Shown one piece after another: positions 1 through 64,000 of a stretch of 64,000 bases of DNA (its first letter is position 1; the number at the start of each line of letters is the position of its first letter). The stretch spans positions 4,142 through 68,141 of the IMG/VR virus record IMGVR_UViG_3300049482_000116. One strand, 5' to 3'. The DNA comes from a virus. The translations under genes were made by a program, and so were the position numbers. The notes under the pieces were generated by a model. That model was given only the letters and a program-made list of their open reading frames with translations. It ran no database searches and had not been told where the DNA came from.

Positions 1-164
1 TGTACAGCAACATTGCCACAACTTAATACTTCCACTTTTGGACTAGTGGCTATGGTTTCGACCTTAACTATACCTATAACACTCAACCTTCTTAGGAGGT
101 TAAAAAGCTTGTACGTTGCAGTTATCTGGTCCACAGAAAGTCGGACATAGTGTTTACTTACCAT
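1..164 (-). CDS. small hypothetical protein, runs off window edge (MVSKHYVRLSVDQITATYKLFNLLRRLSV...)
   Basis: Manual translation; ATG at 164 overlaps the end of the upstream ORF (ATGGTAA); open to position 1. Confidence 0.55.
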   Translation of the reverse strand, partial: MVSKHYVRLSVDQITATYKLFNLLRRLSVIGIVKVETIATSPKVEVLSCGNVAV

Positions 165-325
165 GCTTTACTGCTGTAATGTTGGCGAAGCATTATAGTA
201 CTATTGATAGCGCCAATAGTGGACTTAATTCCAAGATCTAGAAGTAAGAAAAACAGATATACTCTGGCCTTCATCTGCGCCTCTGTGAGTTTATCTGGCT
301 TTTTAAGTTCTATAATACCTGTCAT
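158..325 (-). CDS. small hypothetical protein, 55 aa
   Basis: ORF track 158..340; likely start is ATG at 325, coupled to the upstream stop by TAATG overlap. Confidence 0.55.
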   Translation of the reverse strand: MTGIIELKKPDKLTEAQMKARVYLFFLLLDLGIKSTIGAINSTIMLRQHYSSKAW

Positions 326-465
326 TATTTTAGTATACAAGATCTATATTGATAATGTTCAGCAAGAAGTCTTTGTAGAAGTGATTTTAATTCTATACGG
401 TAATAAAGAGCTATAAGTTCTTTACGTTGAAGCTCTACGTCGATCTTATCGATTGGACGTTCCAT
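325..465 (-). CDS. small hypothetical protein, 46 aa (MERPIDKIDVELQRKELIALYYRIELKSLLQRLLAEHYQYRSCILK)
   Basis: Manual translation; purine-rich SD AAAAGGGAAG upstream; stop overlaps next start. Confidence 0.6.
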   Translation of the reverse strand: MERPIDKIDVELQRKELIALYYRIELKSLLQRLLAEHYQYRSCILK

Positions 466-529
466 ATGACTTCCCTTTTGTTGGGTAAGTTACTTAAGTG
501 TAACTAAGTCTATTTTAGCAGGAACTGAG

Positions 530-673
530 CTAGTAGTCGGTATCTTTTAAGGTATTTGAGCAAAATAAACTTATATCTTTCGATAAGAGTTTTCTTAGCA
601 ACATATATAAGTACCATCTAGCAAGATCTTGTTTGTATTTGTTGACTATACGGTAGGCTATTTTTTGTCCCAT
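530..673 (-). CDS. small hypothetical protein, 47 aa (MGQKIAYRIVNKYKQDLARWYLYMLLRKLLSKDISLFCSNTLKDTDY)
   Basis: Manual translation; start overlaps the end of 658..909; shares LxxLLxxL motif with neighbours. Confidence 0.5.
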   Translation of the reverse strand: MGQKIAYRIVNKYKQDLARWYLYMLLRKLLSKDISLFCSNTLKDTDY

Positions 674-909
674 TTATAATCCTTTTTGATGTCTTCTATT
701 TCAAGTTCATCATCGATCAGATAGTGATGAGCTAACACATCTTGAGCCATCTTTAGTCTCTGTGGCTGACTCGGAGGAATAGGATTTAGAAACTCCGGTA
801 GACATATGGCCCTAAAGGGACACTTAGCACATCGCTTAGAGTCAAGACATTGACCATCGCTCTGCACAATCTCTTCAAGTACGTCTTTATCAGTTTGACT
901 TAAGGCCAT
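658..909 (-). CDS. small Cys-rich protein (C-x5-CAKCP-x4-C)
   Basis: GGAG SD; TAATG coupling; paralog of 909..1172. Confidence 0.75.
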   Translation of the reverse strand: MALSQTDKDVLEEIVQSDGQCLDSKRCAKCPFRAICLPEFLNPIPPSQPQRLKMAQDVLAHHYLIDDELEIEDIKKDYKWDKK

Positions 910-1172
910 TATTTACTCCTAATGATCTCATCGATCACTAGATCTGCTAACTTTTCCTGAGCGGCCTTTTTATAACGAGCATCAGCCTCTTCTTCTTTAA
1001 GTCCATCTATGCTTAAAGATTCTACACAGCTCATATATTCACCATTTTTATCCCTCGTTGACCTTCCAAGTGGACATTTAGCACAAATACTGGGTTTTGA
1101 CCAAGTACAGCTACCTTCCTCTTGTATAATCTTCTCAAGTATAGACACGCTGTCCATTGAATCGGGATTCAT
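909..1172 (-). CDS. small Cys-rich protein (C-x7-CAKCP)
   Basis: TATAAT upstream on - strand (1182-1187); paralog of 658..909. Confidence 0.75.
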   Translation of the reverse strand: MNPDSMDSVSILEKIIQEEGSCTWSKPSICAKCPLGRSTRDKNGEYMSCVESLSIDGLKEEEADARYKKAAQEKLADLVIDEIIRSK

Positions 1173-1181
1173 ATTATTGGT

Positions 1182-1223
1182 ATTATACGTCCTTGATCAG
1201 ATTAGGACCGATCGCGGTATAAT
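1182..1223. promoter_or_regulatory. divergent -10-type promoter pair
   Basis: TATAAT on - strand at 1182-1187 and on + strand at 1218-1223, between divergent genes. Confidence 0.55.
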
Positions 1224-1245
1224 TTAGTCTAGGAGCAACACTTTA

Positions 1246-2055
1246 ATGGCAATGGATAAACCAGGTCAAGTCTACCCGCCACCAGCGCAGTCGATTACCT
1301 CTACTCAGTCACCGATGCCGATTTATCTACCTGATCCAAGTATTAAGGGGGTAAGCTTCGATCAACTGCTTAATCAACGTGGTATCCGCTTCATACATTC
1401 TAAAGCTGTTCCTTGCCCAAATATTCTCACTGTCGACAACAACGCACATAACCCCGATTGTGAATTTTGTGACGATTCAGGAATACTTAGTTACGGCGAA
1501 ACAGAGATGCGAGGAGTTTTTTCTGGAAATTCTATAGAAAAAACCTTTGAGGCTCACGGTGTATGGGAAGTTGGAACTGCGGTTGTTACTTTTCCAACCG
1601 AGGACGCTGAGGGTAACCAGGTTGACTTTAATACTTACGATCGCTTAATTATGCCTGATTTCACTGTGCGCATGTGGGAGATGAAGGAATACGAGCCTAG
1701 AACTGGTGGAACCCAAGAGCTAAGATATCCTATCCAAAAGGTAGAGTATGCTAGCTCCATTAGAAACGGTGTACAGAAATTCTATACACAGGGAACTGAT
1801 TTCAATATCAATACTGAAGGACAGATCGTCTGGATACCCGGACAAGAGCCTTTCTATGACGCTAGCAGCGATCATGGAGAAGTCATAATCTGGTCATTTT
1901 ATGCTCATCCAGTTTATGTTGTAGTCCAATCTCTACGTGAACTCAGGATTACTCAGGAATTCGTTAATGGACAAAAGGTAGCACGTCGTTTGCCACAGCA
2001 AGTACTAGTACGCCGGGACTTCATGATTGGATCTGAAAAACTTGCAACTCCATGA
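1246..2055 (+). CDS. virion structural protein, putative head-tail connector/neck
   Basis: AGGAG SD; CP...CxxC motif as in neck proteins of large myoviruses; first gene of the structural operon. Confidence 0.55.
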   Translation: MAMDKPGQVYPPPAQSITSTQSPMPIYLPDPSIKGVSFDQLLNQRGIRFIHSKAVPCPNILTVDNNAHNPDCEFCDDSGILSYGETEMRGVFSGNSIEKTFEAHGVWEVGTAVVTFPTEDAEGNQVDFNTYDRLIMPDFTVRMWEMKEYEPRTGGTQELRYPIQKVEYASSIRNGVQKFYTQGTDFNINTEGQIVWIPGQEPFYDASSDHGEVIIWSFYAHPVYVVVQSLRELRITQEFVNGQKVARRLPQQVLVRRDFMIGSEKLATP

Positions 2056-2117
2056 GGTTAACCTTGAACTTAAGTTATAATGACTATTGTATAGTAATCG
2101 TTAGGAGTCACCTTTAA

Positions 2118-3647
2118 ATGCCACAAGCTGTGAGCCGTAAGCAATACAGAATGATGATGGCCATCGCACACGGTAAAAACGTGAAAGATGGAGGCCGTGG
2201 TCGTCCGCCTAAATCTGTGGCTGCAAAGTATACCTCACCTGGTGATAGTGCTCCCGAGTCTAAACATAACGATCGTGGCGGAACTTGGGGCGAAAGTCAT
2301 CATGCTAAGGCCAAAGAAAGAGTCAAAGAAGCGCGAGTCGCTCGTAAAAAAGCAAAAAAGAATTTAAAAAAGTCATTCGAAGAATTTTATAAGGGAAAAG
2401 GTAAGGCTGCAGCAACTCTTGTAATGGATAGCCATAACCGAATATTACTTGGTCAACATTCAGGTGGACTTGCTTTTCCTGGGGGCCATTTAGAGCCGAA
2501 TGAATCATTTGAAGGTTGCGCCCTTCGTGAAATGCAGGAAGAGATTGGGTGCATTGGTCGTATCTCTACTAAAATATTCCATGGCACATTAAATGGTAAC
2601 GAGTGTGCAGTTTATCTAGCTGAGATTGCTACTGGTAAACCTAAATCTTCTGACGAACTAAAGAACCTTAAGTGGTACGAAATTCAAGATATACCTTGGA
2701 GCAAACTTCGTGATTGCTGTGTAGAACCAATGAAAGAGTTTATTGGCTCACGATTTGGCAAATCATTAAAGGGTATGGAAGCCCTTGAAGTACTTGAAAA
2801 GAATATTATCCGTCAGCGTGGCGATGCTGTCATGGAAGTTACGCACGGCGATGCTCTTAAGCTAATCGGCAACGGAATGTTTCGCAAACTTCGCGAAGCA
2901 GTGTCCGGCATGAAAGATGAAGATTTTAAAGATTTTGTTATTGATACTCATACAGTTAGCATTCGTAGACACATGTCTGATGTATACTCGGGTCGCGTCT
3001 CTGACGGTCACAAAGTTGTTTACCAATTCACTAACAAGTCGCTTCCTGAACTAACTGCTGCTCTAATGTCTGTTTTCGAATGGTACATGCCAGAAGATGA
3101 AAAAGAACTTGAACTTTTAGATGAAGCAGCGCTGAGTAATGATGCTATCGACGGTGGTATCGACCAACTTGTTGAAAATTATAAGCGCCACAATATCGGA
3201 AATATCTACAACGAGATGGAAACAATCCGTGAGCAGATGCGCAATGGTATGGCAGTAGATCTTCAGCAAGTTGAAGGTCGCATAATGTCACTATTCGATA
3301 AGCTAGAAGAGTCTGTACACAACTTCTCTGGTAAACATAACGAGCTAGCACAAGCGGTCGGCGACGACATGGACGAACTTGAAGCAAAACTACGTGAACT
3401 GCAAAGCAAGATCGAAGATGTAGCTAAAAAACCTTCTACGGTTGAAGCTTTCTCAACAAATCCAGCTAATAAAGATCAAGTACATGATGCATATTACTCT
3501 TATCTCACTAAACCAAAGATTGAGATTTCACCAAACGGTAAGATCACTATCTCATTTGGTCAAGACTGGCAAAGTCTTGAGCAAGAAAACTTCTTAAAAG
3601 ACATGAGAGCTAGAGTAGTTACCAAGACGAGTAAGTCTAATGGCTAA
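2118..3647 (+). CDS. Nudix hydrolase-domain protein with C-terminal coiled coil
   Basis: Nudix box GGHLEPNESFEGCALREMQEEIG; AGGAG SD; TATAAT at 2076-2081. Confidence 0.8.
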   Translation: MPQAVSRKQYRMMMAIAHGKNVKDGGRGRPPKSVAAKYTSPGDSAPESKHNDRGGTWGESHHAKAKERVKEARVARKKAKKNLKKSFEEFYKGKGKAAATLVMDSHNRILLGQHSGGLAFPGGHLEPNESFEGCALREMQEEIGCIGRISTKIFHGTLNGNECAVYLAEIATGKPKSSDELKNLKWYEIQDIPWSKLRDCCVEPMKEFIGSRFGKSLKGMEALEVLEKNIIRQRGDAVMEVTHGDALKLIGNGMFRKLREAVSGMKDEDFKDFVIDTHTVSIRRHMSDVYSGRVSDGHKVVYQFTNKSLPELTAALMSVFEWYMPEDEKELELLDEAALSNDAIDGGIDQLVENYKRHNIGNIYNEMETIREQMRNGMAVDLQQVEGRIMSLFDKLEESVHNFSGKHNELAQAVGDDMDELEAKLRELQSKIEDVAKKPSTVEAFSTNPANKDQVHDAYYSYLTKPKIEISPNGKITISFGQDWQSLEQENFLKDMRARVVTKTSKSNG

Positions 3648-4278
3648 TATCTATTTTGAACTTGATAGTTTAAAATACATTCTTGAAAACAGGGGCATCG
3701 AACCAGACGCGGTTACGATGATCCTACAAAAAGCTAGCGCAGACATAGATCGTGCCATGGCTAGTCACACTGAAGCAGCTATGCAGCTTGCCATCGAAGA
3801 TGGAGTACAGAAGCGATCAGCTGAATTTATCAATGAACTTAAGCTTAATCAAATATCGATGCAGCTTACAACGGACTCTGGAAATATGGACTTCTCTGAA
3901 CCCCCATTCCCTATGCTTCCGCGACTGCTACAGGGCGCTAAGCCCATAAAAGATGGTTCTGGGGTCTACAAAGTCATTCCTGTAGGTGAATCTTCTAGGA
4001 ATAGACCTAGGGTGTCTAGCAATATATATGATGCCTGGAAACAGGTCAATGCTGAGAGAATGGAAGCCTCAAGAGCTCAGCGCGAGCGAGTAACCCCTAA
4101 AAACTCTAAGGCTAAGTTTAGAACGGCTACAAGTAAACAGAATGCTAATACACAGTGGGTTCAACCAGCTAAAGATAAAGACTTCACAGATACTGTCCAG
4201 AGTATAAATAAAGAACTTAGTAGTTCTTTAGAAGATATTGTTCGCAACATTATAAGAGATTATGAAGAAAACTTTTAA
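3640..4278 (+). CDS. hypothetical protein, possibly neck/tail completion
   Basis: 212-aa ORF coupled to the previous gene; function from position only. Confidence 0.5.
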   Translation: MANIYFELDSLKYILENRGIEPDAVTMILQKASADIDRAMASHTEAAMQLAIEDGVQKRSAEFINELKLNQISMQLTTDSGNMDFSEPPFPMLPRLLQGAKPIKDGSGVYKVIPVGESSRNRPRVSSNIYDAWKQVNAERMEASRAQRERVTPKNSKAKFRTATSKQNANTQWVQPAKDKDFTDTVQSINKELSSSLEDIVRNIIRDYEENF

Positions 4279-4768
4279 AACACATAATAAGAAATGTGAA
4301 GTTTGTTTAGTAGACTTTATTGCTCAGAAGTCTACTACCCGCTTTTGTTCTCCAAAGTGTAACAACCTAGTCCTATATCAAAATAGAGATGTAGAGGCAT
4401 ATAATTTAAGAAAACGCTCTAAGTCTGTAGCTAAACAAAGAAAAGAACGTTATCATAATGATTTAGATTTTAGACTGGCTAACATTTTAAGAGCTAGATT
4501 GACGAATGCTATTAAGTATAACTTTAAGTCTGGCTCTGCCGTAGCCAATCTAGGTTGCTCTATTAAAGAGTTAAAGCTTTATTTGGAGTCTAAATTTGAA
4601 CCTTGGATGAGCTGGGAAAATCATGGACGATATGGATGGCACATAGATCATATTGAACCATTAACTTCTTTTGATCTATCTAACTCAGAAGATTTAAAGA
4701 AGGCTTGTCATTTTACAAATCTTCAGCCACTGCAATGGCGTAAAAATATAATCAAGGGCGGGTACTAA
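4262..4768 (+). CDS. HNH homing endonuclease
   Basis: N-terminal CxxC...FCSxxC; WHIDHIEP...HFTNLQPL...N HNH motif; AT-rich. Confidence 0.85.
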   Translation: MKKTFKTHNKKCEVCLVDFIAQKSTTRFCSPKCNNLVLYQNRDVEAYNLRKRSKSVAKQRKERYHNDLDFRLANILRARLTNAIKYNFKSGSAVANLGCSIKELKLYLESKFEPWMSWENHGRYGWHIDHIEPLTSFDLSNSEDLKKACHFTNLQPLQWRKNIIKGGY

Positions 4769-4769
4769 T

Positions 4770-5513
4770 ATGGGATTTTGCATGCCAGAAATTATAGTTC
4801 GTAAACTTATTGACTCTGGTATTAAAAAGCTAAGGGCCAATAAACCTGCGTTTGACAACTTATTCTGCACTTTTGTGCAAGATGAGCTGGCAGCTGACTA
4901 TGGTGAAGCTTATCGTGAAAAGATCTGGCAGTGGTTTAGCACCACCAAGATCCCAGTGATCCAAGCCTGGTCGTTTAATGCCCAAAAGATTCCATGTGTA
5001 TCGATCCATCTAGCAAATGAGACCGAAGATGAGTCTAAGGCCTCCATGAACGACATTATGGGTGACTTTACTGGTGAAGGTGAAACTAAGACTGCTGTGT
5101 TCACTGTAATGGTCGATATTGGTATTCACGCTAACAAGGGTGGAGACCATGTACTCTGGCTTTACTATATAGTGAGCTATGTGTTGTTTAGGAACAAGCT
5201 GATGGCTGAGCGATTAGGACTTAGGTTGCAGACTTATTCTGCTTCAGACTACTCTAAAGACGCTATGCATATGGCAGAGAATACTTGGACCCGCTGGATC
5301 AGGTTTCGCTGCACAACAGAGAATTTTTGGGAAGATGATCCATTTACTGAAGCAGACGAAGTTAACTTAGAACCGGCTATAGGGCTAGAACCAGCGTCCT
5401 CGGTAGATGCCAGCTTAGATGTAAATATTGCAGATGTAGATACCACAGCCAATGAAGGTCTTCAGGCGGGCCGCATAGGTGATATAGATGGTGAGGACGA
5501 TTTAAACATTTAA
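4770..5513 (+). CDS. putative tail completion/terminator protein
   Basis: Position upstream of sheath; alpha/beta pattern PCVSIHLANE; acidic tail. Confidence 0.5.
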   Translation: MGFCMPEIIVRKLIDSGIKKLRANKPAFDNLFCTFVQDELAADYGEAYREKIWQWFSTTKIPVIQAWSFNAQKIPCVSIHLANETEDESKASMNDIMGDFTGEGETKTAVFTVMVDIGIHANKGGDHVLWLYYIVSYVLFRNKLMAERLGLRLQTYSASDYSKDAMHMAENTWTRWIRFRCTTENFWEDDPFTEADEVNLEPAIGLEPASSVDASLDVNIADVDTTANEGLQAGRIGDIDGEDDLNI

Positions 5514-5548
5514 CCGCTAAAGTCGGTTAGAATTAATAAGGAGATAAT

Positions 5549-5812
5549 ATGGGTAAAAATAAGCGTTGGAAAGATAATGCAAAGCATATTGAGCAATCTA
5601 TTCCAGCTGATAATGCTGCTGCTGTAGAACAAGAGACTGCTGCACCTAAATTAGATTTTGATGCTTGGTATGCAATGCGTGGGCACCGCATCCCTAAACA
5701 TCACCATAAAGAGATCCTTAAGGCAGATTTTGAAGCAAGGGGTCTTAATCAGTGCGAAAGTTTAGAAGATTTTGACAGTGCTTTAAACCAATATGGAGTT
5801 AAGCTTAGTTAG
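5549..5812 (+). CDS. hypothetical protein
   Basis: GGAG SD, 87-aa ORF just before sheath; TAG stop. Confidence 0.65.
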   Translation: MGKNKRWKDNAKHIEQSIPADNAAAVEQETAAPKLDFDAWYAMRGHRIPKHHHKEILKADFEARGLNQCESLEDFDSALNQYGVKLS

Positions 5813-5877
5813 CATCTAACTTAACCTCTATGTTATAATAGTTTTGTACATGAAACAAGACTCAGGAGATATGAACC

Positions 5878-8082
5878 ATGGCAATTAATGTAAGCTTTAA
5901 TGGTGCAACCATTTACAAACCAGGCGCTTACTCTAGGACTACGATTGATCTTGGCGGTGGATTTCCACTTAGCCCAACAGGAATCATCGCAATCTTTGGA
6001 GAGTCTGAAGCTGGCGCACCAGGCGCTAACGAAACAAACATCGCTAACAACGTGTTTAGTCCAGAACAAATTCCACAGATTAAACAGAAATATCGTAGCG
6101 GACCTCTAGTCGACGCATGTAATTTCTTGTTTGCTCCAGGTTCTGACGGAGCAATTCCAGGCGGAGCACAGGCTGTTTATATTTACAAGACCAACGCTTC
6201 GTTGCGTGCATCGTTAGCTCTAGCTAATACTTGGGGAACAGCGCGTGCTCTTGAGTGGGGACAAGGCGGAAATAAGTTAACGCTTAAGAATGTTTTAGTT
6301 CCAGCTACCTCTGCTGTCCGCGCTTCGTCTACTCCATTTGATGTGAGTGCTGACGTTGCAGGTAATACATTGGTAATTCGTGTGAACGGCGGAGCAACTG
6401 AAACGTTTACAGCTCCAGCTGCAACTACAACTCGTGCTCTACTTCAAACAGCTCTAAATACCGGAGCAAACTGGGCATCAGCTGTTGTTCCTGCTGGAAT
6501 GTCGTTTGTTGTTTCTGGTGCACTTGAGACTGCTGCAGTAGTTACTCTTACGAGATCTGCTGCCTCTAATCCTCACCGCGAAGGTCATGGACGTAACTTT
6601 GAAATTGTAAGTGGATCTCTACTTGCTTCTGCAAATATCGGACCAGCCGGCCTTATTCAGTCTGCTTCTGAAGACATGGCAGTAATCACGACCTCAAACA
6701 AGCGCGATCTTGTCGATGAGTCTATTACTATAGGTGGCAATATTGCTGTACGTATAGGTCGTAACGGAGGTATTGCTCCAAACGTAACTATCTCTGCTAC
6801 ACAGATGATCCTTACGAACAACGCTGCTCCTGAACACACTCTTGTTCTTGCGGATTTTGCTACTCTTTCTCAGCTAGCTGCTTTTATCAACAGTTCAACT
6901 GGCGGTAACTGGACTTTGACTCTTAGCTCTACACTGTTTGGACAACTTTCTCCATCTGTGTTAGATCGTCAAACTGCTCTTGGTGCGTTAGGTTCAGCAA
7001 CTGTTCTTCCTGCAACTATCAAGAGAGATGCTGTAGAAGTTCGCGATTTCTTTGCTCAGTCTTCTGCTATAGAACTTATTGCCGGCGCTAATGCTTATGC
7101 AGGTTTACTAGATGCTTCTGCTGAGACGTTCTTAACTGGTGGAGCTAAGGGTGCAACCTCTACTTCAGATATCACTTCTGCATTAAGCAAATTTGAGAAG
7201 TTCCGCGTCAACAGCGTGGTTCCTCTAATGAGCCGCGATGCTACTGAAGATGCTGCTGATGGTCTCACTGACGTAGGTTCTAACTACACCATTGACGGTA
7301 TTCATCAGGCTGTTAAGACTCATCTAAGCTTAATGGCAACCACAAAGCGTAGGAGCGAGCGTCAGGGTTATCTATCTTACAAGGCATCATATGATGACAG
7401 TAAGCAGAAAGCTCAAGACCTTGCAACCGCACGTGTACAGCTATCGATTCAAGATGTTCGCCAAACTGACAGTGATGGTGTTATCAAGTGGTTCCAGCCT
7501 TGGGCTGGTTCTTGCTTACTTGCTGGAGCTCGCGGCGGATCTCCGATCGGCCTACCTATGACCGGTAAATACTTCAATATGTCTGGTATTCGCCATACCG
7601 GTCAGCCAATGGCTACTGCCGAAGCTGACATCGTAATTGACTTTGATCCAGATCTACAGTATGATGATGCAATCCAGAATGGTCTTACCTTCTGGGAAGC
7701 TCCTCAAACTGGTGGATTCCGACTAGTTGTTGATAATACAACTTACGGACGTGATGGAAATTGGGTATTCAACCGCGGTAACGTTTTATACGCTGCTGAC
7801 GTTCTTGCTTTCGACTTCCGCTCACAGCTTGAAAACATCTATGTAGGTGTTAAGAACACTATCAATGCTACAGAAGTTAAGAGTACTTGTGAGAGCATTC
7901 TTGCTACATACCTTGCTCAAGGCATTACAGTTTCGACTTCTGATGCTAAGAACGGCTTCAAGCAGCTAGTTGTTCAGATCAACGGTAATACTATCAACAT
8001 CTCTGTTGTTGTGAAGCTTGTTGAAGGTATTGACTTCATTCTTGCTGATATCACCCTTCAGCGCGCTCAGTCTACTGCTTAA
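5878..8082 (+). CDS. contractile tail sheath protein
   Basis: N-terminal IYKPGAYS motif, IFGESEAG; sheath-like C-terminus (DNTTY...VKLVEGIDFILADITL); AGGAG SD; TATAAT at 5834. Confidence 0.9.
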   Translation: MAINVSFNGATIYKPGAYSRTTIDLGGGFPLSPTGIIAIFGESEAGAPGANETNIANNVFSPEQIPQIKQKYRSGPLVDACNFLFAPGSDGAIPGGAQAVYIYKTNASLRASLALANTWGTARALEWGQGGNKLTLKNVLVPATSAVRASSTPFDVSADVAGNTLVIRVNGGATETFTAPAATTTRALLQTALNTGANWASAVVPAGMSFVVSGALETAAVVTLTRSAASNPHREGHGRNFEIVSGSLLASANIGPAGLIQSASEDMAVITTSNKRDLVDESITIGGNIAVRIGRNGGIAPNVTISATQMILTNNAAPEHTLVLADFATLSQLAAFINSSTGGNWTLTLSSTLFGQLSPSVLDRQTALGALGSATVLPATIKRDAVEVRDFFAQSSAIELIAGANAYAGLLDASAETFLTGGAKGATSTSDITSALSKFEKFRVNSVVPLMSRDATEDAADGLTDVGSNYTIDGIHQAVKTHLSLMATTKRRSERQGYLSYKASYDDSKQKAQDLATARVQLSIQDVRQTDSDGVIKWFQPWAGSCLLAGARGGSPIGLPMTGKYFNMSGIRHTGQPMATAEADIVIDFDPDLQYDDAIQNGLTFWEAPQTGGFRLVVDNTTYGRDGNWVFNRGNVLYAADVLAFDFRSQLENIYVGVKNTINATEVKSTCESILATYLAQGITVSTSDAKNGFKQLVVQINGNTINISVVVKLVEGIDFILADITLQRAQSTA

Positions 8083-8096
8083 TTAATAATTAGACC

Positions 8097-8132
8097 CCTA
8101 CCCAGGCTATTTGGCCTGGGGTAGGTTTCTTT
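8097..8132 (+). terminator. intrinsic terminator after tail sheath
   Basis: CCTACCCAGGC-loop-GCCTGGGGTAGG followed by TTTCTTT. Confidence 0.8.
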
Positions 8133-8144
8133 AAGGATGTATTA

Positions 8145-8534
8145 ATGGGAAATTTAATTAAAAGTTTTACTAATGGGCAATGGACCATGGATGAGACTCT
8201 AGAAAAGACTAGTCCACTAGCAAGTGCGCGACCAATTACACCAAAAAAGAAATTTAGAATTAATCAGCTTAAAACCACAGGTAAAGGCGGATTTGGAACA
8301 GATCCAAATTCAGCCGATACTCATAAAAAAATGTTAGATTCTGGACATAAGGTTGAAAATCATTTTGAGCATGCTGAAGGCACTGTACATATGTATCAAC
8401 ACCCAGAACACGGGTACACAATTATGAGTCATTCAAGAGAAGGTACGCCAGGCGGGACTTTGAAAACTAAAAATAAAGATAAAGCAAATGATCACTTTAA
8501 TCGTGAAGTTGATCACTACAAGAAATTCGATTAA
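8145..8534 (+). CDS. hypothetical basic/His-rich protein with NGQW motif
   Basis: AAGGA SD; LIKSFTNGQWTMDETLEK. Confidence 0.7.
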   Translation: MGNLIKSFTNGQWTMDETLEKTSPLASARPITPKKKFRINQLKTTGKGGFGTDPNSADTHKKMLDSGHKVENHFEHAEGTVHMYQHPEHGYTIMSHSREGTPGGTLKTKNKDKANDHFNREVDHYKKFD

Positions 8535-8554
8535 AGAAGAAGTTTAGAGGTCAT

Positions 8555-9079
8555 ATGGAAAAATTAGATGAATTGATCAAGACCATGAAGGATTTTGCAG
8601 AAGAATTAGCAAAAGCCGAGCCAAAAAGCAAGGTTCCTGCTAAGCATCTACCTAAGCCTACTGTAGGCAAACCAGCCTCGCATCCACCTATTGATCCAAT
8701 GGATCATCCGTCAACCATCAGACCTCAAGAAGTTGGAAAACTCCTCAAAGAAGAAGAGGAAGTACTTAAGGTTGCAGCAAACGGACAGTGGGCTCTAGAA
8801 AAGGGAAGGAAAATGGGGCCTCATTCTTCTTATTTTAAAGAGCCAGTAAACGTTAGCGGAACACCTTTATCAATTAAGCACCGAGGCGGACAAAATTACT
8901 CTGTACATGATGCTGGTGGAACAAAAGTAGGTTCATATAAAATTCATCCTACGACATACAAGGTATCTGGTTCGTTAGATGGAGCACATAAACAACATCA
9001 TACTTCTGTGGCAAACAAAGTTGGTTTGTTGCACGGAGAAATGGAACAGCATATCCATGATGAAAATAATGATAAATAG
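8555..9079 (+). CDS. hypothetical His/Pro-rich protein with NGQW motif
   Basis: GAGG SD; VLKVAANGQWALEKG. Confidence 0.7.
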   Translation: MEKLDELIKTMKDFAEELAKAEPKSKVPAKHLPKPTVGKPASHPPIDPMDHPSTIRPQEVGKLLKEEEEVLKVAANGQWALEKGRKMGPHSSYFKEPVNVSGTPLSIKHRGGQNYSVHDAGGTKVGSYKIHPTTYKVSGSLDGAHKQHHTSVANKVGLLHGEMEQHIHDENNDK

Positions 9080-9102
9080 TTAATTCTAAGTCATAATATT
9101 GG

Positions 9103-9136
9103 GGCCTATCTCGAAAGAGGTGGGCCTTTTTCTTTT
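9103..9136 (+). terminator. intrinsic terminator
   Basis: GGCCTATCTC-GAAA-GAGGTGGGCC followed by TTTTTCTTTT. Confidence 0.85.
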
Positions 9137-9153
9137 CTGAGTACAATAGCAAT

Positions 9154-9651
9154 ATGGTTTGTTTAGTTTGTCAAGTAACAGAGTCGGTTAAATGGTATAA
9201 ACAAGGAACTGAGTGCAGGTCTTGTTTTAATAAAACATATCTTAGAGCTAATAGAAAAAGAGTAATGCAACTAAGAAAAAATTGGTTAGTTAATCACCCT
9301 GAAAAAGATAAACAATATAAGAAGCACTTTGAAACTAACCATAGAAAGACATTTTTAGCCATAAGGCGAAATAAAGAGGCTAGACATAGGGCAGCAAAAA
9401 TGAATGCTGTCCCTAAATGGCTCAATGACGAACAACTTCAGGCAATTAAGTCAATTTATGCGGAATGCCCTGTAGGTTTTCACGTAGACCATATTATTCC
9501 ATTAAAGAGCAAAGATGTATGTGGATTACATGTGCCCTGGAATCTAAGGGCTATACCAGCAGAAGATAACGTCCGAAAGTCTAACAAGTTCAACTCAGAC
9601 TCTGATACTATTATTCTTAGATCAATATTAGTTGATCTAAAAAATAACTAG
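9154..9651 (+). CDS. HNH homing endonuclease
   Basis: CxxC...CxxC N-terminus; FHVDHIIPL...VCGLHVPWNL...N motif. Confidence 0.85.
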   Translation: MVCLVCQVTESVKWYKQGTECRSCFNKTYLRANRKRVMQLRKNWLVNHPEKDKQYKKHFETNHRKTFLAIRRNKEARHRAAKMNAVPKWLNDEQLQAIKSIYAECPVGFHVDHIIPLKSKDVCGLHVPWNLRAIPAEDNVRKSNKFNSDSDTIILRSILVDLKNN

Positions 9652-9685
9652 GTAATTGGGAACCGTAACCCACAAGGAGTTCAAA

Positions 9686-10249
9686 TTGGCAGCAAAAAAA
9701 CCAGCATTTATAACAGGCGCAAACGCTAAGATCAAGGTCGGAGGCAAAACATTTGCTTATGCTTCTGATGTTTCGTATCAAGTAGCAGTAGATACTGTGC
9801 CGATCGAGACAATGGGTCGTTACGAGGCAGTAACAAACGAACCAGTAAACTACTCAGTCGCAGGAAGTCTAAGTGTAGTTCGCTATACTCAAATTGCTAA
9901 AGATAACAGCATGCCAGGGGTTAATATCGGCGGTAACGGTCTTGGTAAAGTTGATTTCACTACCGGTGGAAACGGCTCGCACCACATTAATCCAGGTAAC
10001 CTACTTCTTTCACAGACGTGGGACTTAGCTGTATTTCAAAAGACTCAAGCATCAGCAACTGCTGGTGGAGATACCGCTGTAGTTACGGATTCAGTAGAAT
10101 TCATTACTATCAAAGATTGCCGTTTCACTCGTAAGAGTGCTGGTATCAACAAGCGTGGCATCCTAGTAGATCAGCTTGCTTTCGTTGGTATTCTTGCTGA
10201 TGATGAGTCTTTCGATTCTTCGAACTCCGGCGATATCGACCTTAGCTAA
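9686..10249 (+). CDS. tail tube protein (paralog 1, probably major)
   Basis: TTG start at 9686 after AAGGAG; FITGANAKIKVGG...Y..VAGSLSVVRY tube-like pattern; follows sheath. Confidence 0.7.
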   Translation: MAAKKPAFITGANAKIKVGGKTFAYASDVSYQVAVDTVPIETMGRYEAVTNEPVNYSVAGSLSVVRYTQIAKDNSMPGVNIGGNGLGKVDFTTGGNGSHHINPGNLLLSQTWDLAVFQKTQASATAGGDTAVVTDSVEFITIKDCRFTRKSAGINKRGILVDQLAFVGILADDESFDSSNSGDIDLS

Positions 10250-10271
10250 TAGTTATTAAAGGAAGGTACAG

Positions 10272-10952
10272 ATGGCTGGTATCAGGCCGTTCTTTGTAAA
10301 CGGAAGTAACGCCAAGATCAAGCTTAACGGAAAGACTCTAGCTTTCTGTACCGACCTCTCTTACTCGATTTCTATCCTTACTCAAACGCCTAAAGTATTG
10401 GGTATGTACGAAGGTTCTTCTGTAGAACCCCTTGGTTATTCTGTTACTGGTAGTTTTACAGTAGTTCGCTATGTAAAAGATATTGGTGGAGCAGTTGGCG
10501 GTAAGCGTCCGCAAGGCGTTGCTGAAAACGACGCAGGCAATGGTGTAGGCAACTGGGGCTCAGTCTGGGGCGGCAAACTTGGTGACTTCTTAAACCGAAG
10601 CGGTGCGCTTGATCCAAGTAGATTCTCAAATGGTACAACGTTTGATATTCAGGTCTATCAGAAGGTAGATACACGCGGTGGAAACATTCAAGGCGCAGGT
10701 GATGCCGGTGTAGTTAGCGGAATAGCTTCGCTTCTTCAAGGTAGTACCAATTCAGGACCAGAGGGTGGTTCACAGGCTAACGTAGATTTTGTGGGAATAG
10801 CGAACATTCGCAACTGCAGGATCACACAAGCTGATTTTAGTATAAGCAAGAGAGGCGCTGCCATGCAGCGATTCAACTTCACAGCTCTTTATGTTGATGA
10901 AGATTCTTTTACTGCTGATTTTTCTGGTCAAGGACAGCATTTTTCGGGATAA
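10272..10952 (+). CDS. tail tube-like protein (paralog 2)
   Basis: FVNGSNAKIKLNGK...YSVTGSFTVVRY...NCRIT aligns with paralog 1. Confidence 0.7.
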   Translation: MAGIRPFFVNGSNAKIKLNGKTLAFCTDLSYSISILTQTPKVLGMYEGSSVEPLGYSVTGSFTVVRYVKDIGGAVGGKRPQGVAENDAGNGVGNWGSVWGGKLGDFLNRSGALDPSRFSNGTTFDIQVYQKVDTRGGNIQGAGDAGVVSGIASLLQGSTNSGPEGGSQANVDFVGIANIRNCRITQADFSISKRGAAMQRFNFTALYVDEDSFTADFSGQGQHFSG

Positions 10953-10955
10953 ACA

Positions 10956-11597
10956 ATGTCAAACGGGTTTAACAATCGTCCAAACATACCTCAGAGTTTA
11001 CTAGACAACGCCGCTAGTAATTTCTCTGGAATTTTATCTACTCGACCATCTGCTAAATATTCTAGTGGAGCTCGCACGATCTTAAAGATAAACGGCAAGA
11101 TTGTAGGTTTCGCATTCGCAGTGAGTTGGAGAATTAGTACAACGTACGCCGAAATCAATACTGTTGACGACCCTCTTCCTAACGAGTTCGTTCCTCAGCG
11201 TCTTGCAGTTGAAGGCTCTATATCTGCCTTACATATCCCAGGTATATCAGCTACTACTGAGAACTGGCAACCAGATGTTCTATCATTTTTATTTGGACAG
11301 TATATTCAGATAGAAGTTCGTGATTCTAGCGATAACCTACTTTTCCTAACTAGAAAAGCTGTTATCGTGTCTAGAACTGAAGATGTTAAAGTTGATCAGC
11401 TTTCAAGTGTAACGCTTCAATTTAAGGCTATCGGTTGGAGAGATGAAAAGACCCCTGAGTATCCAGATGGCATAACTAGTGCTTCACCTGACTCAAATTC
11501 TCAACTTAAGGGTACAACTCTACCTGCTCGCTTAGAGCGATCTGCAGAAGATATAGCTAATGACCCAGTTAACACAATCAAGAACCTTATAGGTTAA
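10956..11597 (+). CDS. tail tube-like protein (paralog 3)
   Basis: YSSGARTILKINGKIVGFAFAVSWRI...VEGSIS aligns with paralogs 1 and 2. Confidence 0.6.
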   Translation: MSNGFNNRPNIPQSLLDNAASNFSGILSTRPSAKYSSGARTILKINGKIVGFAFAVSWRISTTYAEINTVDDPLPNEFVPQRLAVEGSISALHIPGISATTENWQPDVLSFLFGQYIQIEVRDSSDNLLFLTRKAVIVSRTEDVKVDQLSSVTLQFKAIGWRDEKTPEYPDGITSASPDSNSQLKGTTLPARLERSAEDIANDPVNTIKNLIG

Positions 11598-11630
11598 TAG
11601 GTATAATAACTTCTATATTGAGGAGCTATT

Positions 11631-12020
11631 ATGGACCTACCTAGTAAGGAATCTGCGTTTGATTTTGACCACACTGGAGTTGACACAAGTAAGAGATATG
11701 AAGGCCAGTTTAAGGTTCTATGTCTTCTAGACATGGGGCAAAAACATCGCCTTGAGTTAGAAAAAACTCGACTTCTTGGTAACTATCCTAATCCTACTGA
11801 TGGACTAGCTGGAATATCAATCATTCTCGCAAATCTACGTATCAAGATTATTGATGCACCAGAATGGTGGAAACAATCTAATGGCGGCTATGCTATTCAA
11901 GACGAAGATGCCTTAGTTGCTCTATACGATAAAGTTCTAGCAGCGGAGGCCGAATGGCGCAAACAGATGGTCGAGAAGGGCAAGAAGGCTCAAGCAGAAA
12001 CAGCGACCCCTCAGTCGTAG
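11631..12020 (+). CDS. tail assembly chaperone
   Basis: Between tube and tape measure; Y.G.F...IIDAPEWW pattern; GAGGAG SD. Confidence 0.65.
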   Translation: MDLPSKESAFDFDHTGVDTSKRYEGQFKVLCLLDMGQKHRLELEKTRLLGNYPNPTDGLAGISIILANLRIKIIDAPEWWKQSNGGYAIQDEDALVALYDKVLAAEAEWRKQMVEKGKKAQAETATPQS

Positions 12021-12463
12021 ATGCTATAAAAGCAGTAGCAGCTCATAACGCCCGCGCTGACCTTGATTCAGAAAAACAACTTACCTTATTTCTACAGAGC
12101 TGGTGGTCTCGTACCTATAATCGGCCTCTTAAGGATCCCTTATTACTTTCATATAGCCTAGAAGAGCTTCTTTATGAGTTCTACGACAAGATTGAGCGTA
12201 GGGCTGCTGAAGAAGAACGTTCTGAGTCGAATTCTGTTAAGATAGAAGAGGATAAAGAGAAGGCAGATCTTGATTGGGCTGAGCAGGAAGAAAAGAGGGA
12301 GCTTGAAGCCCTCAAGGCTAAAGCTTCCCAAGAAGAGAGCAAATCGACTCAAGATCCTACTAAAGATCCTGCTAATATTAAGTGGATGCAAGAGCAGATG
12401 GAGCAGGGTAAGAAAATTTTTGGTGAATCTTTCGGTGATGACATCGAAGAGGACTTTGAGTAA
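11954..12463 (+). CDS. tail assembly chaperone partner (GT-like)
   Basis: -1 frame overlap with the chaperone; WWSRTYNRPLKDP motif; directly precedes tape measure. Confidence 0.6.
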   Translation: MAQTDGREGQEGSSRNSDPSVVDAIKAVAAHNARADLDSEKQLTLFLQSWWSRTYNRPLKDPLLLSYSLEELLYEFYDKIERRAAEEERSESNSVKIEEDKEKADLDWAEQEEKRELEALKAKASQEESKSTQDPTKDPANIKWMQEQMEQGKKIFGESFGDDIEEDFE

Positions 12464-12468
12464 GACAG

Positions 12469-15345
12469 ATGGCGAACGATCAAAACAAATCTAATAAAGG
12501 CCCAATGAACTCGTTGGGCGATTCAGGTTTTAGCGACATCGAAAATATCGGTCGCAGAGCTGGTCGACATACAGCTGAAGACATTGCTCAACGTGTACGA
12601 GTGTCTCAGGCTCGTAGCAACATTACTACATATGAAGCAGGGCTTCAGGCTGGACCTTCTGACGAGATCGCCTCTCTTATCGGTCGTCATCTAGCAAATG
12701 AACGTAAAACAGTTAATTCACTTGAACCTAGAATTGAACTACGAGCTGAAACTCAGAGACAGCGTTTTACTAATCTGACGCAAAGTGTAATTGAAAGAAA
12801 TTTTGCTTCATCTTCAGTAAACGGGCAAGCATCTGAATTTGCACGTTCATCTACAGGACAAAGACTTAGTCTTTCAATGATGAATACTCCTTACGACGAT
12901 CTTGAAGCGCGTAGAAACGCTTCCATGAACCAGATCGGAATGTTAGGACAAAAGGCTAGTGGTATAGCAGAACAGTTATACAATGAGCGAGGCCAACAAG
13001 ATCCTGCTAAGCTTCAGCAAATTCAACAGATATACGGTCAGCGCAACCGTATGGTCAACATGGTTGGTGGTATCGACGCTGCGCTTAGACATCAACGAGC
13101 ACAAGGACTAGATCCTCAGAGTCGTCAAGACACATTGTTCAATGCTGGCCAAAGGGCCCAAGACACATTATTTAGAGCCGGAGTTTCGCAAGAACTTGCA
13201 TCGGGTACAGGGGATCTTGGAGGCAAATCCGCTGGAGAACTTAAACAAAAAGAAATTCAACTTGCTGGACAGCTAGTTGAAGCATTAGAAAAACTTAAGA
13301 ACTCTGCAAACGCTTCAGCTGAAGAAGTCGATAAGATGAAAGAGGCTGCAAGTAAAACTGCAGAAGATTTAGAAAAAGTTAAAGAAGCCGTAGCTCAAGG
13401 TGGCGGCAGTGGCGGAGATAAATATACCAACGCCGGCAATGCACTTGCATTTGCTCAAGGGGCATTTGGAGCAGTAGGAAGCGGAATTCAGCAAATTGGC
13501 GTCAACCAACGCCTTGGACAGGTTAGTAATATTTCTGGTTATGCTTCCATTGAAAATCAAAAATATCAAACCTATAAAGCAGCTTCAGCTGGAGATGTCG
13601 CATCACAGTTACAGCTTGGACAATTTGGAGAAGCTGAAGCGTTTGGACGTCAACTAAGGAACGCAGCTAACACAGCTGTCGGCGCTCAAGTTGCTGGCGG
13701 AGTAGCGCAGACTGCCGCTGGTGGAGTTCGCATAGCGTCTACACTGAATCCCGTAGAAAATGCCATGTCTACTTCGCAGGCAATGGGTCAACGTCTTCAG
13801 GGAGCAGGTGAAGTTGTTCAAGGATTAGTGAATACCGCTGTTTCAGGTTCAGATCTTGCTAGGGATGTCAGTGGATCTAACGCTGCAATTTCTGGTGTCA
13901 ATGCTCAGATGGAGGCTCGTAGACAGCTCTCTATGGTTTCTGCTACTCAACTACAAGGTTTTAGAGACTTTGGTGTAGGCATTAGTACCGCTGCAATCGG
14001 TATGGGTCGCCAAGGTGCGGGATTTACTGATCGCATGATTAGTAAAGACAACATGGAATCTATGGTCAACTCGCGTATTAGCCCTGAACAGATGGCGCAG
14101 ATGGCGCAGATGGGTGTTCAGCAGATCGGTTCGACGTTTAATGAATCTCAAATATTTTCTGCTCGCGGTCTTGAGCGTTCTGGCTTTGGAACAATGGGTG
14201 AGAACATGCAGCGCATGTCTACACTCGCATCTGCAGGAGCAAATAATCCTCAAGCGGGATTAAGTTCTGTACTTGAGGCTGCATTTGGTAAATCACTCGA
14301 TGGATCTAAAGTTCTAAACATGATGGTTGAGAACACGGGTACGATGGTTCAGCAATCTGCTGGTCGTGCAATGGGCTTAGATACTACTGCTGCTTCTGCT
14401 CAAATTCTTGCCGCAGGAGTAAACACTGCAGATCCTAATCAAGAGCACGCTATGCAGCGTGCTATGACTGCTGCTCAACGAATGGCTGAGATCGGTACAG
14501 ACACCGGTGTTAATTTTGCTGCTATGTCAGCAACATCTAGAATATCTAAGATGACTGGTGCTGGTGGCGATGAGGCAATAATTTTACAACAACTCGATGA
14601 TCAAACACTGCGTACAATGAAGCAGATGAAGCCAAATGAGTTAAAGAGTAAATTTCGCGATATCGGAGTTGGAGTTGAAGAAGGTAAAGAAGGAGATATG
14701 GTTAATAACCTTATCAAGGCTCGCTTAGTTACTAATCTTCAAGCTGGTGGAGCTGGTCTAGCTCAAGGTATAAATGCTTCCCAACTTGCTGATTCACTTG
14801 TAAGCGGTAAACGTCTACAAGATTTACCTAATAATGAGCAGTTAGCAATTGGGCGAGCTGCACGTTTGGGCGGTTTTGGAGGAGCAGAAGAATTTATTAG
14901 ATCTGCTACAGCTATTAATTCTGCTGAGCCTACTGCTGCAACTAAAAGCACTGTAGCAGATAACATAGCAGGTAAAGGCGGATCTGATCAACAGAAGATG
15001 CTTGATGATATGCGTACACAAGGATTCAAACAGCTCTCGCAGGCTGCACTAGAAGCAACTACTAATTTTAAGACCGCCGGTGAAGCACTAAAAGCTCTTG
15101 GACAACTAGCAAAACAAGTTGAAAATATTGGAGATACTGGAGGCGAAGGTAAGTTTAAGACAGCTGCTTCAGATGCTGCTGGGTCGTTTGGTAAGAGTAC
15201 AATGAAGTTTGAGAAATCTGTCGATGATTTTTCAAAAGCAATAGGTAGGTTAAATAGCAAGTCTGGATTAAGCGGAGCGGATGACTCTGACGGATTAATA
15301 GACAAGTTAAAAGCGGACAGTAGCAAAGTTAGTGCGCCTAGATAA
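12469..15345 (+). CDS. tail tape measure protein
   Basis: 958 aa, Ala/Gly/Gln/Met-rich helical composition; canonical position after chaperones. Confidence 0.8.
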   Translation: MANDQNKSNKGPMNSLGDSGFSDIENIGRRAGRHTAEDIAQRVRVSQARSNITTYEAGLQAGPSDEIASLIGRHLANERKTVNSLEPRIELRAETQRQRFTNLTQSVIERNFASSSVNGQASEFARSSTGQRLSLSMMNTPYDDLEARRNASMNQIGMLGQKASGIAEQLYNERGQQDPAKLQQIQQIYGQRNRMVNMVGGIDAALRHQRAQGLDPQSRQDTLFNAGQRAQDTLFRAGVSQELASGTGDLGGKSAGELKQKEIQLAGQLVEALEKLKNSANASAEEVDKMKEAASKTAEDLEKVKEAVAQGGGSGGDKYTNAGNALAFAQGAFGAVGSGIQQIGVNQRLGQVSNISGYASIENQKYQTYKAASAGDVASQLQLGQFGEAEAFGRQLRNAANTAVGAQVAGGVAQTAAGGVRIASTLNPVENAMSTSQAMGQRLQGAGEVVQGLVNTAVSGSDLARDVSGSNAAISGVNAQMEARRQLSMVSATQLQGFRDFGVGISTAAIGMGRQGAGFTDRMISKDNMESMVNSRISPEQMAQMAQMGVQQIGSTFNESQIFSARGLERSGFGTMGENMQRMSTLASAGANNPQAGLSSVLEAAFGKSLDGSKVLNMMVENTGTMVQQSAGRAMGLDTTAASAQILAAGVNTADPNQEHAMQRAMTAAQRMAEIGTDTGVNFAAMSATSRISKMTGAGGDEAIILQQLDDQTLRTMKQMKPNELKSKFRDIGVGVEEGKEGDMVNNLIKARLVTNLQAGGAGLAQGINASQLADSLVSGKRLQDLPNNEQLAIGRAARLGGFGGAEEFIRSATAINSAEPTAATKSTVADNIAGKGGSDQQKMLDDMRTQGFKQLSQAALEATTNFKTAGEALKALGQLAKQVENIGDTGGEGKFKTAASDAAGSFGKSTMKFEKSVDDFSKAIGRLNSKSGLSGADDSDGLIDKLKADSSKVSAPR

Positions 15346-15354
15346 GGAGTAGAT

Positions 15355-17046
15355 GTGGGTAAATTTAAAATTAAAACCCCTCATGCTGCTGTTATCGTCT
15401 GGAATTATGCCGACAGGGTCGGCAGTGAGGGTGTAGATAACTTAAACGATATCGAAGAAACCATAATTTCTACCTTATCGTGCATATCGATTCAGACAGC
15501 AAAAACAAAGGGAAATCCAGCTGGAACCTTTCAACTTACTCTTGCTCCGTTTAAAAACTGGGTCTCAACTATTAACTCCGGTTCTTGGTGTGCTATCTTA
15601 ATGTCTAATAAGAAAATTACACCAGATAGTCTTAAGAAAGCTGATCCATCTATGGTAAAAATGATCGGAAAAATTGAGACGGTCAGATGTCAAACTCAAC
15701 AGGTTGGAGATACACGTCAGACTCGTTATTTAGTAACCGGAACAGACTGGGGACATATCTTTAACAATGTACTCTACGTTGATAATCTTTTAGCAGCTCA
15801 AAATGATCCAAAGCTTCAAGGTAATGGAGCTGCGGTAGCATTACGTAATGCTTTATTTGGTAAAGGTAATTCTCCACAAAGTTTTGCAGTTAAAGATAAC
15901 TTAAGATCACTTTTAAACATCTTTGGAAATGATTTGTCTGGATTTACGGATGCACAAGATGATATTAATCGTCTAGCTAAATCGACATACGACTTTGTTA
16001 TGCCACAAGAGATGGTGAACTTCTTTAAGTTTGTTGGCCCTAATGGTTATCTAAGCCAAGAACTAGTTCTTACTAGAGTTTTAAACCTGCAAACAGGTAG
16101 ACTATCTAGTGTAAATAAGTATGATAATAAGCCAGAAGCTTATGGGTTTATAAATCCATTTTCACTTCAAGGTACAAACTCATTCTGGCAAATTCTACTA
16201 GATAACTCTAATCCTGCTTTAAATGAGATGTATAACGAGATTGAGTGGACCGATAAGGGTCCTGCTCTAACTCTTTATAATAGAATAAAGCCGTTTTCTT
16301 TCAAATCATCATCATCTGATCCTGGAGCTCGTAGTCTTCGCTCTATGTTTCAAAACATTAAGACTCATGTGATAGACGATTTTACTGTAATTTCTGTAAA
16401 TGCTGGTACCAATTGGCGCGATAAATATAACTTCATTGAGATAAAACCTCAATTTCAAGATTTTGATGTGATAGCTAACTGGTCCAAGCAAAAAACGCAG
16501 CAGAGCGACGAGGATGCTTTTTTACGCGAAGGATTTAGACCTCTTATAGTTGGCACCAAACAGTTTCCAGTAAGTCCAGATAGTACGACACAGGCATTTA
16601 ATGCTGATCTGCTTAGATCATGGTCTCTTCTGATGCGAGAATGGTATTTTGACACACATAGGCTTCTTAATGGGACTATCGTAATGACTGGTACAACTGA
16701 ATATATAGGGGTCGGCAATAATATTCGCTTTGATGCTGGACTTATAAACCCGACTCCAAATATCAACAAGGCATCAAACGATGCTAAGAAAAATCAGTAT
16801 ATCTTAGCTCATGTCGAAAGTGTTAGTCACAGTTTTAGTGTAAGTGAAGATGGAGCGCGCCAGTATGAGACCACTATCCAGTTTGTTCGCGGAATCATCG
16901 TAAATCAAAACAATCAACTATTTGGAGAAGGTAAGTTAGATAAATACCCTAATAACGTTCCGCCAGAAGGTGATCGTAACCCAGTAAATGTTGTTTCTAC
17001 CTCCGAAGAAGATGACCCTGATCCTCAAAAGGTATTTGGGGAGTAA
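15355..17046 (+). CDS. baseplate hub-like protein
   Basis: After tape measure; AGTFQLTL N-terminus and YILAHVESVSHSF...TTIQFVRG C-terminus typical of gp27/gpD-like hubs. Confidence 0.6.
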   Translation: MGKFKIKTPHAAVIVWNYADRVGSEGVDNLNDIEETIISTLSCISIQTAKTKGNPAGTFQLTLAPFKNWVSTINSGSWCAILMSNKKITPDSLKKADPSMVKMIGKIETVRCQTQQVGDTRQTRYLVTGTDWGHIFNNVLYVDNLLAAQNDPKLQGNGAAVALRNALFGKGNSPQSFAVKDNLRSLLNIFGNDLSGFTDAQDDINRLAKSTYDFVMPQEMVNFFKFVGPNGYLSQELVLTRVLNLQTGRLSSVNKYDNKPEAYGFINPFSLQGTNSFWQILLDNSNPALNEMYNEIEWTDKGPALTLYNRIKPFSFKSSSSDPGARSLRSMFQNIKTHVIDDFTVISVNAGTNWRDKYNFIEIKPQFQDFDVIANWSKQKTQQSDEDAFLREGFRPLIVGTKQFPVSPDSTTQAFNADLLRSWSLLMREWYFDTHRLLNGTIVMTGTTEYIGVGNNIRFDAGLINPTPNINKASNDAKKNQYILAHVESVSHSFSVSEDGARQYETTIQFVRGIIVNQNNQLFGEGKLDKYPNNVPPEGDRNPVNVVSTSEEDDPDPQKVFGE

Positions 17047-17049
17047 TGT

Positions 17050-18057
17050 ATGGCAAACCCATTTGATATCATAAAAGATAGTAGTATTTGGCAGAATACA
17101 AATGATTTCTCTGCAGTCAACAAATCTGATCCTATGCTCAGGATAGGTGTGGTTAAGAAAGCTTCAAATGATGAGAAAACAGGTGAGCTTCGATATCTAG
17201 TTGAAGTACAGAACCATAATGATAAGATCGAACTAAACTGTAAGATGCTTCGCAGGTTCGGTGGAGTCTATAATTATGAAGACTTTATTTTAAGAGGCTA
17301 CAAGTTTGACGACAAGCCAGATTCTGTTACAGCCTTTGAAGCTAAAGCCGGCGATGCTGTTCTAGTTGGCCTACTCAATGGTCAAGGTCGTGAAGGTATT
17401 ATCTTGGGCGGTATCAACCATGCTGCTCGCAGTACAGCTATTAAGTCTACTGATGGACCACAGTACGCCATGGAGTTCAACGGGGTTCTCACATCTATCA
17501 ATAAGGATGGAGAGTACACGGTGACCTTTAGGGGTCAACCAACTAATATAGCTAAGCTATCTGATCTACCTAACGCTAAGATAGCAGCTCCAACTTATAA
17601 TACTAATATTGGCAGCAGTTTCTTCAAGTTCGATAAAACTGGTAGCTATGAACTCAGCGATAATGCGAACAGCGACAAACAGTATCTTAAGATCGACAAG
17701 CCAGATGGTACGATTTCAATAGTGAGTGGCAAGATTTCATTAAAGCTGACTAAGGCATCAGAACTAGTGAATCTAAAGGCTAAAACTACTGATGTTGTCT
17801 CTGACGACAAGATTAGCATGAAAACCAAAGAGTTCCTGATCACCTCTGATACTAGGGCCTTTATAAAATCTCCAAAGGTTGCTATAGGTAAAGAAGGGGT
17901 TGAGTTGTTAGATCAACTAGCTAAGCTTGTTGAGGCCCTAGGTAAAGTTATGCCCATATCGCCTGTAGGACCATGCACAACCCTGATGTCTTCTCCACAA
18001 TGGCCCGGTGTAGAAGCAGTTAAAGCCAAGATCAAGGAGATTACCGGAACCTTCTAA
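17050..18057 (+). CDS. baseplate spike (gp5/gpV-like)
   Basis: OB-fold-like GDAVLVGLLNG..IILGG followed by beta-helix-like C-terminus. Confidence 0.65.
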   Translation: MANPFDIIKDSSIWQNTNDFSAVNKSDPMLRIGVVKKASNDEKTGELRYLVEVQNHNDKIELNCKMLRRFGGVYNYEDFILRGYKFDDKPDSVTAFEAKAGDAVLVGLLNGQGREGIILGGINHAARSTAIKSTDGPQYAMEFNGVLTSINKDGEYTVTFRGQPTNIAKLSDLPNAKIAAPTYNTNIGSSFFKFDKTGSYELSDNANSDKQYLKIDKPDGTISIVSGKISLKLTKASELVNLKAKTTDVVSDDKISMKTKEFLITSDTRAFIKSPKVAIGKEGVELLDQLAKLVEALGKVMPISPVGPCTTLMSSPQWPGVEAVKAKIKEITGTF

Positions 18058-18081
18058 CTTAGGTTGCGTTATAATTAAAAA

Positions 18082-18999
18082 ATGGCATCAGATTCAATTA
18101 ACGATATTTTTGGCAATGCAAAACCAAGCGGCTCTCAACCGCAGTTAAGCTTTCCCGATACAGGCCCAGATGGCTTGCCAGGGTACACTGTAATAAAAAG
18201 CAATTGGTTTACAGCAAAACCATACGGCTTTAAATTCACTCCGCGTACTGGTAAAGCTATGACCATGTTTTTACCTATTGCACCAAGTAACTTAACTATA
18301 AGCACAGGTTTTGCAACAAGTGCTATTGCGACACTATATGGGACAGTAGAAGAGCATTCTCCGGTTCGTTATTATGATATAGCTATCGAAGGCACTACAG
18401 GCATGGCGCCTAAGTTTGTGGACGTAGACCAGAAAGAGCAAAATCTTGGTCGATCCACCTACCCTGTGTCTCAGTCATTGGCAGGAGCGGCGAGTGGTGG
18501 TTTCTTCTCTAAAACTTTAAGCTTAATCGATAAGATCAGAAATACTGCTTCAGAAATTGCAAGTGGTACACCAGTACCTAAGACTGGCGTCTATGTTAAT
18601 CAAACAGGGTATGTTGCATTCCATAATCTTTATCGTTTTTTATTAAAATATAAACAAGACGTTTCATCTGATGCTGACTCTACAGTTAAACGTAGTGAGC
18701 ACCCATTGACATTTTTTAACTACAAAGATAACAATCAGTACGATGTAGTTGTTAGAGGTTTCACTCTTCGCCGATCAGCCGACAATCCTATGCTTTATAA
18801 CTATTCCATTCAACTGCGCGGATACAATTTACGCAGCGTAAGTGACGAAGCCAAGGATTTAACTGCAGATCGCTTAAAATTACTTGGACTTGACGGCGTA
18901 GATGGCTCATCGTTTCTAGCAAAGATCAAGGGTACTTCAAATAAAGTTAAAGGTATTCTAGGACCTTTAGGTGCTGGTATAAATATATTAGGTAGATAA
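18082..18999 (+). CDS. baseplate/tube-initiator-like protein
   Basis: P.NLTIS...T.YG.VEEH...IEGTTG and FTLRRSADNPMLYNYSI motifs; position. Confidence 0.55.
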   Translation: MASDSINDIFGNAKPSGSQPQLSFPDTGPDGLPGYTVIKSNWFTAKPYGFKFTPRTGKAMTMFLPIAPSNLTISTGFATSAIATLYGTVEEHSPVRYYDIAIEGTTGMAPKFVDVDQKEQNLGRSTYPVSQSLAGAASGGFFSKTLSLIDKIRNTASEIASGTPVPKTGVYVNQTGYVAFHNLYRFLLKYKQDVSSDADSTVKRSEHPLTFFNYKDNNQYDVVVRGFTLRRSADNPMLYNYSIQLRGYNLRSVSDEAKDLTADRLKLLGLDGVDGSSFLAKIKGTSNKVKGILGPLGAGINILGR

Positions 19000-20597
19000 T
19001 GGCTGAATCAACAAAAGCCTTTACTGGCTCATCAGATTTAAGTTTGTGGTACAAGATCAGAGGCGGTGACACACTAAAACTCTCTGATATGCCTGAGATA
19101 GTTCCTCTTCGCTGGGTCTATTTTCGAGATAACTGGGAATTCTTAAAAGCAGACATCGTTAAGTTGATTCCATCTTACTTAGATCCTGACTTTCTAAATG
19201 CACAGATTAGAGATTTTTCAGACTTTATTACTAAACAGCGCACTAGCAGCAAGCAGATAAACCCATTTTCAGATAATATAGTTTATCATCGTTATTATGC
19301 TATTTTTGACAACATTAATATCGACTCTATTAATCTTACGAACGACGAGCAAGCAATCATCGAGGCTAAGATTAATACGGTGAGCGCATACTCTAAAAAT
19401 GATTTTTTACGTATTAAAAAGCAGCTCATAGATTACAGAGATAGAATAGCCGATGTAGGTGGATTAAGTGATCCTACTTACAATCAAGTATATGATAAAA
19501 GCTCAATTCCGCCTCAGATCAATGCTTCGACTGTAGAAGCAAACTTAATGGTATCAGTTCAACAAAATATCGGTTCTGTAGACTTTATCCTCGCTAACTT
19601 GTTTGCTGTTGATTCAGCTATCGATCCATTTGCTTTGGCTCGCGCTAATGCAAATAACCCAGATGTAAACATAGGGCAATATAAGTCAGGGCGTTTAGCT
19701 AGAATAAACTATGGCGAAGATCTACAAGGACTAGCTAATAGGTATTTAGGCAACCCAGACAAGTGGATCGATATAGCGATTGCAAACGGTCTAAAGCCAC
19801 CCTATATTGATGAAGTAGGCCAAAAATTAGCGTTACTTTCTAACGGTCAAGGCAACCAGATCAACATTGCTCCAACCAACATTAACGGCAACCTTAATAT
19901 AGATAAACTCTACATTAACCAAGTTATTCTTATCCAGAGTCTTGTCCAGGTGTTCCCAGAACAGCGCACGATTATAGATATACGTCAGATACCCGTATCA
20001 AACGAAATCATCCTAGAACTGGACGGGGAGCCAGATCTGAACAAGTATAAGGTGGCCGAAGGGGCAAGTATTCGTATTTTTGCTGCCAATACCGTTAATA
20101 GCAGTTTTTATGTGCTTATCCCCTCAGAGGAACCGCTAGACAACTCGCGTCAAGAAGAAGTGCCATGGTTTCTGGCTAAAAGTGCTACTGATGAGAAACG
20201 AGCTGGAATCGACCTTGCAATCGACGAAAGCGGCGAAATTAACTTTTCTACCAATGGTGACCTTAAACTGTCCTATGGACTAGATAATGCTATTCAAGCT
20301 ATGCGGCTAAAGATAGTCACTGAACTTGGTTCACTTAGATATCACCCTGATTTTGGTTTAGTTAACATTATTGGTAATAAAAATCAGAACTTAGATGAAC
20401 TTAAGTCACTTTTAGTAGAATCTCTTACTAATCAGATTGGAATTGATAGTAGATTTGACAGGATTGAGAGCTTGGATATTAGGTATTTAGTAGACAGTAA
20501 TACTAATAATGCTGTGGCAGCAATGAATATCACTGTAGCAGTAAGATTAGCTGGAGGTTCTACGGTAGTACCAATTTCCTTCACTGTTGCTAAGTAA
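18999..20597 (+). CDS. baseplate wedge protein with LysM-like and C-terminal gp25-like domain
   Basis: GEDLQGLANRYLGNPDKWIDIAIANGL; GLDNAIQA...TELGSLRYHPDFG...DSRF. Confidence 0.7.
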   Translation: MAESTKAFTGSSDLSLWYKIRGGDTLKLSDMPEIVPLRWVYFRDNWEFLKADIVKLIPSYLDPDFLNAQIRDFSDFITKQRTSSKQINPFSDNIVYHRYYAIFDNINIDSINLTNDEQAIIEAKINTVSAYSKNDFLRIKKQLIDYRDRIADVGGLSDPTYNQVYDKSSIPPQINASTVEANLMVSVQQNIGSVDFILANLFAVDSAIDPFALARANANNPDVNIGQYKSGRLARINYGEDLQGLANRYLGNPDKWIDIAIANGLKPPYIDEVGQKLALLSNGQGNQINIAPTNINGNLNIDKLYINQVILIQSLVQVFPEQRTIIDIRQIPVSNEIILELDGEPDLNKYKVAEGASIRIFAANTVNSSFYVLIPSEEPLDNSRQEEVPWFLAKSATDEKRAGIDLAIDESGEINFSTNGDLKLSYGLDNAIQAMRLKIVTELGSLRYHPDFGLVNIIGNKNQNLDELKSLLVESLTNQIGIDSRFDRIESLDIRYLVDSNTNNAVAAMNITVAVRLAGGSTVVPISFTVAK

Positions 20598-20635
20598 TAC
20601 TTGCGGTTAACATAGTACAATAGGATGTAAGCGCT

Positions 20636-23600
20636 ATGACCATTGAACTAAAGAGTTTTAATCAGATTTTAGGCGACATGATTCGCAAAATTATAAGCGA
20701 AACCCCATTAAACGATGTTAATGCGGGGTCAGTGCTGTTATCGCTGCTTGAAGCTTGCGCTTCCAATGACTTTGAAAATAATACAGCTATCTTAAATGTT
20801 CTTGAGCTGTTAAATATCGACGCTGTTAGAAACAATGACTTAGATGCGCGTGCCGGAGATTATGGTTTAAAGCGTCTAACTGCAGTTAAGGCTTCGGGTC
20901 AGGTAAGGATCGCGAACACTAATATTACGAAGCGCTCAACTGGACTTTATGTAATTAAGCCGGCGCCTATCTCTGGCCAAACAACTCTGTATGTAAACAA
21001 CACCACTGGTTGGGCTCCTTCTGGTACACTTTATATCGGACGCGGTACGGATTCATTTGAAGGCCCGATCCCTTATACCAGCATACTAGTATTTCCAACT
21101 TATTCACAGATTAACTTAGGCTCTGCTCTTCAGAAAGATCACCTTATCTCTGACAGTGTTATTGATTCTCAGGGCGAACCCGATCGACTCATTGCCTCAG
21201 GTACAGTTGTTAAGATTCCTGCGAACAATCAAAATCCTGAAATAAAGTACGTAACGCTTCGCGACTCTGTTATTGCTGCCGGTGAAGACAATGTAACCAA
21301 CGTAGATGTTATTGCTATTGTTCCTGGTTCTGCCGGCAATGCGCAGATTAATACCATTACTCAATTTGACACGCTTCCGTTCATAGGAGCTGCGGTATCT
21401 AATACGTCGTCTTTTTCTAATGGGACAGATGTTGAAACTGATACTCAGCTTCGTAACCGCATAAAGAGCTACGCCATCACGCTCGCTCGTGGTACTGCGC
21501 CTAGCATTATCTCTGCGGTTATTGGGGTCTCTGACCCGGACGACAGCAAGCAAGTCGCTTCGGCAGTGATCACCGAGCCTGTTAAGGTCGGAGACCCATC
21601 TATATTGTATATCGATGATGGTTCAGGATTTCAGCCTTCGTTCACTGGTCAATCTGTTGACAACATGTTAGCTAATGCTAATGGTTCAGAAGAATTCTTA
21701 CAACTGGCAAATTTTCCAGTTACTCGTCCTCAAGTAGTAAATGTCGTTGAAGGTCCATTTTCTATATCTGACTCTATGTTTTTAAGAGTAGCAGTTGATG
21801 GAGCAGAAGAAACTATTACTCTTTTAAGTTCACAATTTCAAAATATCTCGGCAGCTACTTCTGCAGAAATCATTGTAGCAATTAACGATCAATCTACTTT
21901 ATTTAAAGCTCGCTTTACTAATAACTCAGCCAATATACTTCTTTATCCAGTAGCTCATGATGCTGAGATAATTCAAGTGATCCCAATTCGCGAAACAGAT
22001 ACAGTCGCATTATATGTGAACAGTATCTTGAAGTTTCCTACAAATGAATTTAGCTATATTGCTCTTTATCAAAACAGTACTCGGTTACGCGAAAAAGAAA
22101 AGACCGCAACAATCGAAACCGTAGCTTTTGCCTCATGGAATATCAGTGGTGGCGGAAATCTAGTAATTGCAATAGATGGTACGCCGGCTCAAGATAGGAC
22201 CTTTGCACTATCTGATTTTCCTGGAGCGTCTTCTTTTACTGGGCTAGCTCTTCAGGATTGGGTAGATGCTTTTAATGCAAAATACGCTGGTATTACTGCA
22301 GAAGCAACACCAAACCAGACGATGAAGATCTTATCTAATAAGTCTGGCAGCAGTAGCTCTCTTGTGGTTTCTGGTGGCACCTACTTAAACAAAATGCTTC
22401 CTGGACAAGACCTTAGTGCTCAAGGTCAAACTTCTCAATTTCAATTAAATAGACAAACTGGCAACATACGAATTCTTACAGATATTGTAACTGGCGACAG
22501 TGTAACAGCTGGTGTCGAGGATGCAAAAGGTTTTGCGGTTTCATCTGAAACTACTTCTGGCACGTACAATGTATCTAACGATGCATTTGGCAGACCAGCA
22601 GAAATCGTTATTGCGGTCGATTCTACTGAATGTTCACCTCGCTCTGTTCCATTGATCGTTGGAGCTACAATCTCTATCTCAGATCAGGGTTCAAGTGTCA
22701 TGAGAATCATGAGCTCTACTCTAGATGCGTTTAGCTCTCTGCAGCCAGGTGACTTTATTTACCTAATTCGTCGTACATCAGGCTGGGTAAGCAATGCAAA
22801 CGCTGGATTATATAAGATTGTTAGCAAGGGTCCACATTTAACCGCTAATGCTGACTCTTATGTTGAAGTATTAAACGACACAATTGTAGCTGAAACCGTA
22901 TCGATTGCAGACAGCACTGATATCAAGGCATTTAAAACAGATGCATATCCCCAGATTTGGCGCGGATCTTACGCAGCAAATCCACCAGCTGAGACCATTA
23001 GCGATCTAGTAGCATCTATAAATACATCAATTCTTGGAGTTCGAGCAACTATTTTCCGCTCTAATAGTATTAAGATTACTTCTACTACAGAAGATGGTGG
23101 ATCTATATCCTTGCCGATTGTAGTTGGAAATGCCGCATCTCTATTTACACAAACAGACTCTGCTCAATTTGGCAATCCATCTCATATTGCTAATCGCGTA
23201 TCAGATAAATCACTGTTTGGAATGTTTCGACGCTCTTTAGCTACCGCAACGAACGTATGGCTAGATCGTCATACTTATACTGATATAAAAGGCCCTCTTT
23301 CAAGTAACGCTGTACCTGATTCATCGCCTTATTCTGCAACATATTCTGAGACAGTTGCTGCTAGTGGCGTATTAACTCCAACTAATGTTGGATACCCAGA
23401 TATCCTATCCTTTACAAGAGGGAATAACCGCAACTTACTAAGATCTGTTAAAGCCAAGATTGTTACGGATTCCGTCGGCACACAGCAAGGAATTCCTCGT
23501 ACAGAGTTTGACCATATTATAGGCGATGAAGTCCAATTGATGGACTCTCTCAAATTTGCTGCAGACGACTCTATTGTATTCATATTAGATAAAGATGTAG

Positions 23601-26600
23601 CTACAAAGACTGTAGACATTAAGATTTCTCGTACAGGCCAAGTTAATTCTGGCTCTAATATGCTGTCATTCCCTCCAACTACGACTGAGTTTTCTGCAAA
23701 CGATGTCGACAATGAACCGGGAATTGATTTTTCGAATGCAAACGTCTGGTCTACTACGATTAATAATACTAAATTTGATGACTATGCAGTTCTAATGCGC
23801 GCACGTAATTGGTACTCTACTGGCGGCGTATCTGGTCTAGGTGGAAAACTTATTGTTCGTTCATATCAATATGGCGCAAACGGTGACAAAATGCGTTTCA
23901 ATATTCGATATCCTCAAACGCCGAATCAGCTACCTACTACTATATTAGCTAACACCCCTTCTCATAGTCTGTTCTCTTACTTCTTTGGTTCACAGGCTGA
24001 CCGTATTACTGCAGTTGCTGTCAATGACACCATCTCTGTATCTGGTCCTTATCCAGATACTTCAACAAACTTCCCTAATGGTGTAGTTTCAACTGGTAAC
24101 TACTTTGATTACACTTTCTCTGGTGGCAGCTTTGCCGGTGTTCAAGTAGGCGATGTTTTATCTATTCAAGATGGAGCAGGAATAAGTACTTTCAATCGCG
24201 GAGCATTCCGTGTCGCAGCTAAATCCGGACAAACGTTGCGTGTTTTTAATACTAACGCATCTACAACTGCTGCAGGCACACCAGAGATCAGCGTATTTAC
24301 TACTATTGCAGATGTCATTGGAACACCTTCTACGGTAACAATTACAACTACTTCTGCAGTCACCTTAGATGGAACATACTTCACAATGTATGATAATGCC
24401 GGATCTGTTAAGGTCTGGTTTGACCTCGACAACAATGGGACATCTGAGCCAGTTTCACCAGCACATGACCGCACAATTAAGGTTGCTACACTTGTAACGG
24501 GTGACACCGCTACGGTCGTGGCTACAAAAATTGCTGCATATCTATCTAATGATTCAGCTTTTTTAAACGTATTTAGCACACCTACTCAAGTTATTTTTGA
24601 CATGGCACAAAATGGACCAGTTGCTAGTCCTATAGATGGAACGCCGGCAACAACCTTTGTGTTTGCAGTATCTCCAGGTACAGCTGACGTTTCACTTGAT
24701 GGAAAATATATCATTATTCATGATGATATTGGATCTGTTGCAGTGTGGTTCGACGTCGGCAATGATGGCACATCTGAGCCATTTCATGGAGCAGATCGCT
24801 CTATTCGCTGTGGTTTGATTAATTATGGAGATTCAGCTTCAGTAGTCGCTGCTGCAATAGCTACAATTGTTAATGCACAGATTAAATTTAATGCATCAGC
24901 TTTAGGCAATCAACTTACAATTACAACTACATTTAATGCTAATACTCCAAGCGCAAACGTTGGTACGTCTACATTTCCAAGTGTTGTGATCACAAATGGT
25001 TCGCTGTCTGGTGCAGAATTAATCACCAATCCTACTCAAATCCATATTTTTCCTATCATTGGAAAAACAGCTCAAGAGATTGCAGACAAGGTTAACGAAA
25101 AGAGTATCTTAAGGCTTGCTGTCGTAGGAGTTGGAACACTTACTATCGATAAATCTACTGAAGAAGATGACTACGTATATGGCGGTAATTCTTCTGCTCT
25201 TGGTTACGGTCATAACCCTTCTATTGCTGCAGATAGAGATCACATTAAGCTATATGATGGAATCAATTGGGTAAAAACTTTTACCAACATAAACCCAAAC
25301 TTTACGCTAAAAACGACCTTAACCCTTAACGGCGTAGCACCATCTGTCTATCAGATGAACACGGCTCCAAACGAAGATCTTTCAACCGGTGAATTCTTTA
25401 AACTTGTTCCAACAACTGTAAAGAACGTTCAGCATCATCTCACTCAGAAAGCTCTATCTCAACTACCAATTATTTCTACAGTTGATATTTCTAATGCAGG
25501 TAAAAATGTTCAGATTAAATCAAAAGAACTTGGCTCAACTGGAGCGCTAGAGATTGTTGGCGGTAGAGCTAATAAGGCACAAGCTTATATCATAGGAGAA
25601 TCTGAGGTTGCTTCTGATGTGAGTGGAAACTACTTAGAACTTAAGATCCCTGCTTTTCCTGATACTTTTAATCGTGGTGATATTGTCCGTATCGAGAACA
25701 CATCTGGAGTTAAAAGATTTAGTCGACTAAATGCTACTGACTCTGTATCTGTAACTGTTCCTGCAGCAAACACTGTTGAATATAACTATGATGCCAAGGA
25801 TACAAACTTTACGGCTGGTACTACATTCACTATTACTGATGTTTCTGCGTCTTACAGTCGTCCTGCTGGCACAGTGTGGCGCTGGACTCACGGTGGCGGA
25901 GGAGCTTCTTTAGCAGATGTTGTAGCAGGTGATTTAGTTGTAGCATATGGTTCATTAAGCGGATGGGCACAAGGAAACAAGGCTGGAGTAACTGGTGATG
26001 CTAATGTGGCGGGTCTGCCTATAATTAACGTCAATGATTCTTCAAATTGGTTTGATGTAGTTAATCCTCATGGCCGTTCTATGGTTTCTACGGCAATGGG
26101 CTCCGGCACTGTTCAAATCAATCCTACTCCTATTATAAAATGGAATCTTGATCATGCTGCCCCTGCTCATGTCTTGAGCATTGTTCGTTCATCTAATATA
26201 GCAACTCTAAGCACAACTACAGCGCATGGTCTTAGTTCAGGCGACAGCATTCAATTGAATGATAGTGACGCATTAACAGATGGAGTTTATGGTCCAGTAA
26301 CAGTTTTAAGTCCAATTCAGTTAACATTTGCAAGCGTAGGAGCAAACTTTTCTGAAGCAGATGTGAGTGCAAGTATAACAAACAGTGCAAAAGCTCGAAC
26401 TCGCTACAGAATTGAGCAATTAGGCTTTAACGGTCTTACTCGCTTAGTTCGCCAAGACGGCGATTCTCCTAGATTTACTGATTGTGGTGTCGCTGTAGAT
26501 GACTATATGGTCATTGCCGGAAATAGCTTCCTAGCAAACAATAACGGTCGTTTCCGTGTTCTTGCTGTAGATTCAGAATCTGTTCTTTTCTTAAATGATC

Positions 26601-27733
26601 AGTCTACAGACGAGATCAACACAGTTGTAAACTTTAATAATAAAGGTTTCTTAGCTACTTGGACAGCAAACAGCAACTTAGTTACTGGCGTAGTAGGAAC
26701 ATTTAAGCACGTTTCGGTGGGCGACTGGGTTAAAAAAGATGAAGATCCAGAGTCTTCTTATCGTCAAGTAACAAGTATGAATGCGGCTCCAGCTGCAGCT
26801 ACACAGATCTCGCTTGGTGCTAACTATGTTGGTAATAGCTCTATAGCGGCAGGTGTTGCCTATAACCAGCTAACCGGCTACGATCAAGGTGTCTATCTCG
26901 ATAATGTGGACGACATTGCTTTTTATGAAGGTGATTCTGTAGTAAACGGCGACACATTGTTTATTCAAAACATTGTCAATGCTAATTGGTTTAGTCCACA
27001 GAATATCGGTAGCTTCCAGATTGTTGAATCTGGTACAAATGGCACTACATTTAAGCCTTTCTTACGTATAACTAATTCGGCCGGTATTGCTGAAAATACT
27101 AGATTAATCTCTATAGACACAGCTGGCTTCTACTTAATCGAAGGATTAAACAGTAAGTTTTATACTTATCGCCAAGTAGAACACGCTGTTATAGATGATC
27201 TAAACGATGAACGTCGTTCGCTTTTCTTAACACCTTCTAATAGATCTTATAAATTTTCTGAAGCTAATGCGACGTCTATCACTCACTCTGCTAAGCTTGG
27301 GTACAACACTAATGTCACTATCGGTGTTGATGGATATCTTTATTACACAGGTCTCTTAAGGAGAGTTCAGCGTATCGTTGATGGATTTGAACCTGATGCA
27401 GAAACGTTTCCTGGACGCAGAGCGGTTGGTGGCTTTATCGAAACTCTACCTCCACTTATCAAGAACATTATTCTTACTATTAATGTGACTACAGATGAAG
27501 GCGTGAACTTAGGTAATATCTCTAATAATATCAAGTCGACGATCATTAACTACATCCAACAAGATCTTGGCGTAGGTCAGGATGTAATCTTGTCGGAGAT
27601 AATTGCAGCAGTAATGCAGATCAAAGGTGTAGCAGCAGTAACTTTTACCAACCCTGTACCTAGTACGGAACGTATAACTGTAGCTAGTAACGAAAAAGCA
27701 ACAATAAGTACAGAAAACATTGGAATTGCTTAA
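20636..27733 (+). CDS. giant baseplate J-like (wedge) protein, 2365 aa
   Basis: N-terminal J motifs (GSVLLSLLEA, GSAGN, GTDVETDTQLRNR, LARGT) and C-terminal J motif (LGVGQDVILSEIIAAVMQIKGV). Confidence 0.85.
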   Translation: MTIELKSFNQILGDMIRKIISETPLNDVNAGSVLLSLLEACASNDFENNTAILNVLELLNIDAVRNNDLDARAGDYGLKRLTAVKASGQVRIANTNITKRSTGLYVIKPAPISGQTTLYVNNTTGWAPSGTLYIGRGTDSFEGPIPYTSILVFPTYSQINLGSALQKDHLISDSVIDSQGEPDRLIASGTVVKIPANNQNPEIKYVTLRDSVIAAGEDNVTNVDVIAIVPGSAGNAQINTITQFDTLPFIGAAVSNTSSFSNGTDVETDTQLRNRIKSYAITLARGTAPSIISAVIGVSDPDDSKQVASAVITEPVKVGDPSILYIDDGSGFQPSFTGQSVDNMLANANGSEEFLQLANFPVTRPQVVNVVEGPFSISDSMFLRVAVDGAEETITLLSSQFQNISAATSAEIIVAINDQSTLFKARFTNNSANILLYPVAHDAEIIQVIPIRETDTVALYVNSILKFPTNEFSYIALYQNSTRLREKEKTATIETVAFASWNISGGGNLVIAIDGTPAQDRTFALSDFPGASSFTGLALQDWVDAFNAKYAGITAEATPNQTMKILSNKSGSSSSLVVSGGTYLNKMLPGQDLSAQGQTSQFQLNRQTGNIRILTDIVTGDSVTAGVEDAKGFAVSSETTSGTYNVSNDAFGRPAEIVIAVDSTECSPRSVPLIVGATISISDQGSSVMRIMSSTLDAFSSLQPGDFIYLIRRTSGWVSNANAGLYKIVSKGPHLTANADSYVEVLNDTIVAETVSIADSTDIKAFKTDAYPQIWRGSYAANPPAETISDLVASINTSILGVRATIFRSNSIKITSTTEDGGSISLPIVVGNAASLFTQTDSAQFGNPSHIANRVSDKSLFGMFRRSLATATNVWLDRHTYTDIKGPLSSNAVPDSSPYSATYSETVAASGVLTPTNVGYPDILSFTRGNNRNLLRSVKAKIVTDSVGTQQGIPRTEFDHIIGDEVQLMDSLKFAADDSIVFILDKDVATKTVDIKISRTGQVNSGSNMLSFPPTTTEFSANDVDNEPGIDFSNANVWSTTINNTKFDDYAVLMRARNWYSTGGVSGLGGKLIVRSYQYGANGDKMRFNIRYPQTPNQLPTTILANTPSHSLFSYFFGSQADRITAVAVNDTISVSGPYPDTSTNFPNGVVSTGNYFDYTFSGGSFAGVQVGDVLSIQDGAGISTFNRGAFRVAAKSGQTLRVFNTNASTTAAGTPEISVFTTIADVIGTPSTVTITTTSAVTLDGTYFTMYDNAGSVKVWFDLDNNGTSEPVSPAHDRTIKVATLVTGDTATVVATKIAAYLSNDSAFLNVFSTPTQVIFDMAQNGPVASPIDGTPATTFVFAVSPGTADVSLDGKYIIIHDDIGSVAVWFDVGNDGTSEPFHGADRSIRCGLINYGDSASVVAAAIATIVNAQIKFNASALGNQLTITTTFNANTPSANVGTSTFPSVVITNGSLSGAELITNPTQIHIFPIIGKTAQEIADKVNEKSILRLAVVGVGTLTIDKSTEEDDYVYGGNSSALGYGHNPSIAADRDHIKLYDGINWVKTFTNINPNFTLKTTLTLNGVAPSVYQMNTAPNEDLSTGEFFKLVPTTVKNVQHHLTQKALSQLPIISTVDISNAGKNVQIKSKELGSTGALEIVGGRANKAQAYIIGESEVASDVSGNYLELKIPAFPDTFNRGDIVRIENTSGVKRFSRLNATDSVSVTVPAANTVEYNYDAKDTNFTAGTTFTITDVSASYSRPAGTVWRWTHGGGGASLADVVAGDLVVAYGSLSGWAQGNKAGVTGDANVAGLPIINVNDSSNWFDVVNPHGRSMVSTAMGSGTVQINPTPIIKWNLDHAAPAHVLSIVRSSNIATLSTTTAHGLSSGDSIQLNDSDALTDGVYGPVTVLSPIQLTFASVGANFSEADVSASITNSAKARTRYRIEQLGFNGLTRLVRQDGDSPRFTDCGVAVDDYMVIAGNSFLANNNGRFRVLAVDSESVLFLNDQSTDEINTVVNFNNKGFLATWTANSNLVTGVVGTFKHVSVGDWVKKDEDPESSYRQVTSMNAAPAAATQISLGANYVGNSSIAAGVAYNQLTGYDQGVYLDNVDDIAFYEGDSVVNGDTLFIQNIVNANWFSPQNIGSFQIVESGTNGTTFKPFLRITNSAGIAENTRLISIDTAGFYLIEGLNSKFYTYRQVEHAVIDDLNDERRSLFLTPSNRSYKFSEANATSITHSAKLGYNTNVTIGVDGYLYYTGLLRRVQRIVDGFEPDAETFPGRRAVGGFIETLPPLIKNIILTINVTTDEGVNLGNISNNIKSTIINYIQQDLGVGQDVILSEIIAAVMQIKGVAAVTFTNPVPSTERITVASNEKATISTENIGIA

Positions 27734-27735
27734 TC

Positions 27736-30249
27736 ATGGCGAATAATAAAACTAAGGTAGATAGGTTACACGATCTATTACCGAAGCATCTAAATACTCG
27801 CACAAATATAAACTGGAAAGGCATGCTTGATGCAATCGGTGGAGCCGATCAAGCTACAGCCGATCTAGTAGCAGAAGTACGTAAGCAATTTTTCGTAAAA
27901 ACAGCATCTAGACCATACATTGATCGTCTTGCGGCAAACAGTAAGATATCTAGACCACGCTTAGTGGGTATGTCTGATACGTCTTTCCGAGACTATATTC
28001 CAGTATTGTCATATAAACCTAAACAGGTCAAGTTGATAATTGATGCCCTATTAGACATTTTTTTCTTCAAAGAATCAACTACAGCTTTTATCATGAGTTC
28101 CGCAACTCAACCGTTTTCTTTATTAGATGGTTGGGAATTAGAGTATGTAGTAGACAATATCTATCAAGAGAAAATTACGTTTTCTGCCAGCGATTTTACT
28201 AATATAGCCAGTGCTACAGCAGATGAGATTGTAGCATCGTTTAATCGACAAGCTAAATATAGTTATGCTACTAACTATTATGACTCTATTACTAAGAAAA
28301 ACTTTATACGAATATTTACTACAACAGTTGGATCCAAAGGGTCGCTAGAGATGACAGGCGGCCGAGCAAATATCGGCCTAAGACTTAACGGCTTTATAGA
28401 AACAGCAGGAACAGGATCTAACACTCAGTGGACTGTTTCTAAAATTGGTGATGTTACGACCTTTGAGCACACTGGTGGAGCTAGTCCAGGTATTAATAAG
28501 TTACAAGAAGGCGATATCATTGTGTCGGATCTCTTGAACAATAAGGGCTCGTTTGTTATCACCAACGTAGATATCAGCGGTAATAAGATCACTTTTAAGA
28601 ACTTATTCTCTACTCCCGGTGTTTTTATACAGCTTTCGTCCAATGAAACTAAGTTTATTCGTCCAGAGAAATTTGTTTCTTATAAAAGTTCTAGACGTGC
28701 AATCACTTGGGAAACATCTCCTGGTGAAATTATAGTTGAGATGCCTACAACTCCACCAGTAGTTCAGCGTTCACTTAAGGGATCTTCTCATCTCAATGGG
28801 GCATTCTCTTTAATGACAAATAGAGATTCAGATACATCTCTAACACTTACTAGCGGCAATGGCTTCCCTAAAGCTGGATCCTTTTGGATAGAACCTGTTA
28901 CAGCGATCACATCACGAATTATAACCCCAGATGTCAATGAAGTCGTAACAAAGACTCAAAACGGCAGATTGATATATGACTTAGTAAAGTATGATTATAG
29001 CTCTCGTGTAGTTCTTTCGACTACAGGCTCTGCACCTGCAGGATCTGACCAAATTACGGTACTATCTGTAACAGGTTTAAGCATTGGAGACACTATATTT
29101 ATCGATGGACTTCGAGAAGACGCTGTGGTGACAAATATTGTCGGTCTAACTGTGACCAGCTCAATCCTGATGCCTAATAATTTTTCTAATGTAACTGTAG
29201 AATTTGGCGGTAATACTTTATTAGGTATAGATCCGGCTTTACCACCATTAGGTACACTTAACGAATTTACATTAAGTTCATTAACTAGAACTTCTGGCAT
29301 AGTTACAGCTACAACTTCAACTGCACATAACTATGCAGAAGGAGATACGGTGATTGTAGATGGATCTAGCGGTATCTTGATCCTAACTACCAGTGGTGAT
29401 ATTACCGCTTCATCAATTATTGTATCCAATATGGCAAGTACTGTTGGAGTCGCGCCTGGTCAGGTAATTGCAGGTCCAGGGATAGTTGTAGGCACAAAGG
29501 TGGCCAGCGTCATATCTCCGACCAGCATATCCCTAACTGCACCAGCAACAGCAACTCAAATTGGCGCCTTAATAACGGTATCTGAAGACCTAAATGGTAG
29601 CCATATAATCCAGTCAGTAACTACCTCAACCTTTACCTATGAAATCTTAGGTGTAGATGGCACAGCTATAACGGCCGGCACATCCAGAGTAGAGCGCTCG
29701 GCTATAAGTAATGAAGGCTCAAAGATCATTCTTACTGATGCTCAAAGCTCAGCAGACACAAGAATAACTGGATCTTATGTTTGGGATACTGCTGCTCCTT
29801 ATGTACTTTCATATGCAACAGCTAATACAGGCACTCAGATTCAAGCTGGAACTATAGTTAGGTTGATAGATGTCTCGTCTAACGAGATACCTAATGAGAG
29901 CGGCTTCTTAGTGTTTGACTATGGCCGTAAGAATCAAGAAGGTCCTATAAGGTACCTTTACAAGCCATCAGACACTACCATTGCATTGGATCCATCTTAT
30001 GTATTCCAAAAAAATCATATTATAGGGTCGCCTGTGGTAGCACTTAGGCAAAAAGGTCCGCACGTCATGGATACTAGGGCCGGTGAATATGGCCCTTATA
30101 TCACAGACCCATCTGAGGCTCGCATAATCTTACAAGATTTGATCAGGTCAGTTAAGTCAGCTGGTATCTTTGTAAACTTTTTGATCAGGTTTCCTGAACA
30201 ACTTTACGGCACTATCGATGTATATGGTTCAGGTATCGACCCTGGTTAA
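27736..30249 (+). CDS. baseplate wedge/tail protein (P2 gpI-like position)
   Basis: Follows J; TASRPYIDRLA N-terminus; VKSAGIFVNF C-terminus. Confidence 0.6.
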   Translation: MANNKTKVDRLHDLLPKHLNTRTNINWKGMLDAIGGADQATADLVAEVRKQFFVKTASRPYIDRLAANSKISRPRLVGMSDTSFRDYIPVLSYKPKQVKLIIDALLDIFFFKESTTAFIMSSATQPFSLLDGWELEYVVDNIYQEKITFSASDFTNIASATADEIVASFNRQAKYSYATNYYDSITKKNFIRIFTTTVGSKGSLEMTGGRANIGLRLNGFIETAGTGSNTQWTVSKIGDVTTFEHTGGASPGINKLQEGDIIVSDLLNNKGSFVITNVDISGNKITFKNLFSTPGVFIQLSSNETKFIRPEKFVSYKSSRRAITWETSPGEIIVEMPTTPPVVQRSLKGSSHLNGAFSLMTNRDSDTSLTLTSGNGFPKAGSFWIEPVTAITSRIITPDVNEVVTKTQNGRLIYDLVKYDYSSRVVLSTTGSAPAGSDQITVLSVTGLSIGDTIFIDGLREDAVVTNIVGLTVTSSILMPNNFSNVTVEFGGNTLLGIDPALPPLGTLNEFTLSSLTRTSGIVTATTSTAHNYAEGDTVIVDGSSGILILTTSGDITASSIIVSNMASTVGVAPGQVIAGPGIVVGTKVASVISPTSISLTAPATATQIGALITVSEDLNGSHIIQSVTTSTFTYEILGVDGTAITAGTSRVERSAISNEGSKIILTDAQSSADTRITGSYVWDTAAPYVLSYATANTGTQIQAGTIVRLIDVSSNEIPNESGFLVFDYGRKNQEGPIRYLYKPSDTTIALDPSYVFQKNHIIGSPVVALRQKGPHVMDTRAGEYGPYITDPSEARIILQDLIRSVKSAGIFVNFLIRFPEQLYGTIDVYGSGIDPG

Positions 30250-30287
30250 TAGAGTTTATAGTATAATCTAGGTTATTAGGAGTATGT

Positions 30288-33200
30288 GTGGCAGTATTAG
30301 GAAGACTATTAGTATCCAGCGCTGAGCGACTTGACTTACCCGACCTGCTTAGCATCGACAGCTATGGAGCTGGCGACTGGAAATATTTCGTACAGGGGCT
30401 AATTGGCCCTTCTAAGCCATACATAATGAAAGGCTTCGACATCATTGATCCACAGAACTCTATTGGAACTCAGTCATGTTCGATCCGTGTCGCTGATTCA
30501 ATCGTTCTATACCCAGGTTCTACCGCAGGTCCTTTCTATCATGGTCTTTCTGAAGGCAATACTAATGCTCTTCCTTTAGTCCCTGAACTTCGCAAAAATG
30601 CTGTTAACTATGTGTATTTAACATTCTCAACCTTTAATTCATCTGTAGATACCAGAGCATTTTGGGATCCAGATAAAGACGGCGGAGCTGGCGGTGAGTT
30701 TACTCAAGATGTAAATACTCAGTCTGTTCTTAAGGTAGAAGTAAACGTATCTACCGGTTCTTTTCCTGCAAATACTATTCCAGTTGCAAAAGTTACAGTA
30801 GGCGCTGTTGTTATCACAGCCATAGAAGATGCACGTGACTTAATGTTCCGCTTAGGCACAGGCGGAATCTCGCCTAATCCAAACAGTACATATAATTTTC
30901 GCTCTCTACCTTCGGCTCCCTATCAGAGAAATGAACCGCCGACAATCATGAGCAATCCGTCGGATCCAAATCCGTTTCAGGGTGCAGATAAAAATATTTT
31001 ATCTCTCAAGGAGTGGATGGACGTTGTAATGACTAGGTTAAAAGAACTTGGTGGCACAACGTTTTGGTATGAAGATACATCGACATTCTCTATAACCAGT
31101 ATTTTTACAGATGCTCTTACTACTACATATAAGTCTAAGGGTAAATACATTCATAGTTCTGCTACACCAGGTGATTTGACGTGGTCAGAAGATATCATTA
31201 TAAAGCAAACTGCTTCTCCTAAAGACACTATTATCAGGGATGGCGCAATAAGCCTTAATAATGAACAAGTAGCATATCTTCCACTAGCTAGAAATCAAAT
31301 TATCAATATCTTTGATGAAGCTGTAGCTTGGACAAATGGTCAACCATATATAAATACAATCGGTGGTTCTATCGGCAAGTTTGCTAATCTTACTAAGGGT
31401 GATTGGGTAAGAAAGGTAAGCGATGATGCAACTATGATGGTGCGCATAGAAGAATTCTATGATGCTATTAATTTAGGTGGTTCTGTTACCACAGCAGCAA
31501 ATGCTCGAAGTGTTCGCTTGAATGTGAACTACTTAGGAAGCACTTCACAAGAGCGCGCTAGATATGATCAAGGTGTTTATCTTTCTACTGATGTAGTTAT
31601 TTCTGATCGCGATGATCCAGCTATCAGTACTACTGGTGGTAACTTTTTATGGCTAGCTCTTCGTAGCGACACCATTCAGGACATTGCAGCTGTTGAGAGT
31701 TATGCAGTTTCTGGTACTATCAGTGTAGCAGATGGCTCACTGGTACAAGTGAATGCTACCGCGCATGGTCTTCTAGATGGAGACCGCATTACTATTACTG
31801 CGCCAGTTGCACAAGCTGGAACGTATTCTGTCGAGGTTGAAGACGCTAATACTTTCTTTTTTCAAAGTACAAATACGACTACTGGGGCGCTTACTGGATA
31901 CTTTGGTCTACTTACGACTACTGCACGAACAAACGGATACGGACTTCAACTTGAATCTGCTAATCACGGATTTGATTCTGGAGAAACCATACAGATTGCA
32001 GGTACAACTAATTTTGACGGAGCAGTTGTTATAAATGTGCGCTCTTCAACGCAAATTCAGTTTGCCGCATCAACTGTATTTGCTAATGAATCTTCTGGAA
32101 CTGCAACCTTAGCTCGCATTGATGCTCGTACTGAATCCGGTATCACTAAGATTGTTCAGGGTGAAACGATCAATATCGGAGAGGGTGATTCTGAGAACAT
32201 TCAGAGCTTTATTGGAATGAATTCGCTTGCTGAAACACACCCGCTTTATTTTGTTCCTGGTGGATTTGGAGCAATAAATGGTCAACAAAACTATAATTGT
32301 AGCGAAGTTGATAATCTAACTGAGCGTGCATCTAAGCTTACAGCCATGATGGCCAATAAAGCACAAGATAAAACAATCAAGTATTTAACTACTGCTAATA
32401 CAGTAATCAATACCATGAATGGCGCGGCTCAAGAGATCACATTTCAACCCGCAGCATCAACACTCACTATTCTTCAACCTAGTGCTGCTAGCAATGCTAC
32501 AACTACGCTACCAGATACAGCACCAGGTATTTCTCTTTTAGCTAATCAATCTGCTTATATCGTTATTGATAGGAACGCCGCCTCTACGCCAATTATAACT
32601 GTCAGCGACACTTCAGATGTACCTTTAGCTGAAAATGTGTTTGTTATTGCTTCTCGTCTTAGTGGAAATTCTATATATATATGGAATGGAACACAGGTAG
32701 TTGGCTCTTCACCACTAGTTCCTGGTGGAGCATCTCTTGTTAAGGTTCAGTATGCGGATCCAGTAAGTACAGTGCTCCCAACCGGTAATCCTGTCATAGT
32801 AGATGGCTATACAATAAATGCTGGTGATACAGTATTATTTTCTGCACTTTTATCTAATAATAATCGTGTTTACCAAGCGCTAGGGGTTGGAACAAACATA
32901 ACTGGTTGGAATGCCAGTTTTGCATTTAACGGTCTTCAAGATCCTATAGACGGCGATACGGTTATTGTGACCTCTGGTGATGGATTTGCAGATCAAGTTG
33001 GCAAGTTCACTGGAACAGAGTGGGTATTTAATGATAAGGTTCGTTACTTTAACGGTACAGATTATTGGGAACAATCTAATCTAGTTACCAGTACTCTCAA
33101 TGATAACTCAACTGGCAACGTGTTCACTGTCAACTATATTGGCTCTGAATATCAGGTAATTGATTATTCTATCTCACGAGGACTTACTAAAGAAACTGGA

Positions 33201-33869
33201 ACTATTCATATTGTTACAGATGGTTCTACTGTAAATGTCACAACTACCGGTGCATATCTCGGAATAACAGGTACTACCTTCTCTGGTGATATTTTTGGTG
33301 GTACAACATTACGCCTTCGTTATACATTAGATAATTCTGGCTCGAATGCTACAATGAAATATATGATTCGTCGTTGGTCGAACTCAGCAGGTGGACCAGG
33401 AGGCGTACCTTCGTATACGGGATCTTCTGGCTCTGGAGCAGCAGCGGGTGGACTTGGACAGATTCAATTCAGCGATGGGGCTAATTTAACAGCTAACACT
33501 AATTTCAAGATTGACACTTCTGCATTATCATTTAATTTAAATGGTCTTTTTCAAAGTGTTTTAAACGGACCAATAGTTGTTACAGATAATACTGCTGTAG
33601 CAACTCCTTTATTTACATTGTCACAAGCATCTCACACACATGTTGTTATCGAATATTCTTGCGAACGCAATGGCGAATCGAGAACAGGTCGTTTCTTAGT
33701 TGCTCATAATGGGACAATAGCCGGTTTTAGTGATGACTTTGTTGAAACTAGCCCTATCGGTCTTGTTTTAACTGCTGATGTATTAGGAGCAGATTTAAGA
33801 ATATTATTCACGTTAACTAATACCAGTTTTAATGGGTCTCTTAAATATTCGCTAAGACGCTGGATATAA
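30288..33869 (+). CDS. baseplate-attached tail fibre protein
   Basis: GTG start with AGGAG; beta-rich; AHG/NHG repeats; two similar C-terminal beta domains. Confidence 0.65.
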   Translation: MAVLGRLLVSSAERLDLPDLLSIDSYGAGDWKYFVQGLIGPSKPYIMKGFDIIDPQNSIGTQSCSIRVADSIVLYPGSTAGPFYHGLSEGNTNALPLVPELRKNAVNYVYLTFSTFNSSVDTRAFWDPDKDGGAGGEFTQDVNTQSVLKVEVNVSTGSFPANTIPVAKVTVGAVVITAIEDARDLMFRLGTGGISPNPNSTYNFRSLPSAPYQRNEPPTIMSNPSDPNPFQGADKNILSLKEWMDVVMTRLKELGGTTFWYEDTSTFSITSIFTDALTTTYKSKGKYIHSSATPGDLTWSEDIIIKQTASPKDTIIRDGAISLNNEQVAYLPLARNQIINIFDEAVAWTNGQPYINTIGGSIGKFANLTKGDWVRKVSDDATMMVRIEEFYDAINLGGSVTTAANARSVRLNVNYLGSTSQERARYDQGVYLSTDVVISDRDDPAISTTGGNFLWLALRSDTIQDIAAVESYAVSGTISVADGSLVQVNATAHGLLDGDRITITAPVAQAGTYSVEVEDANTFFFQSTNTTTGALTGYFGLLTTTARTNGYGLQLESANHGFDSGETIQIAGTTNFDGAVVINVRSSTQIQFAASTVFANESSGTATLARIDARTESGITKIVQGETINIGEGDSENIQSFIGMNSLAETHPLYFVPGGFGAINGQQNYNCSEVDNLTERASKLTAMMANKAQDKTIKYLTTANTVINTMNGAAQEITFQPAASTLTILQPSAASNATTTLPDTAPGISLLANQSAYIVIDRNAASTPIITVSDTSDVPLAENVFVIASRLSGNSIYIWNGTQVVGSSPLVPGGASLVKVQYADPVSTVLPTGNPVIVDGYTINAGDTVLFSALLSNNNRVYQALGVGTNITGWNASFAFNGLQDPIDGDTVIVTSGDGFADQVGKFTGTEWVFNDKVRYFNGTDYWEQSNLVTSTLNDNSTGNVFTVNYIGSEYQVIDYSISRGLTKETGTIHIVTDGSTVNVTTTGAYLGITGTTFSGDIFGGTTLRLRYTLDNSGSNATMKYMIRRWSNSAGGPGGVPSYTGSSGSGAAAGGLGQIQFSDGANLTANTNFKIDTSALSFNLNGLFQSVLNGPIVVTDNTAVATPLFTLSQASHTHVVIEYSCERNGESRTGRFLVAHNGTIAGFSDDFVETSPIGLVLTADVLGADLRILFTLTNTSFNGSLKYSLRRWI

Positions 33870-33894
33870 CGTAGTTAGGTAAAGAGAACAAACT

Positions 33895-36800
33895 ATGTCA
33901 CTTGAAACAAGCAAGTTTAAATCTGGAATTACTTTAATACCAACAGATCCCTTTACGCTAACTAACCCAAGCATTGGGGATATTGTTTGTGACTCAACTG
34001 ATTCAAACAAGATCAAAGAATGGAACGGCAAGCTCTGGGTAACCCCTACAACTGATCTTCCTGGCGTAACTGAAGATAGACTTTTTATTTCACCGTGGAA
34101 CGGTTCCACCAATACACCTACTCTAGCGGACGGCGTTGGTATCCACGGTCAATGGTATAGCGTTTTCGTAGCGGGCACTCTAAACGGAACTTCGTATGCG
34201 ATTAATGATAAGATCGTATATTGGGGTGGTAAATGGGTCAACGATAAGAATATCAACCTAAACGGTCAAAGATCACAAAGCACTTACTTTGGTCTTGCGA
34301 CTGTCGGACCTTGGAGCACAACTTTTACTGTTGCTGAGCTTGAAAAAGCTAAAACTTCGGGAACATTAGAAACTGGCAAAACTTACCAGATCACTACATT
34401 TATCGCGGGCGATGATTTTACCAATATTGGAGCGGCATCAAACGCTACTGACGTAGTTTTTACAGCAACGGGTACTACTCCAACAACCTGGACAAATGCC
34501 TCTACGGTTTCTCCCGCTGTAAGTATTGCGGTATCTGTAGTTAGCAGTGACCCTCCAACGATGATAGCCGATATAGTTTCTCAGATTCAAGCAAACGCTG
34601 ATCTAAGAAGCAGAGGGTTTTATTGTTATCCTGTGAGCGATCAGACTGAATACAATCCCTACTACCCAACCGTTTACAACCACGGATATATTAAGGGGCC
34701 GCTGGGTCAACCATTTAAGCTAACAACCAACCCGTCACATATTGACAGATTTGCTGGAAACGACGTAGCATCATTTATTGGGCAAGCACAGCGAATCACG
34801 AATTTAGCTACCCCTTTAGTTGCTAGCGACGCATCTACTAAGGGATATGTTGATACAGCTGTCAGTGGATCTGTTGCAAAAACTGTCGTTGATGTTAAAG
34901 GCGATCTCATTGTTGCGACTGCTGCTGATACTGTTGCTAGACTCCAAGCAGGAACAAACGGACAGGTTCTCACAGTAGATTCTGCAGAAGCAACAGGATT
35001 AAAATGGGCTGCTCCTGCTGCTAGTTCATCATCTATCGGTATTGGTGACTTAGATACTTTAGCTGCAGATGACGCTCAAACCGCCGTTCTAGCTGACTAC
35101 ACTCAAACCGGATTAGAAATCCTTACAAGCACACAGATTCACGGTACAGCGGCATTCCGTTTAATCCACCAGAACGCATCGACTTACAGCTTCAAAAAAA
35201 CAATTGCTGTTGACCCCAAATTTCGTGGCAAGAATAATACTCTAGTATTTGATCTCAGGTCTTCCGCCGCTTCTTCTAACGTGACCGTATTAGTACGCGA
35301 TGAAACTAACTCGGCTACGTTAACGAGCGGGATTGCTTCTACGAATAGAAACCAAGTCACCGCTACTACAACTTCAGGTATTGCAACTCTCTCGGGAGTT
35401 TCTTCTGCTGATTACAATTCATTTGAAGTAGGTGACACAGTTACGGGTGCAGGTATTCCTACCGGCACTCGCGTTCTTTCTAAGACCTTATCAGGTCTAG
35501 TTATCACTCTAAGTGCAAACGCCACAGCTTCTGCCACCGTAACGCTTTCTGTTTCATCTCTTCCGGCTCGCCAGTCTTACACGTTCGATGTTCCTTCAAA
35601 CTGTCTATCAATGTCGTGGACTATTTCCGCACTTCAGGAAGCAAACCTTCCAGAGACTTATGTAGATGATGTGGTCGTTAAATTATCGGCTACCGCTAAC
35701 ACGAGTGCTTCGATTACGACTACGACTTTTAACACCGAAGCAATGACTTTAGATCCTAACTTTACTCCGACAAGTTTTGGAACTGTTACTGAGAAAAACA
35801 TATATAAGGGTCGTCAAGGCGATCTAATGAATATTCGTGGTTACTGGAGATGCGGAACCACCACTGCTTCAGTAGCTTCTTTAGACCTACCTAGTGGATT
35901 CACTATCGACTCTGCAAAGTTTGGAACTAAAAGCAATATTGTAGTAGTAGGACAGTTTAATCAGATTAAAGTAACTGCTACACCAGGGGGACCATTTACT
36001 CAGGGATATAGCGGCCTTATTTTTTACGATGGATCAACTACAGATAAATTATTTTTTTCAGGGGCTACAGAAAGCAACGTATTAAATAAAGCTACGGCTT
36101 CTTCTGTTCAGGACTCTAATGGGTACATTTCTGTAACAATAAATGATCTTCCGATAACAAGTTGGACAGCTTCAATCACTACTTCCCAAACCATCCAACT
36201 CACTAGCTCTGTTCTAGTTCAAGATCCTGATAGTGAATTAAGAATCACTGGGTTTGTTACTTCTTATGCATCTACAGCGACAAGGATACTGAGAACTCTA
36301 AACGCTGCGACTGCTGGAACTATCCAGAAAAACACTGGATCAGCGATTAAGCTGGAAGACGATTCTGTTAATGGTACTAGAATTACCGCTTTAAAAGACG
36401 GGGTTTACTCTTTACAGTTTAGCACGGACTTAGGTTCTGCTGCTGGGGTAGGTTTTAGCTTAAACTCTTCTTCTTTAACTACAGATTTTAACTCATTATC
36501 AGGTGCAGAAAAATTATCTTCTCAGTATGAACCAGGAAGTAGCGCAACTCTATGTGTTTCTTGGACTGGTGCTTTAAAAACTGGAGACATTGTAAGACCT
36601 CATGGAACTGGTGGACTAACTGGGCCTGACGCTTCTTTCTCAATGCTTCAAGTTACTTGTCAGGGAAAACTATCTCAGCTTAATCCTTCGTCAGATCAGA
36701 AGATTGAGATCCCTACTTCTGAACTCCGTTTTGAAGGTTCATCTTCTCGCGGTGGAACTGATACTTCCATCGTTAAGTTTGACAACCTAGTTAGTACAAA

Positions 36801-38988
36801 AGGTGACGGATTCTCTGTAGTCAATACGTCCGCCAACGGAACAGTAGTTACGGTTCTTAAAGATGGTATTCTTTCAGTATCCGCCGGGATGTACTTCGCA
36901 TCTGCCGGTATTCAAAACGCCATCTCTAAAAATCAAGTTACACTTACCTCTTATCCTAACCAAAGTGAGATTTTAAACGCGGCTTATAACGCTGCAAGTG
37001 CGTATGGGGCTACTACTAGCTGGACTGGGTCAGTTAAGAAGAACGATGTTATCCGTATTGCGGCTAACGGAACTCCGACTGGTAACTCAATTAATAACCT
37101 AACGCTTTCTCTCCAAGAACAGAAAGTAGCTGTTTCTCTATCGAACGTAGTTCCACAGTTTCAAGACGGAGATGGATATTTAAGGCTATCAGCATATAAC
37201 AGTGTTGGTGCTACTAGAACTAGAATTCTAAGATTCTCAAACTTAGTTGAGCAAGATGGTTTAGGTAAATTTACTTACGCCGACTCCGCTGCTGATGGCG
37301 CATCTATCACCGTAAACGAAGATGGTATTTACAACATCGTTTGGGGTTGGGCATCAGCCAATAACGCTGCTATCGGAATGGCTTTAACTAAAAATGAGGT
37401 TCTTTCATCAACGGGAAGCACAGACGCAACTTCTCTTACGGAAGCACAAGGAAGAATTGCAGTAACGTACATCGGAGCAATTTCTACTGCTCTCACTGCT
37501 CCGGTAGTTACTTATTCTGGTAAGCTCTTAAAGGGTGATGTGATTCGCTGTCACACTGACGCAAACACAACAAACCCTAACCCCGCACTTACTTACTTCA
37601 ACATTACCAAAGTCGGCAAGCCTTCAATCGCTGCTGTAGATGTAACTCCTTTCGTAAATCTTAAGGGTCAAGACACACAGGCGATTGAGACAGAAGCAAC
37701 TACTGCAACTTGGGGTGGAACCAATACAGGTATCCCGGTTTACTCTATCAGATCAAACACTAACAACGGCATAATTCGAGTTGATTCGAGCGCCGCTAAC
37801 GGAACAAGTTTTACTGTTCTAAGAGATTGTAAGGCTAGTATCTCTGGCGGAGGTAATGGAAACGGAACAGGGTTGCCTGGGATATACATTACTAAGAATT
37901 CCACTATTCTTACAGCAACGAGTTTAACCGCTTCTACTGTTTTAGCTTACGCAACCGGTGGAGTTAACAACTTTGTAAATGCCATTTCCTGTAATGTAGA
38001 CCTAAAGGTTGGAGATGTAATTAGGTTCCAACGCGACTCTACTAACCTAACGGAAACCCGTAACTTTAGTATTACAGCAGTAGCTGACTCCACTTCGGTA
38101 GTCTCAGCAGCGAAGACCTACAGAATGTCGGATCTTCTCGCTGTAGGAACCCGTGTTACTGGAGCAGATCCAGCTAATCTAGGTGAGTACAGAACTCTTT
38201 ATAGAGCAACTTCTTCCAATTCTACCCTTAGTGATACGATTACTCCAACCAACGTCCCTTCTACTGCAAATGGGATGTTTATCAACGGGGGTGTTGCCTT
38301 CAATACCGCTGGAACAAATACTTCCCCACAAGTATATAGAATATTCATCGGTAAGAACAAGCAATACTCAATTAGCTGGCACAATACTACTGGAAGAACT
38401 GGGTTCTTATCTGTTGACAGAATTCTAGCTGCTGGGACCGATGAATACGGTGCTTGGGAAATGTACGATCCGACCACTGGGATTCTTTCTATTGACGCAG
38501 CAAGTATTGTTAACGGCGGCAATACAAGTAGACAGCTTGGAAACAAAGAATCAAACGCTACTGTTGCAAACGGTTACTTCGACGTAACTGTATTTGAAAG
38601 TCCTTTCGTAAGCGTTCCACAGCCAGCTAAGGTTACAGCCTTATATATGGCTAACGTATCTGCAACCACTAACGGATCACTACCTGTCCAGTGGAGCAAT
38701 AGGATCGTCGATAATTTCGGAGCTGTGACCACAGGAAGCGGCTGGAGATTTACTGCACCAAGGGCAGACGTCTATATGGTAAACGGCACTATGGATGTAG
38801 GTATTACAGCTAACGTCTACATTTATAAAAATGGAGTGCTTTATCAGAGTGCCGGGATTGTTTATTCTAACACGGGGGTTATCGTAGGATGTGTGCCTAT
38901 GGTGGCTGGAGATTATATAGACGTTAGAGCAGATTCTTCTACGGTAGGTTCGAACGTAAACAGATTTATTTCGATTACCAGCCAATGA
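33895..38988 (+). CDS. tail fibre/adhesin with tandem C1q/BclA-like beta-sandwich modules
   Basis: KGDLIVATAADTVARL..GTNGQVLT.DS fibre motif; repeated modules; terminal WRFTAPRADVY C1q-like motif. Confidence 0.7.
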   Translation: MSLETSKFKSGITLIPTDPFTLTNPSIGDIVCDSTDSNKIKEWNGKLWVTPTTDLPGVTEDRLFISPWNGSTNTPTLADGVGIHGQWYSVFVAGTLNGTSYAINDKIVYWGGKWVNDKNINLNGQRSQSTYFGLATVGPWSTTFTVAELEKAKTSGTLETGKTYQITTFIAGDDFTNIGAASNATDVVFTATGTTPTTWTNASTVSPAVSIAVSVVSSDPPTMIADIVSQIQANADLRSRGFYCYPVSDQTEYNPYYPTVYNHGYIKGPLGQPFKLTTNPSHIDRFAGNDVASFIGQAQRITNLATPLVASDASTKGYVDTAVSGSVAKTVVDVKGDLIVATAADTVARLQAGTNGQVLTVDSAEATGLKWAAPAASSSSIGIGDLDTLAADDAQTAVLADYTQTGLEILTSTQIHGTAAFRLIHQNASTYSFKKTIAVDPKFRGKNNTLVFDLRSSAASSNVTVLVRDETNSATLTSGIASTNRNQVTATTTSGIATLSGVSSADYNSFEVGDTVTGAGIPTGTRVLSKTLSGLVITLSANATASATVTLSVSSLPARQSYTFDVPSNCLSMSWTISALQEANLPETYVDDVVVKLSATANTSASITTTTFNTEAMTLDPNFTPTSFGTVTEKNIYKGRQGDLMNIRGYWRCGTTTASVASLDLPSGFTIDSAKFGTKSNIVVVGQFNQIKVTATPGGPFTQGYSGLIFYDGSTTDKLFFSGATESNVLNKATASSVQDSNGYISVTINDLPITSWTASITTSQTIQLTSSVLVQDPDSELRITGFVTSYASTATRILRTLNAATAGTIQKNTGSAIKLEDDSVNGTRITALKDGVYSLQFSTDLGSAAGVGFSLNSSSLTTDFNSLSGAEKLSSQYEPGSSATLCVSWTGALKTGDIVRPHGTGGLTGPDASFSMLQVTCQGKLSQLNPSSDQKIEIPTSELRFEGSSSRGGTDTSIVKFDNLVSTKGDGFSVVNTSANGTVVTVLKDGILSVSAGMYFASAGIQNAISKNQVTLTSYPNQSEILNAAYNAASAYGATTSWTGSVKKNDVIRIAANGTPTGNSINNLTLSLQEQKVAVSLSNVVPQFQDGDGYLRLSAYNSVGATRTRILRFSNLVEQDGLGKFTYADSAADGASITVNEDGIYNIVWGWASANNAAIGMALTKNEVLSSTGSTDATSLTEAQGRIAVTYIGAISTALTAPVVTYSGKLLKGDVIRCHTDANTTNPNPALTYFNITKVGKPSIAAVDVTPFVNLKGQDTQAIETEATTATWGGTNTGIPVYSIRSNTNNGIIRVDSSAANGTSFTVLRDCKASISGGGNGNGTGLPGIYITKNSTILTATSLTASTVLAYATGGVNNFVNAISCNVDLKVGDVIRFQRDSTNLTETRNFSITAVADSTSVVSAAKTYRMSDLLAVGTRVTGADPANLGEYRTLYRATSSNSTLSDTITPTNVPSTANGMFINGGVAFNTAGTNTSPQVYRIFIGKNKQYSISWHNTTGRTGFLSVDRILAAGTDEYGAWEMYDPTTGILSIDAASIVNGGNTSRQLGNKESNATVANGYFDVTVFESPFVSVPQPAKVTALYMANVSATTNGSLPVQWSNRIVDNFGAVTTGSGWRFTAPRADVYMVNGTMDVGITANVYIYKNGVLYQSAGIVYSNTGVIVGCVPMVAGDYIDVRADSSTVGSNVNRFISITSQ

Positions 38989-39079
38989 AAAATATGGAAA
39001 TTTATACAACAGTAGAACTTGAGAAATTGAGCGATTAATAGTGATAAGATATAGTGATACTAAAGTGGAGAAATAGGTT

Positions 39080-41821
39080 ATGGCAAATGAGATAAAATTT
39101 GGTAGTAAGGTAGTGTTTTTAGGTGGAACACCGATAACATTACCTTCGCAAGCTTCTGATCCTGGTAGTGCAGTCAACGGAGACATGTACTATAACTCTA
39201 CTTCAGACACCATAAGAGTATATCAAAGCGGTTCTTGGCAAAGTCTTGCAACAGGCGGAGCAGCTGCTAACACTACTTTGAGCAATCTTGGAACTACCGC
39301 TATTAACGCTGCTTTACTGCCAGCGTCTACAAACACAATAAACCTAGGTAATGGTAACCTTAAGTTTAACCAGATGTTTATCAATCAACTTCGCCGCGAT
39401 TCTGGTGAAGGTGTTACAGGACGAGCGGTTTTAGACGTTCAAAACTTCATTGCATATAATGGAACAGAAACGGCGATCTTTAAGTGGGATTCTTCTACTG
39501 TAGAGCTATCTACAATGACAGCTACTACTGTCCCCTATCTAGATGCTAACAAGCGCCTACAATCTAGTACAGTAACTCCAACTGAACTTGGATATCTTTC
39601 TGGTGTTACTTCTGCACTTCAGACACAATTAGGTAACAAGGCTGCCGATAACGTGGTTATCAAAAAAGATGGTTCTGTTGCGTATCTCGCGAACCAATCG
39701 ATGGGCGGTTTTAAACTAACAAGTCTCGCAGCAGGTAGTGCCAACGGTGATTCAGTTAGATATGAACAAGCTATTTTAGCTTCTGGCGTCAATGCATTTG
39801 CTGCCAACCAATCGATGGGTGGTTTTAAACTAACTAACCTTGCAGACGGTACTTTAGCACAGGATGCAGTTTCTAAGACGCAGATGGAAACTGCTGATGG
39901 TCTCAAGGTTTCTAAGTCTGGCGATACAATGTCAGGCAACCTGGCAATGGGCGGAAACCTTGTCACTGGACTGGGTGCTCCTGTTGGTGCTAACGATGCT
40001 GTTCGCAAAGCATATGCTGATGCTATTTCCGCTGGTTCAGTTTGGCTTAACCCGATCAATGATCCTGACCTTATCGATGACTCGCTAAGCACACCCCCTG
40101 GTTCACCAGTTGTAGGAGATACTTATATCGTAGCAGACACTGCTACAGGAGCTTGGGCAGGATTAGAAGGCTATGCTGTGTTCTGGAGCGGATCTGCCTG
40201 GGTTGATATCTTAGGTCGCGCTGTCATCGCCGGCGATCGTTTCGGCGTCAGCATGGAAACTCCGACAGCTGCAGCTGGCGGATTAGCTACTAAGGAAAAT
40301 AATATTGCTCAAATTGTGTCCCCAACTCCTGGAGCGATCACATACACATTTACTGCACCCATACTTGGACAAGCAGTGTTCGTATTTAATACTGCTTCCA
40401 CTCACTCTGGACACCAGTATAACTACAACGGAACTTCTTGGGTTGAATTCGGTGGAGCAAGCGCAATCACCCCTGGCGTTGGTCTATCATTCTCCGGTAA
40501 CGTATTAAATGTTAACCTTGGAGCAGGTATTGCTCAACTCCCTTCTGATGAAGTTGGTATTGATGTCCATACTTCCGGTGGACTATTTACTACAGTCGAC
40601 AACAGCACATCTAGTACTGTCACTGCAGCTCAACTAGCAGTTAAACTAGATGGTTCTACATTAAGTAAATCATCCTCAGGACTTAAAGTAGCTGCCCTTG
40701 GAATCACCAACTCAGAGATCAGTGCGTCTGCAGCTATTGTATATACTAAGTTAAATATCTCTAACAGCGTTGTAAATGCTGATATTGCTTCTGGAGCAAA
40801 TATTGCATTAAATAAGTTAGCTACTGTAACTGCAAGTCGCGCGCTTGTTTCAGATGGATCTGGATTCATATCAGCAGCTTCAGTTACAGCGACCGAGCTC
40901 TCGTATCTATCTGGTGCAACAAGTTCAATCCAGACTCAACTTGGAAACAAGGCTTCTACTACCTTAGACAACTTAGGTACTACAGCAATCAACACTAATC
41001 TGATTCCAAGTGCTACCAACTCGCATGATCTAGGTACTACGTCTGTTCGTTGGAAGGACTTATATTTAGCTGGAGCAATAACATCAGCTGGTGGAGCAAG
41101 TTTTGGCGCTGGAATCACTGCTACCGGAACAATCAGCTCTGGAGCCTATAACTTAACTGGTGATGCTCTTGAAGTTAGCGGTGGAGCAGTAAGAGTCAGC
41201 TCTTTTACGACTCCAATTACCGGTGTTGCTGCTGCCTCGTTATTCCCAGTAAGTCCAGCTGCTGTACCAGTGTCTATCTTTACACGAGACAACAGTACAA
41301 ATGACGCGGTTGCTTCTGGTGACGCACTTATCGAAACAGGAGATAAGACTGACGGTACTGGTAACTCTGGTTCTATCAAGCTTCAAACCGGGTCTTCAGT
41401 AGGCGGAACAAGGGGATCAATCGAACTTGATGCACGCGCTATCGCTCTTCGCGGCACGGTACAAAGATCAGATACTGCTGGTGGATCTAGTTTAATCGAA
41501 GAACAATATATCCATGCAACTACCCTTGCGGCCTCTCAGACTAATGCTATTGTAACAGCATTAAATTTTGCTCATGCTTCTTATGAAGGTGTAGAGATTA
41601 CTTACAAGATCAAGGAAGCTACCACTAACGCAGTCCGTACTGGTAAACTAAGTATCGCCACCAATGGGACCGACGTATCTATTGTTGACTCTTTTAATGA
41701 GACAGCTGATGTTGGGGTCACTTGGAGCGCAGTCGTCAATGGCGCTAATATCAACGTAAGGTACACCACTACTGCTAATACAAAAACTGCACGTATGGAT
41801 ATCAAGCGCTTTAAGGCTTAA
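39080..41821 (+). CDS. tail fibre protein with internal repeats
   Basis: KSGDTMSGNL, SMGGFKLT repeats, TELxYLSG repeats, DUF2793-like PPGSPVVGDTYIVA...GAWAG. Confidence 0.75.
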   Translation: MANEIKFGSKVVFLGGTPITLPSQASDPGSAVNGDMYYNSTSDTIRVYQSGSWQSLATGGAAANTTLSNLGTTAINAALLPASTNTINLGNGNLKFNQMFINQLRRDSGEGVTGRAVLDVQNFIAYNGTETAIFKWDSSTVELSTMTATTVPYLDANKRLQSSTVTPTELGYLSGVTSALQTQLGNKAADNVVIKKDGSVAYLANQSMGGFKLTSLAAGSANGDSVRYEQAILASGVNAFAANQSMGGFKLTNLADGTLAQDAVSKTQMETADGLKVSKSGDTMSGNLAMGGNLVTGLGAPVGANDAVRKAYADAISAGSVWLNPINDPDLIDDSLSTPPGSPVVGDTYIVADTATGAWAGLEGYAVFWSGSAWVDILGRAVIAGDRFGVSMETPTAAAGGLATKENNIAQIVSPTPGAITYTFTAPILGQAVFVFNTASTHSGHQYNYNGTSWVEFGGASAITPGVGLSFSGNVLNVNLGAGIAQLPSDEVGIDVHTSGGLFTTVDNSTSSTVTAAQLAVKLDGSTLSKSSSGLKVAALGITNSEISASAAIVYTKLNISNSVVNADIASGANIALNKLATVTASRALVSDGSGFISAASVTATELSYLSGATSSIQTQLGNKASTTLDNLGTTAINTNLIPSATNSHDLGTTSVRWKDLYLAGAITSAGGASFGAGITATGTISSGAYNLTGDALEVSGGAVRVSSFTTPITGVAAASLFPVSPAAVPVSIFTRDNSTNDAVASGDALIETGDKTDGTGNSGSIKLQTGSSVGGTRGSIELDARAIALRGTVQRSDTAGGSSLIEEQYIHATTLAASQTNAIVTALNFAHASYEGVEITYKIKEATTNAVRTGKLSIATNGTDVSIVDSFNETADVGVTWSAVVNGANINVRYTTTANTKTARMDIKRFKA
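39692..39834 (+). repeat. intragenic direct repeat, 29 bp x2
   Basis: aaccaatcgatggg(c/t)ggttttaaactaac at 39692 and 39806. Confidence 0.8.
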
Positions 41822-42012
41822 TTTAAGTCGTCTAAGTTAGAGTTTTAGCCCTATCTCAAACTGTGGTAATATAGTATTAAGTTTTGAGGGATAGATGGAA
41901 CTCAAGATGCTACAAGCTTCTTCCTGCCTAATATTCGGTAGGTACTCCATATATTTCACTAATTTACTAAGAGATTTAAGTACAATCTTAAGTAACCACA
42001 GAGGAGCTAACA

Positions 42013-45000
42013 ATGGCTGATAGCAGCTTTAGAGTTAATAGGGGTATTACATTAAACCCCCAGGCGACAGCCCCAACTTCTCCAACAAATGGTGACGTCT
42101 ATTACGATTCAGTACTAGGTACGTTCGCATTCTATGATAATGGCTTTTGGATCAATCTAGCATCTCGTGGTGATGTAGCTTCCGCCTTAACGTTGACAAG
42201 TACTGATTTTCCAGCTTCTACTGTAGCCAACTCTATTATCAGAATCACTGGTGCTACGGCTGGCACCATTCATGGAGTTACTGCATCTACTGATGGCAAC
42301 ATGGTTGTTATCTACAATAACACCAACCAGCTCATCAATATAGCAAATCAAAGTGTTACTGAAGGCACAGTAATAAACCGCATTGTTACTCACACTGGTC
42401 GAGACATAACCATTCCTGCTGGAATGACCTTAAAACTTGTATATGATTCTGCTCAGTCTCGCTGGGTATTTGCTGCTCCAGCTATTGATGGACTTGATAA
42501 ACTCTTCGAAGATAGAAATATCCTACTGACACAAGGTGGTCTAATCACATATACAGGAACTACAGTTCAGTTTACTGAAGCTCTTGCTATGGAAATCAAC
42601 CAGCGCGAGACAGGCGTAGCTCCGGTAGTGATCAGTCTTGGTTCTACTACTCGTGCAATCTCTGCTACAGGCAGAATGATCTACGCTGTGATCGATCGTG
42701 TAGCTGGAACTGCTATCGTCACAGATGACGCTGCTACTCTTCCACCTGCTGTCCCTGTCAATCAAGAAGTGTTTCTAATCGCTAAGCGTGTAGATGCTGC
42801 TGATGGAACTAAGCGTCTCTATTGGCGCAATGGAATGGCTCTAAACGAAGGTCAAACTGTTCGTCTTGGTGCTTCTGGTTCAGGCGGATCTGGAAATGGA
42901 ACCGGCGACGACATCAATACTCTTCGATTTAAGGCTTCTTTTACGGATGAGTTTGCTGAAGGCTCTACTAGCTTAACCAGCGCAGTTAATTCTACTCTTA
43001 CCACTGCTGTATATAATGCAGCAGGTGCCGCTTATCGTCTTAGCTACGATGCTGCAAATACTGTAACTGGCACAGGCACAGCGATGACGCTTTCTGGAAC
43101 GCCTGCTTATACTGTAGTTGCAGGAGATATATTAGTCGTTGGTACAGAAGCACGTCGAATTGTTACAGTCACTACTCAAACTTCTTATGTAATTGAATCT
43201 GCCTTCACTGTTGATCCTACGGCTGCTGTAGCCTGTGTCTCGCAAGCTGTTCATACTAACGATGTTCGTGCACATACTGAAAATTCGACCGGCTTAGCGA
43301 TGAATACCCTTATCTCTGATCCTGTAAGCACGTTCATGCTTAGATACAGAGATAGTGCATCTCTTGGGGACTTTATCTGGGACTTTCCAGGTACTGCACT
43401 AATAGCAGTTTCTGCTTCAGCAGACAACACCAGCTGGAGCAATGTTTTTACTCGAACAACAGCTTTAGATCAAAACGAGCCAATTCGCTCTGTTCCTGTT
43501 TCTGGCTCCCAGTTCCGTGCAAGATTCTTTGCTAATGCGTCTTCTGGCTCGGGTGCGGTCAACATTCTTGATTATAAAACATATCTACACGAAGGAAGCG
43601 GAACTTCGTCTGGTACTACTATGGACCAGGCTTACTGCCTTACTTCAGGTGCAGGAGCAGAGATTAATTGTTCGGTTTCTTCAGACACCGGTAAAACACG
43701 AATCACAACCACTTGGGCCTATGCAACCAGTGTAAATCCTGGAACTCAGCAAGGCCAGATCATGGTGATGCTCGACGGCAAGGTTCTTCCTCGCTTTATC
43801 GACAATACCTTAACAGCAAGTGGATACTACAAAGAGATTTCGGCTCAGGTAATAGAACTTGATGCAGATTACTCTGGTGCTGGACTTGAAGTCGATATCA
43901 AGAAGTGGGTAAGCGCAGTTGATACAACTTCACAAAATAGTTCAAATCTTGCTTATCTTCAAGATATGTCTACCGCTGGTTTCCAGGGTTTTGTAGACGA
44001 ATCTGCTAAGGTAGCAGTACCTAATACAACTATCATCGGTAGAGCACAGATTCCAGATCTTGCTAACGATTTAAAAGCTCGTATGGGCGTTGAGCGTATT
44101 TCGGTGCAACAGGCCATTGAGCTCCAAAAAGAGTTTGGTGCCAACGGCGAAAGAGTATTTGGTGCACTAAATGATGACCGAAACCTTATTAGATTTGTTG
44201 GTAACTGGGTTAATGCTAATAATGATACAGGAGCAAGACCAAATAGCAGTGCTAACATCACAGACTATTTAGAAATAGTCTTTTATGGTACTGGTCTAAA
44301 TATCTTAAGTCCAGCAAATGTAAACAGAGACTATAGAGCATCAGTAGATGGTGGCGCAGAAGGTGGAAATCTATTTAGCACAGGGTACTCAGCTGTTTTA
44401 GTTAATAAAAATTACGCCACAAACCAAGTAATTCAAGTAGTATCTGGTCTTGCACTAGGACTGCATACTGTAAAAATTAGAAATAATAGTGTTTCATTTT
44501 TTATAGATTTATATGGTTTTGAAATCTTAAACGAGTCTGCGAACGTCAATGTTCGTCCAGGTACGGCGTATAATGGCGGTAAGAAGCTTGTAATGAGTTC
44601 TGCTTCTTCTGTAGCCTATAATACTGGTTTTGAGACTGTTACACGAGAAGGCGCAGCAGTAGCTTTTTCAAGTACAAGAGGTGCCCGTGTTCTTGAATAT
44701 CTAAAATCAGATGGTACTAAGGGTAAGTCTGCATATCTTACTAATACCACCCAAGGGAATTTAGCATCTGCTTCACATGATTATGAAGAAATTATTCGTA
44801 CTTATAACTGGAGAGAGTTTGGAGCAGCTCGCGCTGACGATTTTAGCACATTACCAGTTTCACAGAGTGATAGAGTATTTACGTTAGAAGACGGAACCAC
44901 AACGCTGACTGGAAGATCTGTGCAAACTGCACCAACAGGTCCAGATGGTCTCTATATTGGAACAAATTCTGTGGGATTTGTTACACTTACTTTCGTTGGA

Positions 45001-46332
45001 ACTGGACTAGATATGTCTTGGTATGGAGATGCTACGGGATCAAACTCCAATGCTAACTCTTTTGAAGTTTTTGTAAACGGTGTATCTGTTGGTAACTGGG
45101 ATACAGCAGCAGTAAACGGACAAGTTAAGACTAAAAAGATTGTTTCTGGTCTTCCTTATGGAACACATACAGTTAAAGTATTTAAAAATGTTCCTAACCT
45201 TTGGACACTACATCTCACTAACTTCACAGTCTATGGGCCTAAAAAACCTTCTATTCCAGCTGGAGCTGTCGAGCTTGCTGATTACAATGTGATGGCAGAT
45301 TTTGTAGCCAACACTACCTCTACGGCAGAAAATATTTCTACTGGGACTTTAAGGAAAACTCCAAACAGAGAGATGATCTATGTTGAAGGGACTGGTGGTG
45401 CCAACCCATGGACTACCAACTACGGGATCAGCAATGGTGCTATCAACTTTGTAAACTTGGTCAACGACACCTTGGGCGGGTATTTCGAATATACCTTCTT
45501 TGGAACGGGATTCGAGTATCGTCTCCCAGGTGGTGGTAGCGGTTCGGCTAACGTAACATGTATTGTAAATGGAACAGCTCTTAATGCTTCATATCCTAGT
45601 GCTAGTTCAATCAACTGCTCTGTTTACGGCGGAACGATAACTTATGGCGGTCAAGGCCCTAACTCTTCGTTCTTGTTATCGGCTGTAGCATCAAACATAA
45701 TGAATCAAGGTACGACAGGCGTTGGAAACGGTTTCCGAGTTTCTAACCTACCACTTGCAAAGTATACGGTGAGATTTACTCAATCCGCCGCGGCGGGTAA
45801 CGTCATCAGATTCAGCTCTTTCGATGTCATTACACCAATCCACGCACCTCAATCTTCTATTCCCGGAGATATTCAAAACACACTTCCAACTGGATCTTGT
45901 ACAATCTCTGATTCTAGACTTTTAAGTATAGTTAAAAGTGAGAGTCCTAAGAAGTTCAGAGGTGTAGCAGTTGCCGTTGTTGGCGGTGCAACTACAACAA
46001 GCGGTACATATATCCCTGTTCCTAATATGTCACTTGTTGTGCCTTCAAAAGGCGGATGGTTTGAGATGAACTATTCACTTAATACTAACGGTACTGCTGT
46101 AGATTTACAGCTTCACGCCTTGTTTATCAACGGAGTTAAAACAAACTACGCTGAAAAAAGATCAACTGGAGCAAGTGTGGGAGTAACTCTTACTATTCAG
46201 GGTATCGTAAGCGATAGTCAGTTAATATATTTATCACCTGGAACTCATAAGGTAGAACTGTATTGGCTTGCGGCAGCTGGAACAGCAAGATATGCAGGCG
46301 ATGGTGTTAACTTAACTGTAAAAGAACTTTAA
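42013..46332 (+). CDS. tail fibre/receptor-binding protein (paralog A)
   Basis: GAGGAG SD; repeated FYGTGL/FVGTGLD/FFGTG beta modules shared with 46784 and 49121. Confidence 0.7.
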   Translation: MADSSFRVNRGITLNPQATAPTSPTNGDVYYDSVLGTFAFYDNGFWINLASRGDVASALTLTSTDFPASTVANSIIRITGATAGTIHGVTASTDGNMVVIYNNTNQLINIANQSVTEGTVINRIVTHTGRDITIPAGMTLKLVYDSAQSRWVFAAPAIDGLDKLFEDRNILLTQGGLITYTGTTVQFTEALAMEINQRETGVAPVVISLGSTTRAISATGRMIYAVIDRVAGTAIVTDDAATLPPAVPVNQEVFLIAKRVDAADGTKRLYWRNGMALNEGQTVRLGASGSGGSGNGTGDDINTLRFKASFTDEFAEGSTSLTSAVNSTLTTAVYNAAGAAYRLSYDAANTVTGTGTAMTLSGTPAYTVVAGDILVVGTEARRIVTVTTQTSYVIESAFTVDPTAAVACVSQAVHTNDVRAHTENSTGLAMNTLISDPVSTFMLRYRDSASLGDFIWDFPGTALIAVSASADNTSWSNVFTRTTALDQNEPIRSVPVSGSQFRARFFANASSGSGAVNILDYKTYLHEGSGTSSGTTMDQAYCLTSGAGAEINCSVSSDTGKTRITTTWAYATSVNPGTQQGQIMVMLDGKVLPRFIDNTLTASGYYKEISAQVIELDADYSGAGLEVDIKKWVSAVDTTSQNSSNLAYLQDMSTAGFQGFVDESAKVAVPNTTIIGRAQIPDLANDLKARMGVERISVQQAIELQKEFGANGERVFGALNDDRNLIRFVGNWVNANNDTGARPNSSANITDYLEIVFYGTGLNILSPANVNRDYRASVDGGAEGGNLFSTGYSAVLVNKNYATNQVIQVVSGLALGLHTVKIRNNSVSFFIDLYGFEILNESANVNVRPGTAYNGGKKLVMSSASSVAYNTGFETVTREGAAVAFSSTRGARVLEYLKSDGTKGKSAYLTNTTQGNLASASHDYEEIIRTYNWREFGAARADDFSTLPVSQSDRVFTLEDGTTTLTGRSVQTAPTGPDGLYIGTNSVGFVTLTFVGTGLDMSWYGDATGSNSNANSFEVFVNGVSVGNWDTAAVNGQVKTKKIVSGLPYGTHTVKVFKNVPNLWTLHLTNFTVYGPKKPSIPAGAVELADYNVMADFVANTTSTAENISTGTLRKTPNREMIYVEGTGGANPWTTNYGISNGAINFVNLVNDTLGGYFEYTFFGTGFEYRLPGGGSGSANVTCIVNGTALNASYPSASSINCSVYGGTITYGGQGPNSSFLLSAVASNIMNQGTTGVGNGFRVSNLPLAKYTVRFTQSAAAGNVIRFSSFDVITPIHAPQSSIPGDIQNTLPTGSCTISDSRLLSIVKSESPKKFRGVAVAVVGGATTTSGTYIPVPNMSLVVPSKGGWFEMNYSLNTNGTAVDLQLHALFINGVKTNYAEKRSTGASVGVTLTIQGIVSDSQLIYLSPGTHKVELYWLAAAGTARYAGDGVNLTVKEL
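45904..45969 (+). repeat. 66-bp direct repeat, copy 1 (copy 2 at 51341-51406, one mismatch)
   Basis: atctctgattctagacttttaagt(a/c)tagttaaaagtgagagtcctaagaagttcagaggtgtagca. Confidence 0.9.
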
Positions 46333-46362
46333 TTTAGAGATAAGTAAGGGAGAGAGATAACA

Positions 46363-46749
46363 ATGGCAAAATATATGATTGAACTACAATGGAAAGAGCA
46401 TTCAGTAGATCTAGAAGCTTTAGAAATCTGGATGAAGGCAAATGCTGGAGCAAGTTACGATGGTAACTCAGCTGATAGTAAGCTCACATTATATTTCTTA
46501 GAAGAACCTTCACAAGACATCAAAGATGCTATCATAGCAGAGTGGGAAGCAATGGATGATGCTGGACATGAAAAATGTGTAAGTCATAGATCACTAGCAC
46601 AGCGTTCAGAAGCTGCCCAAGTAAGAGCGGCAGCAATCAAGGCTAAGAAAATGGGCATGTTACAAAAAACATGGGCCAATATGGATGGAATTGAGCGAAA
46701 AATCTATCTTGGACTTGAGTCTGAGATTCTAGACGAGGATTTAGAATAA
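46363..46749 (+). CDS. hypothetical protein, possibly fibre assembly chaperone
   Basis: GGAG SD; small acidic ORF between fibre genes. Confidence 0.55.
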   Translation: MAKYMIELQWKEHSVDLEALEIWMKANAGASYDGNSADSKLTLYFLEEPSQDIKDAIIAEWEAMDDAGHEKCVSHRSLAQRSEAAQVRAAAIKAKKMGMLQKTWANMDGIERKIYLGLESEILDEDLE

Positions 46750-46783
46750 TTTTGGATTTAATCGGACAATATAGGAAACGACT

Positions 46784-49090
46784 ATGAGTTTACAACTTAC
46801 CCAGCATCTGATCGGTGACTCCAACGTTTCGTACGTTGCTGCTCCACTTATTAATGTGCCTAATACAACTATAGTGAATCGTGCTAAGATCCGTGATCTT
46901 TCTCAAGACATGGCACCGTGCATGGGAATTCAGCGGATCTCTGCACAGCAGATTTTAGAGATTCAAAGCGAATTTGGACCAAACGGCGAACGCGTTTTTA
47001 GCGTCTTAAACGATGATCTTGGTCTGATTCGATTTGTTGGCGGTTGGAATCGACTTGTAGATCAGTATGGACCATATTCTCAAGCCTCTACCACTAACGA
47101 TTATGTTGAGATAACATTCTACGGAACTGGACTAAATGCTAATATGTTCCTGATCTCAGCAAACGATGCAAGAATCACAGTCGATGGCGGAACTGAGGGT
47201 GCAAACATACTTAATGCGACTTATTCAACTGTATTAGGACAAAGACAGTATTCAGCTAATCAAGTTCAGTCTATAGTTTCTGGACTATCAGTAGGAATTC
47301 ATACAGTTAAGATTAGAAGCGCAAACGCCGTTGGATTAGCAATTTACGGTTTTGAAATCTTAAATGAGTCTTCGACAGTTCGCATTAATTCAGGTAGGTT
47401 GATCAAAGATCAACGCCAAGTATCCTTAGAAACTGCTCAATCTTTAGCATATAAACCTTCAGTGCTTACTGGTACAAAAGGTGGTCGCGTTGTTACTTAT
47501 AACCAGGGTGGAGTTCTTGCACAGGCTGTTCAGGCCGTAGGAATATCTTCTTTATTCTTAACGTCGGCCGATCACTCTGCTGAAGAGCTCGCTAGGGTTC
47601 ACAACTGGAGAGAGTTTGGAATTGGACGCGCAGATGATTTTAGCACAATCGCAGTTGCTAACGCAGGACAAAGGGCATTTACGCTTGACGATGGTGTTAC
47701 TTCTCTTGCTGGAGCTAACCTTTATTCTTCTACTCAATATGGAGTAAACTGCTTAGACTACTTCGATGCGGCCACTGATTGGTTCGTATATCTTACGTTT
47801 GTTGGCACAGGCTTAGATATTGCTTTAGCTAACTTTACGGCAGCTACTTCTCGTGTAACAAACGTTACTGTAGACGGTGTCTCTGTGGGTTCTATTCCGT
47901 TCGTAGCTAACAGCGGTATCAAAAACTATAAAATAGCATCTGGTCTTCCTTATGGAACACACGTTGTAAGACTTTCTAGTCCAGGTCTTGGTGGCAATCA
48001 GACTCCACATAAATTTATCTCTTTTTCTGTTTACCAACCTAAGAAACCAGCAGTTCCAGTGGGCGCAATAGAGCTTGCGGATTATAACGTGATGGCAGAT
48101 TTTGCTCCAGCATCGACTTCTACCTCATCTTCTCAAATAGATCTAGGCTTGATTGGAACTGGAACACTTAGAAAGATGCTTTGGAGAGAAGCGGTGTACG
48201 TAGGTGCATGGGGAATAAATGTAGGTGTTTCGGCAGCCGCGAATATAGGCGGATTTGAAGTGGGCGGAACCTTATTAGCCAGCAATTTCATGGAGTACAC
48301 GTTCTTTGGAACTGGGTTTGAAATTCGCTTCGAAGCCACATCAGGCTCTGTTGGCCACACTATTACTCTTAATGGTAGCAACATGACCCTAGCTAATTTT
48401 CCTAATCTTGTTACTTCACAGTATGGAATGACCACTACGGTGCCGTTTAATACTTCTACAGGCGTATTTAATACCCAAGGCACTACAGCCGGGAATTCAG
48501 CTGGTTTTAGTGCAAAAGGTCTTCCACTTGGAAAATATACAGTACGATTTACTAATATTTCTGGTGGCGTTGTTTGGTTTGAGACCCTTGATATCATCAC
48601 TCCGATTCATTCTTCAAAATCTAATCTCCAAGCAGATCTTCAAAACTCTCTTCCAGTTGGATCTTGCTCTCTTTCAGATTCTAGACAGCTGATACCAACT
48701 AACTTAAACTCAGCTAAAGCTTGCGCGCAGGCCTCAGGTACTGAGAGTAATCCGACAACAACTTCAAACAACTATGTCCCAATGCCTCAGATGTCTTTAG
48801 CCTTAAAGACAAATGGAGGCAAAGTGCTAGTTAATTTTGTTCATTGGGGTGCTGTTAATACTATTGGTGCTCTTATATATTTACAGTGCTATATCGATGG
48901 TGTTCCTGCAGGACCTGAAGTAGCCTTTCACACTGCATATAACGCAAACTATACACAAACACAGTCTTTGAGTTTTATAGCCTTTTTATCTGCCGGAGCA
49001 CATAAAATAGATGTATACTGGAAAACTACTGGTGGTGTAACTGCATCGTCATCTAATACAGGGCGAAATTTATTAGCTATAGAGCTGTAG
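46784..49090 (+). CDS. tail fibre/receptor-binding protein (paralog B)
   Basis: Aligns with the C-terminal part of paralog A (VPNTTI.NRA.I.DL, WREFG..RADDFS). Confidence 0.7.
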   Translation: MSLQLTQHLIGDSNVSYVAAPLINVPNTTIVNRAKIRDLSQDMAPCMGIQRISAQQILEIQSEFGPNGERVFSVLNDDLGLIRFVGGWNRLVDQYGPYSQASTTNDYVEITFYGTGLNANMFLISANDARITVDGGTEGANILNATYSTVLGQRQYSANQVQSIVSGLSVGIHTVKIRSANAVGLAIYGFEILNESSTVRINSGRLIKDQRQVSLETAQSLAYKPSVLTGTKGGRVVTYNQGGVLAQAVQAVGISSLFLTSADHSAEELARVHNWREFGIGRADDFSTIAVANAGQRAFTLDDGVTSLAGANLYSSTQYGVNCLDYFDAATDWFVYLTFVGTGLDIALANFTAATSRVTNVTVDGVSVGSIPFVANSGIKNYKIASGLPYGTHVVRLSSPGLGGNQTPHKFISFSVYQPKKPAVPVGAIELADYNVMADFAPASTSTSSSQIDLGLIGTGTLRKMLWREAVYVGAWGINVGVSAAANIGGFEVGGTLLASNFMEYTFFGTGFEIRFEATSGSVGHTITLNGSNMTLANFPNLVTSQYGMTTTVPFNTSTGVFNTQGTTAGNSAGFSAKGLPLGKYTVRFTNISGGVVWFETLDIITPIHSSKSNLQADLQNSLPVGSCSLSDSRQLIPTNLNSAKACAQASGTESNPTTTSNNYVPMPQMSLALKTNGGKVLVNFVHWGAVNTIGALIYLQCYIDGVPAGPEVAFHTAYNANYTQTQSLSFIAFLSAGAHKIDVYWKTTGGVTASSSNTGRNLLAIEL

Positions 49091-49120
49091 ACATAAATAA
49101 GAGTTATAATAGGAACAAAT

Positions 49121-51769
49121 ATGGGCGCAACTATTAATATCAATGCAAAGAGTAACGTAAAGCAAAACACAGATGCAGATCTGATATCAAGTCAGCTTCA
49201 GCAACCTGTTATCGCTCGCTATGAAGCCACATCTACTGCATCTCAAACGGTTATAAACCTGCCTTTCCTAGTAAATCAATCAAATACTGATGCATTTGAT
49301 CTATTCATTGATGGTGCACTAACTAGACTTGGCTCATTAAACGACTTTATCTTTACGTCTATTGATGGAACTAATTCATCTTCGCAAATCACTCTTAATA
49401 CACCTATCGCCGCTAATTTAAACATCATAGCAATCAAGCGTGGGCTTAAAAAAGAAACTGAGTTTGCAACTGATTCTCGTTTTATTGATAATTATGATCT
49501 GATGACTGCTGGTTTCCAGGGTTTTGTAGACGAATCTACTAAAATCTCTGTTCCTAATACGACTATAGTAAATAGAGCTCAGATTTCAGATCTTGCTAAC
49601 GATGCACGCGTCAGTATGGGTATCGATCGCATACAGATTCAAGGCATATATGAACTTCAAAACGAGTTTGGTGCAACCGGTGAGAAGGTTTACGGTACAC
49701 TAAGCGATGACAGAGGACTAATTCGGTTTGTAGGTAGGTGGAGTGCGCCAGAACTAGTTACCTATGGCAGACCTATTGAAACTCCAGCAAACAGTACATT
49801 CTCTTATGTAGAAATAACTTTTTATGGAACCGGACTCAACATGCTGAGCGTATACAACTCATTGCTAGATGCACGTGCATCAGTGGATGGTGGTGCAGAA
49901 GGTGGAAATCTATTTGTAAGTGCCTACTCTAATGCTATTGGAACTCGTGGATATAACCAAAACATGGTGATACCTGTTGTATCAGGCTTAACCCTAGGAA
50001 TACATACGGTAAAAATTCGTCAAGCATCAGCATCTGTTGCATTAGATATTGCTGGCTTTGATGTAATCAGTGGAACTACAATTAAGGTTAATCCAGGTAC
50101 AGGTTATGCAGAAGGTCAGAAGATTGTTTCTGCGGGAACGACCTTATCGCATACTACTCCTGTAACAGGAATTCGTGGTGGTAGAGTTTTAACTTATGTC
50201 AACTTAAACGGTACAGTGGGACAAGCATTTCAAGCTGTTGATGGAGCACAAGCTAATTACTTACTAGCAGATCATACCAATGAAGAAGTAATTAGAACAT
50301 ATCATCCAAGAGAGTTTGGTGCTGGTCGCTCTGATGATTGGTCTACTGCTACTGGAGCTGCAGCAGCGCGTAAGTTTACACTTGAAGATGGAACAACAAG
50401 TCTTCACTCTAATGCTGGTTTGATCAACGATCGTTTTGCTCTAGGTTTCGAAGTTCTTAGTGCATCTGCTGCTTCAGATCAAATCAGTCTTACATTCGTT
50501 GGTACCGGTCTCGATGTCATGGCATGCGGTGGTGGCGGTGCTACAACGATCACAGTTGAAGTTGATGGTATTTCGATCGGGACATTAGCAGCAGTGGATA
50601 TTCCTAGTCTTGAACTTAAGAAGATTAAGATTGTCTCTGGTCTTGCTTATGGAACCCATACTGTTAAGATTCAGTTTGCAGTAAGTGCATTAGGTATCAC
50701 AAAGTTTATAACTTACGGTCCTAAAAAACCTGCAATTCCAGCAGGGACAATGGAACTTTCTAATCACTATGTTATGGCTACTTATGCTGTAAACACTACA
50801 GCTAATATTTATGCACTTTCTGCCGGCGTTCTTCGAAAGAGTGGACTTCGTGAATTTAATTATGTCAACGGAGGTGCTAATAATTGGTCAGTAGCAGATG
50901 ACAACAATAATCCGCAGGGACTTGTCATTGGATCAAATCAGCTTCAAACTAACTGTTACGTTGAAACTTCTTTCTTCGGAACAGGGTGCGAGATCTACAT
51001 ATTGTTACAGAACGCTATCGCGTTTGGCACTACAACAGTATCTGTTAATGGTTTGAGCAACTTTACCGGCATAGGTACACTGTATACCGGGGCTGTTACT
51101 GGAATGACATTTACCGCTGCTACTGGATCTTTATCTGGTACGCCTGTAGGAAACGGATACGGTAAAATCGTAATTAACGGTTTATCCCTAGGTCTTCATC
51201 GTGTTCGTTTTACTACTACTACGGGAGCAAACCCTTCGGAGAAATACTTTAGCGGTATTGATGTTATCACACCAGTGCATTCTCCTCAATCTGATTCAAA
51301 AACAGAAAACCAAAATACACTTCCAGTTGGATCACAAGGCATCTCTGATTCTAGACTTTTAAGTCTAGTTAAAAGTGAGAGTCCTAAGAAGTTCAGAGGT
51401 GTAGCAACAGATTTAGGGTCAAACTCTTCGACATCGTCAGCATCACTGATCCCAATGCTCGATATGTCTATAACTGTCCCAAGTCCTGGAACGTGGTTCG
51501 AACTTGGGTTTCAGGGTAACTTTCAACCTATCGGTGCGTTTAACGATCAGGCGATCACACAGTTCTATATTAATGGTATAGCAGTTGGAAAGCAAGGTTA
51601 TACTAGACCAGCAAGCTCTACAGCAGCATTTGTTATGTGTACTCAAACTCACTTAGTATACCTATCAAAAGGTACCCACAAGATAGATATGTATTGGGGA
51701 GTAGCTGGAACCACCGTTCTAGTTTCTGGCGGCAATATTGGTAGACAGTTGACTGTAAAGGAACTTTAA
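49121..51769 (+). CDS. tail fibre/receptor-binding protein (paralog C)
   Basis: Same modules as A and B; TATAAT at 49105. Confidence 0.7.
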   Translation: MGATININAKSNVKQNTDADLISSQLQQPVIARYEATSTASQTVINLPFLVNQSNTDAFDLFIDGALTRLGSLNDFIFTSIDGTNSSSQITLNTPIAANLNIIAIKRGLKKETEFATDSRFIDNYDLMTAGFQGFVDESTKISVPNTTIVNRAQISDLANDARVSMGIDRIQIQGIYELQNEFGATGEKVYGTLSDDRGLIRFVGRWSAPELVTYGRPIETPANSTFSYVEITFYGTGLNMLSVYNSLLDARASVDGGAEGGNLFVSAYSNAIGTRGYNQNMVIPVVSGLTLGIHTVKIRQASASVALDIAGFDVISGTTIKVNPGTGYAEGQKIVSAGTTLSHTTPVTGIRGGRVLTYVNLNGTVGQAFQAVDGAQANYLLADHTNEEVIRTYHPREFGAGRSDDWSTATGAAAARKFTLEDGTTSLHSNAGLINDRFALGFEVLSASAASDQISLTFVGTGLDVMACGGGGATTITVEVDGISIGTLAAVDIPSLELKKIKIVSGLAYGTHTVKIQFAVSALGITKFITYGPKKPAIPAGTMELSNHYVMATYAVNTTANIYALSAGVLRKSGLREFNYVNGGANNWSVADDNNNPQGLVIGSNQLQTNCYVETSFFGTGCEIYILLQNAIAFGTTTVSVNGLSNFTGIGTLYTGAVTGMTFTAATGSLSGTPVGNGYGKIVINGLSLGLHRVRFTTTTGANPSEKYFSGIDVITPVHSPQSDSKTENQNTLPVGSQGISDSRLLSLVKSESPKKFRGVATDLGSNSSTSSASLIPMLDMSITVPSPGTWFELGFQGNFQPIGAFNDQAITQFYINGIAVGKQGYTRPASSTAAFVMCTQTHLVYLSKGTHKIDMYWGVAGTTVLVSGGNIGRQLTVKEL
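51341..51406 (+). repeat. 66-bp direct repeat, copy 2
   Basis: Matches 45904-45969 at 65 of 66 positions. Confidence 0.9.
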
Positions 51770-51770
51770 T

Positions 51771-52385
51771 ATGGCAATTACATCAATTTTTAAAACACCT
51801 ACAATCGCAAAAATATCCTCTGGATCAGGGACTTACATAACGCCGATCGGTTGCAAATATATAGAAATAGAAGCAATCGGAGGCGGGGGTGGAGGCGGTG
51901 CATACAACGCAAGCGCTTCTTCTGGCGGCAACACTACTTTTGGCACATTAACTTGTTTTGGTGGAGCTGGCGGAGCTGGTGGTGGCGCAACTGCTAATGC
52001 TGGAGGCAACGGTGGATCAGTTACAGCGACCGGCTTTACAGGTATATCTACTACAGGAGGCAAAGGAGCATCGGGAGGCGAACCAAGTTTATTTGCTGCA
52101 GGTGGAATGGGTGCGTCAAGTCCATTAGGTGGTGGCGGTGGAAATGGTGGCGGAAATTCCGGCGGTAATAGTGCAATTGCTAATACTGGTGCAGGTGGAG
52201 GCGGAGGCGGTGCTCGAAATACTGGTGCTGTTGGCTCTGGTGGTGGTGGAGCTGGAGGATACTTTAAAGGCGGTGTCGCAAATCCACTAGCAACTTATGC
52301 TTTTTCGATCGGTGCAGGTGGAGCTCCAGGCGGCGAAGGTGGTGCTGGTGGTTCCGGTGTGATCATCGTTAGAGAATTCTATTAA
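51771..52385 (+). CDS. glycine-rich tail fibre tip/adhesin-like protein
   Basis: SGTY.TP.G...IEAIGGGGGG...GAGGSGVIIVREFY glycine-rich phage domain pattern. Confidence 0.7.
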   Translation: MAITSIFKTPTIAKISSGSGTYITPIGCKYIEIEAIGGGGGGGAYNASASSGGNTTFGTLTCFGGAGGAGGGATANAGGNGGSVTATGFTGISTTGGKGASGGEPSLFAAGGMGASSPLGGGGGNGGGNSGGNSAIANTGAGGGGGGARNTGAVGSGGGGAGGYFKGGVANPLATYAFSIGAGGAPGGEGGAGGSGVIIVREFY

Positions 52386-53255
52386 TTAGGTAATCTTTTG
52401 AATTGTAGATAGAAAGAACTTCGCAAACTCTGCATGTCCCAAGTCTTTACACATATCGTTCCAATCCCGTGTATCGCTAGTCAAGGCAAAATGAGTTGCA
52501 CTTTCACCTTCTCGAAACTTCTTTAACATCTTCATGCCTGCATCATCACAATCAGGCGCAATAACTATCTTCATTCCTTGCTCTTTAAGCTCTTTAAGAG
52601 CTTCTTGATGATGCTTAGTAGCACCAGCTCCAGAGCAACTGATAGAACGCCATGGATTATTGTTAATTCCACCATAAGCTAAGTTAAGCGCTTGATTAAT
52701 TGCAATCGCGTTGAAACTGCCCTCTGTAACAACTATTGCTTTGACATTTCCAATAAATCGGGACTGGTTCCAACCATAAAATAAAAGACCCAGTCTTGTG
52801 CCAGGCAAAGTGTCCATTTTTTGGACTTCTCCATCTGGATGGACTCTTGGGATAATAAAGCGAGTCTGTGCTCCACAGAAATGATTATCAAAATAATAAG
52901 GGAAAACTATCCCCTCTCTTTCAATATCATAATACATATCTCCTTCAGCATTTAAACCACGAGACTTGATATATTCGATACCTGGAGCAGAACGAGGATC
53001 TGATAGTGGGATAAAACGCTGAGGCCAGCTTTGCACCGACACCTCGTTAGGTGGAGCCTCTTTAAAATCGAAATCGCCCTTCAAGAACTCAGGAAGCGAT
53101 ATATTTGCATAGTGGCAGTAATCGCGAATAGAGTAGCCGCGTTGACATTTGCCTTGACACCAAACCCAATATCCGCCGTCGTCGCCGACATGCCAATGCA
53201 AGCAGTCATTTTTTTTACCATCTTTACAGATGAGGCATTTCTTAGTGCTAATCAT
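52386..53255 (-). CDS. DNA primase (Zn finger + TOPRIM)
   Basis: CLIC...WCQGKC Zn ligands; IVVTEGSFN and PDCDDAG TOPRIM motifs. Confidence 0.85.
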   Translation of the reverse strand: MISTKKCLICKDGKKNDCLHWHVGDDGGYWVWCQGKCQRGYSIRDYCHYANISLPEFLKGDFDFKEAPPNEVSVQSWPQRFIPLSDPRSAPGIEYIKSRGLNAEGDMYYDIEREGIVFPYYFDNHFCGAQTRFIIPRVHPDGEVQKMDTLPGTRLGLLFYGWNQSRFIGNVKAIVVTEGSFNAIAINQALNLAYGGINNNPWRSISCSGAGATKHHQEALKELKEQGMKIVIAPDCDDAGMKMLKKFREGESATHFALTSDTRDWNDMCKDLGHAEFAKFFLSTIQKIT

Positions 53256-54250
53256 TTTGCCTTATCCATTGAACTCTGAAGTTTATCAAGAGCTCGCTCT
53301 GCTTGTTCTTTCTCAGAGATTTGCTTAAGAAATCGTCCTTTTTCGAATGGGCACGTTATCTTACTACCTGCAACTCCAAATCTATCTTTATGAATTATAA
53401 AGTCAGTAGTGAGTTCATCATGATTAGGGACAATTTCGATTATGACAGTAGCGGGCTCAACTATAGCAGAGCAGTCTTTTATCCTAGTATCTATATCGGA
53501 TCCTTTAGATGGTCTTTTGCTCTGAGAGTAAAGCTGAACAAACAAGCATACCGGAACCTCAGAGCTCTTAATATACTGACCAAGCCAAGTGCGAAGATCG
53601 TTTAACACATCGTAGGTAGTTCTGTCTGTTTGAGTAATAGAATACTTAATCAACTGATAATAGTCAATAAGAACACAACTAAAACCTTGTCCCTTAAGAG
53701 CATTTAAGGCACCCTTAACGCCCTCAATCTTTGTAGTAAGACCTTCTCGCCAAGTTACATCTAGAACTTTAACATACTTAGCAATTTCTGGCATCAAGGC
53801 GCAGATCTCTCTCAGCATTTCTTGGGGCATCGTACCCTTTTTATAGTCATTAAAATTAAAACCTTTTTCTAAGCAAGCAATACGCAGAAGGACGTCTTGT
53901 TCGGTTTCTTCGTTAGAAACAACTAAGACTTTTTTGCCTTGTTTCCAAAGAGGATATGAGATGTTAGCTGCGACCGTTGACTTACCAGATCCAGTATACG
54001 CACAGAATAAATATAGATTTTCACGAGTAAATGGAACAGCTGCCGTTAAACTATCATTGATGAGCGTAATGCGCTCACCTAACATCTTATTGTAGCCTGC
54101 GATGTTCCTATACATCTTAAGAAGGCTCTCACGATCGCCGAAGGTATTAATTTCGTCGAACGAGACCTCACAGGTCTCTGTGGTCGGCATTTTAGCCTTT
54201 TTTAACTGAGCATCCATCTGCTCTTTACTAAGTTGAGCCATCATCATCAC
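53252..54250 (-). CDS. DnaB-like (SF4) replicative helicase
   Basis: Walker A AYTGSGKST; VSNEE; Walker B VLIDYYQ; KDRFG arginine finger; true start probably one of the later Met codons. Confidence 0.85.
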   Translation of the reverse strand: MMMMAQLSKEQMDAQLKKAKMPTTETCEVSFDEINTFGDRESLLKMYRNIAGYNKMLGERITLINDSLTAAVPFTRENLYLFCAYTGSGKSTVAANISYPLWKQGKKVLVVSNEETEQDVLLRIACLEKGFNFNDYKKGTMPQEMLREICALMPEIAKYVKVLDVTWREGLTTKIEGVKGALNALKGQGFSCVLIDYYQLIKYSITQTDRTTYDVLNDLRTWLGQYIKSSEVPVCLFVQLYSQSKRPSKGSDIDTRIKDCSAIVEPATVIIEIVPNHDELTTDFIIHKDRFGVAGSKITCPFEKGRFLKQISEKEQAERALDKLQSSMDKAK

Positions 54251-54791
54251 CTAAAATGTTTTCGAGATCATCCATTGGATTATACGTCTGTTTAATCATA
54301 GCCCGCTCGAGCGCTTCTGTATTTAAACGTGGAAAAGAGTCAGCATATCGGCGTTGAGCTCTGTATTCCTTAGCAGACATACTTCCATAAATCTTTGGTT
54401 CTCCATCGTCATCTGGATCAACTTTAGGTCTAGGAAAGATGTCGAAAAACGATGCGGTGCCCTTGTCGGTTATATCTTGATTCCACTGATCGAGAAACTC
54501 TTTCTCAGTATAACAAGAGATTTTAGGGTTATCCTTACCAAATTTGTATATTTTTTTAGCTAAGCCTTGTGGAGGAAGATGAGCCTTAATAGCTTTAGCG
54601 AGAACAGCGTGTGCTTCTTCAAAAGAAGCGTTTGCACGTTTTAATTCTTCAAATAACTCGTCAAAATTACTTGTAACAGCAGCGTTAGAGCGATCTTTTT
54701 GCTTAAGATTAGCCTTCCACTCATCAAAAATTAGTTCTAAATTATTCTTGGTCATCGCTCGCCTCTTGGTCTTGAACGATAACATCACCAC
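54228..54791 (-). CDS. hypothetical protein, possibly helicase loader
   Basis: ORF coupled upstream of the helicase; likely start MTKNN after GAGG. Confidence 0.6.
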   Translation of the reverse strand: MVMLSFKTKRRAMTKNNLELIFDEWKANLKQKDRSNAAVTSNFDELFEELKRANASFEEAHAVLAKAIKAHLPPQGLAKKIYKFGKDNPKISCYTEKEFLDQWNQDITDKGTASFFDIFPRPKVDPDDDGEPKIYGSMSAKEYRAQRRYADSFPRLNTEALERAMIKQTYNPMDDLENILGDDDGST

Positions 54792-54948
54792 TTTTTAAGT
54801 TAGTAATTTGAATTTTTGCTGAGTTATTGACTTTGTCGATAAACAAGAGCTCTATCTTGTACTCATCGTTGATAACAAACGGACGGCGCTTACCTAACCA
54901 CCAGTAAAGTTGAGTTTTCAACTTGTTGACATAAGAAACATCATTCAT
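54742..54948 (-). CDS. small hypothetical protein
   Basis: GGAG SD before ATG 54948; TATAAT on - strand at 54975-54980. Confidence 0.65.
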   Translation of the reverse strand: MNDVSYVNKLKTQLYWWLGKRRPFVINDEYKIELLFIDKVNNSAKIQITNLKSGDVIVQDQEASDDQE

Positions 54949-55074
54949 AAAAATCTCCAAAAACGGTTATTTATATTATACATATAAATTCAGAAACTAA
55001 CACTCAAGCCAGTGCAAGATGAGGCAGTTCTAATGCTTATGGAAGAGGTAGTTTTATTTTAGACTTAAAAATTA

Positions 55075-55213
55075 GCCAGCAGGTTGGACTTGATTCCAAC
55101 TCACCGGAGTCACACCAGTCATACGTGCTACCGGATCTTTTCAAGAGTTTCTGGGGACTGGTATCCGGGATTTCTCCCACCTCTTAGGTGTGCCTTCCAC
55201 CGTCGCTGCTGAC
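55075..55213 (-). ncRNA. putative tRNA-like structured RNA, 139 nt
   Basis: 8-bp terminal stem GUCAGCAG/CUGCUGGC; T-arm-like GUUGG-AAUCAAGU-CCAAC; D-arm-like GGUG-GAAGGCA-CACC; GC-rich in an AT-rich spacer; TATAAC 6 nt upstream. Confidence 0.65.
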
Positions 55214-55247
55214 TTTAGGGTTATACCCGTTTAGTATAATACACTTT

Positions 55248-56639
55248 ATGCTTCCACACGCTCTAGTTAGTAATGACGCAATTACAATAACGGATCCTAG
55301 TCCTAGTATTGTTACGTGGGCTAATAAGAACTTAAGTTACACAGATAAATCTAAAGCTTACCAGTTACGCCGCATGTCTAAGAATGTATATCTTAGAAGT
55401 TCGCCTATTTATGCTAAACTTCAGGCCGAATCTAAGGGACAATTGCACAGTTTGGTAGATGATAAGCTCATCATTCCTAGTACATTCTTTAATGATATCA
55501 AAGATGAACTTGCTAAGTTTAGAATAACTGATTTAAGGAGCGAAACGGGTAAGAAGATTGTTGTTCCTTGGGTTAAAAAGCCCTTTGATCTTCGTCCATA
55601 TCAAGAAGAAGCAGTAGATCTGATGATGGCCAACTATCGTGGACTAATTAATCTTGCAACTGGACTAGGTAAGACACTTCTTGCTACACACCTGGTCCAG
55701 AGATACAAACGGCGTACACTTATAGTATGCCCATCTGAATCTGTAGCTAAACAGTTTTACAAACAGTTTGTAGATTGCTTTGGACAAAATAAGGTAGGTT
55801 TCTATGGCGGAGGCAAAAAGAAGATTAGTGACATTACAGTTGGTATCGCTGCTTCTATCACTAAAAATATTGGAGAGTTCAAGGATGCCGAACTCGGTCT
55901 CATTATATTTGATGAAACACATCACACCCCCGCTACCACGTTCTTTGATATCTCGAAAGGTCTGGCGTCGGTTGGCAAGATTTTTGGACTCACAGCTACA
56001 GACTATCGATCTGACGGAAAAGATGTGATGATCACTGGCGGATGTGGGCATGTCCTTATTAGACGTGACATCAAGTGGGGTGTAGAGAACGGATACCTTG
56101 CAGAACCAATCTTTATCGTCCGTAAAGTTCATACGACTGGTAAAGATCACAAAGATGATAAGTTAAAATCTTATAAGGCACACGTATTAAATGAACCACT
56201 AATGCTTCAGCAGATTGAGCAAGATGCAGCAAAGATGATGGCAGCAGGTAAATCTGTTCTTATCCTTGTTGATGAGGTTGCTCATGGAAAGATGCTCAGT
56301 GAAAATCTTAATATCCCGTTTGCTACCGGAATAGATGCAAAATCTCAAGAATATGTAGATCAGCTAAATGCTGGAAAAGTTAAGGGGTTAGTAGGTACCG
56401 ATGGAAAAATCGGAGAGGGTTCTGATACGCAGAACGTAGATGTTTTGATTCTAGCTAATTTCGTAGCATCTAAGGGGCCAGTTATTCAGGCAATAGGTCG
56501 AGGTCTACGGAAACAGGGCAGTAAAACGCACTGTTTGATTCTTGACTATATTCCACTAGGTTCAACTATGTTAAGTCGCCATGGAAACAACAGAGTTGAA
56601 ATGTATAAAGAAATTACTGAAAAAGTGAGGGTTTTATGA
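55248..56639 (+). CDS. superfamily 2 DNA helicase (UvsW-like)
   Basis: LRPYQ, LATGLGKT, FDETH, GLTAT, QAIGRGLR motifs; start moved to ATG 55248, 7 nt after TATAAT. Confidence 0.9.
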   Translation: MLPHALVSNDAITITDPSPSIVTWANKNLSYTDKSKAYQLRRMSKNVYLRSSPIYAKLQAESKGQLHSLVDDKLIIPSTFFNDIKDELAKFRITDLRSETGKKIVVPWVKKPFDLRPYQEEAVDLMMANYRGLINLATGLGKTLLATHLVQRYKRRTLIVCPSESVAKQFYKQFVDCFGQNKVGFYGGGKKKISDITVGIAASITKNIGEFKDAELGLIIFDETHHTPATTFFDISKGLASVGKIFGLTATDYRSDGKDVMITGGCGHVLIRRDIKWGVENGYLAEPIFIVRKVHTTGKDHKDDKLKSYKAHVLNEPLMLQQIEQDAAKMMAAGKSVLILVDEVAHGKMLSENLNIPFATGIDAKSQEYVDQLNAGKVKGLVGTDGKIGEGSDTQNVDVLILANFVASKGPVIQAIGRGLRKQGSKTHCLILDYIPLGSTMLSRHGNNRVEMYKEITEKVRVL

Positions 56640-56860
56640 ACTATATTAAGTCAAGAGATGAAGTCTTAAAAGAAGTTAAAGATAGAGTCTATTTAACAAT
56701 CAGCTACAACATGACTAACGTACATAATCAATCTATGTCTAATATAGGTTACACTATTCAAAATGCTATCGCAGATGGCATTACTGAAGGTATCAAGGTC
56801 TTAATGGAAAATACTTATACAGATCAACAGTTTGAACAGGATATTAAGCTTAGAACCTAG
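56636..56860 (+). CDS. hypothetical protein, 74 aa, TAG stop in frame with lysozyme
   Basis: GAGG SD; ATGA coupling to helicase. Confidence 0.65.
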   Translation: MNYIKSRDEVLKEVKDRVYLTISYNMTNVHNQSMSNIGYTIQNAIADGITEGIKVLMENTYTDQQFEQDIKLRT

Positions 56861-56872
56861 TATAATTAGGTT

Positions 56873-57409
56873 ATGGGCAGAAAAATCAGCAAGAACGGAT
56901 TAGAGCTAATTAAGGGTTTTGAAGGTTTATATTTAACAGCCTATCTAGACATAGTAGGTGTACCAACCATAGGTTTTGGTTGTACTGAAGGTGTCACTAA
57001 AGAAGATGTGGCTAATAAACGCACTATCACTGAGCAAGAAGCTATTGATATGATGATGAAAGAGTTAGATCGCTTCGAGAAGGGCGTTACTAAATACGTT
57101 ACCATCCCGATCAACCAGAATCAGTTCGATGCGCTTGTTTCATTCAGTTATAACGTAGGCCTTGGAGCTCTTCAGAAATCAACCCTATTGAAGATCCTGA
57201 ATGCAGGGGATATATCTGGAGCAGCAGAGCAGTTTCTTCGTTGGAATAAAGCCGGTGGAGTTGAAGTTAAGGGGCTTACTCGTAGACGTCAAGCAGAACG
57301 CTCACTATTTTTAAAATCTGAGACTCCTCCTGCCGGACTTCTTCCAGATGGCCCCAGCGAAGAAGAAATAAATAAAAAATTAGCTGATATTGAGAAAGAT
57401 TTGAAGTAG
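56873..57409 (+). CDS. lysozyme/endolysin (GH24)
   Basis: FEG...AYLD..GVPTIGFG catalytic E-D-T; NQNQFDALVSFSYNVG; GLTRRRQAE. Confidence 0.92.
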   Translation: MGRKISKNGLELIKGFEGLYLTAYLDIVGVPTIGFGCTEGVTKEDVANKRTITEQEAIDMMMKELDRFEKGVTKYVTIPINQNQFDALVSFSYNVGLGALQKSTLLKILNAGDISGAAEQFLRWNKAGGVEVKGLTRRRQAERSLFLKSETPPAGLLPDGPSEEEINKKLADIEKDLK

Positions 57410-57552
57410 AATATTAACTATGGGACTCTAGCTTAGCAAAAGAGTCCTACAACTTAAAAAGAAAGGGTAAAAATATGCATTAGGTTCATAAGCCTCCTTA
57501 AATCTTCTAGTTTGCCTCTGGATTTCAATAACCAAACTAACTAGGAGAACAT
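57407..57552 (+). promoter_or_regulatory. leader with promoter, two amber-interrupted minigenes and an SD-sequestering hairpin
   Basis: TAGAAT 57407-57412; ATG GGA CTC TAG...TAA (57420-57470); ATG CAT TAG GTT CAT AAG CCT CCT TAA (57475-57501); TCTTCTAGTT (57503-57512) complementary to AACTAGGAGA (57539-57548). Confidence 0.55.
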
Positions 57553-57996
57553 ATGAAAAATCAAATAAATCTATTAAAACAAGAGCTCAAGTCTCTTGCT
57601 AAAGAAATAACTACCAACCGAAAACTATATAAACAAGCTCAAAGAGAGGGTAAATCTCTTTGGAATATCCGCGTTCCTTCTTATGAATTCCGATATAAAC
57701 ATATCGTTTATTGTATGCTTAGAGGTCGAACCATTGAGCAGATTGAACGAAGTCATAAACCGGGCAAAGAGCCTAACATGCCATATATCGAAATGATGAT
57801 CAAGAAGGTGCAAGATGAAGCTTTACGTAGTAGTGAGATCGGATCTGTCGAAATCCCAACAAGCAGTTCAAGCGGGTCACGCTCTTGCGGAGCTCCTGCT
57901 GAAGCAACAACCGCGAAAGTGGAAGAATGGGACACTGGTTTACTTAAAGGTAAGGGATTTAGAATCTTTGGAGCTTTTAAAAGTCTCTTTAGATAA
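57553..57996 (+). CDS. hypothetical basic protein (YEFRYKHIVYCMLRGR motif)
   Basis: AGGAG SD; its C-terminal ~60 codons overlap the next gene. Confidence 0.75.
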   Translation: MKNQINLLKQELKSLAKEITTNRKLYKQAQREGKSLWNIRVPSYEFRYKHIVYCMLRGRTIEQIERSHKPGKEPNMPYIEMMIKKVQDEALRSSEIGSVEIPTSSSSGSRSCGAPAEATTAKVEEWDTGLLKGKGFRIFGAFKSLFR

Positions 57997-58123
57997 GTAT
58001 CAACAATATCCAGTACCATTTAAGGAGCCTGATATCGGAGATGAGATGACTGCCTTTGCACTTTTTGAGTGCACAGATCATGCAACTGCTCAATCTCTTT
58101 TGGATAACCTTCCTTTGATGTAA
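57815..58123 (+). CDS. peptidyl-tRNA hydrolase, PTH2-like fold
   Basis: KLYVVVRSDL..SQQAVQAGHA...LVYLKV...EPD.G...TA...L..LPLM matches the PTH2 family pattern; AAGG SD. Confidence 0.75.
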   Translation: MKLYVVVRSDLSKSQQAVQAGHALAELLLKQQPRKWKNGTLVYLKVRDLESLELLKVSLDKYQQYPVPFKEPDIGDEMTAFALFECTDHATAQSLLDNLPLM

Positions 58124-58138
58124 AAGTATAATATTGAT

Positions 58139-58212
58139 GCACCCGTAGCTCAGTGGCTGAGCAGGCGTCTCTAAAACGCTGGACGTGGGTTCGATCCCCA
58201 CCGGGTGCGCCA
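58139..58212 (+). tRNA. tRNA with CUA anticodon (amber suppressor)
   Basis: Acceptor GCACCCG/CGGGTGC, G73, encoded CCA; D arm GCTC/GAGC; anticodon stem GGCGT/ACGCT with loop CT-CTA-AA; T arm GTGGG-TTCGATC-CCCAC. Confidence 0.92.
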
Positions 58213-58219
58213 ATATTTT

Positions 58220-58561
58220 ATGCAAATCAATTCACAGTTATGTATATCAGGAAATTACAAGCGACAAAGATGCGTTCTTAGATTGTTAAGAAACATGTCA
58301 ACTAAGTATCACCATATAGTGGTTCATTTTACATTTAAAGAGCACAGACAATCCATATCACATGGTCTTATAGGTGATAAATTTACTGTCTTATTAGATA
58401 AGCTACCGATCGAGGCATTAGTTCATGCGGGCTCAATGACTTATTCATTTGACCAAAAACAACTTTCTAAGTTAAAAGCAGAATCTGATTTACGCTTCTT
58501 ATTAGATAAACTTCTTGCTAATCACCCTCATAGCTTACTATATAGGTATGAGTCTATATGA
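58220..58561 (+). CDS. hypothetical protein with LxxLL segments
   Basis: ATG at 58220 just after the tRNA; segments resemble the micro-ORFs at 1-673. Confidence 0.5.
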   Translation: MQINSQLCISGNYKRQRCVLRLLRNMSTKYHHIVVHFTFKEHRQSISHGLIGDKFTVLLDKLPIEALVHAGSMTYSFDQKQLSKLKAESDLRFLLDKLLANHPHSLLYRYESI

Positions 58562-59354
58562 TGATTTTAAGAAATATCGCGATCAGTACGGCCTAAACGG
58601 TCTTTACACAGATGGAACCAACGGTGAGTCAACTCAAAATGGCGCTCTGTTTACATTAGAGTATCTGATCTGTCTGATAAATGATCCAAACACCTCTGAT
58701 TCAGTTAAGCAAGCAGAAATAACTCGTTTGATATCTACATATGAAAGTCTAGAGACTTTTCCAGGAATATCATCAAGAGTTCCAGGTGGACAAGAATTTG
58801 ACTCCATGGACAATACTGGAGCAATCTTTACCTTCTCCGGTCTGTTCGATAACGGAAATTACTCAAAGCGTTCTTATATCCACGGATCTACTCAGCGAGC
58901 TGAAAGCATCGATCAAGGGCAGGGAGCAGATCTAAATAACAAGTATTATGTACTTGCTAAGTTAATGAGCGGTTGGAAAGCACCTAGATTCTTCTGGAAT
59001 AACAACAACCCAAAGCAGTTCTGTTTCTTTGGTTGGCACGGTCGTTCGCCCGGTCATATAGCATATCTTAAGATGACTGCTGGAAAATGGGTTGGACCAC
59101 TTGGTCAACTCAGTATCTTAGTTGGGCAATTTCTTGGATGCTTTGCAGACAAAGGTAATGCAGATGCTAGAAAATTGCCCTATATCAATTGGCAATACTT
59201 AAAGAAGCGTAATTTTATATGGAAGGGCTTCTACAAACTTTGGTGCCAAATTCTTATCAAGCAATACCCAAACGGAATGCAAGACGTCTACCGTATGTAC
59301 TATGGTGACCCAAATCATCCTATGCGAACTTATCCAAAGACCTTTGAACCGTAA
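58548..59354 (+). CDS. hypothetical protein
   Basis: About 268-aa ORF from ATG 58548; aromatic-rich; no family recognised. Confidence 0.7.
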   Translation: MSLYDDFKKYRDQYGLNGLYTDGTNGESTQNGALFTLEYLICLINDPNTSDSVKQAEITRLISTYESLETFPGISSRVPGGQEFDSMDNTGAIFTFSGLFDNGNYSKRSYIHGSTQRAESIDQGQGADLNNKYYVLAKLMSGWKAPRFFWNNNNPKQFCFFGWHGRSPGHIAYLKMTAGKWVGPLGQLSILVGQFLGCFADKGNADARKLPYINWQYLKKRNFIWKGFYKLWCQILIKQYPNGMQDVYRMYYGDPNHPMRTYPKTFEP

Positions 59355-59356
59355 GT

Positions 59357-59505
59357 TGGAAGGCCACCCTTCCACTTCCTGAACTAATAAAGATACTCTT
59401 ATCTCGTCTTCAGTTGCAACGCAACTGAAAGCGCGCGTAGCGCGCGATACTGGTGTGAGCTCTATAGGGATAGATAGAAGATAGACGGGAGGTGATTATA
59501 TAATC
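59357..59505. other. cluster of perfect hairpins and a palindrome in an intergenic region
   Basis: TGGAAGG-CCAC-CCTTCCA; TTCAGTTGC-AAC-GCAACTGAA; GCGCGC-GTA-GCGCGC; palindrome GATTATATAATC. Confidence 0.6.
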
Positions 59506-59595
59506 TTTATGATACCTTTCACGATGGCATTTTCCACTCAGTGCTAAAAATAAATATCATGTTAACTTTAAAAACATGTTCTGTATAAATACATC

Positions 59596-60111
59596 ATGAA
59601 TAATGAAGAAATTAAGTCACAGTTAGCATCACTTCACCAAGAATGTTTCAAAATTGAGTGCGAAGTTATGGCCGAAGGCAAACTTCCCAATAAAAAAAAT
59701 GCTTCTGATGCTGGCTTTGATCTCTATGCCATAGACGATATTGTTATCTATCCAGGTCAAGCAATGCGTGTACCACTTAATATTCGCTTAAAACTACCTC
59801 AAGGAACTTGGGCTAACATAACAGGCAAGTCAGGACTAGGGGCACAGGGACTTCTTGTCCATGCTGGAGTGATCGACCAAGATTACCGCGGTATTCCTCA
59901 TGTTGTAATGGCAAATATAAATTTAATTGAGCGGATAGATGAAGAAGGTTATCCGATAATGCGTGTAAAGCCTATTGTTGTACGTAAAGGTGAAAAACTT
60001 GCTCAACTCATTATGAATCCCTACTCTGCTGCTTTCTATATTGAAGAAGTTGAGTCGGTCGATACTAATACAGCAAGAGGCGAAGGTGGATTTGGAAGTA
60101 CAGGTAAATAA
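59596..60111 (+). CDS. dut: trimeric dUTPase
   Basis: DAGFDL, KSG, GVIDQDYRG, KLAQL, RGEGGFGSTG motifs. Confidence 0.95.
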   Translation: MNNEEIKSQLASLHQECFKIECEVMAEGKLPNKKNASDAGFDLYAIDDIVIYPGQAMRVPLNIRLKLPQGTWANITGKSGLGAQGLLVHAGVIDQDYRGIPHVVMANINLIERIDEEGYPIMRVKPIVVRKGEKLAQLIMNPYSAAFYIEEVESVDTNTARGEGGFGSTGK

Positions 60112-60194
60112 GTTAACTTACTATGTGCAACCAGATAATTTAAACTAAGACCAAGACATCCGAGTATAAAGCTTCTATACTAGGAGTATACGCC

Positions 60195-60932
60195 TTGGAT
60201 AATTTCTCTTCTATCTTTCAGACGAACGTCCGAATCCATAATATGGACCCAATGCATAAAGACGCGTTGTGGCCAAAAAATACCGAAATATGTATTACAA
60301 GAGTTCCAATTCGTAAACGGGACGGCTTTGATGCAACTCAGTTTCAAGAGTTTGCTAAAAAACTAAAAAACTCCATGATTCCCAATGGAATTGTGTTTCT
60401 TATCTGTTATGCTCCTATCGAAGCTAAGTGGCGTCCATTTGAGATAGCTAAGATGATGGTAGATGCCGGATTCAATCATATAGACAATATCATTATCAAG
60501 AAGACCTGGTTTCCGGGTAAAAGATCAGAGAGTAACTTAGTTAACTCTCATGAATACGTATTACATTTTTGTAACGGCGATATCTGGAAGCTAGATCGCT
60601 TACCTGTTAGAGAATACTTAAAAACCGAAGATGAGACATCTTGTCCAGGTAATACTTGGGAAATTGAAACCGGATCTCTGGACGAAGCTTATCCAGTTGA
60701 CTTAGCAGAGTTACTTATTCGTATGACTGACTGTTTACCAGGTTCAGTGATCTTTGATCCTCACTGTGGCGGTACAGGTTCACTTAGAGCGGCGCTTAAA
60801 CTTGGACATAGTTTTTTTGGTTTTGAGAATGACCCTAAGCAAATTAAGAAGTACGAAAAAGTAGTAAAAGAATACAACAAAGAGATGGATAACGCTGTCA
60901 AACGACACAAATCAACGAAAGGTAAAAAATAA
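60195..60932 (+). CDS. N6/N4 DNA methyltransferase-like protein (beta class), degenerate catalytic motif
   Basis: TTG start with AGGAG; HEYVLHF, YPVDLAELLI, IFDPHCGGTG..AALKLG..F.G.E; no DPPY/SPPY. Confidence 0.7.
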   Translation: MDNFSSIFQTNVRIHNMDPMHKDALWPKNTEICITRVPIRKRDGFDATQFQEFAKKLKNSMIPNGIVFLICYAPIEAKWRPFEIAKMMVDAGFNHIDNIIIKKTWFPGKRSESNLVNSHEYVLHFCNGDIWKLDRLPVREYLKTEDETSCPGNTWEIETGSLDEAYPVDLAELLIRMTDCLPGSVIFDPHCGGTGSLRAALKLGHSFFGFENDPKQIKKYEKVVKEYNKEMDNAVKRHKSTKGKK

Positions 60933-62668
60933 TGTCAATTTACGAAAAAAGTAAAGCGAAAAGTATCACTGTTGATAGAGTTAAACTTAAAGATATTGTA
61001 AATAATACTCTTAATGATATGGCAGGAGTTGTTGGTGCTACTTTAGGTCCTGGCGGTAGAGCTGTTCTTATTGAGCGCGATGGTTTATCTCCCTTAGTAA
61101 CTAAGGATGGGGTTACAGTTGCAAGATCTTTAGGAGTAGCTAATGCAGAAGCTAACATCATCATGGAGTCTGCCAAGGAGATCTGTTTACGTACTGCAAA
61201 ACAGGCAGGTGATGGAACGACTTCGGCTATCATACTTGCTAATGCTATTACACGTCATGGTAATGCCTTTCTTGAAGCAAACCCTAAATACAACCCTCAG
61301 AGAATGGTTAATGAGCTGAATTCTCTATACAACACCATCATTATTCCGTTCTTGAAAGATAATGCTAAACCAGTAAAGGAACGTCATGAACTTATCAATG
61401 TTGCTACTATTTCAGCTAACGGTGATTCTATTATCGCTAAGGCGGCTGTTGACGCTGTAATTGCAGCTGGAGAAGATGGCCAGGTTCTTATCGAGGAAGC
61501 AGATACAGCTGATATTCGCGTCGAGACAATTGATGGTTGTGTTGTTACAACTGGTCTTAAAGATCTTGGTTCCTTAGGTCTAGCATTTATTAATGATCGT
61601 TCAGGTCAGCAAGCTAAAATGGACAACGGACTTATCTTCCTGTATGACGGTACTATGAACGACCTTAAGGTTCCTGCTGCTATCCAACAAGCAATTGAAA
61701 GCACAGATTTATATGGTCGTCCTATCATTGTATTTGCTCATGGTTTTTCAGATACTGTGATGGACAAGTTTGCAAAGACTACAAAAGGTGGCTATACAGT
61801 AATTCCTATTAAGACACCGCTTGGTGGAATTGCAAACTCACGTTCAATGTTTTTACAGGATATGGCTGCTTATTCTGGAGGCATTGTGCACGATCCAGGT
61901 ACTTTAGATGCCTGGATTACAGATGAAGAACGCGAAGATCTCGATGGTTTTGGTACATTTGAAACCGCTAAAGTCACTCTATATGAGACATTTATTACTT
62001 CTGAAGTTGATTCAGACCGACTTGATACTCGCATTAAAGAACTTAAGGCAATCATGCAGGTTGCTCCAAACGATAGGGAGAAGATGTTCGTTAAGGCAGC
62101 AATCAGTAAACTTACTGGTGGCGTATCAACTATCTGGGTAGGCGGAGGATCTGAATTAGAGGCTCGTGAAAAGAAGGCCAGAGTAGAAGATGCTGTTGAA
62201 GCTGTTAGATCTGCTATAGCCGAAGGTATTATTCCTGGTGGCTGCGGTGTTCATCTCGTTCTTTCAGATATCATTGCTAAACATAAAGACTCTTCTCCAA
62301 GTTGGATCATTATGGTAAATGCATTAAGAGCACCATTTGAGATGTTGCTATCTAACTGCGGAGAAGACTTTGGTGACATATGGAACGTTCTTCAACCTTT
62401 TATCGTTGGTCAAACTGTTCCACCTAAATGTATCTTTGATGCTAATGCTCATAAAATTGTAGATGCATATCAAGCTGGTATTATTGAACCGGCAAAGGTA
62501 TGCCGTGTAAGTCTTGGAAATGCACTATCAGTAGCATCTCTATTAATCACTCTGGGCGGTATAGTCGTAACTCCACGCGATTTCAGTCTTGAGAATCAGT
62601 TAGCTTTAAGTCGCGACGCATTTAAGTCAATGATGGACCCGAATAGCGGCTTTATGGGCCAGGAGTAA
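60932..62668 (+). CDS. groEL: phage chaperonin, GroEL family
   Basis: TLGPGG, TKDGVTVA, AGDGTTS, VEDA..A.RSA..EGIIPGG motifs. Confidence 0.93.
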   Translation: MSIYEKSKAKSITVDRVKLKDIVNNTLNDMAGVVGATLGPGGRAVLIERDGLSPLVTKDGVTVARSLGVANAEANIIMESAKEICLRTAKQAGDGTTSAIILANAITRHGNAFLEANPKYNPQRMVNELNSLYNTIIIPFLKDNAKPVKERHELINVATISANGDSIIAKAAVDAVIAAGEDGQVLIEEADTADIRVETIDGCVVTTGLKDLGSLGLAFINDRSGQQAKMDNGLIFLYDGTMNDLKVPAAIQQAIESTDLYGRPIIVFAHGFSDTVMDKFAKTTKGGYTVIPIKTPLGGIANSRSMFLQDMAAYSGGIVHDPGTLDAWITDEEREDLDGFGTFETAKVTLYETFITSEVDSDRLDTRIKELKAIMQVAPNDREKMFVKAAISKLTGGVSTIWVGGGSELEAREKKARVEDAVEAVRSAIAEGIIPGGCGVHLVLSDIIAKHKDSSPSWIIMVNALRAPFEMLLSNCGEDFGDIWNVLQPFIVGQTVPPKCIFDANAHKIVDAYQAGIIEPAKVCRVSLGNALSVASLLITLGGIVVTPRDFSLENQLALSRDAFKSMMDPNSGFMGQE

Positions 62669-62670
62669 GT

Positions 62671-63381
62671 ATGTGGGAAAAGATAAAAACTACTGTCGAA
62701 GGCAGTAAGGTGATTCAATTTGTTCTTGTACTTTTATTAGGTATAGCAATTGGGGCCATTTTCTATCCAACTAAAAAAATTGAAGAGCGTGAGCGCCAAA
62801 AACATGAACTCGAGACTAAGACATTAAACGAACAACATACAAAAGAGCTGTCTCAAGCTCGAGATGTACTTGATAAAGTTACTAGTGAGTATAAGTATAA
62901 ACTTACAGAAACTGAGAAGAAAGTTACTAAACTTACTACAGAAAACACAACGCTTAAGACATCAAATAAGACTGCATATTACAAAATTGTTAGACCAGAC
63001 GGAACAATTGAAATTAAAAAGTTCACAGAAACCCAAGTTGATGAATCAAAGCAGATCATAACTTCAATTCAAGAAGAGTTCAAACAAAAAGTGGCTTCTA
63101 TTGAGGCTAAGTGGGAATCAGTACATAAAGAGCGTGTTCAAGCTTTACAAAAAGAGTTTTCCTCTAAAGAGCAGACCTATAAACATCAAATTGATGAGCT
63201 AGAGAAATCTAAAGTTGTTGAAATTAATAAGAAGAGTTTTGGGATCGAAGCTGGACTTCTTACAAGTGGAAACTATTATGGTCATGTTACCTACGACCTC
63301 TTTGGTCCTATTTTCTTAGGTCTACACTCTCAATTCGGTGGCTCAACCTCTGGCGGTGCCGGCCTAGGTCTTCGTTTTTAA
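62671..63381 (+). CDS. membrane-anchored coiled-coil protein with C-terminal beta strands
   Basis: TM segment VIQFVLVLLLGIAIGAIFY; long coiled coil; amphipathic strands ending GLGLRF. Confidence 0.65.
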   Translation: MWEKIKTTVEGSKVIQFVLVLLLGIAIGAIFYPTKKIEERERQKHELETKTLNEQHTKELSQARDVLDKVTSEYKYKLTETEKKVTKLTTENTTLKTSNKTAYYKIVRPDGTIEIKKFTETQVDESKQIITSIQEEFKQKVASIEAKWESVHKERVQALQKEFSSKEQTYKHQIDELEKSKVVEINKKSFGIEAGLLTSGNYYGHVTYDLFGPIFLGLHSQFGGSTSGGAGLGLRF

Positions 63382-63408
63382 GTATAATCTTCCGCATGGG
63401 AGATTTAT

Positions 63409-63756
63409 ATGCCGAAATATAGATTCGTTTGCAATTCTTGTCAAAGAGAAATTACCCTCTACGCATCTAAAGATACCCATTGCCTACCCTGTAATCTGTG
63501 TCCTGGACATATGGGGCGTCAACTACCGTCTGCAGGAAGTCAAGCTGTTTCTGAAGTTATTGATGATTTTACTGGCACTAAGCGGGATCAAAATCACAAT
63601 CTAGATACTAAGGCTAGACGCGAGCAACATTACTGGGAAGTAGAAGTCCCTAGATTTATTGAAACATATTCTACTCAAACTTGTCTTGAAGAAGGGTGGC
63701 TCGTCTATAATGAAAAAGGCGATCTAGTCATTAATAAACCACCGAGCAAACGATGA
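63409..63756 (+). CDS. FmdB-like zinc-ribbon protein
   Basis: MPKYRFVCNSC...CNLC..MGR pattern; GGAG SD; TATAAT at 63383. Confidence 0.7.
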   Translation: MPKYRFVCNSCQREITLYASKDTHCLPCNLCPGHMGRQLPSAGSQAVSEVIDDFTGTKRDQNHNLDTKARREQHYWEVEVPRFIETYSTQTCLEEGWLVYNEKGDLVINKPPSKR

Positions 63757-64000
63757 AAATTCTAAAAGTCAAGATAAACAACATTCTCAGTATAGAGAAT
63801 GCTGAAGTAACATTTGATGATACTGGCTTAATGCTGGTCAAAGGTTGGGATCATGATAACGGAAGAGCAAATGGAGCAGGCAAGACAGCAATTTTCAATG
63901 CAATTAGCTTCGCTTTGTATGATAAACTGCCTAGAAAAGTTACTGCAACGGAGATTCTACGTAGGGGATCTAAAACGGGATCAGTGGAAGTTGAGTTGGC
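63753..64000 (+). CDS. SbcC/gp46-like ABC ATPase (recombination nuclease subunit), partial
   Basis: Manual translation MKILKVKINNILSI...NGAGKTAIFNAISFALY with Walker A; runs off window. Confidence 0.85.
   Translation, partial: MKILKVKINNILSIENAEVTFDDTGLMLVKGWDHDNGRANGAGKTAIFNAISFALYDKLPRKVTATEILRRGSKTGSVEVEL

Follow-up and report, generated by a model that had tools for sequence, protein, structure and literature searches.

Positions 57463–58212 of the window (the whole 64,000-nucleotide stretch of viral DNA that was analyzed) probably constitute a conserved phage operon that makes the synthesis of two proteins dependent on amber read-through, a reading to which we assign a probability of about 0.7 on the basis of sequence comparison. 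The operon consists of a leader ORF, an SD hairpin, the gene of a basic helical protein (called X here), an overlapping PTH2-like gene and tRNA(CUA), in this order. Comparison of related loci establishes the in-frame amber codon of the leader and its Pro-Pro-stop end, the pairing of the SD of X and the position of its partner, the linkage of X, the PTH2-like gene and the suppressor tRNA, and the correspondence of sensing codon and anticodon. That the phage senses UAG read-through had been proposed in a sequence-only reading of this DNA, and the comparison lends support to it: the leader signature is present at 52 of 78 loci, the first downstream tRNA has the anticodon CUA at 66 of 81, and the SD of X is paired at 46 of 47. 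The surveyed loci are related sequences, and the counts given here and below are therefore not independent events.

Gene content and linkage of the module

The module is preceded by a phage lysozyme gene (56873–57409, plus strand; Pfam PF00959, E = 5.7e-47) that ends in TAG. The closest relative, L001, has an identical gene order including the lysozyme gene, which ends there in TGA. The lysozyme gene is an upstream neighbor and lies outside the conserved module.

X is encoded at 57553–57996 (plus strand), with the homologous part spanning approximately 57553–57828, and is a 92-residue basic helical protein. The ORF, correctly recognized as basic from the sequence alone, has a pI of 9.8, and its tail runs 182 nt into the PTH2-like gene in a different frame. 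The predicted structure (pLDDT 88.9) is all helical. X has no sequence match in Pfam, PHROG or the PDB and no fold match in the PDB; neither a tblastn search of annotated phages nor a single-protein query of viral contigs returned anything, and the sole return from the Atlas is a viral hypothetical cluster (0.76). X is a new family, large and unannotated, with 1521 cluster representatives at E ≤ 0.001. A search of genome contigs with the X alignment gave three loci, all in metagenome-assembled genomes (MAGs), and the module looks phage-restricted.

The PTH2-like gene (57815–58123, plus strand) has its own SD, AGAAGG, and overlaps the end of X. Its identification in the sequence-only reading holds, with a marginal score of 23.1 bits against Pfam PTH2 (PF01981; gathering cut-off 23) and a model of the Pth2 type. 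The protein also matches phrog_1866 (E = 7e-10), 9 of 13 aligned relatives match PF01981 at E ≤ 0.01 (best 5.5e-10), and a profile of the family matches PDB entry 2zv3 with E = 8e-6. The model (pLDDT 93.6) is similar to 2zv3, 3erj, 1wn2, 1q7s and 1xty with Foldseek TM scores of 0.78–0.81 and a probability of 1.0, and its matches include archaeal and human Pth2. As modeled, the protein has the α/β fold of Pth2. In Pth2 enzymes, the lysine of the ‘GK’ motif and the acidic residue of the ‘DAG’ motif have catalytic roles. In the profile alignment to 2zv3, the position of the ‘GK’ lysine is occupied by Q, Y, I, L or S and is not conserved, and therefore hydrolase activity of the PTH2-like protein is uncertain. 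Gln19, His22-Ala23 and Glu71-Pro72-(Asp73) vary little or not at all. A predicted complex of X and the PTH2-like protein has a score of 0.01, which counts neither for nor against binding.

The third gene, tRNA(CUA) (58139–58212, plus strand), starts 15 nt after the PTH2-like stop codon. The sequence-only reading took this tRNA to be intact, and both ARAGORN (anticodon cta at position 33) and Rfam (RF00005, 63.5 bits) agree; the CCA end is encoded. Nearest ordinary tRNAs of 87 suppressors are mixed (Arg 15, Trp 14, Lys 10 and others).

These genes travel together. We pooled 101 unique PTH2-like relatives from contigs of viruses and metagenomes. The gene immediately upstream is X at 80 of the 89 loci where this could be tested. 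At the 81 loci for which 700 nt or more of downstream sequence is available, the first same-strand tRNA after the PTH2-like gene is CUA in 66 and UUA in one; two loci have a different tRNA there and 12 have none. The median gap between the PTH2-like gene and this tRNA is 33 nt. A search with the PTH2-like protein found 17 viral loci, 16 of them with a same-strand tRNA(CUA) downstream; a search with X found 42 loci, with the PTH2-like gene in 39, tRNA(CUA) in 36 and both in 34. X and the PTH2-like protein are naturally fused in P0030, P0051, P0076 and P0078. Relatives of the PTH2-like protein are found in Lak megaphages, in phage IkeLoa tRNA(cta) comes after gene 151, a ‘peptidyl tRNA hydrolase’, and cultivable cluster C mycobacteriophages, which grow on a laboratory host, carry a related module, so bench tests are within reach. 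A search of the relatives’ contigs for terminase families found none. Phages Xoo-sp13 and Phosso have tRNA(CUA) without this module.

The leader and the hairpin upstream of X

The 143-nt spacer upstream of X was described in the sequence-only reading as containing a -10 motif, two tandem amber minigenes and an SD-masking hairpin. The first of these found no support. The letters TAGAAT are present at 57407–57412, overlapping the lysozyme stop codon, but as a promoter with CTGATA they match at only 9 of 12, and the single promoter-like site of this stretch compares with a shuffle mean of 2.5 and is therefore not above chance. Both minigenes are present, and the finding of two ATG-(0–4 codons)-TAG minigenes in a spacer of this length is more than chance (62 of 5000 shuffles match it). 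The first of them (ATG-GGA-CTC-TAG, ATGGGACTCTAG; 57420–57431, plus strand) has neither an SD upstream nor a counterpart in L001, sits in a 9-bp hairpin (57421–57449, −12.7 kcal/mol) and is probably incidental. A description of the L001 spacer as lacking an ATG was discarded, as the ATG of its leader overlaps the lysozyme stop codon.

The second minigene is the leader ORF (ATGCATTAGGTTCATAAGCCTCCTTAA; 57475–57501, plus strand). It reads Met-His-amber-Val-His-Lys-Pro-Pro-TAA, with the amber codon at 57481–57483, the Pro-Pro codons at 57493–57498 and the TAA at 57499–57501, and has an SD of its own, AAGGG (57463–57467), 7 nt before the ATG. The leader of L001 reads Met-Ser-amber-Val-Tyr-Asn-Lys-Pro-Pro-stop. 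An SD-like tetramer precedes the ATG in 42 of 48 related leaders. As is expected of a translational attenuator, the module has a short, SD-equipped leader ORF, and across the family the leader frame is kept free of TAA and TGA.

Co-occurrence of such ATG-x-TAG...CCN-CCN-stop minigenes with a CUA tRNA among homologs had been suggested as a check, and the survey bears it out. The arrangement TAG-(2–12 codons)-CCN-CCN-(0–1 codon)-stop, at most 160 nt upstream of X, is found at 52 of 78 loci, compared to 0 and 1 loci if TAA or TGA replaces TAG. A strict ATG...TAG...CCNCCN pattern is found at 50 of the 78, and its TAA and TGA versions at two each. The background of the signature is 0.004–0.007 per 160 nt; both strands of the 68-kb contig contain six occurrences of TAG...CCNCCN-stop (~0.007 per 160 nt). 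Pairs of TAG and CCNCC share one frame 140 times and fall into the other two frames 25 and 34 times, while in-frame TAA (3 vs 42 and 39) and in-frame TGA (3 vs 28 and 25) are depleted. A stop triplet directly follows the Pro-Pro codons 54 times and occurs at any other offset at most 12 times. The leader TAG is followed by a purine at 50 of 52 loci and lies at a fixed distance from the final stop, with a mode of 18 nt. The strict signature is missing at 26 of the 78 loci, some of which have Ser-Pro-stop or Pro-Pro without an adjacent stop and others nothing recognizable.

The hairpin (57503–57548, plus strand) is predicted to form by pairing of a 5′ arm, 57503–57512, with a 3′ arm, 57539–57548, which contains the SD of X (AGGAG, 57543–57547). 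Taken alone, the hairpin of the window is unexceptional (z = −1.3, with 21 of 200 shuffles folding equally well); in the homologous hairpin of L001, z is −5.3 and none of 200 shuffles is as stable. The two hairpins share the loop motif TTCAATAACCA. A scan of viral contigs for TTCAATAACCA..CTAACTA found four loci, of which only that on the L001 contig has the module; the other three lack it and were rejected as chance matches.

Masking of the SD, claimed for this hairpin in the sequence-only reading, is predicted across the family. The MFE fold places the SD core of X in a paired region at 46 of 47 loci, and the partner of the SD mostly adjoins the leader stop, beginning −12 to +15 nt from this terminal stop at 39 of 46. 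At 31 of 46 loci the amber codon and the 5′ arm downstream of it are more than 15 nt apart; at the other 15 the arm is within 15 nt, so a ribosome stopped at the amber codon might already disturb it. Direct pairing between the SD and the Pro-Pro codons is limited to 20 of 52 MFE folds. Between loci, the predicted arms covary: cognate arms pair with a mean of −13.0 kcal/mol and non-cognate arms with −8.8 kcal/mol (Mann–Whitney p = 5.6e-9). The module thus has a second hallmark of a translational attenuator, an SD-sequestering hairpin whose 5′ arm could be reached by a ribosome halted at the hold site.

The same features could be read as an ordinary cluster of a tRNA and auxiliary genes, in which the minigenes and the hairpin are chance features of an AT-rich spacer. 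The promoter-like site, the z score of the window hairpin and the properties of the first minigene would all fit such a description, and PTH2 genes in phage tRNA arrays are already known, as far as the accessible text of two reports goes (PMC7824862, PMC5966550). The survey of related loci overturns it: the near absence of TAA and TGA versions of the signature, the frame bias, the covarying arms and the agreement between sensing codon and tRNA anticodon make a chance origin very improbable.

The suppressor tRNA and the genetic code of the contig

Stop codons within the module match the anticodon of the adjacent tRNA, which gives indirect support to the notion that tRNA(CUA) is aminoacylated and decodes UAG. 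Exactly one in-frame stop is present in 12 of the 101 PTH2-like genes (11 TAG, 1 TAA and no TGA), and these stops fall in seven variable columns of the alignment. No in-frame stops occur in the X genes of relatives. Where the tRNA is UUA, the stop is TAA: the leaders of L101 and Lak-B4 carry TAA, and L089 has an in-frame TAA within its PTH2-like gene. Only these three UUA loci support the match.

The leader might sense the activity of the host RF1, e.g. its depletion or inactivation during infection, and not the phage tRNA. Since UAG read-through is a competition between RF1 and the tRNA, the leader itself would be blind to which of the two changes, and the window contains no release-factor gene (no matches to PF00472). 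UAA is read by both RF1 and RF2. The TAA sensing codon of the UUA loci therefore indicates that the codon tracks the tRNA and not RF1, and this tRNA is nearly always encoded in one unit with X and the PTH2-like gene; we consider sensing of RF1 alone unlikely.

The 68-kb contig, with an estimated completeness of 40%, uses the standard code, and its features are not those of a TAG-recoded phage. TAG terminates 10 of its 55 ORFs, and the coding density is nearly the same under the standard code and with TAG as sense (0.942 vs 0.944; 0.921 vs 0.924). Neither this contig nor those of L004, L008 and L033 gain coding density with TAG as sense. Among the contigs examined, the density changes from 0.921 to 0.924, from 0.825 to 0.838 and from 0.81 to 0.83, and TAG terminates 18 of 137, 23 of 110 and 28 of 176 ORFs in these three comparisons. 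Read-through of seven TAG-terminated ORFs of the window would add only 0–32 residues, with no obvious functional extension. The proposal of conditional amber suppression, rather than a code change of the whole genome, is in line with these findings. As a side observation, one independent run (contigs) spans 57300–57999 with six differences, all located within 57615–57925 and none in the spacer, which are too few to interpret.

In an arrangement without sensing, TAG would simply be an amino acid codon once the tRNA is present, and the leader would serve as a constitutive translational coupler for X. The PTH2-like relatives in Lak megaphages, described as TAG-recoded in the accessible text of ref. 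10.1101/2021.08.26.457843, and the PTH2-like genes with in-frame TAG are compatible with such an arrangement. It sits poorly with the standard code of the four contigs and with the distribution of TAG, which is never found in X and almost always found in the leader, at its typical distance from the final stop. Being still suppressor-dependent, this arrangement would differ from the read-through gate in purpose and not in mechanism; it appears about as improbable as sensing of RF1.

The proposed read-through gate and its relation to known systems

According to the gate model, ribosomes would halt at the UAG, the third codon of the leader, if there is no suppression, and pairing of 57503–57512 with 57539–57548 would keep the SD of X inaccessible. 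If tRNA(CUA) decodes the UAG, the ribosome would advance five codons to Lys-Pro-Pro-UAA, and limiting RF1 would have the same outcome. Termination is inefficient at a stop codon preceded by Pro-Pro, and a ribosome shields roughly 12–15 nt beyond the A site. A ribosome that presumably stalls at Pro-Pro-UAA would occlude the 5′ arm, the SD would be freed, and X and the overlapping PTH2-like protein would be made.

We infer the ON-by-read-through polarity of this gate from geometry only, and a switch of the opposite sign is conceivable: read-through and stalling at Pro-Pro-stop would repress X and the PTH2-like protein, e.g. by way of another, stabilized fold or of mRNA cleavage, and termination at the UAG would permit their expression. 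A small alternative hairpin (57482–57486 / 57491–57495) does link the amber and Pro-Pro codons. The SD is nevertheless paired in the free RNA of nearly all loci, so the resting state should be OFF; the partner arm adjoins the terminal stop and not the amber codon, and the in-frame stops in PTH2-like genes make their synthesis suppression-dependent, in agreement with the polarity of the gate. Repression by read-through is thus improbable, somewhat more so than sensing of RF1.

As to the products of the gate, our best guess from sequence is that X and the PTH2-like protein function as one unit on acylated tRNA, either limiting the suppressor (a negative feedback) or clearing peptidyl-tRNA from slow or read-through UAG codons. 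A more speculative possibility, which we hold only tentatively, is a self-contained controller of nonsense suppression, in which the leader would gauge the suppressor against RF1 and the two proteins would act specifically on the acylated suppressor tRNA and set the level of suppression.

In leader attenuation of ermC, cat and cmlA, a drug-bound ribosome held at a leader codon melts the 5′ arm of a hairpin. The module shares with these systems a short leader ORF with an SD and a hairpin in which the SD of the downstream, regulated gene is hidden. Here, however, the proposed signal is the suppressor tRNA of the same operon decoding an in-frame stop, and the proposed hold point is Pro-Pro-stop, reached only after read-through. 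The prfB gene (RF2) is autoregulated by a +1 frameshift at a UGA within the gene itself. There too, an early in-frame stop gauges termination efficiency and sets the expression of a translation factor; the module differs in having a separate leader, read-through of UAG (or UAA) and unmasking of an SD, and its products are not release factors. Two-codon minigenes with an SD (lambda bar class) cause peptidyl-tRNA drop-off. The unsuppressed leader is likewise a two-codon minigene with an SD, located before a Pth-like gene, but the read-through extension, the Pro-Pro-stop and the SD hairpin are all missing from lambda bar minigenes.

TGA-recoded Jade phages carry a ‘code change module’, in which a suppressor tRNA is clustered with translation genes beside lysis genes, as in the present case, and timing of expression by suppression was proposed for it, according to the accessible part of the report (10.1101/2021.08.26.457843). 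The words ‘hydrolase’ and ‘Pth’ do not occur in its main text. Compared to the Jade module, the one described here resides in a standard-code contig and has a predicted dedicated sensing leader. PTH2-fold genes are also found among the tRNA genes of jumbo phages and in the tRNA arrays of cluster C mycobacteriophages, where general ribosome rescue or tRNA repair was proposed (PMC7824862, PMC5966550); ‘suppressor’ does not occur in the main texts of these reports, and nothing in the text accessible describes a partner such as X, a leader of this kind or a specific tie to a suppressor tRNA. A literature search of main texts, mostly from openly available journals, found no description of the leader or the triad.

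Many phages with a standard code carry suppressor tRNAs; for the CUA tRNAs of XacN1, for instance, no targets were found, as stated in the accessible part of that report (PMC5852040). The operon offers a concrete and testable partial explanation of such tRNAs, namely that a phage keeps track of its own suppression and ties a dedicated pair of proteins to the outcome. If this holds, the operon would act as a natural riboregulator whose output reports stop-codon read-through, and possibly as a compact biosensor of amber suppression for genetic-code-expansion work. It would also bear on the role of the large unannotated X family and on the transition of phages from standard to recoded codes. If the controller reading is true, a standard-code phage would run a calibrated, partial read-through of UAG and would possess a regulatory scaffold from which full TAG/TAA recoding, as in Lak-type phages, may evolve.

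Conservation of the locus

The elements listed in the sequence-only reading were all confirmed in place in the window. A promoter-like TAGAAT (57407–57412) is followed by a first minigene, ATGGGACTCTAG (57420–57431), a second minigene that continues as ATGCATTAGGTTCATAAGCCTCCTTAA (57475–57501, the leader), and a predicted hairpin (57503–57512 / 57539–57548), the 3′ arm of which takes in the Shine-Dalgarno (SD) sequence AGGAG of the ORF starting at 57553. This basic ORF (X, pI 9.8) precedes a PTH2-like ORF (57815–58123; Pfam score 23.1 bits, cut-off 23) and a tRNA(CUA) gene that includes the CCA end (58139–58212). The TAGAAT, which had been taken for a −10 motif, is a promoter-like site on a par with chance. 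A 9-bp hairpin (57421–57449, −12.7 kcal/mol), which is not followed by a T-run, lies directly after the lysozyme TAG and encloses the first minigene.

A search with the PTH2-like protein returned 17 loci in viral contigs; in 16 of them, a same-strand tRNA(CUA) follows the gene. In almost all of the 17, an upstream ORF of ~100 residues, homologous to residues 1–92 of ORF 57553, runs up to or into the start of the PTH2-like gene; the motif [FY]RHxHIAYCxxRG...QIE is common to the X homologues. The X alignment as a query returned 42 loci, with a PTH2-like gene in 39, a tRNA(CUA) in 36 and both in 34. The addition of 67 metagenome loci and removal of duplicates gave 101 unique PTH2-like loci. Enough upstream sequence to hold X is available in 89 loci, and in 80 of them X lies immediately 5′ of the PTH2-like gene. 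Where at least 700 nt of downstream sequence is available (81 loci), the first tRNA on the same strand has the anticodon CUA in 66, UUA in one and another in two, and 12 loci have none; the gap between the PTH2-like gene and the tRNA has a median of 33 nt. On the contig of locus L033, a CUA tRNA lies 3.8 kb downstream, outside the fetched locus. A scan of prokaryotes (one genome per species, 185,579 species) found only three loci, all in metagenome-assembled genomes.

In the cultured mycobacteriophage IkeLoa (L154), gene 151 is a ‘peptidyl tRNA hydrolase’, and a tRNA(cta) comes after it. Upstream of gene 150, an SD precedes ATGTTTTAGGTA (2580–2635), and the annotated start codon of gene 151, GTG, has an in-frame ATG-TAG pair immediately ahead of it (2965–2980). 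This arrangement could be another layout of the same amber-dependent control. In Xanthomonas phage Xoo-sp13 (L151), ARAGORN finds a tRNA(CUA) at 1995–2070 that is missing from the record's annotation; neither a PTH2-like gene nor X is present upstream of it, so suppressor tRNAs exist also without the module.

The viral contig (68,141 bp, of which the window is the 3′ 64 kb; estimated completeness 40%) looks like a myovirus. Genes for a tail sheath and baseplate are present, as are those for a helicase, a lysozyme, a dUTPase, a methyltransferase and a GroEL-like protein. The contig uses the standard code, as the earlier reading had held in proposing a circuit and not a whole-genome code change: the coding share is 94.2% with table 11 vs 94.4% with TAG as sense, and TAG terminates 10 of the 55 long ORFs. 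Two large ORFs of 768 and 882 residues (46784–49090 and 49121–51769) share a frame and the first ends in TAG; a TAA is found one codon past it, so read-through would not fuse them. ARAGORN also calls an 85-nt tRNA-Ile(gat) (40172–40256) within a 913-residue ORF with a virion structural protein annotation; this call is probably false.

The amber leader

The leader peptide of the window is Met-His-amber-Val-His-Lys-Pro-Pro (amber codon at 57481–57483), that of the closest relative, L001, is Met-Ser-amber-Val-Tyr-Asn-Lys-Pro-Pro, and the sequences are highly diverse overall. The view that such minigenes are chance features was overturned by a survey of 78 loci, those in which 150–160 nt of sequence upstream of X is available. 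Of these, 49 hold a total of 59 ATG-(0–4 codons)-TAG minigenes; the TAA and TGA versions number 31 and 20, although TAA is the more common trinucleotide. The strict pattern ATG...TAG...CCNCCN is found in 50 loci (TAA and TGA versions, two each), and TAG-(2–12 sense codons)-CCN-CCN-(0–1 codon)-stop in 52 (TAA version 0, TGA version 1), the background of this signature in four phage contigs being 0.004–0.007 per 160 nt. TAG shares the frame of a CCNCC site in 140 pairs, while the other two frames account for 25 and 34; the corresponding numbers are 3 vs 42 and 39 for TAA, and 3 vs 28 and 25 for TGA. A stop triplet directly follows two proline codons 54 times, and other offsets occur at most 12 times. 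TAA and TGA are thus nearly absent from this frame, and the pattern reads as the mark left by translation of a frame in which TAG, and no other stop codon, is tolerated.

Upstream of the leader ATG there is an SD-like tetramer in 42 of 48 loci, and the base after the leader TAG is a purine in 50 of 52; the amber codon lies 15–33 nt (mode 18) from the terminal stop. Some leaders have two serial amber codons, and others consist of an upstream gene's read-through tail. On G001, the contig of L004, the signature recurs on one strand at 27719, 27845, 27980 and 28106, ~130 nt apart; these copies may form a tandem repeat or else be further read-through leaders.

The expectation that homologous loci would combine amber minigenes with a CUA tRNA was thus borne out (52/78 and 66/81 loci, respectively). 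The proposal behind it, that the phage may sense UAG read-through and switch on a peptidyl-tRNA recycling or termination-control operon, is supported by these comparisons except for the −10 motif and the role given to the first minigene.

The SD hairpin and the sensing codon

Minimum-free-energy folding pairs the SD core of X with sequence further upstream in 46 of 47 loci. In 39 of these 46, the start of this partner lies −12 to +15 nt from the terminal stop of the leader (median +5), and the 5′ arm is more than 15 nt past the amber codon in 31 of the 46. The arms covary between loci: cognate arms pair with a mean of −13.0 kcal/mol vs −8.8 for non-cognate ones (Mann–Whitney p = 5.6e-9), and in 18 of 52 loci at most 5% of foreign partners equal or surpass the cognate one. 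The hairpin z is −5.3 in L001 and only −1.3 in the window. Prevotella megaphage Lak-B4 has no SD; its predicted fold, with the same arrangement, masks the region of the start codon in an X-like ORF. Sequence comparison shows a translated leader whose frame holds an amber codon and closes with Pro-Pro-stop, together with an SD that is paired in the predicted folds and has its partner at the leader end. A 5-bp hairpin (57482–57495), which has counterparts in the folds of several relatives, links the amber region (AGGTT) with the Lys-Pro codons (AGCCT) and might modulate UAG decoding.

The sensing codon, in the leader or in the PTH2-like gene, tracks the tRNA anticodon. L101 has a tRNA(UUA) 16 nt past the PTH2-like gene and a leader TAA where its relatives L002–L004 have TAG. 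In Lak-B4, a tRNA(UUA) lies just upstream of a leader with TAA, then GTT...GGACCT-stop. L089 combines a tRNA(UUA) with an in-frame TAA at a Thr-X-Trp position of the PTH2-like gene, where L008, L084 and L103 have TAG. Exactly one in-frame stop is present in 12 of the 101 PTH2-like genes (11 TAG, one TAA, no TGA), spread over seven different variable alignment columns, and none in the X genes. The contigs of L004, L008 and L033 use the standard code overall, so these stops lie outside any general recoding.

Putative function and control

The X family is large, with 1521 cluster representatives at E ≤ 0.001, and X has no match in Pfam, PHROG, PDB sequences or folds. Four representatives (P0030, P0051, P0076, P0078) are single proteins with an N-terminal X and a C-terminal PTH2-like domain, which argues that the two act together. 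The X and PTH2-like genes overlap, in most relatives by only 4–77 nt, and the suppressor tRNA, as read from its anticodon, matches the leader codon and belongs to the same unit. In the window (57829–57996), in L001 (4015–4194) and in several family representatives (P0045, P0048, P0053, P0094 and P0117; 155–188 residues), the X frame continues without a stop for ~60 codons into the PTH2-like gene, which is read in a different frame.

The PTH2-like model (pLDDT 93.6; TM 0.78–0.81 to solved Pth2 structures) is compatible with a putative tRNA-ester hydrolase, as are conserved Gln, His and acidic residues, but conservation does not extend to the canonical ‘GK’ lysine. We favour X/PTH2-like as a putative unit acting on acylated tRNA, either restraining the suppressor (feedback) or clearing peptidyl-tRNA, which would arise from slow UAG decoding or read-through. 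Phage tmRNA genes 1–3 kb upstream of the pair in L010 (1222–1597), L032 (1105–1436) and L033 (1615–2010) fit a ribosome-rescue theme.

Pro-Pro ahead of a stop slows termination, and a ribosome covers roughly 12–15 nt past the A site. With the UAG (57481) in the A site, the ribosome would reach ~57493, short of the arm at 57503–57512, and termination there would leave the hairpin closed. Upon read-through, it would linger at Pro-Pro-stop with the UAA (57499) in the A site, reach ~57511 and cover the 5′ arm, exposing the SD.

PTH2 is known in jumbo phages and in tRNA arrays of cluster C mycobacteriophages, where it is ascribed to general rescue or repair (PMC7824862, PMC5966550); the word ‘suppressor’ does not occur in the main texts of these papers. 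Phage XacN1 has CUA tRNAs, for which its description identifies no targets (PMC5852040). The ‘code change module’ of TGA-recoded phages consists of a suppressor tRNA, a synthetase and a release factor beside lysis genes, and the main text of that preprint contains neither ‘hydrolase’ nor ‘Pth’ (10.1101/2021.08.26.457843). A full-text literature search, with supplements and most subscription journals beyond reach, found no description of the leader, X or the triad of X, PTH2-like gene and suppressor tRNA. The nearest mechanisms, and the closest likenesses to the control proposed for the window operon, are leader attenuation of the ermC/cat type and prfB autoregulation. With nonsense suppression as its signal, the operon would represent a new form of leader-peptide translational control.

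Follow-up and report, generated by a model that had tools for sequence, protein, structure and literature searches.

Results

Organization of the leader and its downstream genes

The window, a 64,000-nt stretch of viral DNA (positions 4,142 to 68,141 of IMG/VR record IMGVR_UViG_3300049482_000116), contains a short leader between an endolysin gene and a gene that we call X, which is followed by a gene for a PTH2-like protein and by a tRNA gene with anticodon CUA (Table 1). A preliminary description of this DNA had listed two amber-interrupted upstream ORFs (uORF1 and uORF2), an SD for uORF2 and two hairpins, all of which are present in the sequence where that description had placed them.

Table 1. 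Features of the leader region and downstream module (window coordinates)
Feature	Position	Strand	Remarks
TAGAAT	57407..57412	+	-10-like hexamer; first three bases are the endolysin stop TAG
uORF1, M G L TAG L S K R V L Q L K K K G TAA	57420..57470	+	chance frame, not conserved
Relic of tRNA-like gene 5′ half	57421..57461	+	acceptor 5′ strand, D arm, start of anticodon arm; 3′ half deleted (alignment A3)
Hairpin 1, GGGACTCT/AGAGTCCT	57422..57448	+	formed by the relic; stem 57422-57429 / 57441-57448; in MFE and centroid folds
SD-like AAAGGG of uORF2	57462..57467	+	ATG 7 nt further on
uORF2, ATG CAT TAG GTT CAT AAG CCT CCT TAA	57475..57501	+	M H (amber) V H K P P stop
Gate codon TAG of uORF2	57481..57483	+	+4 base G (purine)
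K-P-P-stop, AAG CCT CCT TAA	57490..57501	+	proposed termination-arrest site; P site 57496-57498, A site TAA
Anti-SD arm TCTTCTAGTT	57503..57512	+	starts +7 nt from first base of P-site Pro codon, 22 nt after TAG
SD arm AACTAGGAGA	57539..57548	+	includes AGGAG of gene X
Gene X	57553..57996	+	147 aa, proposed regulated gene; conserved part about first 95 aa, motif FRYKHIVYCMLRGR (alignment A1)
PTH2-like gene (peptidyl-tRNA hydrolase 2 fold)	57815..58123	+	102 aa
AGTATAAT	58125..58132	+	-10-like element, 6 nt 5′ of tRNA
tRNA, anticodon CUA (amber suppressor)	58139..58212	+	CCA encoded; ARAGORN; Rfam tRNA 63.5 bits

Where uORF2 has the SD-like AAAGGG, homologous leaders carry AAGGAG or GGAGG. Pairing of TCTTCTAGTT with AACTAGGAGA comprises 10 bp, one of them G-U. 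The predicted MFE fold of 57410-57570 contains both hairpins (-29.0 kcal/mol, z -1.98, 11/200 shuffles as good), and the SD hairpin alone has a folding energy of -11.7 kcal/mol (z -2.62, 2/200 shuffles). The SD hairpin is lost when 57499-57511, the 13 nt that follow the Pro codons, are deleted in silico, and the energy changes from -11.7 to -1.6 kcal/mol. A scan for intrinsic terminators found no terminator-like hairpin with a U-run in the intergenic region. Contigs of sequencing run X2 cover 57300-57700 with 2 differences, both confined to gene X, so that the leader carries no informative variation; X3-X5 span parts of this interval only. None of the sequencing runs listed for the stretch is an RNA run.

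Conservation of the proposed amber-gated leader

A single-protein scan of viral contigs for X gave 26 pattern matches with 0 confirmed, and alignment A2 of the PTH2-like protein was used as the search pattern instead. In viral contigs, 62 unique leaders 5′ of the homologous gene were scored for a strict signature, ATG-(0-8 codons)-TAG-(1-12 codons)-Pro-Pro (CCNCCN), all in frame. It is present in 36/62 leaders vs. 10/2074 random 200-nt windows of the same loci and 14/2480 dinucleotide shuffles, the leaders sharing descent and their counts being non-independent events. With the same test, TGA or TAA in place of the gate codon gave 0/62 each. Relative to the closest TAG 5′ of it, CCNCCN occupies the same frame in 40 cases and the two remaining frames in 13 and 6 cases. 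Of the 36 signature leaders, 34 have a purine right after TAG.

Sorted by their endings, the 62 leaders comprise [K/R]PP-stop (21), R[AGSD]PP (15; RGPP, RAPP, RSPP or RDPP), RSP-stop (3), other PP-stop (2) and none assignable by rule (21). Several of the 26 leaders that fail the strict signature are recognizable by eye as variants that end in RSP-stop or whose uORF begins over 8 codons upstream; about a dozen show nothing, and these are mostly the most distant matches. On inspection by eye, a TAG-containing uORF followed by an in-frame PP, RGPP, RAPP or RSP-stop was found in 15/15 loci.

Conservation is evident at the codon level. The pattern M-x-TAG-[V/I]-x-[K/R]-P-P-TAA is kept in 8/8 close relatives, whose Pro codons differ at the third position (alignment A4), and the Arg codons of the leaders vary synonymously (CGN to AGA and back). 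Two relatives, L001 and L050, share with the window the gene order helicase, 74-aa ORF, endolysin, leader, X, PTH2-like, tRNA-CUA; the endolysin of L001 is 69% identical to that of the window. The leader is MT-TAG-VSKPP-TAA in L001, where the Pro codons are CCGCCC, and MS-TAG-VYNKPP-TAA in L050, where they are CCACCA; in the window they are CCTCCT. uORF2 thus has an in-frame stop at a conserved position and, as these substitutions suggest, a frame under peptide-level selection downstream of it. That uORF2 and the SD hairpin exceed chance is borne out by the signature counts.

A blastn search of 56600-58300 against 50,697 phage records returned 6 records, each covering less than 80% of the query, and no close named relative among them. 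Cultivable relatives exist in the IkeLoa-type Bixzunaviruses of Mycobacterium smegmatis mc2 155, which have gene 150, a peptidyl-tRNA hydrolase and tRNA(cta); their uORF, SD-ATG-TTT-TAG, is without a PP ending. Bacterial and archaeal genomes contain 6 loci only; since all are from metagenome bins, the host cannot be inferred from them.

Co-variation and geometry of the SD hairpin

Folding of individual leaders points to sequestration of the downstream SD by the region adjoining the Pro codons. The SD pairing probability is 0.70 in native leaders vs. 0.51 with the upstream part shuffled, and is higher in 36/38 leaders (Wilcoxon p 1.6e-7). A median of 97% of the SD pairing goes to bases -3 to +22 relative to the first Pro codon. 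When arms were exchanged among 30 PP-stop leaders, pairing of each arm with its own SD (-12.8 kcal/mol) was stronger than that of swapped pairs (-7.9 kcal/mol), and 0/10000 permutations were as good; arm and SD hence co-vary. In the same 30 leaders the SD is paired in 30/30, the anti-SD arm starts a median of 7 nt past the P-site Pro codon (within 15 nt in 23/30) and the arm lies more than 12 nt beyond the gate TAG in 30/30. Some loci use the PP codons themselves as the anti-SD arm (L059, AGCCCTCCT/AGGAGGGCT; L115, CCTCCGT/ACGGAGG).

The check proposed in the preliminary description, folding and covariation analysis across homologous leaders, thus came out favorably in per-sequence folding, swap and geometry tests and failed in one form: the consensus fold that RNAalifold gave for 8 close leaders aligned with MAFFT (-1.02 kcal/mol) lacks the SD helix, because the arms are out of register in that alignment. 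Structural support therefore rests on the three per-sequence tests.

uORF1 derives from a truncated tRNA-like gene

The bases aligned with uORF1 in L001 and L004 are part of intact tRNA-like genes (L001 3556-3634, Rfam tRNA 45 bits; L004 3532-3615, 46.8 bits; alignment A3), and L050 has no counterpart of uORF1. The uORF1 TAG (57429-57431) aligns with the tRNA motif TAGCTCAG, that is, U8-A9-G10 of the tRNA. Neither ARAGORN nor Rfam calls a tRNA at 57421-57461 in the window. Hairpin 1 is not conserved as a hairpin among relatives, and uORF1 has no Pro-rich ending.

In the sigma-70 promoter scan the hexamer TAGAAT scores 9 of 12, in combination with a CTGATA spaced 17 nt from it; sigma-70-like sites as a group are not enriched in the region (7 found vs. 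13.9 expected, not above shuffles). The same hexamer occurs 5-9 nt before the tRNA-like gene in L001, and TATAAT in L004, which suggests that 57407-57412 may function as a promoter.

Judged by these alignments, a tRNA-like gene was truncated here, and uORF1 and hairpin 1, which lie outside the sensor, are what is left of it and its promoter. Alternatively, uORF1 might also be functional, as a leaderless amber-interrupted uORF in tandem with uORF2: its ATG (57420) sits 7 nt past TAGAAT, and other genes of the phage are apparently leaderless behind AGTATAAT. Given the tRNA-like counterparts, the absence of conservation and the missing Pro-rich ending, we regard this as extremely improbable. The tandem arrangement in the preliminary description is accordingly unsupported, in line with its own caveat that uORF1 could be chance.

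The downstream module encodes X, a PTH2-like protein and tRNA(CUA)

The tail of gene X overlaps the PTH2-like gene in another frame, and the PTH2-like gene starts inside X. The X family has 1795 cluster representatives at E<=1e-3. Searches of 15 members against Pfam assigned no family and gave nothing below E 0.02. AF2 modeling of the L001 protein, a fused form, predicts a helical hairpin for the X part, for which Foldseek gave no convincing match. X is always adjacent or fused to a PTH2-fold enzyme.

The PTH2-like product matches Pfam PF01981 just above threshold (E 8.8e-5, 23.1 bits, cut-off 23) and PHROG 1866 and 3668, and its profile A2 matches PDB Pth2 chains with E 0.003. Foldseek with the model of the L001 homologue (pLDDT 94.8) retrieved 2zv3, 3erj, 1xty and 1q7s, archaeal Pth2 and human Bit1, at probability 1.00 and TM (target) 0.5-0.62. 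By sequence family and by predicted fold, the product of 57815-58123 is thus a PTH2 protein and a putative hydrolase. Residues H22, D73 and T79 are invariant in the family.

The tRNA(CUA) is the sole credible tRNA of the 68-kb genome (ARAGORN, Rfam), which therefore encodes a suppressor tRNA matching the gate codon of uORF2. An ARAGORN call of tRNA-Ile at 40172-40256 was taken as false: a 913-aa ORF encloses it, and Rfam gave no match there at the gathering threshold. Of 81 loci, 59 have a same-strand tRNA-CUA further downstream, at a median of 335 nt from the PTH2-like start. The -10-like element AGTATAAT occurs in 5 copies in the window, all on the + strand and each just 5′ of a gene start. 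As the tRNA(CUA) has its own -10 box, control of the tRNA by the leader is not obvious.

The genome otherwise uses the standard code

Whole-genome TAG recoding (code 15-like) was rejected: standard-code ORFs of at least 100 aa cover 94.1% of the window vs. 96.3% with TAG as sense. TAG ends 12/64 ORFs, 3 of which are in frame with the next gene, at chance level. These 3/12 are the candidate read-through fusions, the 74-aa ORF with the endolysin and two pairs outside the window, which were discarded on that ground; the frame is lost in L001. A recoding candidate at 11631 proved to be a normal TAG-terminated gene. Apart from the leader, the genome is standard-code.

Discussion

Proposed mechanism

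We consider it likely, from the sequence comparisons, that uORF2, its amber gate, the KPP-stop and the SD hairpin together form a suppression-induced attenuator that turns on X and the PTH2-like gene. The leader peptide, translated from its own SD, would report whether the infected cell decodes UAG as sense. If RF1 wins at codon 3, the ribosome would leave after Met-His with its footprint ending about 10 nt before the anti-SD arm; the hairpin would stay closed, X would be poorly initiated, and the PTH2-like gene, starting within X, would probably be poorly translated too. If instead the phage tRNA(CUA) inserts an amino acid, the ribosome would decode five more codons and pause on TAA with Lys-Pro-Pro-tRNA in the P site. 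Its downstream edge would then cover most of the anti-SD arm, freeing the SD of X for translation of X and the PTH2-like gene. The device would be a translational attenuator of the erm or SecM arrest-peptide type, with amber suppression as the inducer. A tiny UAG-containing leader, kept in dozens of related phages, thus probably acts as a switch for two downstream genes, turning them on only if the UAG-reading tRNA of the phage is active. The route outlined in the preliminary description, from read-through to a pause at PP-stop and uncovering of the SD of the gene at 57553, gains comparative support: TAG, frame, ending and adjacent arm recur in dozens of diverged loci, codons change synonymously, arm and SD co-vary and an amber-suppressor tRNA belongs to the module.

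The gate would set RF1 against a tRNA, so that the leader might instead sense RF1 activity (its depletion, inhibition or titration in infection), with near-cognate or suppressor read-through bringing ribosomes to the PP-stop; both inputs would act on the same codon. Consistent with this, 22/81 loci have no same-strand tRNA-CUA within about 1.5 kb downstream, and some of them (L077, L078, L105) are still TAG-gated. The flanks are short, however, and L059, on the same contig as L096, has a tRNA-CUA 2.5 kb downstream. A purine at +4 of a stop favors tRNA suppression, and this context in 34/36 signature leaders, together with tRNA-CUA 3′ of the PTH2-like gene in 59/81 loci, makes RF1 sensing in place of sensing of the phage tRNA unlikely. 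Even with tRNA decoding as input, the output could have the opposite sign: the stalled ribosome may repress X and the PTH2-like gene through mRNA cleavage, tmRNA rescue or ribosome queuing, or may act on transcription. Pro-stop stalls are classic tmRNA substrates, according to work cited in the available text of 10.1101/751305. Activation fits better with an anti-SD arm that sits exactly where a stalled ribosome would melt the pairing, and with an SD hairpin that is the conserved, co-varying element; the intergenic region also has no terminator-like hairpin with a U-run. Repression or a transcriptional effect is accordingly judged quite unlikely.

A reading without any peptide is that TAG is a plain stop, uORF2 a two-codon mini-ORF, and the conservation downstream of it that of RNA, with an anti-SD CCUCC-like element and hairpin mimicking Pro-Pro. 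CCUCCU is indeed complementary to AGGAG, and the PP codons serve as the anti-SD arm in L059 and L115. Such an RNA element would hardly account for Pro third positions that vary to non-anti-SD forms (CCGCCC, CCACCA, CCACCG), for Arg codons that switch between CGN and AGA, for the kept frame (40:13:6) or for a gate that is never TGA or TAA. Moreover, the residues found between R and PP (A, G, S or D) are the experimentally permissive set in the data available from PMC12992588. We hold this explanation to be very improbable.

How strongly ribosomes would stall is a separate matter. In the accessible text of PMC12992588, arrest is most robust with the cores RGPP and RAPP, RSPP and RDPP being partly permissive. 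Bacterial C-termini are depleted of Pro-Pro-stop, which is cited as strongly stalling (bioRxiv 10.1101/751305, in the part available). The window motif is KPP-stop and not a tested RxPP core, and the 8-residue peptide is very short. EF-P can relieve PP pauses, and for these reasons stalling on uORF2 may be weak.

More tentatively, the leader, the X/PTH2-fold hydrolase and tRNA(CUA) may constitute a closed loop of control over the genetic code. The leader would gauge UAG decoding and set the hydrolase level, and the hydrolase, targeted by the helical X domain, would act on charged or peptidyl suppressor tRNA or on UAG-caught ribosomes. We view this extension as possible and on balance doubtful. 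If true, suppression would be held at a set point, or flipped at a set time near lysis; the loop would then be the first sensor-effector circuit in nature to serve stop-codon reassignment, and the retention of "orphan" amber suppressors by standard-code phages would be explained.

Relation to known systems

Like ApdA, ApdP, ApcA and SecM, as far as these are covered by the consulted portions of PMC12992588, PMC10951233, PMC7897499 and PMC10987492, the leader is a short upstream ORF with a Pro-rich core proposed to stall the ribosome at the peptidyl-transferase center. As in the RAPP/RGPP arrest peptides, the stall would be placed directly 5′ of the regulated gene to remodel an mRNA structure that hides its SD, and relatives of uORF2 carry exactly RGPP, RAPP, RSPP or RDPP. 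The window itself has H-K-P-P-stop in place of the core R-[A/G]-P-P (R-A-G-P in SecM), and would give a termination pause rather than an elongation arrest. Also unlike those peptides, whose input is protein export, uORF2 has 8 residues with no signal or membrane segment, is phage-borne, precedes X and a tRNA hydrolase-like gene and not Sec/YidC genes, and has an arrest site to which access is gated by an in-frame UAG.

The ermC/ermB, cat and cmlA attenuators are induced by an antibiotic that binds in the exit tunnel. The anatomy of uORF2 matches theirs, with a mini-ORF that has its own SD, a predicted stall site that lies on the 5′ arm of the hairpin or a few codons ahead of it, within a ribosome footprint, and a 3′ arm that contains the downstream SD to be released; unlike theirs, its inducer would be suppressor-tRNA decoding of a stop codon, an input to which the conserved TAG points. 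In prfB (RF2), an in-frame UGA provides autoregulation, with escape by +1 frameshifting within the main ORF. The leader resembles prfB in that an early in-frame stop would sense its own decoding efficiency and feed back on a gene related to translation termination, and differs in that escape would be by read-through in a separate leader, with a hairpin switch as output.

An engineered precedent is the synthetic "Uaa transcriptional switch", in which TAG was placed in the tna/trp leader peptide and, as described in the available text of PMC6412442 (its ref. 107), Rho/attenuator transcription termination was combined with an orthogonal tRNA/synthetase pair. The leader described here is natural and phage-encoded and apparently acts on translation initiation. 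Our literature search found no paper on such a UAG-gated leader switch.

TAG- or TGA-recoded phages carry "code-change modules" and suppressor tRNAs (Borges et al., bioRxiv 10.1101/2021.08.26.457843, in the part available). The suppressor tRNA of the window likewise lies beside translation-related genes and near a lysis gene, in a genome that, unlike theirs, is not recoded. The accessible part of that paper raises the idea of phages responding to suppressor tRNAs; within it "hydrolase" has 0 occurrences and no gated leader is mentioned. Amber-suppressor tRNAs with no identifiable target have been reported repeatedly in phages, e.g., in phage Summit (PMC9022506, text available), and the uORF2 leader would give such a tRNA a conserved natural target. 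If the mechanism holds, the decoding state of a stop codon would be a new input for arrest-peptide switches, with a bearing on how recoded phages time their code change, an open question in the text of Borges et al. available to us.

X, a large family that lacks annotation, is marked by its pairing or fusion with a PTH2-fold enzyme as an unexplored piece of phage translation control. The leader, an 80-nt natural cassette that would convert amber suppression into gene expression, may also serve as a reporter or controller in genetic-code expansion, where the versions described so far in the accessible text of PMC6412442 are engineered.

A conserved, amber-interrupted leader peptide

Comparison of the leader region, the 143-nt gap between the endolysin gene and gene X, with that of related viral-contig loci indicates from sequence that uORF2 is conserved at the peptide level and retains an in-frame TAG. 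It reads ATG CAT TAG GTT CAT AAG CCT CCT TAA in the window, ATG ACC TAG GTT TCT AAA CCG CCC TAA in L001 and ATG AGC TAG GTA TAC AAC AAG CCA CCA TAA in L050. All three share the ATG, TAG, frame, [K]-P-P and stop, and the third positions of the Pro codons vary. The sequences quoted in the preliminary description are all present at their coordinates, and both of its hairpins occur in the minimum-free-energy fold.

In 15 of 15 loci read by eye, an SD-preceded uORF lies within 170 nt upstream of X and has a Pro-rich ending downstream of one to three in-frame TAGs. A strict signature (ATG, 0–8 codons, TAG, 1–12 codons without TAA or TGA, CCNCCN) was found in 36 of 62 unique leaders, which share common ancestry and are not independent events, against 10 of 2074 200-nt windows drawn at random from these loci and 14 of 2480 dinucleotide-shuffled sequences. 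The gate, as we call the in-frame TAG, is codon-specific, the signature occurring in 0/62 leaders with either TGA or TAA in this position. Relative to the closest TAG upstream, CCNCCN is in frame in 40 cases and falls in the other frames in 13 and 6. A purine (18 G, 16 A) follows TAG in 34 of the 36 signature leaders; this is the context most favourable to amber suppression.

By their endings, the 62 leaders comprise [K/R]PP-stop (21, the window's class), R[A/G/S/D]PP (15), RSP-stop (3), other PP-stop (2) and none by the ending rule (21). Six members of the last group (L080, L081, L083, L087, L090, L093) have RGPP or RAPP after TAGs in a wider listing; their start codon lies further than 8 codons upstream, or the end of a preceding ORF makes up the leader. 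Another dozen or so distant loci in this group showed no such leader features. Fujiwara et al. (PMC12992588) describe RGPP as the most robust arrest motif, RAPP as second, and RSPP and RDPP as partly permissive for arrest, and place these four-residue words among those most under-represented in bacterial proteomes. The residues between R and PP in the phage leaders (A/G/S/D) are exactly this set, and the Arg codons are CGT, CGC, CGG or AGA. A second source (10.1101/751305) finds Pro-Pro-stop under-represented at the C-termini of bacterial proteins (odds ratio 0.44) and cites it among the strongest inducers of termination stalling; the window's 8-residue KPP-stop peptide may stall ribosomes in this way.

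Proposed coupling of the leader peptide to the SD hairpin

Pairing probability over the 12 nt upstream of the X start was 0.70 in 38 native leaders vs. 0.51 when the upstream part was shuffled (native higher in 36 of 38, p 1.6e-7), and a median of 97% of this pairing involved bases −3 to +22 nt from the first Pro codon. The two arms co-vary: in a swap test on 30 PP-stop leaders, the 5′ arm gave −12.8 kcal/mol with its own SD region vs. −7.9 with foreign ones, a fit matched by 0 of 10000 permutations, and the native partner ranked best in 13 and among the top three in 19. Applied to eight close leaders aligned with MAFFT, RNAalifold did not recover the SD helix, since that alignment does not bring the arms into register. 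The window hairpin folds at −11.7 kcal/mol (z −2.62), and the remainder after removal of 57499–57511 at −1.6 kcal/mol.

In the same 30 leaders the arm starts a median of 7 nt past the first base of the P-site Pro codon, more than 12 nt past the gate in all 30 and within 15 nt of that base in 23; the other seven are multi-TAG leaders in which the search pattern stopped at the first PP. A ribosome footprint usually extends 12–15 nt 3′ of the P site. With TAG in the A site (P site 57478), it would end near 57490–57493, well short of the anti-SD arm, and with CCT 57496–57498 in the P site and TAA in the A site it would reach about 57508–57511. A ribosome paused at PP-stop would therefore cover most of the arm, in agreement with the earlier proposal that a read-through ribosome covers the anti-SD strand and one terminating at TAG does not.

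The putatively regulated module and its genomic context

The window is 64 kb of a phage-like genome of 68,141 bp (41% G+C), and ORFs of ≥100 aa cover 94% of it under the standard code. The X and PTH2-like (peptidyl-tRNA hydrolase 2 fold) genes overlap in different frames, X sharing a 180-nt tail (57815–57996); L050 has an equally long overlap and a similar tail (…KSLFR), and in the majority of loci no more than about 30 nt separates the end of X from the PTH2-like start. tRNA(CUA), an amber suppressor, starts sixteen bases past the PTH2-like gene and is the sole credible tRNA of the genome by ARAGORN and Rfam; a second ARAGORN call, at 40172, was discarded, lying inside a 913-aa ORF without an Rfam match. 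Genome-wide TAG recoding was rejected: TAG ends 12 of 64 ORFs, with three in frame with the next gene, the chance level. A 74-aa ORF ends in TAG followed by TAT AAT TAG GTT ATG (56858–56875), in frame with the endolysin gene via two TAGs; this frame appears accidental, since it is not preserved in L001.

Features of the window and of two related viral-contig loci
Feature	Location	Coordinates	Strand	Annotation
Endolysin gene	window	56873–57409	+	PF00959, E 6e-47
uORF1	window	57420–57470		
uORF2	window	57475–57501		
Anti-SD arm	window	57503–57512		
SD arm	window	57539–57548		holds AGGAG of X
Gene X, 147 aa	window	57553–57996	+	without annotation
PTH2-like gene, 102 aa	window	57815–58123	+	PF01981 at cut-off; PHROG 1866/3668
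tRNA, anticodon CUA	window	58139–58212	+	ARAGORN; Rfam 63.5 bits
tRNA-like gene	L001	3556–3634		Rfam tRNA 45 bits
tRNA-like gene	L004	3532–3615		Rfam tRNA 46.8 bits

Viral-contig loci were retrieved with the PTH2-like protein (17, later 80), and most carry X (roughly 100 aa), PTH2-like and tRNA-CUA in this order. tRNA-CUA was present in 13 of 14 loci scanned; in a count over 81 loci, 59 had it on the same strand and downstream, at a median of 335 nt from the PTH2-like start. X contains the motif [FY]RxxHI.YC..RG (alignment A1); no Pfam family was found for it, and its profile matches 1795 cluster representatives at E≤1e-3. L001, L098, L120 and L122–L125 encode X and PTH2-like as a single in-frame fusion. 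In an AlphaFold2 model of the natural L001 fusion (70-sequence alignment; pLDDT 94.8, pTM 0.86), X forms a long helical hairpin and two short helices packed against the PTH2-like domain, which Foldseek matched with probability 1.00 to archaeal Pth2 (2zv3, 3erj, 1xty), human Bit1 (1q7s) and a DUF2000 protein (2gax). The constant pairing with tRNA(CUA) suggests that X/PTH2-like may act on this tRNA or on ribosomes at UAG.

tRNA(CUA) has its own box, AGTATAAT, 6 nt upstream, and is therefore probably made independently of the leader. Five copies of AGTATAAT (30260, 55233, 56859, 58125, 63381; all + strand), a count reached by 35 of 100 shuffles and so not above chance, each lie just upstream of a start: 6–7 nt before the endolysin ATG (56873), a likely helicase ATG (55248) and the tRNA-CUA 5′ end (58139), and 20 nt before ATG 30288 and ATG 63409. 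AGTATAAT is probably a phage −10 element, which would make several transcripts leaderless. TAGTATAAT precedes the endolysin gene here and in L001, L004 and L050.

uORF1 derives from a tRNA-like gene

Among the relatives found, the closest in synteny, L001 (endolysin 69% identical) and L002–L004 (57%), have a tRNA-like gene between the endolysin gene, which it directly follows, and the next gene; its anticodon loop is oversized. The loop is about 20 nt in L004 (7 expected), and CCA is encoded in L001; ARAGORN reports 'tRNA-??? (ta)' in L002–L004 and misses the L001 gene. Window 57421–57461 aligns with its acceptor 5′ strand, D arm and anticodon-arm start (alignment A3), and about 46 nt, the T arm and acceptor 3′ strand, are absent, so that only the 5′ half is retained. 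The uORF1 TAG is that of the universal tRNA motif TAGCTCAG, and TAGAAT corresponds to a −10-like box that stands ahead of this gene in L001 and reads TATAAT in L004. L050 lacks any counterpart of this region. From this alignment and the absence from L050, uORF1 and the GGGACTCT/AGAGTCCT stem are best read as by-products of a truncated tRNA-like gene. The former promoter may, at most, still initiate the leader transcript, near 57419.

A model for amber-gated expression and its alternatives

We consider it likely that uORF2 is an arrest-peptide translational attenuator induced by amber suppression. Termination at UAG would leave the SD of X closed. Read-through by tRNA(CUA) would bring the ribosome to K-P-P-stop, where slow termination would keep it on the anti-SD arm and permit initiation of X; PTH2-like translation, from a start and SD inside X, would probably follow. 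The tandem-uORF attenuator of the preliminary description is thus supported for uORF2, the gate and the SD hairpin, on the strength of conservation, controls and swap test, and falls for uORF1. Sequence comparison establishes the anatomy, its conservation at the codon level, the specificity of the gate codon, the co-variation and geometry of the hairpin and the linkage to tRNA(CUA), whereas all the dynamic steps of the model are inferred.

The leader might instead sense release factor 1 (RF1) activity, which would likewise place the signal at the gate; with tRNA(CUA) so regularly linked to the module, we regard this as unlikely. A switch of reversed sign or output would share the same anatomy and is rather less probable, the footprint geometry fitting the order of events proposed here. 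Slightly less probable again is that TAG is an ordinary stop and the remainder is conserved at the RNA level: the pattern of endings is hard to explain by such selection, because the A/G/S/D set matches the arrest motifs and the Arg codons differ. That uORF1 also functions is the most improbable of these readings.

The leader device of the attenuator would work like SecM/ApdA-type arrest peptides and erm-type leaders, but lacks two features of the RAPP arrest-peptide family, the R-[A/G]-P-P core and a protein-localisation substrate. PMC6412442 describes an engineered equivalent, a TAG in the tna or trp leader. In the main texts searched, neither a natural leader gated by TAG nor any connection of PTH2-like genes with phage suppressor tRNAs was found; in the preprint of Borges et al., 'hydrolase' has 0 occurrences, and none of the 12 passages covered, of 23 on the topic, mentions a TAG-gated leader.

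TAG-recoded Lak megaphages (15 records) encode distant PTH2-like homologues (33–37% identity), and a cursory look upstream in Lak-B4 revealed no leader. The PTH2-like-containing ORFs of Xanthomonas phage XacN1 (L153, ORF364) and Stenotrophomonas phage RAS14 (L154, WAX21615) have an in-frame ATG AAG TAG ACC upstream of the annotated start. Since the post-TAG peptide T-[IL]-..-K-.-T-.-Q-T-.-G-Q-.-I-L-Q-H-G is common to both, the amber gate may lie at codon 3 of the gene itself. XacN1 is described in PMC5852040 as having two tRNA(CUA) genes with no target found. In Mycobacterium phage IkeLoa (L155), a Bixzunavirus that can be cultured, genes 150–152 repeat the module's order with a small gene, an annotated peptidyl-tRNA hydrolase gene and tRNA-Pyl(cta). 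An SD-ATG-TTT-TAG-GTA uORF, without a Pro-Pro ending and spanned by a CTCATGT/ACATGAG inverted repeat, lies 45 nt upstream of gene 150.
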